Below, one piece after another: positions 1 through 24,000 of a stretch of DNA of 24,000 nt (positions are counted from its first letter, which is position 1; every line of letters starts with the position of its first letter). Source of the stretch: Kitasatospora aureofaciens (GTDB lineage Bacteria; Actinomycetota; Actinomycetes; Streptomycetales; Streptomycetaceae). The stretch covers positions 130,532-154,531 of the forward strand of contig JODU01000013.1 of assembly GCA_000720845.1 (NCBI GenBank), read 5' to 3'. The translations under genes were made by a program, and so were the position numbers. The notes below the pieces were generated by a model, which worked only from the letters and a program-made list of their open reading frames with translations, did no database searches and was not told the DNA's origin.

Positions 1-889
1 CTCCGCGCCCCGACTGCGTACGCCCCGTCGCCGGCACTCCGCCGACAAGCCCCGGCGCAGCGTGCTGCTGACCGTGCTCACCTCACTCGTGCTGCTGTAC
101 AGCCTGGTCCCGCTGGTCTGGCTGGCCATCAGCGCCACCAAGACGCAGGAGGGCCTGTCCCGTTCCGCCGGTCTCTGGTTCGACGGCGACTTCGCGCTGT
201 GGGACAACATCACCGAGACGTTCACCTACGACGACGGCGTCTTCACCCGCTGGCTGCTCAACACCCTGCTGTACGTGGGCCTCGGCGCGGGCGGCGCCAC
301 CTTCCTCGCCGTGCTCGGCGGCTACGCGCTCGCCAAGTTCACCTTCCCCGGCCGGCGTGCCGTCTTCGCCGTCGTCATCGGCGCGGTGGCGGTGCCGGGG
401 ACGGCGCTCGCGGTGCCGACCTTCCTGATGTTCAGCGAGATGGGGCTCACCAACACCCCCTGGGCGGTGATCATCCCGTCCCTGATCTCGCCGTTCGGCC
501 TCTATCTGATGTGGGTGTTCGCCACCGAGGCCATCCCGGCCGAACTGATGGAGGCCGCCCGCATCGACGGGGCGGGCGAGGTGCGCACCTTCTTCCGGGT
601 CGCCCTGCCGCTGCTGGCGCCCGGCATCGTCACCGTCCTGCTGTTCAGCATGGTGGCGACCTGGAACAACTACTTCCTGCCGCTGGTCATGCTCAAGGAC
701 CCCGACTGGTACCCGCTGACCCTGGGGCTCAACAGCTGGAACCAGCAGGCCGCGACCGCGGGCGGCGAGCCCGTCTTCAACCTCGTCGTCACCGGGTCGC
801 TCCTGACCATCCTGCCGCTGATCGCCGCGTTCCTCCTGCTCCAGAAGTACTGGCAGTCCGGTCTCGCCGCCGGAAGCGTCAAGGAATAG
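1..889 (+). CDS. Carbohydrate ABC transporter permease (MalG/CUT1-type membrane component), 5' end probably outside the window
   Basis: ORF 62..889. The frame stays open back to base 2 and encodes a basic cytoplasmic tail (RRRHSADKPRRS) before TM1, so the true start is likely upstream of the window. Multi-TM protein with an EAA-loop-like segment (MEAARIDGAGEVRTFFRVALPLLAPG) typical of binding-protein-dependent sugar permeases. Strong G/C third-position bias. Confidence 0.85.
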   Translation, partial: SAPRLRTPRRRHSADKPRRSVLLTVLTSLVLLYSLVPLVWLAISATKTQEGLSRSAGLWFDGDFALWDNITETFTYDDGVFTRWLLNTLLYVGLGAGGATFLAVLGGYALAKFTFPGRRAVFAVVIGAVAVPGTALAVPTFLMFSEMGLTNTPWAVIIPSLISPFGLYLMWVFATEAIPAELMEAARIDGAGEVRTFFRVALPLLAPGIVTVLLFSMVATWNNYFLPLVMLKDPDWYPLTLGLNSWNQQAATAGGEPVFNLVVTGSLLTILPLIAAFLLLQKYWQSGLAAGSVKE

Positions 890-972
890 CCCTCCCTCTC
901 CCGCCCACCACCGACAACCCCGCCGGCCCTCGAAGGTGCCGGTTCCGGCCACAAAGAAGTGGAAGCACACCC

Positions 973-2328
973 ATGCCCACACACCTGACCAAGCACTCGC
1001 GCCGCCTCCTGCGCGGCACGGTCCTCGTCTGCGCCCTCGCCCTGGGGGCGAGTGCCTGCGGCGACTCCGACGACGGGGGGTCGAGCCAGAAGGCGGTCTC
1101 CGAGGCGGACGTCCAGGCAGCCCTGAAGAAGGGCGGCACCATCACGGTCTGGGCGTGGGAGCCCACCCTCAAGCAGGTCGCCACCGACTTCGAGAAGGCG
1201 CACCCGGGCGTCAAGGTGAACCTCGTCAACGCCGGGACCAACAAGGACCAGTACACGGCGCTGCAGAACGCCATCTCGGCGAAGAAGGGCGTCCCGGACG
1301 TCGCCCAGGTCGAGTACTACGCGATGGGCCAGTTCGCCCTGACCGAGCAGCTCACCGACCTCAAGTCCTTCGGCGCCGACAAGCTCTCCGCCCAGTTCTC
1401 CCCCGGTCCGTGGAACGGGGTGAAGGCCGGTTCGGACGGCGTCTACGCGCTGCCCATGGACTCCGGTCCGATGGCGCTGTTCTACAACAAGAAGGTCTTC
1501 GACAAGTACCACATCGAGGTGCCCACCACCTGGGCCGAGTACCTGGACGCCGCCCGCGACCTGCACAAGGCCGACCCGAAGGCGTACATCACCGCCGACA
1601 ACGGCGACGCCGGCTTCGCCACCAGCATGCTCTGGCAGGCCGGTTCGCACCCCTACACGGTCGACGGCACCAAGGTGCGGATCGACTTCTCCGACCAGGG
1701 CGCCAAGACCTTCACCGACACCTGGCAGCAGCTCATCGACGACAAGCTCCTCGCCTCCGTCCCCGCCTGGACCGACGAGTGGTACAAGGGCCTGGGCGAC
1801 GGCACCATAGCGACGCTGGCGACCGGCGCCTGGATGCCCGCCAACCTCGAGTCCGGCGCGAAGGCGGCATCCGGTGACTGGCGCGTCGCCCCGATGCCCC
1901 AGTGGACGGCGGGCGGCAAGGTCAGCGCCGAGAACGGCGGCAGCGCGCTCGCGCTCCCGGAGCTGGGCAGGAACGAGGCGCTGGCGTACGCCTTCGTCGA
2001 GTACGCGAACGCGGGTGACGGCGTGCAGACCCGGCTGAAGAACGGCGCCTTCCCGGCGACCACCGCGGATCTGCAGTCCACGAAGTTCCAGGACACCGCG
2101 TTCCCCTACTTCGGCGGCCAGAAGGCCAACAAGATCTTCGCCGAGTCGGCCGCGGACGTCCCCGACGACTGGTCCTACCTGCCCTACCAGGTCTACGCGA
2201 ACTCGGTCTTCAACGACACCGTCGGCAAGGCCTACGTCTCCGGCACCACGCTCGCCGAGGGCCTGAAGTCCTGGCAGGAGGCCTCGGTCAAGTACGGCGA
2301 GGAGCAGGGCTTCACCGTCGAGAAGTAG
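973..2328 (+). CDS. ABC transporter sugar-binding lipoprotein (family-1 extracellular solute-binding protein)
   Basis: ATG 973 is preceded by GGAAG. The N-terminus MPTHLTKHSRRLLRGTVLVCALALGASAC has a twin-arginine-like SRRLL motif, a hydrophobic core and a lipobox Cys. The rest looks like CUT1 sugar-binding proteins (TVWAWEPTLK, YYAMGQFA, ATGAWMPANL). The part of track ORF 199..2328 upstream of 973 overlaps the permease in another frame and is rejected. Confidence 0.85.
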   Translation: MPTHLTKHSRRLLRGTVLVCALALGASACGDSDDGGSSQKAVSEADVQAALKKGGTITVWAWEPTLKQVATDFEKAHPGVKVNLVNAGTNKDQYTALQNAISAKKGVPDVAQVEYYAMGQFALTEQLTDLKSFGADKLSAQFSPGPWNGVKAGSDGVYALPMDSGPMALFYNKKVFDKYHIEVPTTWAEYLDAARDLHKADPKAYITADNGDAGFATSMLWQAGSHPYTVDGTKVRIDFSDQGAKTFTDTWQQLIDDKLLASVPAWTDEWYKGLGDGTIATLATGAWMPANLESGAKAASGDWRVAPMPQWTAGGKVSAENGGSALALPELGRNEALAYAFVEYANAGDGVQTRLKNGAFPATTADLQSTKFQDTAFPYFGGQKANKIFAESAADVPDDWSYLPYQVYANSVFNDTVGKAYVSGTTLAEGLKSWQEASVKYGEEQGFTVEK

Positions 2329-2354
2329 CGCACGCCCCCACCGGAAGGACCGCC

Positions 2355-4400
2355 ATGATCTCCACCCTCCACTCCCGCCCGCACCGCGGGACGGACGGTG
2401 CGCCCGCCCCCCGCCTCGCCTTCGGCGCCGACTACAACCCCGAGCAGTGGCCCCGGGAGGTGTGGGAGGAGGACGTACGGCTGATGCGCGAGGCCGGTGT
2501 CACCATCGTCTCGCTCGGCATCTTCTCCTGGGCCCGCATCCAGCCGGGCCCGGACACCTGGGACTTCGCCTGGCTCGACGAGGTGATGGACCTGCTGCAC
2601 GAGCACGGCGTCGGCGTCGACCTGGCGACCGCCACCGCCTCCCCGCCGCCCTGGCTGACCACCGCGCACCCCGAGATCCTCCCGGTCACCGACCGGGGCG
2701 AGACGCTGTGGCCGGGAGCGCGCCAGCACTGGCGCCCGACCTCGCCCGTCTTCCGCGAGCACGCCCTGCGCCTGGTGCGCAGGCTGGCGACCCGCTACGC
2801 CGGTCACCCGGCCCTCGTCGCCTGGCACATCAACAACGAACTGGGCTGCCACAACGTCTACGACTACTCCGACGACGCGGCCCGTGCCTTCAGGGACTGG
2901 CTGCGCGCCCGGTACGGAACGACGGACGCCCTCAACCACGCCTGGGGCACTGCGTTCTGGTCGCAGCGCTACAGCGACTGGGAGCAGATCCTGCCGCCCC
3001 GGCTGGCCGCCTCACACCCGAACCCCACCCAGCAGCTGGACTTCAAGCGGTTCTCCTCGGACGCCCTCAAGGACCACCTGCGCGCGGAGCGCGACCTGCT
3101 GCGGGAGCTGACCCCCGACGTCCCCGTCACCACCAACTTCATGGTGATGCCCGGCACCAGGGGCATGAACTACGCGGACTGGGCCGGCGAGGTGGACTTC
3201 GTCGCCAACGACCACTACGTCGTCCCGCACCCGCAGGCCCGCGACGAACTGTCGTTCTCGGCGAACCTCACCAGCGGCATCGCCGGCGGCCGGCCGTGGT
3301 TCCTGATGGAGCACTCCACCAGTGCCGTGAACTGGCAGCCCGTCAACCTGGCCAAGGCGCCCGGTGAGATGGCCCGGGACTCGCTGACGCACGTGGCGCA
3401 CGGCGCCGACGCGGTGTGCTTCTTCCAGTGGCGCCAGTCGGCGGCCGGCGCCGAGAAGTACCACTCGGCGATGGTCCCGCACGCGGGCGCGGACAGCGAC
3501 CTGTTCCGTTCGGTCGTCGCGCTCGGCGACACGCTGAGGACGCTCGCGCCGGTCGCCGGGAGCGAGCGGGAGCCCGCCGAGGTCGGCATCCTCTTCGACT
3601 GGGAGTCCCGGTGGGCGAGCGAGCAGGACTCGCACCCCACCTCGCTGCTCGACTACCACCAGGAGGCCCTCGACTGGTACTCGGCGCTGCTCGCCCTGGG
3701 CATCCGCGCCGACGTCGTCACCACCGGCTCCGACCTGAGCCGCCACCGGGTGCTGATCGCGCCGGTGCTGCACCTGGTCCCGGCCGAGCTGGCAAAGGAC
3801 CTCACGCGCTACGCCGAGCAGGGCGGGCACCTGGTGACCACGTACTTCTCCGGCATCGTGGACGAGAACGACCACGTCTGGCTGGGCGGTTACCCGGGCG
3901 CGCTGCGGGACCTGCTCGGCATCCGCGTCGAGGAGTTCGGCCCGCTGCCCGACGGGCAGACCGTGGAGCTGGACGGCGCGGGCAGCGGGGGCCTGTGGAC
4001 CGACCGGATCACCGTGACCGCGCCGGAGACGGAGGTCCTGGCCCACTACCGCACCGGCACCCAGGCGGGCCGTCCCGCCGTCACCCGGCGTCCGGCGGGC
4101 AGCGGTTCGGCCGCCTACGTCTCCACCCGGCTCGGCGCCGAGGGGCTCGCCGCGCTGCTGCCGAGGCTCCTCGGTCCGGCCGGGGTGAGGAGCGAACTGC
4201 CCGCCGGTGTACGGGGGCTGGTCGAGTCCACCGTGCGCCGTGGCCCCGGGGGACGCTTCCTGTTCCTGGTCAACCGGACCGACGAGGCCGTCACCGTCCC
4301 CGGACTCGCCGGAGAGGTCCTGCTGGGCGACACCGGTGACGAGGGCGCCGTCGTCCTCGCGGGCCGGGGGGTCGCCGTCCTGCGCACGCCCACCGACTGA
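2355..4400 (+). CDS. GH42 beta-galactosidase (intracellular)
   Basis: 681 aa with no signal peptide. RBS GGAAGGA lies just upstream of ATG 2355. GH42 hallmarks: FGADYNPEQWP near the N-terminus, acid/base region WHINNELG, and nucleophile region WFLMEHSTSAVNW. Confidence 0.9.
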   Translation: MISTLHSRPHRGTDGAPAPRLAFGADYNPEQWPREVWEEDVRLMREAGVTIVSLGIFSWARIQPGPDTWDFAWLDEVMDLLHEHGVGVDLATATASPPPWLTTAHPEILPVTDRGETLWPGARQHWRPTSPVFREHALRLVRRLATRYAGHPALVAWHINNELGCHNVYDYSDDAARAFRDWLRARYGTTDALNHAWGTAFWSQRYSDWEQILPPRLAASHPNPTQQLDFKRFSSDALKDHLRAERDLLRELTPDVPVTTNFMVMPGTRGMNYADWAGEVDFVANDHYVVPHPQARDELSFSANLTSGIAGGRPWFLMEHSTSAVNWQPVNLAKAPGEMARDSLTHVAHGADAVCFFQWRQSAAGAEKYHSAMVPHAGADSDLFRSVVALGDTLRTLAPVAGSEREPAEVGILFDWESRWASEQDSHPTSLLDYHQEALDWYSALLALGIRADVVTTGSDLSRHRVLIAPVLHLVPAELAKDLTRYAEQGGHLVTTYFSGIVDENDHVWLGGYPGALRDLLGIRVEEFGPLPDGQTVELDGAGSGGLWTDRITVTAPETEVLAHYRTGTQAGRPAVTRRPAGSGSAAYVSTRLGAEGLAALLPRLLGPAGVRSELPAGVRGLVESTVRRGPGGRFLFLVNRTDEAVTVPGLAGEVLLGDTGDEGAVVLAGRGVAVLRTPTD

Positions 4401-4426
4401 GTCACACCGACGCGACATCCACGACT

Positions 4427-4454
4427 CCCCGGAGCGGCACGGCCCGCTCCGGGG
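4427..4454 (+). terminator. Perfect 11-bp stem hairpin downstream of the GH42 gene (intrinsic-terminator-like, no U tract)
   Basis: CCCCGGAGCGG (4427..4437), loop cacggc, CCGCTCCGGGG (4444..4454), read directly from the sequence, 27 nt after the stop at 4400. Streptomyces terminators often lack a T tract. Confidence 0.5.
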
Positions 4455-4526
4455 CCGTCCCCTCCTGCCCGAATGCGGGCGGGAAGGGGCCACCGCAGCG
4501 ACCACACCTTCCGTTGGGAGCACACG

Positions 4527-6566
4527 ATGGCACGCCGTAACCGCAGCAGACGCCTCGTAGGGGCAGCCGTCCTGACCGCCCTGGCGACGGGCGCCGCCCT
4601 GACCGGCGTTCCGGCCCAGGCCGGGCCGGCCGCGGCCGCCGCCTCCGTCACGGTGCGTCCGGACCCCTCGTACCAGCAGGAGGCGTTCGAGGGCTGGGGC
4701 ACCAGCCTGGTCTGGTTCGCCAACGCCACCGGCGACTACCCGCCCGAGATCCGCGAGAAGCTGGCCCGCCTGCTGTTCGGCGACGACGGACTGGGCCTCA
4801 ACATCGCCCGCTACAACATCGGCGGCGGCAACGCGCCGGACGTCCGGGACTACCTGCGGGCCGGCGGGGCGGTCGAGGGCTGGTGGAAGGCGCCCGCGGG
4901 CACCACGCGCGAGGACACCGACTGGTGGAGCGCCGACGACCCGGCCGACTGGAACGAGGACGCCGACGCCACTCAGCGCTGGTGGGTCGAGCGCATCAAG
5001 GACGACATCGACCACTGGGAGACGTTCAGCAACTCACCGCCCTGGTTCATGACCGTCAGCGGTTACGTCTCCGGCGGCTTCGACTCGTCCGCCGACCAGC
5101 TCGCGCCCGAGTCGGTCGACGACTTCGCCGCCTACGTCGCCGGGGCGACCAGCAGGCTGGAGAAGGCCGAGGGCATCGAGGTCGACACCGTCGACCCGTT
5201 CAACGAGCCCAACACCCCCTACTGGGGAACACAGCTGAACGCGGACGGCGAACCCGTCGGCGGCCGGCAGGAGGGCGCCCACATGGGCCCCGAGCTGCAG
5301 CGCAAGGTACTCCGGGCCCTCGCCCCCGCGCTGAGGAAGGCGAAGGTCGAGGCGGACATCTCGGCGATGGACGAGACCAACCCGGGCACCTTCGCCAAGA
5401 ACTGGAGCGCCTACTCCGGGGCCGACCGCGCTCTGGTGGGCCAGATGAACGTCCACACCTACGGCACCGGGCAGCGCACCACCGTGCGGGACCTCGCCAA
5501 GGCCGCGGACAAACCCCTGTGGATGAGCGAGGTGGGGGGTGACTGGGGCGACGGCCAGGACTTCGAGGACATGCGGCCCGGCCTCGGTCTCGCCCAGCAG
5601 ATCGTCGACGACCTGCGGGAACTGGAGCCCCGCGCCTGGGTGTTCTGGCAGCCCGTCGAGGACTACGACAACATGAAGCCCGGCGGCGAGTCCGCGAAGG
5701 GCGGCAACTGGGGCAGCATCCAGCTCCCGTTCGACTGCACCGCCCGGGACACCCTGGAGACCTGCCCGGTCCGGACCAACACCAAGTTCGACACCGCCCG
5801 CAACTTCACCCACTTCATCAAGCCCGGCGACCGGCTGATCAAGACGGACGACACCTCCAGCGCCGCCGCCGTCACCCGCGACGGCAAGGGCGCCTCACTC
5901 GTCCACGTCAACCGCGCCACCGAGGCCCGCACGGTCACCCTCGACCTGTCCAAGTTCCGTGACGTGAGCCGCCGGGCCACCGTCACCCCGGTCGTGACCA
6001 GCGCCGACGGCAAGCTGGAGCGACGGGACCCGATCGGGGTGAGCGACCGCGCGGCCACCTTCACCGTGCCCGCCCAGTCCGTCACCTCGTTCGAGATCAA
6101 GGGTGTCTCGGGCGTCGCGAAGGACGCCGCCGAGCCGCGCGAGGGGCACGGCTACACACTGACCGGCGTACAGAGCGGCAAGGCCGTCACCGTGGCCGCG
6201 GACGGCACGAACCTGGTGCTCGGCGCCGCGGAGGGCACGCGCGCCCAGCGGTGGCGCCTGAGCGAGGTGCGCCACGACAGCGGGGTCCGCGACCGCTACG
6301 TCTTCACCCGGCCCGAGGACGGCACGCGGCTCGCCGTACGCGACGACGTCCCGGTGGCCGAGCCCGACACGGGCGGGCGGGACAAGGCCGCCCAGTGGCT
6401 CATGTCGAGCACCGGGGACGGCACCTGGACCCTGGTCAACGCGGCCACCGGGCGCCTGCTCGAAGTGGGCGGCCAGGCGACCCACGAGGGCGCGGCCGTC
6501 ACGACCTGGCCGCCCAACTCCGGGACCAACCAGCGCTGGACACTGACGGACGTGTCCGCCGGCTGA
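4527..6566 (+). CDS. Secreted GH30-family glycoside hydrolase (likely endo-beta-1,6-galactanase type) with a C-terminal ricin-B/CBM13 lectin domain
   Basis: ATG 4527 gives MARRNRSRRLVGAAVLTALATGAALTGVPAQA, a twin-arginine-type signal peptide. Clan GH-A signatures: FEGWGTSLVWFAN, DPFNEPNTPYW (NEP acid/base) and PLWMSEVGG (nucleophile). The C-terminal ~140 aa carries three QxW repeats (AQRWRL, AAQWLM, NQRWTL). The galactanase specificity is inferred from the GH42 and ABC context only. Confidence 0.8.
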   Translation: MARRNRSRRLVGAAVLTALATGAALTGVPAQAGPAAAAASVTVRPDPSYQQEAFEGWGTSLVWFANATGDYPPEIREKLARLLFGDDGLGLNIARYNIGGGNAPDVRDYLRAGGAVEGWWKAPAGTTREDTDWWSADDPADWNEDADATQRWWVERIKDDIDHWETFSNSPPWFMTVSGYVSGGFDSSADQLAPESVDDFAAYVAGATSRLEKAEGIEVDTVDPFNEPNTPYWGTQLNADGEPVGGRQEGAHMGPELQRKVLRALAPALRKAKVEADISAMDETNPGTFAKNWSAYSGADRALVGQMNVHTYGTGQRTTVRDLAKAADKPLWMSEVGGDWGDGQDFEDMRPGLGLAQQIVDDLRELEPRAWVFWQPVEDYDNMKPGGESAKGGNWGSIQLPFDCTARDTLETCPVRTNTKFDTARNFTHFIKPGDRLIKTDDTSSAAAVTRDGKGASLVHVNRATEARTVTLDLSKFRDVSRRATVTPVVTSADGKLERRDPIGVSDRAATFTVPAQSVTSFEIKGVSGVAKDAAEPREGHGYTLTGVQSGKAVTVAADGTNLVLGAAEGTRAQRWRLSEVRHDSGVRDRYVFTRPEDGTRLAVRDDVPVAEPDTGGRDKAAQWLMSSTGDGTWTLVNAATGRLLEVGGQATHEGAAVTTWPPNSGTNQRWTLTDVSAG

Positions 6567-6586
6567 TCCCTCCCCTTGCCGCTCAT

Positions 6587-6619
6587 CCCGGGCGCACCGT
6601 CGGCCACGGTGCGCCCGGG
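6587..6619 (+). terminator. Perfect 14-bp stem hairpin after the GH30 gene
   Basis: CCCGGGCGCACCGT (6587..6600), loop cggcc, ACGGTGCGCCCGGG (6606..6619), 21 nt after the stop at 6566. Confidence 0.6.
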
Positions 6620-6656
6620 ACCGGCGGCCCGCCCCGTACGGACCCGAGGAGACCGC

Positions 6657-7301
6657 ATGACCACCGACCCCCGTGAGCGCGAGGTCCGCCGCCGAATGGC
6701 GGCGCGCGAGCTGTACTCGGACGGCGCCCCCGGCCTGGAGGCCCTGGCGGAGGAGCGGCTGCGCGGCAAGGGTCTGGCCGACGCCTACAACCGGACCGGC
6801 GCGCGGGACGAGGAGGGCCGTCGGGCTCTCCTGAAGGAGCTGCTCGCCTCGCTCGGCACGGGAGTGTGGATCGAGCCACCGCTGCACGTGGCCTACGGCA
6901 ACCGGGTGCACCTGGGCGACGACGTGTATGCCAACTTCGGCCTCACCCTCGTCGACGACGTCGAGGTCTTCGTCGGGGACCGGGTGATGTTCGCCCCGCA
7001 CGTGACCGTCAGCACCACCGGGCACCCCGTCCACCCGGACCTGCGCCGGGACGGCACGCAGTTCTCGGCACCGGTGCGTATCGAGGACGACGTGTGGATC
7101 GGGGCCGGCGCGCTGATCATGCCGGGGGTGACCGTCGGCCGGGGCTCGGTGGTCGGCGCGGGCAGTGTGGTGACGGCCCACGTGCCCCCGATGACGGTCG
7201 TCGCCGGGACGCCGGCCCGGGTACTGCGCGAGATCACCGACGCCGACCGCGAGTGGGCCTACCGTCCGCCCCGCACCCTTGGCCCGGCCCGCGGCGAGTG
7301 A
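6657..7301 (+). CDS. Sugar O-acetyltransferase, maltose/galactoside acetyltransferase (Maa/LacA) family
   Basis: ATG 6657 has a GAGGAG RBS 5 nt upstream. N-terminal Mac-type region ([29 protein letters not shown]) followed by left-handed beta-helix hexapeptide repeats ([48 protein letters not shown]). Confidence 0.85.
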
Positions 7302-7411
7302 CCGGGTCGACCGCCAACTTCCGCTGCACGTCGGGCACATGACAGGCGTCGGCGCAGTACGATGATCCGGGACTGCGGCCGAGCGTCATCTCCCGGAGCA
7401 CGGAGCCTGCC

Positions 7412-8203
7412 ATGACCACGGACCACACCCGGCCTCCCCACATCGACACCGGCCGGGCCCACCCCGCGCGGGTCTACGACTGGCTGCTGGGCGGCAAGGA
7501 CAACTACCCGGCCGACGAGGCGGTGGGCGCGACCCTGCCGCCCGAGGCACGGGACGGGGCGCGGCAGAACCGCGCGTTCATGAACCGCGCGGTGGCGTAC
7601 CTCGCCGCGCGCGGCGTCGACCAGTTCCTGGACATCGGCACGGGCATCCCGACCGAGCCCAACCTGCACCAGATCGTCCAGCGGACGGTGCCGACCGCCC
7701 GGGTCGTCTACGCCGACAACGACCCGATCGTGCTGCGGCACGCGCAGGCCCTGCTGGCCGGCAGCCCCGAGGGGGCCACGGACTACATCCAGGCCGACGT
7801 CCGCGAGCCCGAGGACATCGTGCGCCACGCCCGCGGCATCCTTGACTTCGACCGGCCCATCGCGCTGTCGCTGATCGCGCTCATGCACTTCGTTCCGGAC
7901 GACCAGGACGCCCACGGGATCGTCCGGGGTCTGGTCGGGACCCTCCCCCGGGGCAGCCACCTGGTCCTGTCGCACGCCTCGATCGACCTCTTCCCCGAGC
8001 TGGCGGAGCAGGTGATCGCCCAGTACGCCAGGGGCGGCATCCGCCTCGGCTTCCGCACCCGGGCGGAGGTCGCCCGCTTCTTCGACGGTATGGAACCGGT
8101 GCCGCCCGGCCTGGTCACGGCCACCGAGTGGTACGGCGAGGGCCAGGAGCCGCCCGCGCCGGAGGAGAGCGGTGTCTACGCGGGCGTGGCGCGTATCCCC
8201 TGA
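7412..8203 (+). CDS. SAM-dependent methyltransferase of the actinobacterial Methyltransf_19 (DUF574) family, substrate unknown
   Basis: N-terminal IDTGRAHPARVYDWLLGGKDNYPADE, SAM-binding-like FLDIGTGIPTEPN, then VVYADNDPIV and ALMHFVPD. This matches my recollection of the family pattern. GGAG lies upstream of ATG 7412. Confidence 0.8.
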   Translation: MTTDHTRPPHIDTGRAHPARVYDWLLGGKDNYPADEAVGATLPPEARDGARQNRAFMNRAVAYLAARGVDQFLDIGTGIPTEPNLHQIVQRTVPTARVVYADNDPIVLRHAQALLAGSPEGATDYIQADVREPEDIVRHARGILDFDRPIALSLIALMHFVPDDQDAHGIVRGLVGTLPRGSHLVLSHASIDLFPELAEQVIAQYARGGIRLGFRTRAEVARFFDGMEPVPPGLVTATEWYGEGQEPPAPEESGVYAGVARIP

Positions 8204-8231
8204 CGGGTGGGCAGGGGTGCGGGGCGGCGGC

Positions 8232-8417
8232 TCAGCGGCGGCGCCCGCGCGTCGCCCAGCCGCTGCCGATCCCGGCGACGTGCAGGGCCAGCAGGGCGAG
8301 GCCGATGAGCATCACGTTGGTGGAGGTGAAGACGTCGTTGGTCGAGACCTCGGCCGCGTTGATCAGCCAGGCGATGAGGAACAGAACCGCCGCGATGATG
8401 GCGAGCACGGTGTACAT
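8232..8417 (-). CDS. Small (61 aa) two-TM membrane protein, hypothetical
   Basis: ATG at 8417 (minus strand) is preceded by GAAGGG. Sequence: MYTVLAIIAAVLFLIAWLINAAEVSTNDVFTSTNVMLIGLALLALHVAGIGSGWATRGRRR. All but one third-codon position are G/C. The bias drops in the upstream part of track ORF 8232..8639, which would also run through the iron box. Confidence 0.65.
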   Translation of the reverse strand: MYTVLAIIAAVLFLIAWLINAAEVSTNDVFTSTNVMLIGLALLALHVAGIGSGWATRGRRR

Positions 8418-8532
8418 CCCTTCGGATCGGCGGCACCGGAGCGGCGCCGTGTCTCGCGTATGCCCCCGACGGGCCGCCTGACACGACGGAGGGCGCGGCA
8501 ACGACGGGCAGCCCGCGGGCCCTCCACAGGCA

Positions 8533-8551
8533 TTAGGTAAGGCGAACCTAA
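8533..8551. promoter_or_regulatory. DtxR/IdeR/DmdR-type iron box (operator)
   Basis: TTAGGTAAGGCGAACCTAA matches the 19-bp consensus TTAGGTTAGGCTAACCTAA at 17/19 positions, and the outer hexamers TTAGGT/ACCTAA are perfectly palindromic. It lies in the divergent intergenic region next to the AT-rich -10-like GATAAT (8557..8562). Confidence 0.7.
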
Positions 8552-8567
8552 GATCAGATAATGTTTC

Positions 8568-9194
8568 GTGTGCAACAACCTCCGGAAGCAACCCGTCCGG
8601 TGGTTCCGCGAGCACACTTGGGAGCCGGCCTTGCCGCACACGACCGACACGACCGGAGACCGGCCGGAGACCGTCACCGAAGAGGGCTGGGTCGAACTCG
8701 GCTCACGGGAGGAGCTGCGCGAGCTGCTGGGCGAACCCTGGCCCGTCGTCGTCGACAAGGTGCACGACCGGCTCACGGACGAGGACCGGGACATCCTGGC
8801 CCGCTCCCCCTTCTGCCTCCTGGCGACCTGTGACGCGGGCGGCAACTGCGACGTGTCGCCGCGCGGCGACACCCCCGGCTTCACCCACGTCCTGGACTCC
8901 AGGACGCTCGCCCTGCCGGACCGCCCGGGCAACCGGCGCGGGGACAGCTTCCACAACATCCTCGACAATCCGCACGCCGGCCTGCTGTACCTGATCCCCG
9001 GCGGCAAGCAGGTGCTCCGGGTCAACGGCCGGGCCCGCGTCCTCACCGAGGCGCCGTTCTTCGACGCGATGACATGGGACGGAAGGCGTCCGGACCTGGC
9101 GCTGCTCCTGGAGATCGACGAGATCTACCTCCACTGCCCGATGTCCCTGAACCGGGCGGGACTGTGGAAACTCCAGTCCTGGCAGACGAGTTGA
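8568..9194 (+). CDS. Pyridoxamine-5'-phosphate-oxidase-like (split-barrel, PPOX/FDOR superfamily) flavoprotein of unknown function (MSMEG_1061-like)
   Basis: The core SPFCLLATCDAGGNCDVSPRGDTPGFTHVLDSRTLALPDRPGNRRGDSFHNILDNPHAGLLYLIPGGKQVLRVNGRARV...IDEIYLHCPMSLNRAGLW fits the PPOX-type family pattern. The start is uncertain. GTG 8568 is possibly leaderless, and G/C third-position bias already begins there. TTG 8631 is preceded by GGGAG. Confidence 0.75.
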   Translation: MCNNLRKQPVRWFREHTWEPALPHTTDTTGDRPETVTEEGWVELGSREELRELLGEPWPVVVDKVHDRLTDEDRDILARSPFCLLATCDAGGNCDVSPRGDTPGFTHVLDSRTLALPDRPGNRRGDSFHNILDNPHAGLLYLIPGGKQVLRVNGRARVLTEAPFFDAMTWDGRRPDLALLLEIDEIYLHCPMSLNRAGLWKLQSWQTS

Positions 9195-9272
9195 GCCGTG
9201 CGGGCCGCCGGGGGGCGACGGACGGGGCAGCGGCCGCCAAGTCCGTGTGCCCCCCGCCTCTACCAGCAGTTA

Positions 9273-9291
9273 TTAGGTTAGGCTAACCTTC
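9273..9291. promoter_or_regulatory. DtxR/IdeR/DmdR-type iron box (operator) of the siderophore ABC operon
   Basis: TTAGGTTAGGCTAACCTTC is identical to the consensus TTAGGTTAGGCTAACCTAA at the first 17 of 19 positions. It ends 5 nt before the GTG 9297 start of the ATPase gene and contains a TANNNT-type hexamer TAACCT (9284..9289). Confidence 0.8.
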
Positions 9292-9296
9292 ACTGC

Positions 9297-10160
9297 GTGA
9301 GAACTGGTGAAGACGCAGCCGGCACCCCGCGCCTGCGCGGTCATGAGCTGTCGGCAACGGGCGTGACCGTCGCGTACGACGGTGTCGATGTCGTGCACGA
9401 CGCCGCGGTCAGGCTCAGGCCCGGCGAAGTGACCGTCCTGGTGGGCCCCAACGGCAGTGGGAAGTCGACGCTGCTGCGGACCGTCGCCCGGCTGCAGCGG
9501 GCCCGCAGTGCCGTGCTCAGCCTGGACGGCAGCACCGACGGACTGGCGCTGACGTCCCGTGAGTTCTCCCGGTACGTCGCCCTGCTGACGCAGGGTCGTC
9601 CCACGCCCGGCGGGCTGACCGTGCGGGACGTCGTCGAGTTCGGCCGCTATCCGTACCGGGGCCGCTGGGGGCGGCCCGACCCGGACGGCCCGGCCGCCGT
9701 CGACCGGGCGCTCGCGCTCACCGGCGTCGACGGCCTCGCCGACCGCGGCGCCGACCACCTCTCCGGCGGGCAGTTGCAGCGGGTGTGGCTCGCGAGCTGC
9801 CTCGCCCAGGAGACCGGCGTACTGCTCCTGGACGAACCCACGACCTATCTAGACCTGCGCTACCAGGTCGAACTCCTCGACCTCATACGCGACTTGGCGG
9901 ACGACCACGGCATCGCCGTCGGTGTCGTCCTGCACGACCTCGACCAGGCGGCAGCCGTCGCCGACCGGATCACGCTCCTGGAAGCGGGCCGGATCGTCGC
10001 CGACGGCACGCCCGAGGAGGTGCTGACACCGGAGCGGCTGACCGCCGTCTACGGCATCCGGATCGACGTCGACACCGACCCCCTGACCGGCCGGCTGCGC
10101 ACCCGCCCGATCGGCCGCCATCACATACGAACCCCCGAAAGGCTCGGCACCACCTCATGA
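9297..10160 (+). CDS. Iron-siderophore-type ABC transporter ATP-binding protein (FepC/FecE/FhuC-like)
   Basis: Walker A GPNGSGKST, ABC signature LSGGQLQRV, Walker B LLLDEPT and H-loop VLHDL. The N-terminus LRGHELSATGVTVAYDG is typical of this subfamily. GTG 9297 is the only in-frame start upstream of it. Confidence 0.9.
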   Translation: MRTGEDAAGTPRLRGHELSATGVTVAYDGVDVVHDAAVRLRPGEVTVLVGPNGSGKSTLLRTVARLQRARSAVLSLDGSTDGLALTSREFSRYVALLTQGRPTPGGLTVRDVVEFGRYPYRGRWGRPDPDGPAAVDRALALTGVDGLADRGADHLSGGQLQRVWLASCLAQETGVLLLDEPTTYLDLRYQVELLDLIRDLADDHGIAVGVVLHDLDQAAAVADRITLLEAGRIVADGTPEEVLTPERLTAVYGIRIDVDTDPLTGRLRTRPIGRHHIRTPERLGTTS

Positions 10161-11140
10161 GACGCCTCCTGCTCACCGCGGCCGTCACCACCGCCGCGGC
10201 GCTCACCCTCGCCGCCTGCGGCACCACCGAACCCGCCGCCGACAAGACGGAGAAGAAGGCCTCCGAGGCGATCACGCTCAAGGACGGCAAGGGCACCGAG
10301 GTGAAGCTCGACGGACCGGCCACCAAGGTCGTCGCCACCGAGTGGAACGTCGTCGAGAGCCTCGTCTCGCTGGGGGTCGACCCGGTCGGCGTCGCGGACG
10401 TCAAGGGGTACAACACCTGGGACAGCGCCGTTCCCCTCAAGAACGAGCCCAAGGACATCGGCACCCGCGGCGAGCCCAGCATGGACACCGTCGCCTCCCT
10501 CGCCCCCGACCTCATCGTCGCCACCACGGACCTCACCCCGGCGGCCGTGAAGCAGCTGCGCGAGGTCGCCCCGGTGATCGAGGTGAAGTCCGCCGACGGC
10601 ACCGGTCAGATCGACCGGATGCTGGAGAACGTCGACCTCATCGCCAAGGCCACCGGCACCTCGGACCGGGCCAGGTCGCTGCGCGAGGGCTTCGAGGCCA
10701 AGGTCGCCGCGGGCAAGAAGGCCCTGGCCGGCGCAGGGATGGCGGGCAAGGACTTCGCCTTCGCCGACGGCTACGTCGCCTCCAACCAGGTCTCGATCCG
10801 CCCGTACACCGCGACCTCGCTCATCGGCGAGGTCAACGAGGCGATCGGTCTGAAGAACGCCTGGACGGTGAAGGGCGACGAGGCCTACGGTCTCGGCACC
10901 ACCGACGTCGAGGGTCTGACCAAGCTGCCGAAGGACACCCAGTTCGCCTACATCGGCAACGACGACGACCCGAGCGCCACCCCGTTCAGCGGTGAGCTGG
11001 CCAAGAACCCGGTGTGGAAGTCCCTGCCGTTCGTGAAGGCCGGCGACGTGCACCGGCTCGACGACGGCGTCTGGATGTTCGGTGGTCCCGGGTCGATGGA
11101 GGCGTACATCGACTCCGTCGTCGGCGCCCTGACGAAGTAG
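10157..11140 (+). CDS. Siderophore-binding lipoprotein (type-8 periplasmic binding protein, FhuD/FepB-like)
   Basis: ATG 10157 overlaps the ATPase stop (ATGA). Signal peptide MRRLLLTAAVTTAAALTLAACG has a canonical lipobox. Body motifs VVATEWNVVESLVSLGVDPVGVAD and LAPDLIVATTDL are typical of iron-complex receptors. Confidence 0.9.
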   Translation: MRRLLLTAAVTTAAALTLAACGTTEPAADKTEKKASEAITLKDGKGTEVKLDGPATKVVATEWNVVESLVSLGVDPVGVADVKGYNTWDSAVPLKNEPKDIGTRGEPSMDTVASLAPDLIVATTDLTPAAVKQLREVAPVIEVKSADGTGQIDRMLENVDLIAKATGTSDRARSLREGFEAKVAAGKKALAGAGMAGKDFAFADGYVASNQVSIRPYTATSLIGEVNEAIGLKNAWTVKGDEAYGLGTTDVEGLTKLPKDTQFAYIGNDDDPSATPFSGELAKNPVWKSLPFVKAGDVHRLDDGVWMFGGPGSMEAYIDSVVGALTK

Positions 11141-11147
11141 CGGGGCC

Positions 11148-13229
11148 ATGGCCGTCACCGCAACCGAACCAGCGACCGATCCGGCGGCCCCTGCGTCGAC
11201 GGTCCCCACGTCCCGGTCGGGCGCGGCCGCGGTGACGGCCGGAATCGTCCTGCTGGTCGCCGTGCTCGCCGTCGTCGACATCACCCAGGGCACCGCCGCC
11301 GTCGGACCGTCCGAGGTCCTCAAGGCCCTGACCGGGCAGGCCGATCCGGGCGACGCGTCCGTCGTCGTCGCCTCCCGGCTGCCCCGGATGACCGCGGGGC
11401 TCCTGGTCGGCGCCGTCCTCGGCATGGCCGGCGCCGTGCTCCAGGCGGTCAGCCGCAACGTGCTCGCCTCCCCCGACACCCTCGCGGTGAACGCCGGTTC
11501 CTACCTGGCGCTGGGGCTGGCCGGCGCCACCGGCGTCTCGCTGCCGATGCTCGCCTCCTCCGGCATCGCCTTCGCGGGCGGCCTGGCGGCGGCCGCGGTC
11601 GTGCTCGGGCTGTCCGGCCTCGGCACGGGCACCGTCCGGCTGGTGCTGGCCGGCACCGCGCTGATGCTGGGCCTGAACTCCATGACGGAGGGCCTGCTGC
11701 TGCTCTTCCCGGAGCAGACCGAGGGCCTCTACCAGTGGAACCAGGGCAGCATCGGCCAGAACGGCTTCGACGGCGTCCTGCAGATGCTGCCGATCGCCCT
11801 GATCGGACTGGCCGGCCTGATGCTGACGGCCCGTCGGGTGGACGCGCTGGCCCTCGGCGAGGACGCCGCGCGCGGCCTCGGCGTTCCGGTCCGGGCCACC
11901 CGGGTCACGGTCGTCGTGCTCGCGGCGCTGCTGTCCGCCGCGGCGGTCACGCTCGCCGGGCCCATCGGCTTCGTCGGCCTGTGCGCACCGGCCCTGGTGC
12001 GCCCGCTCGCCCGCCGGTTCCGCGGCTTCACCCGCTCCCGTACGGCGATGCCCGCGGCGGCGCTCACCGGCGCGGCCCTGGTGCTGGGCTCGGACGTACT
12101 GCTGCGGGCCCTGGTCGCGGACGCCCGTGCGGTGTCCGTGCCGACGGGTGTGGTCACCAGTCTGGTCGGCGCCGTGTTCCTGGTCGCGATGGCGCTGCGG
12201 GTGCGGGACACCGCCGGGGCCGGGGCCCCGGACCGGCTGCGGACCCCCGGCCGGGGAGTCTTCCTGGCCACGCTCGCCGTCCTGGCCGTGGTCCTGGTGG
12301 GGCTCGTGATCGCCGCCGTGCTGGTGGGCGACAGCAAGCTGCTGCTCGGTGACGTGGTCAACTGGCTTCAGGGACGGGCCGGGCGGACCGTCTCCTTCGT
12401 CCTGGACACCCGGGTGCCCCGGGTGCTCGCGGCGCTGTGCGCGGGCGCGGCGCTCGCCCTGGCCGGCACGCTCGTGCAGGCCGTCACCCGCAACCCGCTC
12501 GCCGAACCGAACGTCCTCGGCGTGACCGGCGGCGGCGCGCTGGGCGCGGTGATCCTGGTGACCACCGTGCCCGCCGCCGGGACCTGGGGCGTGGCGGGGG
12601 CCGCGTTCGCGGGGTCCGCCGTCACCGCCGTCCTCGTCTTCGGGCTCGCCGCCCGCGACGGTTTCCGGCAGAACCGGCTGGTCCTCGTCGGCATCGGCGT
12701 GGCCTCCGGGACGGCGGCGCTGATCAGCCTGCTGATCGTGCTCACCGACCCGTTCAACGCCAACAAGGCGCTGACCTGGCTGTCGGGTTCGACCTACGGG
12801 CGGACCATGCCGGACGTCGTGCCGGTCGCGCTGGCCCTGGTCGTCGGCATCGGCGTCGCCGTCGCCCGGCGCACCGAGCTGGACCTGATCTCGCTGGACG
12901 AGGACACGCCGCGGCTGCTCGGCCTGCGGCTGGCTCCCGGGCGCCTCGGCTTCCTGGTGCTGAGCGTCGTCCTCAGCGCGACGGCCGTGGCCTGCGCGGG
13001 CACCATCGGCTTCGTCGGGCTGGTCGCCCCGCACGCGGCACGCGCCCTGGTGGGCCGTCGGCACGTGCGGGTGGTGCCGGTCGCGATCCTCCTCGGCGCC
13101 ACGCTCGTGTGCGCCGCCGACCTGCTCGGCCGCACGGTCATCGCCCCGGCCCAGCTCGGCGCGGGGCTGATGACGGCGGTGATCGGGACGCCGTACTTCC
13201 TGTATCTGCTGGTACGGAGCCGTCGCTAG
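11148..13229 (+). CDS. Fused double FecCD-type permease (FhuB-like) of the iron-siderophore ABC importer
   Basis: 693 aa with two tandem homologous halves. Repeated motifs: RNVLASPDTLAVNAGSYLA / RNPLAEPNVLGVTGGGALG and GPIGFVGLCAPALVRPL / GTIGFVGLVAPHAARAL. Highly hydrophobic throughout. Confidence 0.9.
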   Translation: MAVTATEPATDPAAPASTVPTSRSGAAAVTAGIVLLVAVLAVVDITQGTAAVGPSEVLKALTGQADPGDASVVVASRLPRMTAGLLVGAVLGMAGAVLQAVSRNVLASPDTLAVNAGSYLALGLAGATGVSLPMLASSGIAFAGGLAAAAVVLGLSGLGTGTVRLVLAGTALMLGLNSMTEGLLLLFPEQTEGLYQWNQGSIGQNGFDGVLQMLPIALIGLAGLMLTARRVDALALGEDAARGLGVPVRATRVTVVVLAALLSAAAVTLAGPIGFVGLCAPALVRPLARRFRGFTRSRTAMPAAALTGAALVLGSDVLLRALVADARAVSVPTGVVTSLVGAVFLVAMALRVRDTAGAGAPDRLRTPGRGVFLATLAVLAVVLVGLVIAAVLVGDSKLLLGDVVNWLQGRAGRTVSFVLDTRVPRVLAALCAGAALALAGTLVQAVTRNPLAEPNVLGVTGGGALGAVILVTTVPAAGTWGVAGAAFAGSAVTAVLVFGLAARDGFRQNRLVLVGIGVASGTAALISLLIVLTDPFNANKALTWLSGSTYGRTMPDVVPVALALVVGIGVAVARRTELDLISLDEDTPRLLGLRLAPGRLGFLVLSVVLSATAVACAGTIGFVGLVAPHAARALVGRRHVRVVPVAILLGATLVCAADLLGRTVIAPAQLGAGLMTAVIGTPYFLYLLVRSRR

Positions 13230-13250
13230 GCATCGCAGGGGGAAATCCGG

Positions 13251-13879
13251 GTGCCGGCGGGCCGGGTGCCCCCGTACGGTGCCGTCATGGACCGGCGCGC
13301 CGCGGACGGGGGCCACGCGGGCCTGCTGAACGTCATCGACCTCGAGGCCACGTGCTGGGACGGGCAGCCGCCGCCCGGCGAGGTGAGCGAGATCATCGAG
13401 ATCGGGCTCGCCGTGGTCGACCTCGACGCCGGGGAGCGGGTGGCCCGGCACCGGATCCTGGTGCGGCCCGCCCGCTCCCGCGTCAGCCCCTTCTGCACGG
13501 AGCTGACCGGCATCACCCGGGCCGAGACCGACCGGGGCGTGAGTCTCGCCCAGGCCTGCGACACGCTGGTGCGTGAACACGGCGCGGGCGTGCGGCCCTG
13601 GGCGAGCTGGGGCGACTACGACCGCAGGCAGTTGGTCCGCCAGTGCGCGGCCGACGGGGTGCCCTACCCCTTCGGCCGCCCGGCCGAGCGCGCGCACACC
13701 AACGCCAAGGCCGTCTTCGCCGAGGCCCACGGGCTGCGCCGACGCCCCGGCATGGCACGGGCGCTGGAGATCGCCCGCCCTTGGAGGGACGGCACCACCG
13801 GGGTGTGGACGACGCCTGGAACATCGCGGCGCTGGTGCTCCGGCTGGCCGACCGGGGCGACTGGCCCGGCTCTTGTTAG
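13251..13879 (+). pseudogene. DEDDh 3'-5' exonuclease (ERI-1/KapD-like), reading frame broken by a 1-nt frameshift near 13778-13780
   Basis: The N-terminal frame has Exo I NVIDLEATCW and runs to ...GMARALEIA (ending at 13775). The conserved C-terminus PLEGRHHRGVDDAWNIAALVLRLADRGDW (Exo III H-x4-D) is in the +2 frame (track ORF 13643..13879, stop 13877..13879). In the original frame the tail to 13955 loses G/C third-position bias (TTA, AAT, AGA codons). One extra C in the run 13778..13780 would restore a single ORF. Start is GTG 13251 (RBS GGGGGA) or ATG 13287. Confidence 0.65.
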
Positions 13880-14037
13880 ACGCGACGTCAAGTTACTGAA
13901 CCGTAATGAGTCAGGTGCTACCGCTGGTAACCCCTGCGCGGTTACGGTCCCGTAGCCCCCCAGGAGCAGCGCGACCACGGCCCTGACCCCAAGGGACCGC
14001 GGACGACCGGATCCGGCCCTTCCCCAGGAGGTTCGCC

Positions 14038-15375
14038 ATGCCCCCACGTCCCCGCATGCTCGCCGCGGCGATCGCCGCCGTCCTCGCCCTCGGTGCCCAG
14101 GCCGTCCCGGCCGCCGCGGCCGACGGCCCGGCCGGCGACTCGGCGCCCACCACGTCCCGCGGCGTCGAGATCCCCGCTTTCTACACCCCGCCGTCCGAAC
14201 TCCCCGGCGCCGACGGCGCGCTGATCCGCAGCGAGCCGCTCCCCCTGGCGCTGAGCCTGCCGGGCATCGGCGGACCGCTCCCCGGCCGGGCGACCCGCCT
14301 GATGTACAAGTCCACCGACGCGAACGGCGAGGCGGTCGCGGTGACCGGCGCCTACATCGAACCGGCCGTGAAGTGGCGCGGCGACGGGCCGCGCCCTCTG
14401 GTCGCCGTCGCGCCCGGCACCATGGGCCAGGGCGACCAGTGCGCCGCCTCGATGGCCCTGGAGCACCCGTTGCGGCTCAACGGCCAGACGGTCTCGGTCG
14501 GTTACGAGGACCTGTCGGTCTACCGGCTGCTGCTGCGCGGCGTCGCCGTCGTCGTCACCGACTACGTCGGCCTGGGCACCACCGACCGGCTGCACACCTA
14601 TGTCAACCGGGTCGACGGGGCCCACGCCGTGCTGGACGCCGTACGCGCCGCGCGCTCCCTCGACTCGGCGTCCGTCACCTCCGACTCGCGGGTGGGCCTG
14701 TTCGGGTACAGCCAGGGCGGTGGCGCCACGGCGGCCGCGGCCGAGCTCCAGCCCGCCTACGCCCCGGACGTCCGGTTGGCGGGCACCTACGCGGGAGCCC
14801 CGCCCGCCGACCTCACGGAGGTGACGGCGGCGATCGACGGCGGCGACCTCGCGGGCGCCCTGGGCTGGTCGCTCAACGGCTTCCTGCAGACCGAGCCCGC
14901 CCTGCGGCCCATCGCCGACCGGTACATCAACGAGGCGGGGCAGGAGGCCCTGAAGGACCTGTCGACCATGTGCGTGGGCGACGCGCTCTTCGGCTACGGC
15001 GGTGACAGCAGCACCGACTGGACGAAGACCGGGCAGTCCATCAGCGACGTCATCCGCGCCGAGCCCGTGCTGCAGAACTTCCTCGCCGAGCAGCGCATCG
15101 GCACGCTCAGGCCCGGCAGCCCGGTCCGTGTGGCCACGGGCGTCAGCGACGACCTGGTCCCGCACGGCCAGGCCCGCCGGCTGGCCGTCGACTGGTGCGC
15201 CAAGGGCGGGCAGGTGACCTACGTCCCCGTGCTGCTGCCGGGCGTGGGCAGCGGCCTGCTCAACCACTTCGCCCCGTTGCTCACCGATCAGGGCAACGCC
15301 ATCGCCTGGCTCACCGACCGGCTCTCCGGCGAGCCCGCCGGCTCCAACTGCCGGAGCATGCCCGTACAGCCCTGA
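14038..15375 (+). CDS. Secreted lipase, LIP (secretory lipase) alpha/beta-hydrolase family
   Basis: AGGAGG RBS upstream of ATG 14038. Sec signal peptide MPPRPRMLAAAIAAVLALGAQAVPAAAA. Family-like N-terminal FYTPPSELPGADGALIRSEPL and nucleophile elbow GYSQGG. Confidence 0.8.
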   Translation: MPPRPRMLAAAIAAVLALGAQAVPAAAADGPAGDSAPTTSRGVEIPAFYTPPSELPGADGALIRSEPLPLALSLPGIGGPLPGRATRLMYKSTDANGEAVAVTGAYIEPAVKWRGDGPRPLVAVAPGTMGQGDQCAASMALEHPLRLNGQTVSVGYEDLSVYRLLLRGVAVVVTDYVGLGTTDRLHTYVNRVDGAHAVLDAVRAARSLDSASVTSDSRVGLFGYSQGGGATAAAAELQPAYAPDVRLAGTYAGAPPADLTEVTAAIDGGDLAGALGWSLNGFLQTEPALRPIADRYINEAGQEALKDLSTMCVGDALFGYGGDSSTDWTKTGQSISDVIRAEPVLQNFLAEQRIGTLRPGSPVRVATGVSDDLVPHGQARRLAVDWCAKGGQVTYVPVLLPGVGSGLLNHFAPLLTDQGNAIAWLTDRLSGEPAGSNCRSMPVQP

Positions 15376-15523
15376 GCCGTGGCCCCGCTCCGTCTCCGGC
15401 ATGCGCCGATCCCGAGTTGCGGCACAGAATTCGCTCAGGCGAATCGTGGCGGAGCGACAGAGAGGCGGCGGCGTGGTGGACGCGAAGCCCGACGGCGGGT
15501 CCGGCCCTCCGCGCGGGGCGAAG

Positions 15524-17011
15524 ATGCCGAGTACGGTCGCGCACCTGCCGCGGCAGGTGCGCGAGGAGCTGACCCGCCGGCTCCGCCGCACCGGACGGGC
15601 CTTTCGCGAGAAGGACGTGCAGGTCGTCGAGGCACCGCTGCTCAAACGCGCGGTCGGGGCCTCGGCGCTCGGGAACTGCATGGAGTGGTTCGACTTCGGC
15701 GTCTACAGCTATCTGGCCGCCACCCTCGGGAAGGTCTTCTTCCCCGGCGCCTCCCCGGCCGCCCAGGTCATCTCCTCCTTCGCCACCTTCGCCGCGGCCT
15801 TCGTCGTACGCCCGCTCGGCGGCCTGGTCTTCGGGCCGCTCGGGGACCGTGTCGGCCGGCAGAAGGTGCTCGCCACCACCATGATCATGATGGCCCTCGG
15901 CACCTTCTCCATCGGCCTGATCCCCAGCTACGCCACCATCGGCATCGCCGCCCCGATCCTGCTGCTGCTCGCCCGAATGGTCCAGGGCTTCTCCACCGGG
16001 GGCGAGTACGGCGGGGCCACCACCTTCGTCGCCGAGTACTCACCCGACCGGCGGCGCGGCTTCCTCTCCAGCTGGCTCGACTTCGGCACCTTCGTCGGCT
16101 ACGCCCTGGGCTCGGCGCTGGTCACCGTCCTGAACCTGTCGCTGACCGACGACCAGATGCTCGCCTGGGGCTGGCGGCTGCCGTTCCTGATCGCCGGCCC
16201 GCTCGGCGTCATCGGCCTGTACATGCGGCTCAAGCTGGAGGAGTCGCCCGCCTTCCAGCAGCAGCTGGACGAGCACGAGAAGGGGCTGGCCCAGGAGTCG
16301 GCGGGCAGCGAGTTCAAGACCATCGTGCGCGAGCACTGGCGCCCGCTGCTGGTCTGCATGGGCCTGGTGCTGCTCTACAACGTCACCAACTACATGGTGA
16401 CCGGCTATCTGCCGACGTACCAGACGGAGACCCTGGACCGCTCCAGCGGCTTCTCGGACGTGCTGGTGCTGATCGGCATGGTCTGGATCGTGCTGCTGAT
16501 CACGTTCCTCGGCCGGCTCAGCGACCACGTCGGCCGCCGGCCGCTCTACGCCACCGGGGCCGCGGCGATGATCGTCCTCGCCGTCCCTGCCTTCCTGCTG
16601 CTGAAGGCGGACGGCGTGTGGGCGCCGGTTGCCGGGGTCCTGCTGCTGTCCACCCTGCTGGCCTGCTTCGCCGCGCCGAGTGCCGCGACCCTGCCGGCGC
16701 TGTTCCCGACCGCCGTGCGGTACGCCGCCATGGCCATCGGCTTCAACTTCGCCGTCGCGGCCTTCGGCGGCACCACGCCGCTGGTCGCGGAGGCGCTGGT
16801 GAGCATCAGCGGCGACGACCTGATGCCCGCCTACTACCTGATGGTCGCGGGCGCCATCGGCCTGGTGACCGTGCGGTTCCTGCCCGAGAGCGCCCAGGTG
16901 CCGCTGCGCGGCTCGCAGCCCATGGTCGGCTCCCGGCGGGAACAGAGCGAGCTCATCACGACCTCGAAGGACCTCTACAGCTTCTCCAAGGACCGCTCGG
17001 GCGCCCTCTGA
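15524..17011 (+). CDS. proP: MFS metabolite:H+ symporter, ProP-like proline/glycine-betaine transporter
   Basis: Long collinear resemblance to E. coli ProP as I remember it: ASALGNCMEWFDFGVYSYLAATLGKVFFPG, RPLGGLVFGPLGDRVGRQK, IGLIPSYATIGIAAPILLL, GGEYGGATTFVAEYSPDRRRGF, WGWRLPF, ESPAFQQ, LSDHVGRRP, MPAYYLMV. It lacks the long C-terminal coiled coil of the E. coli protein. The start is not certain: ATG 15524 is chosen, and GTG 15473/15476 are alternatives. Confidence 0.8.
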   Translation: MPSTVAHLPRQVREELTRRLRRTGRAFREKDVQVVEAPLLKRAVGASALGNCMEWFDFGVYSYLAATLGKVFFPGASPAAQVISSFATFAAAFVVRPLGGLVFGPLGDRVGRQKVLATTMIMMALGTFSIGLIPSYATIGIAAPILLLLARMVQGFSTGGEYGGATTFVAEYSPDRRRGFLSSWLDFGTFVGYALGSALVTVLNLSLTDDQMLAWGWRLPFLIAGPLGVIGLYMRLKLEESPAFQQQLDEHEKGLAQESAGSEFKTIVREHWRPLLVCMGLVLLYNVTNYMVTGYLPTYQTETLDRSSGFSDVLVLIGMVWIVLLITFLGRLSDHVGRRPLYATGAAAMIVLAVPAFLLLKADGVWAPVAGVLLLSTLLACFAAPSAATLPALFPTAVRYAAMAIGFNFAVAAFGGTTPLVAEALVSISGDDLMPAYYLMVAGAIGLVTVRFLPESAQVPLRGSQPMVGSRREQSELITTSKDLYSFSKDRSGAL

Positions 17012-17910
17012 AGCCTCGCCGCGGGCCGCCGTCCGCGTGCGAACGAGAGCGCGCCCGACCCGGTGGCGACCCCGGCGAAGACCAGGACGCTGCCCACGGC
17101 CTGGGCGGCGCCGTAGGAGCCGGTACCGACGAGCGGTGCCGTGCAGGCGGCGGCGACCGGGATCAGCCCGGAGTACAGGGTGGCGCGTTCGGCCCCGATC
17201 CGCTGCATGCCCATGTACCAGCACACGAACCCGACGACGGTGACCACCACCGCCTGCCACAGCAGCGCGCCCGCCTCCGTCGCGTCCGGCGGGCGCAGCC
17301 ACCCGGCCCCGTCGGCCAGGACGCCGGCCAGCGCCGACTCGGCCGCCGCGATGCCGCACACCACGGTGGACAGCAGCCGCGGACCCAGCGGCCGCAGCAC
17401 GGGTACGGCCAGCACCGCGAAGCCGACCTCCCCGGCCAGCGCGCACACCGAGAAGGCGATGCCCGCGGCGTCGGTGCGCCCCCAGCCCTGGACCGTGAAC
17501 GCCCCCACCGCCACGAACAACGCCCCGTACAGGACGGTCCGTTGCGGACGGCGCCTGTCCAGGAGGGGGAGGACGACGGCGACCACCACGGGCGCGCAGC
17601 CCACGAAGACACCGGGCACCGCGGGCTCCGCCGTGCGTTCCGCGGCGAGGACGGCCAGGTTGAAGCCGACCATGCCCACGGCCGCGAGCAGCGCGAGGCG
17701 CAGCCACCGGTGGGTGCCGAGCGCCCGCAACCGGGTCGCCGCACCGGGCCCGGCCAGCGGGAGGAGCAGCAGGAAGGCCAGTCCGTAGCGCAGGAACTGG
17801 CCGCCCGCGTACGGGTAGTCGCCCAGCAGGCTGTTGACGGTGAAGGACCCTCCGACGAGGACACAGGCGAGCGCGGCGAGCAGGGCCCCGCGCGTGGTGG
17901 TGGCGTTCAT
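16975..17910 (-). CDS. EamA/DMT-family transporter (10-TM drug/metabolite exporter type)
   Basis: 311 aa and very hydrophobic, with two EamA-like halves (…GGSFTVNSLL…, …VTVVGFVCWYMGMQRIGAERATLYSGLIPV…). The 3' end overlaps the proP-like gene by 37 bp (16975..17011). Confidence 0.8.
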   Translation of the reverse strand: MNATTTRGALLAALACVLVGGSFTVNSLLGDYPYAGGQFLRYGLAFLLLLPLAGPGAATRLRALGTHRWLRLALLAAVGMVGFNLAVLAAERTAEPAVPGVFVGCAPVVVAVVLPLLDRRRPQRTVLYGALFVAVGAFTVQGWGRTDAAGIAFSVCALAGEVGFAVLAVPVLRPLGPRLLSTVVCGIAAAESALAGVLADGAGWLRPPDATEAGALLWQAVVVTVVGFVCWYMGMQRIGAERATLYSGLIPVAAACTAPLVGTGSYGAAQAVGSVLVFAGVATGSGALSFARGRRPAARLQRAPERSLEKL

Positions 17911-18031
17911 GACGACGACGCTAGAGAGCGCGGCGGCCCGGCACGGGGTCCACTTGGCGTGCGCTGTCGGGGACCAATCGGAGACCGGCTCGCTCCCGTG
18001 AGGGGGAGCACCCGGCTGGAGGACGGCGGCA

Positions 18032-18059
18032 CGGTCGGCACCGACGTGTCGGCCGACCG
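18032..18059 (-). terminator. Hairpin downstream of the last gene of the crt operon (terminator-like)
   Basis: CGGTCGGC (18032..18039) pairs with GCCGACCG (18052..18059), with an additional internal CGAC/GTCG pairing. It lies 24 nt past the stop at 18083 on the minus strand. No U tract. Confidence 0.4.
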
Positions 18060-18082
18060 GCGGACCTGACCGTCCTTACGTC

Positions 18083-18574
18083 CTAGGCGCCGGGGCTCCC
18101 CGCCTCCCCGCGCTCCCGGTCCGAATCCGGCCACACGTAGGGCAGGTCGTCCGGGACCCCGGGGAACAGCTCGGCGTACACCGCGGGCTCCTTGCGCACC
18201 AGGGCCGAGCGGTGGCTGCGGTGGAAGGCCTCGTCGCCCAGCCAGGGCGGCAGTTCCCCGGCGGCGGCCAGTTCCGGCTGGTCGCGCACCGGCTCGCCCG
18301 GACGGACCTCGGCGAGCCCCGCGACGAGTGAGGCCGCGCAGCCGTCCTGGTGCCCGCGCTCGCGCCAGACCCGGCAGACGTCCAGGCCGTAGCGGACGAG
18401 CGCCTCCTCGTAGCCCGTCCACATCCGCACCGCCGGGTGGTGGCGCCAGCCGTAGCCGGGGACGGTGAGTCCGCGCAGCACCTGGAGCGCCTCCACGCGC
18501 TGTTTGCCGAGGCGGCGCCGGTCCAGGGCCAGTGCCGAGTCCCGGAAGCCGGGGTGGGGGAGGAAGGTCTGCAT
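18083..18574 (-). CDS. MSMEG_6728-like small protein, distantly pyrimidine-dimer DNA glycosylase (Pyr_excise)-like; function unproven
   Basis: 163 aa. The N-terminal MQTFLPHPGFRDSALALDRRRLGKQRVEALQVLRGL resembles the conserved N-terminus of the family (MQTFLPYxDFxxSAxxLDxxRLGKQRVE) as I recall it. The start is only 16 nt downstream of the Rieske gene stop on the same strand. Confidence 0.6.
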   Translation of the reverse strand: MQTFLPHPGFRDSALALDRRRLGKQRVEALQVLRGLTVPGYGWRHHPAVRMWTGYEEALVRYGLDVCRVWRERGHQDGCAASLVAGLAEVRPGEPVRDQPELAAAGELPPWLGDEAFHRSHRSALVRKEPAVYAELFPGVPDDLPYVWPDSDRERGEAGSPGA

Positions 18575-18590
18575 TCCGGTGCCGCTCCGT

Positions 18591-19643
18591 TCAGCCGGGG
18601 AACCGGCCGCGGGCGCGCAGGTGCCCTCGGCGTTCGGCGTAGGCGAGGTCGTCGCGCCACAGGCGGCCCGCTGCGGCGCGCATCAGCGGGCGCAGGGCCG
18701 GGGCCAGGCGGCGGGCCAGAGGAAAGCCGGGCCGGTCCGAGGTGGCGAGCACCGCTTCGACGACCGCGGTGCGGGGCCGGCCGTTCCCGTCCGGGCCGAG
18801 CGGGGTGGCGTGGCTCTCCACGACGGACCCCGTGCCCTCGCCCTCGGTGATGCGCATGACCACGGTGCGGGGTCCGGGCGCGGTGAACTCGGCCCGTACG
18901 GGGACGACCAGGCGCCCGGTCAGCCGGAAGGACACGTCCACGACGAACCGGTCGGCGGCCCCGTCTCCGCCGCCGTCCCCCGCACCGGTCCCGCCGGAGC
19001 GCGGGCTCGCTCCGGGCGCCTCGACGACGGTGAGGTCCACGAAGGAGTACGGGTGGAACCAGGCTCCGTGCCAGGGGTCGAGCCGGTTGGCGACGACGTC
19101 CTCGGGCTCGCAGGCCCCCACCCCGCGCCACACGGACGTCAAGGCCGTCGGCAGGGGCGGCCGGGCGGGCAGGAGAGGAGCCGGGGTCGGGGGCTCCTCC
19201 CCCACAGCGTCCAGCCGTACCCACACCAGTACGCCGTCGTCGTGGACCGGCAGCGGTTCCCAGCCCGCGAACGGGGCGCCGTCCAGGGCGAGTCCGTGCC
19301 AGCGGCACACGAGCGTGCCGCATCGCACGGGGCCGTCGGCCAGCGGGGCCCCGAGGTGGGGGCAGGCGCCGGGGCCGCCCACCAGCCGCCCTCGCGCGTC
19401 CCGCCAGACGACGGTCTCGACGCCGGCGACGGTGCCGGACAGCGGGCGCGTGGGGCGCACGTCCGTGCTCGCGCCGAGGACGTACCAGTTGCCCGAGGGG
19501 CGGGCCAGGGCGCGTTCGAGGGCGCCCGCGATGACGGCGGGGCGTGCCTCGCGCCAGGTCGGCCGCTGGTGCCGCCAGGGGACCGCGGGGCGCCGCAGCC
19601 GCAGGGGGAGGCGGCCGCGGCGCGGGCGGGGGCCGGTGCTCAT
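18591..19643 (-). CDS. Rieske [2Fe-2S] domain protein with an uncharacterised C-terminal domain (DUF5914-like), third gene of the crt operon
   Basis: ATG 19643 overlaps the crtB stop (ATGA). Rieske ligand motifs CPHLGAPL and CRWHG are spaced as in Rieske proteins. The C-terminal ~200 aa have no motif I can assign. The rest of track ORF 18591..20573 upstream of 19643 is crtB read in another frame. Confidence 0.8.
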
Positions 19644-20638
19644 CCGGGCTCCTTCGCGTCGAGGACGCCGCCGCAGGGCACCGGCGCGGACGTAGGGGCG
19701 CGACGGGCACCGAGCCGGGCGTGCAGGACACGTACCAGTCCGTCGGCCGCGACCGCCGCGCGGCGCCGGCGGGACACCACCGCGCGCCGGTGCAGCACCG
19801 CGTACCCGCCCTCCGCGACGGCGTCGAGGATGTGCCGGTAGAGCACGAACGCGGTACGGATGCAGGGCCGTGCGACGGGGTCGAGCATGGCGAGGCCGGG
19901 CTCGGCCTCGCGGTAGACGGCCCGGGTGAGGTCCTCTGCGGCCCGCAGCGCGGCCGTGATGCGCGGGTCGGGGCGGCCGGTGTGCCTGCTCCAGAGCAGC
20001 AGGTCTCGGTGGACGCCGTGCGCGGCCAGCAGGTCGGCGGGGAGGTAGATCCGGCCCCGGTCCAGGTCCTCGCCGACGTCCCGCAGGAAGTTGGTCAGCT
20101 GGAAGGCGACGCCCAGTGCGGCCGCGTGCGGGGCGGCCGGGGCGCGGTCGGTCACGGTGCCGAGGACGGGCAGCATCTGGAGGCCGATGACGGCGGCCGA
20201 ACCGTGCATGTAGGCGCGCAGGTCGGCGTAGGTGGCGTAGTCGGTGACCGTGAGGTCGGCGCGCATCGAGGCCATGAAGTCGGTGAAGTGCGCCGGTGGG
20301 ATGGCGTACCGGTCGGCGGTGTCGGCCAGCGCGAGCACCACGGGTTCGGCGGCCGGCCGTTGGCCGGTGAGCGCCCGCCGCAGCAGTGCGTCGAGGCGGG
20401 TGAGGGCGGCGGCGCGCTCGTGGGGCGTGGTGCCGGACCGGGTGTCGTCGACGATGTCGTCCGCCCGGCGTGCGAACCCGTACAGGGCGTGCACGGCCGG
20501 TCTGCGGTCGGCGGGCAGCAGGCGGGTGGCCAGGAAGTAGGTGCGTCCGTGCCGGGCGTTGAGGAGCCGGCACCGGGTGTAGGCGGCGCGCAGCTCAGGA
20601 TCGGTGATGCCGGCGGCGTCGAGCTCGCGCGTCGTCAT
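19640..20638 (-). CDS. crtB: Phytoene synthase
   Basis: 332 aa. Squalene/phytoene synthase Asp-rich motifs [13 protein letters not shown] and [21 protein letters not shown] 20638 overlaps the crtI stop (ATGA). Confidence 0.9.
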
Positions 20639-22152
20639 CGGTGCCCTCCCCCGGCCGCCGCGGGGCGGGCCCGCTTTCCGGTGATGCGGGCGGCGGCCAG
20701 TTTCCCGGAGACCAGTACGGTCGGTACGCCGACGCCCGGGGTGGTCCCGCAGCCCGCCAGGACGGCGTTGTCGGTGCCGCGCACCAGGTTGCGGGGGCGG
20801 AAGGGCCCGGTCTGCGCGAAGGTGTGGGCCACCGAGAACGGGGTGCCCGCGGCGTGCCCCTGTGCGGTCCAGTCGGCGGGGGTCACCAGGCACTCCTCCT
20901 CGACCGCGGCGGCGATGCCGGTCAGTCCCCGGTGTTCCAGGGTGGCGAGCAGGCGGTCGCGGTAGCGGGGCGCGAGGTCGCTCCAGGCGTGGGCGCCTGG
21001 GCCGATGTCGGTGTTGGGGCAGGGCGCGAGGACGTAGTGGAGGTGGCGGCCCTCGGGCGCGAGGGCGGGGTCGTGGGCGGTGGGGCGGGTGATCAGCAGG
21101 GACGGGTCGCTCATGAGGGTGCCGGTCCTGGTGAGTTCGTCGAAGGTGCCTCGCCACTCGGCGCCGAAGGAGAGCGTGTGGTGGGCGAGGTGCGGCCAGG
21201 TTCGGGTGGTGCCGGCGTGCAGGACGACGGCGGAGGGCGCGTGCCGCAGGGCGACGGGCCGGCGCGGGCGGCGGCCCAGCAGCCGGTGGGCCACGGGCAG
21301 GTCGGGGGTGAGGACGACGGCGTCGCAGGGGATGCGCTCGTGCTGGGTGACGACGGCGGTGACGCGGCTGCCGGACCGCTCGAGGCGGGTGACGTCGCGG
21401 CCGAGGCGCAGGTCGGCCCCGGCCGCGACGGCGGCGTCGGCCATGGCGCGGGGCAGGGCGTGCATGCCGCCGCGCGGGAAGTAGACGCCGGCGACGGTGT
21501 CCATGTAGGCGATGACGGCGTATGCGGCCAGCGCGCGGGCCGGCGCGACACCGGCGTACAGGGCCTGGAAGGAGAAGATCCGCTGGAGCCGTTCGTCCGT
21601 CAGGAACCCTCCGATGCGGCTCTCCAGGCGGCCGAAGCCGCCGAGGGCGGCGAGCCGGGCGAGGTCGGGGGTGAGCAGGCCGAGCGGCGAGTCGAAGTTG
21701 GCGTCGATGAACCGGCGCATCTGCACGGCGTACAGCCGCCCGAGCCAGTCGCGCAGCCGCCGGTACCCGGCCGCCTCCCGGGCTCCGGCGAACCGTTCGA
21801 CCTCCGCCTCCATCGCGTCGGCGTCGGTGTGCACGTCCAGGGTGGTGCCGTCGGCGAAGCACGCCCGGTAGGCGGGGTGCAGGGGCAGCAGGTCGACGCG
21901 GTCGCGCAGCCGTTCGCCGACGGCCGCGAAGGCCTCGTCGGCCAGGTCCGGCATGGTCAGCACGGTCGGTCCGGTGTCGAGGTGGTAGCCGCCGAGTTCA
22001 CGTCGGCCGGCCCGGCCGCCGGGCAGTGGTTCGCGTTCCACGACGGTCACCCGCCGCCCCGCGCCCAGCAGGTGCAAGGTGGCGGACAGCCCGGCGAGTC
22101 CGGCCCCGACGACCACGACGTGGTCGGTGCGGCCGGGCACCGTCCGCGTCAT
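20635..22152 (-). CDS. crtI: Phytoene desaturase (FAD-dependent, CrtI type)
   Basis: ATG 22152 has a GGAG RBS 6 nt upstream. N-terminal dinucleotide fold [39 protein letters not shown], then GPTVLTMP, and C-terminal [25 protein letters not shown] typical of CrtI. GTG 22218 is a less likely alternative start. Confidence 0.9.
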
Positions 22153-22449
22153 CGCGCGCTCCGGCCGGCGGGCGGTCCACCCGCCCGGTGAGTGCCGTCG
22201 TGGACCGTGCTGGGGCACATCGCGGGGTCCTCTCGTGGGGTCGGCGTCATGCCTTCCCCGCTCGCCTCGGGTGCGACGCCGCGGGGGCCGGTTCCCGTCC
22301 GGCAGTCACCCGCCCGGCGCAACCTCGGCCCCCGGCGGAGCTCCGCGCCCGCGGCGTCCAGCGCGCCGGGCGACCGCGGACGGCACCGGAGCGGAATACT
22401 CCGCCGAACGGGACCGAGCCGGCGGGCGGACCGAAGGGAAGGAGGCGGT

Positions 22450-23688
22450 GTGTTCGACGCGGATGTGCGGGAGGCGGGCGCGCTCGACGCGGACATCGTG
22501 GTCGTCGGCGCCGGGGCCGCGGGGCTCTCCCTGGTGCACCGGCTGCCGTCCGGGGCACCGCACGGTGCGGTGCCCTCCGTGGTCCTGATCGATCCGCCGC
22601 CCGGCCCGCTGCGCCCTCCTCGGCGCACCTGGTGCTACTGGGAGACCGGGGCCGGACGCTTCGACCGGGCGACGACGGCGTCGTGGGAGTGGCTGCGGGT
22701 GCGCGGCCGGGACGGGGCGGTCGTCCGGCGGCACATCGCGCCCGCCCGCTACAAGATGATCCGCTCGGACGACTTCGAGGCGCTGGTGGAGCGGGACCTG
22801 AAGGACCGGCCGGGGCTGCGGCGCCTGTCGGCCACCGTCGGCACGGTGACCGGCCTGCCGGACGGCACCGCGGGGGTGGCGGCCACGGACGCCACCGGCG
22901 CCCGGGTCCGCCTGAGCGCCCGCTGGGTCTTCGACTCACGCCCGCCGGAGCGACTGCCGGCCGCCCGTACCCGCCTGCTCCAGCACTTCCGCGGCTGGTT
23001 CGTCCGCACCGAGCGGCCGGTCTTCGAGCCGGAGGTGGTCGACCTGATGGACTTCCGCACGGCGCAGCCGGCGCGGGGTCTGTCCTTCGGCTACGTGCTG
23101 CCCACCGGACGGCACACCGCGCTGGTCGAGTACACCGGGTTCGGCCCGGCGCCCCTGACATCCGACGCGTACGACGACGCGCTGGAGGACTACACGCGCC
23201 GCGTCCTCGGCACCGGCGCCGTGGAGGTCCTGTCGACCGAGCAGGGGGTGATCCCGATGACCGACGCCGACTTCGGGCGGCGGGCCGAGGACGGCGACGG
23301 CGACCGCGTCTTCCGGATCGGCGTCGCGGGCGGGGCGACCCGGGCGTCCACCGGCTACACGTTCGCCGCCGTGCAGCGGCAGTCCGAGGCCGTGGCCCGT
23401 GCGGTGCGCGCGGGCCGCCGGCCGGTGCCGCCGCCCCCGTATCCGGCGCGGGCCCGGCTGATGGACGCGGTGCTGCTGCGTGCGTTGGACACCGGCCGGG
23501 TCGACGGCCCCGACCTCTTCTTCCGGCTGTTCGACCGCGTACCCGCCGCGCGGCTGCTGCGCTTCCTGGACGGCCGGTCGGGCCCGTGCGAGGACCTCGC
23601 GGTCGGCGTGCGCGTCCCCGTCCTGCCGATGCTGCGCACGGCGGCCGAACTGCCGTGGCTGCGGCGCCGCCGCCTCCCCCTCCGCTGA
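22450..23688 (+). CDS. crtY: Lycopene beta-cyclase (CrtY/CrtL family)
   Basis: GTG 22450 is preceded by a strong RBS GAAGGGAAGGAGG. FAD fold DIVVVGAGAAGLSLVHRL. Family motifs LLQHFRGWFVRTE, FGYVLPTGRHTALVEYT, GVIPMT and GVAGGATRASTGYTF. The upstream part of track ORF 22192..23688 has no support. Confidence 0.85.
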   Translation: MFDADVREAGALDADIVVVGAGAAGLSLVHRLPSGAPHGAVPSVVLIDPPPGPLRPPRRTWCYWETGAGRFDRATTASWEWLRVRGRDGAVVRRHIAPARYKMIRSDDFEALVERDLKDRPGLRRLSATVGTVTGLPDGTAGVAATDATGARVRLSARWVFDSRPPERLPAARTRLLQHFRGWFVRTERPVFEPEVVDLMDFRTAQPARGLSFGYVLPTGRHTALVEYTGFGPAPLTSDAYDDALEDYTRRVLGTGAVEVLSTEQGVIPMTDADFGRRAEDGDGDRVFRIGVAGGATRASTGYTFAAVQRQSEAVARAVRAGRRPVPPPPYPARARLMDAVLLRALDTGRVDGPDLFFRLFDRVPAARLLRFLDGRSGPCEDLAVGVRVPVLPMLRTAAELPWLRRRRLPLR

Positions 23689-23711
23689 GTGCCGACCCCC
23701 GGGAGTCACCG

Positions 23712-23957
23712 ATGCCCTTCCGCCACGACACGGCGCCGATCGCCGCCTTCGGCCACGGAGCGGCCCGCCGCGGCCGCCCCGCCGTCCCCGCCCCGGACCA
23801 CCACCGTCCCGTGAACCGCCCCGGCACAGGCGGGTCGACGGCGCCCCGGGGCGGGACCACGCACACCGGCGGTACGCGGGCCACCGCGTCCCGGTGCGGG
23901 GGGCTGCGGGGCGGCGGCCCGCAAGGCAACCGGGTCCCCGCCGGTGATGCGCGATGA
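23712..23957 (+). CDS. Possible small hypothetical protein (81 aa, Pro/Gly/Arg-rich) downstream of crtY
   Basis: ATG 23712 has GGGAG 7 nt upstream, and most third positions are G/C. The product is low-complexity with no motif, and the signal could equally be background composition. Confidence 0.2.
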   Translation: MPFRHDTAPIAAFGHGAARRGRPAVPAPDHHRPVNRPGTGGSTAPRGGTTHTGGTRATASRCGGLRGGGPQGNRVPAGDAR

Positions 23958-24000
23958 TCCGGCGCGGTGGGGCCGGACAGGGAGGCGAGGAGCGGCCGCC

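Follow-up and report, generated by a model that had tools for sequence, protein, structure and literature searches.

The window, i.e. the whole 24 kb stretch of DNA analysed here, contains a gene for a small split-barrel protein of the PPOX type, which is preceded by a predicted iron box and followed by the genes of a ferric-siderophore ABC importer. The features referred to below are as follows:

8533..8551, no strand: predicted iron box (DmdR1/IdeR operator) of the PPOX promoter, from consensus match, matrix score and conservation
8559..8564, + strand: inferred -10 hexamer TAATGT (TAnnnT type), conserved across orthologous upstream regions
8568..8575, + strand: conserved GTGTGCAA block, from alignment of orthologous upstream regions
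8582..8600, + strand: variable hairpin of the 5' untranslated region, CCGGA...TCCGG, from the upstream-region alignment
8620..8624, + strand: ribosome-binding site GGGAG, kept at 6 nt from the start codon in almost every aligned locus
8631..9194, + strand: gene for the PPOX-type split-barrel protein, 187 aa, TTG start (PF01243, TIGR04025)
9273..9291, no strand: second iron box, before cdtA (30.9 bits)
9297..10160, + strand: cdtA, ATPase of the ferric-siderophore ABC importer (PF00005; best NCBIfam matches FecE, FepC and FhuC)
10157..11140, + strand: cdtB, siderophore-binding lipoprotein (Peripla_BP_2; best NCBIfam match FhuD; lipobox LAAC in the translation)
11148..13229, + strand: cdtC, fused double FecCD permease of the FhuB type (PF01032 twice)
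13251..13955, + strand: RNase T-family exonuclease, equivalent of SCO7397 (PF00929; same position as SCO7397)

The preliminary description had reported a near-consensus iron box, a -10-like GATAAT (8557-8562) and a GTG triplet (8568) in front of the PPOX gene, and all three lie exactly where it placed them. The box, TTAGGTAAGGCGAACCTAA at 8533-8551, has two mismatches to the 19-bp palindromic consensus TTAGGTTAGGCTAACCTAA, i.e. it matches at 17/19 positions, and is one of two sites in the window with three or fewer mismatches, the expectation from 100 dinucleotide shuffles being 0.00. On a position weight matrix made from 24 S. coelicolor DmdR1 sites (Table S2, PMC12161575), with SCO0799 and SCO7400 left out, it scores 27.4 bits; the S. 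coelicolor sites themselves score 13.6-33.3 bits, and the best scores in shuffled windows have a mean of 8.7 and a maximum of 19.0 bits. The AT-rich patch in which the box was said to sit is also real, with a GC content of 0.30-0.50 across 8527-8566 and of 0.70-0.85 in both flanks.

Scanning with a matrix and comparison with orthologues had both been put forward as checks on the box, and both came out in its favour. Of 80 Streptomyces species, 55 have a box of at least 20 bits at the corresponding position and nine more have one of 13.6-20 bits, and all matches of at least 20 bits in the approximately 960 kb of the 80 orthologous loci fall in just two places, upstream of the PPOX gene or of cdtA. 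The order box, TAATGT, GTGCAAC, GGGAG, TTG is common to species with otherwise diverged intergenic sequence, and at one locus where the PPOX gene stands alone, with no cdt operon (L017), the box still scores 27.4 bits. By its sequence, its position and its conservation upstream of orthologues, the 8533-8551 site is predicted to be a bona fide operator of the DmdR1/IdeR type. About 15 of the 80 species, S. coelicolor and the type strain of S. tendae among them, have a decayed or deleted box, which implies that iron control of the PPOX gene is dispensable in some lineages. The S. coelicolor box was lost by deletion, which accounts for the absence of the PPOX gene from the published DmdR1 regulons; the cdtA box (9273-9291) is already published. 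The loss in S. coelicolor also provides natural strains with and without the box for comparison.

With respect to the promoter, although GATAAT is present at 8557-8562 as described, the conserved hexamer is the overlapping TAATGT (8559-8564), which the box precedes by 7 nt. Of the 39 orthologous upstream regions in the alignment, nearly all keep GATAATGT or a near variant, those of box-less species included, and GTGCAAC is conserved 4-10 nt downstream of the -10 element; a promoter scan of the E. coli type returned no promoter-like site. Transcription of the PPOX gene would start at approximately 8570-8572, relative to which the box would cover about -38 to -20. The GTG at 8568, which had been taken as the start codon, was rejected as such: most orthologues are annotated at 187 aa, the GGGAG (8620-8624) and TTG (8631) are conserved in them, the spacer between box and TTG varies in length by non-multiples of three, and some loci lack entire segments of it. 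Translation starts instead at TTG 8631, which is conserved in orthologues and replaced by GTG at one locus (L042). The leader hairpin reads CCGGAAG...CTTCCGG in many loci and is deleted in others; the fold of 8568-8640 is no better than that of shuffled sequences (z = -1.0), and the leader gave no Rfam match to a known RNA element at E <= 1.

The gene product is, as the preliminary description held, an uncharacterised split-barrel protein of the PPOX type. PF01243 (67 bits) is the sole Pfam family that it matches, and TIGR04025, the MSMEG_1061 family (201.5 bits versus a cut-off of 170), is its sole NCBIfam match. The TIGR04025 match spans profile positions 1-159 of 197, and a C-terminal tail of about 35 aa ending in a conserved LY, present in distant members, is absent from all the Streptomyces cdt-linked orthologues; the window protein is thus assigned, by sequence, to a tail-less subfamily of MSMEG_1061/TIGR04025. 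The pair H168-C169 (187-aa numbering) is nearly invariant family-wide and forms part of HCP in Streptomyces. Searches by sequence and by profile found no solved structure of the family (nearest 2htd, E = 2e-5), and literature searches on the family name, and on pyridoxamine and siderophore reductase, found nothing relevant. The NCBIfam matches include no PdxH model and, at E <= 0.01, no F420-dependent family model; there is no second Pfam domain, and likeness to Rv2074 and Rv1155 is at the level of the fold only. The TIGR04025 family is common in Bacillales, which are not known to contain F420, and this argues for FMN rather than F420; the cofactor of the window protein is most likely FMN, the family's flavoprotein name itself having been given on bioinformatic grounds. 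The protein lacks an NAD(P)H-binding domain of its own, so that an electron donor must be postulated if it is to be read as a reductase. No iron-related neighbours were found for distant TIGR04025 members (Brevibacillus, Halobacillus and a metagenome bin, from Firmicutes and other phyla), and an iron role can therefore hold only for the actinomycete branch.

The gene order downstream equals that of SCO7400-7397, cdtABC being the known siderophore importer SCO7400-7398. The permease CdtC matches the FhuB subfamily NF007867 at 978.9 bits (cut-off 849), and the exonuclease gene, which is kept downstream of cdtC in many loci, is probably the last gene of the cdt operon. In 70 of the 80 species cdtABC follows immediately after the PPOX gene; the S. 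coelicolor copy of the gene (P0433) lies upstream of cdtABC. The cdtA box scores at least 20 bits in 70/70 cdtA-linked loci, at -23 to -25 of the cdtA start, and the reverse complement of 9273-9291 is identical to the published SCO7400 site, GAAGGTTAGCCTAACCTAA (Table S2, PMC12161575). The preliminary description had also drawn attention to a missing siderophore reductase, and indeed none of the SIP or FhuF type was found among the window ORFs scanned; the argument is weak, however, because the Streptomyces SIP reductases DesF, SCO0459 and SCO1623 are encoded elsewhere (PMC12161575).

The link to siderophore iron has proved stronger than first claimed, as two different importers adjoin the gene and fusions with an importer ATPase occur in other genera. 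At five loci (L057, L064, L076, L078 and L093) the PPOX gene is divergent from an operon for a second, Fep-like ferric-siderophore importer, in the order FecCD-FecCD-ATPase-binding protein; its best matches are FepC, FecE, FecB and FepB rather than transporters for heme. At the first four of these loci the score of the PPOX box is 27-29.5 bits; L093 has weaker sites on the PPOX side (about 16 bits), and there a box of 28.9 bits precedes the binding-protein gene. In 18 protein clusters, a complete ATPase of the FecE/FepC type carries a TIGR04025 domain fused C-terminally, the sources named being Actinomycetospora (5 species), Prauserella, Pseudonocardia, Tamaricihabitans and Williamsia. Over their ATPase part the fusions share 61-66% identity with the ATPase of the Streptomyces Fep-like operon (57% for the truncated protein of Prauserella flavalba), and over their PPOX part 39-45% with the window protein; the GNRR and HC motifs are kept throughout, and one fusion alone lacks the SPRG motif. 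The Kineosporia protein P0213, like P0255, combines a pair of TIGR04025 domains with FAD_binding_6, NAD_binding_1 and [2Fe-2S] ferredoxin domains in a single chain.

We propose that the DtxR-family repressor DmdR1/IdeR, when loaded with Fe(II), would bind 8533-8551, over the -35 side of the promoter; given this placement and the TAATGT -10 element, the 187-aa PPOX gene would be transcribed only under iron scarcity. Its product would be a cytoplasmic split-barrel redox protein, most likely with FMN, and most likely an accessory of type II ferric-siderophore ABC importers, i.e. CdtABC here and the Fep-like importer elsewhere. In the step that we favour, the protein would reduce the Fe(III)-siderophore after its import, at the cytoplasmic face of the pump, and so free Fe(II). 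Overall, our preferred explanation is that the protein is induced by iron starvation and serves siderophore importers as a redox partner, reducing ferric siderophores, and we put the chances of this being correct at about even. More tentatively, and with the balance somewhat against it, the tail-less actinomycete branch of TIGR04025 may constitute a further class of cytoplasmic ferric-siderophore reductase, the third after SIP and FhuF and structurally unrelated to them, which docks on, or in several genera is fused to, the ATPase of a type II importer, so that reduction and release of the iron would coincide with the exit of the complex from the pump. The C-terminal domains of importer ATPases are often regulatory, not catalytic, which counts against such a catalytic role. 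MetN, ModC and MalK carry C-terminal regulatory domains, and, with the TIGR04025 domain at the ATPase C terminus in the fusions, this lends something to the idea of a non-catalytic accessory that senses a ligand and throttles uptake when the ligand (a flavin, an iron complex or heme) accumulates in the cytoplasm. Non-enzymatic heme sensors do occur in the split-barrel superfamily (PMC11602992), but the fusions to an NAD(P)H-FAD-[2Fe-2S] module argue that the domain is a redox end-point, and a throttle induced only in iron starvation is a less obvious design; we consider this role unlikely. It is likewise improbable that the protein is a general iron-starvation flavoprotein, such as an electron carrier that spares iron or an enzyme against oxidative stress, which takes no direct part in siderophore handling and adjoins importers through shared regulation. 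The close fold matches include an FMN-binding electron-transfer protein from Desulfovibrio, distant family members lack an iron context, and the gene is boxed yet alone at L017; however, adjacency to two unrelated importers together with ATPase fusion in five named genera strains an explanation by co-regulation alone.

PPOX/FDOR-type enzymes inactivate several antibiotics, and the protein could act on the imported ligand rather than on its metal, by reductive inactivation of a sideromycin or by recycling or degradation of hydroxamate siderophores. Salmycin does enter through CdtABC, disruption of cdtABC blocking its uptake (PMC13061897), but the linkage to Fep/Fec-like importers and the wide distribution of the fusions better fit general iron release, and we think this role very unlikely. 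Least credible, to the point of being highly improbable, is that the PPOX box serves mainly as a second iron-controlled promoter for cdtABC by read-through, the PPOX gene being an unrelated passenger. There is no terminator-like site in the PPOX-cdtA spacer (9194-9297), the only such site found falling elsewhere, and the cdtA box is the more strictly conserved of the two (70/70); yet every cdtA locus has a strong box and promoter of its own, the PPOX box is kept where no cdt operon follows (L017, L076 and L078), and the fusions tie the protein functionally to importers. The heme branch of the preliminary description, in which a heme-binding or heme-degrading split-barrel protein of the HupZ/HutZ/HugZ type would free iron from heme, has not stood up and in our view is quite unlikely to be right. 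A structural model of the window protein (mean pLDDT 71.5, moderately confident) did give Streptococcus HupZ as its best Foldseek matches (5esc and 7kpz, E ~1e-8, target-normalised TM 0.76-0.81), with the biliverdin reductase Rv2074 at ranks 24-26 and HutZ at rank 42; the split-barrel likeness anticipated to HugZ-type proteins is thus present, but FMN-binding proteins and F420 enzymes score almost as high, so that only the generic fold is shared. HupZ heme degradation has, moreover, reportedly been attributed to its His tag. The nearly invariant His-Cys pair would suit heme, and HugZ homologues are often encoded beside FecCD transporters (PMC11602992), but the single-domain 187-aa protein has no DUF2470/DRI domain (PF10615), neither phmmer nor the family profile matches a heme-degrading PDB chain at E <= 1, both adjoining importers are of the FhuD, FecB and FepB type, not HmuT or IsdE, and S. 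coelicolor already has an iron-boxed hmuO as well as the DUF2470-type candidate SCO0799. On the position of the gene and the loci that carry the SCO0799 box, orthology with SCO0799 was rejected: the S. coelicolor copy of the PPOX gene (P0433) lies upstream of cdtABC, and none of 37 metagenome loci with the exact SCO0799 box encodes a TIGR04025 member; one of the 37 carries instead, directly behind the box, a DUF2470 protein that does not resemble the window protein (E = 1.1).

In Streptomyces, the release of iron from ferrioxamines, coelichelin and foreign siderophores once they have been imported is only partly understood, and some strains are entirely without the DesF reductase (PMC13061897). 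The PPOX flavoprotein is a concrete and cheaply testable candidate for iron release from imported siderophores; if the proposed redox role is correct, it would be the first function for the TIGR04025 family, which numbers thousands of members and is without a solved structure. Flores and Martin reportedly described DmdR1/IdeR iron boxes at Streptomyces siderophore genes in 2004. Published boxes of this kind, e.g. those of desA (SCO2782) and cdtA (SCO7400), have the same 19-bp palindromic consensus and overlap promoter elements of an iron-acquisition gene (PMC12161575), whereas the gene behind the predicted operator described here is missing from the published S. coelicolor regulon. HugZ, ChuZ, HutZ, HupZ and the 'HugZ-like' SCO0799 (PMC12161575) have the same superfamily fold as the window protein, and proteins of the HugZ type are iron-regulated in bacteria and often encoded beside FecCD transporters (PMC11602992); in contrast, the window protein has no DUF2470/DRI domain and no detectable sequence relationship to them, and it is siderophore-type transporters that adjoin it. 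Enzymes of the Flavin_Reduct family (PF01613) are a precedent for a small split-barrel flavoprotein that reduces Fe(III) chelates, although these take electrons directly from NAD(P)H and have no link to siderophore importers, and the window protein matches PF01243 only. The role proposed for the window protein is that of the SIP reductases (DesF (SCO2781), ViuB, YqjH, FscN and BauF) and of FhuF, namely cytoplasmic, iron-repressed release of iron from imported ferric siderophores, with genes beside importers; it has, however, neither the FAD_binding_9/SIP domain nor the FhuF C-terminal [2Fe-2S] motif and is not homologous to either.

The architecture of mycobacterial IrtAB, in which a flavin reductase module (the siderophore-interaction domain) is attached to an iron-regulated siderophore ABC transporter, offers a further comparison, and the ATPase-PPOX fusions of Actinomycetospora, Prauserella and Williamsia follow the same logic. 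The IrtA domain has an FAD-binding SIP/FNR-like fold and lies at the N terminus of a transporter with an exporter fold, whereas the domain described here is a split barrel, either free-standing or C-terminal on the ATPase of a type II importer.

The PPOX gene, which encodes a 187-aa split-barrel protein, lies between a small membrane ORF and the ATPase gene of an iron-siderophore importer (cdtABC); S. coelicolor has the same layout, cdtABC-SCO7397 (PMC12161575). The features of the window are as follows:

7412-8203, Methyltransf_19 gene
8232-8417, minus strand, 61-aa membrane ORF
8631-9194, PPOX gene
9297-10160, iron-siderophore ABC importer, ATPase (cdtA)
10157-11140, iron-siderophore ABC importer, lipoprotein (cdtB)
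11148-13229, iron-siderophore ABC importer, fused double permease (cdtC)
13251-13955, RNase T-family (RNase T/DEDD) exonuclease
18083-18574, pyrimidine-dimer DNA glycosylase
18591-20573, minus strand, Rieske + DUF5914 protein, carotenoid-type
20635-22218, minus strand, flavin amine-oxidase/desaturase, carotenoid-type
22192-23688, plus strand, lycopene cyclase, carotenoid-type

The carotenoid-type genes (18591-23688) lie ~5 kb past the cdt locus. The exonuclease gene starts after a 21-nt gap from cdtC, like SCO7397; it is kept in many loci and absent from others, and the literature offers no explanation linking it to iron uptake.

The preliminary description had placed an iron-repressor operator, TTAGGTAAGGCGAACCTAA, at 8533-8551, ahead of GATAAT (8557-8562) and GTG 8568, in an AT-rich patch and with 17/19 matches to the IdeR/DmdR1 consensus. 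The coordinates are exact, the site (the PPOX box) differs from the consensus at two positions, and it lies inside a stretch of 30-50% GC within surroundings of 70-85% GC. With up to three mismatches allowed, the whole 24 kb contains one other site, where shuffles expect 0.00. On a position weight matrix derived from 24 S. coelicolor DmdR1 sites (Table S2 of PMC12161575), with the SCO0799 and SCO7400 sites omitted to avoid circularity, the PPOX box reaches 27.4 bits, within the 13.6-33.3 bits of the S. coelicolor sites; the best scores of shuffled windows average 8.7 bits with a maximum of 19.0. A second operator at 9273-9291 (the cdtA box) scores 30.9 bits; its reverse complement is the SCO7400 site known from publication (PMC12161575). 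A weaker match (TAAGGCGAACCTAAGATCA, 8538-8556, 15.3 bits) overlaps the PPOX box at an offset of 5 nt; such overlapping pairs are also listed for SCO2271/SCO2272, and it may just be an internal repeat of the box motif.

The proposal that GTG 8568 is the start codon was not borne out, the protein being annotated with 187 residues in most orthologues and protein alignments starting at MPHT. Translation of the 208-aa ORF matches a protein of S. tendae at 100% identity, which places the window in a Streptomyces tendae-like genome. When 39 orthologous upstream regions and the window are aligned with MAFFT, they give a shared order of iron box, 7-nt spacer, GATAATGT or variants keeping TAnnnT, GTGCAAC, a hairpin (variable, and deleted in some), GGGAG and TTG, the last replaced by GTG in one locus (L042). 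Box-to-start distances vary by non-multiples of three, and 8568-8630 is thus an untranslated leader. From this arrangement we place the predicted -10 element at 8559-8564 and the transcription start near 8570-8572, such that the box would span approximately -38 to -20, where a bound repressor would obstruct RNA polymerase. An E. coli-type scan found no promoter-like site, the PPOX-cdtA spacer has no terminator-like site, and the leader matches no Rfam family and has no significant folding energy (z = -1.0). The 5' end of the leader, GTGTGC, is complementary to GCACAC just upstream of the ribosome-binding site (8568-8619), both blocks being fairly well kept among orthologues. Within the cdtA box, the TAnnnT hexamer TAACCT (9285-9290) precedes the cdtA start, GTG 9297, by 6 nt, which suggests a leaderless cdtA transcript with its -10 element inside the operator.

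Among 80 Streptomyces species with a PPOX orthologue at 70-90% identity, 55 have a box of at least 20 bits at the same position, nine a weaker one (13.6-20 bits) and 16 none, one of these not being assessable. All 70 loci linked to cdt have a cdtA box of at least 20 bits, positioned at -23 to -25 relative to the start, and across ~960 kb of orthologous loci only the two box positions attain 20 bits. The PPOX box has been lost by clean deletion with retention of the -10 (L002, L008 and L005, which is S. tendae JCM 4610) or through point mutations (L007, L010). The S. coelicolor copy (P0433; gene order SPL-PPOX-cdtABC-exonuclease) is of the deletion type: the PPOX gene has no box in front of it, and cdtA has the canonical one. 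This copy recurs across hundreds of sequencing runs and also lies on a contig of 8.6 Mb. The deletion explains why the PPOX gene is missing from the published DmdR1 regulon. Where the gene has relocated, the box has decayed in three loci (L035, L058, L062); in L017 it is retained at 27.4 bits amid unrelated genes. In most relatives the PPOX gene is separated from the small membrane ORF by a gene for a ~390-aa spore-photoproduct-lyase-like (SPL) protein (PF20903), as at L081 3661-4839 and L091 4806-5978. The corresponding stretch of the window (8418-8532) has no such gene, nor have L014, L016 and L019. In relatives that have the SPL gene but have lost the iron box, the SPL stop codon lies only ~15-20 nt ahead of the PPOX -10.

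The protein matches PF01243 and, at 201.5 bits (curated cut-off 170), positions 1-159 of 197 of TIGR04025 ('MSMEG_1061 family FMN-dependent PPOX-type flavoprotein'); a C-terminal tail of ~35 aa, present in other members, is missing from the Streptomyces branch. The family comprises 4576 representative clusters at E <= 1e-3, neither sequence nor profile searches turned up a solved structure, and we found nothing on its function in the literature. It is common in Bacillales, which are not known to have F420, and this fits FMN as the probable cofactor. Tandem two-domain members (P0124, P0125 and other proteins of 340-378 aa) are consistent with a dimeric split-barrel unit. In Paenibacillus, Planctomycetota and metagenomes the domain is also fused to GNAT acetyltransferase, DJ-1/PfpI or cupin domains (P0157, P0184, P0172, P0201).

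The PPOX gene is directly 5' of cdtABC in 70 of the 80 species. Elsewhere (L057, L064, L076, L078 and L093/L094, an orthologue group at 69% identity) it is divergent from another importer operon, FecCD-FecCD-ATPase-binding protein, whose best NCBIfam matches are FepC, FecE, FecB and FepB, with no heme systems among them. The PPOX box beside this operon scores 27-29.5 bits in the first four loci; L093 has weaker sites, of ~16 bits, on the PPOX side, and a box of 28.9 bits stands before the gene for the binding protein. Moreover, 18 clusters of 448-515 aa, from sources including Actinomycetospora (five species), Pseudonocardia, Williamsia, Prauserella and Tamaricihabitans, carry a TIGR04025 domain behind a complete ATPase of the FecE/FepC type. 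Compared with the ATPase of the Fep-like operon in Streptomyces, their ATPase portion shows 61-66% identity (57% in the truncated protein of Prauserella flavalba); their C-terminal portion shows 39-45% identity with the window protein, with the GNRR and HC motifs retained throughout and SPRG in all except one. In Kineosporia (P0213) and in P0255, two domain copies are joined to a FAD/NAD(P)H/[2Fe-2S] module, an arrangement that puts the domain at the accepting end of an electron-transfer chain. Among the distant members examined, from Firmicutes and other phyla, no neighbouring gene is related to iron, and the proposed iron role would therefore be confined to the actinomycete branch.

The heme-degrading, HugZ-type role raised in the preliminary description is a weak alternative. 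AlphaFold predicts a split barrel (mean pLDDT 71.5, with most core blocks at 77-94). HupZ is among the model's best PDB matches, together with 2htd (a COG3576 protein), the FMN-binding protein of Desulfovibrio and Rv2074, and HutZ ranks lower; the likeness is at fold level only. The protein has no DUF2470/DRI domain, sequence and profile searches link it to no heme-degrading protein, and the adjoining transporters are siderophore-type. S. coelicolor SCO0799, which is iron-boxed and 'HugZ-like' (PMC12161575), appears to be a separate, DUF2470-type protein. Its exact 19-mer box, TTAGGTAAGGCTCACCTAA, was located on 37 metagenome contigs of high GC content (L096-L132), none with a TIGR04025 relative; one encodes, 22 nt 3' of the box, a DUF2470 protein without similarity to the window protein. 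The ORFs downstream of TTAGGTAAGGCTCACCTAA include a binding-protein-like group; the five groups scanned against Pfam gave matches to FTR1 iron permease, ZIP transporter and DUF2470, with a weak Fe2+-transport-protein match under the cut-off, a small snapshot of the iron regulons of uncultured actinomycetes.

Other readings are that the protein is a regulatory domain or a general iron-sparing flavoprotein, both of which we consider unlikely and to a similar degree; that it is an enzyme modifying a sideromycin or siderophore seems less likely still, and that its gene is a passenger behind a second cdt promoter is very improbable. The best-supported reading is that the PPOX protein serves ferric-siderophore ABC importers as a redox accessory, repressed by DmdR1 and induced when iron is scarce; most plausibly it would reduce the imported Fe(III) complex where the pump meets the cytoplasm. 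The locus would combine an iron-regulated siderophore importer with a candidate accessory redox protein. Neither the type of operator nor the cdtA box is new; the searchable literature contains no report of the PPOX-gene box, of repeated linkage of the family to siderophore importers or of the ATPase fusions. The proposed role has parallels in the FAD domain that IrtAB carries in mycobacteria and in the SIP and FhuF reductases; the PPOX protein would perform it with an unrelated fold.
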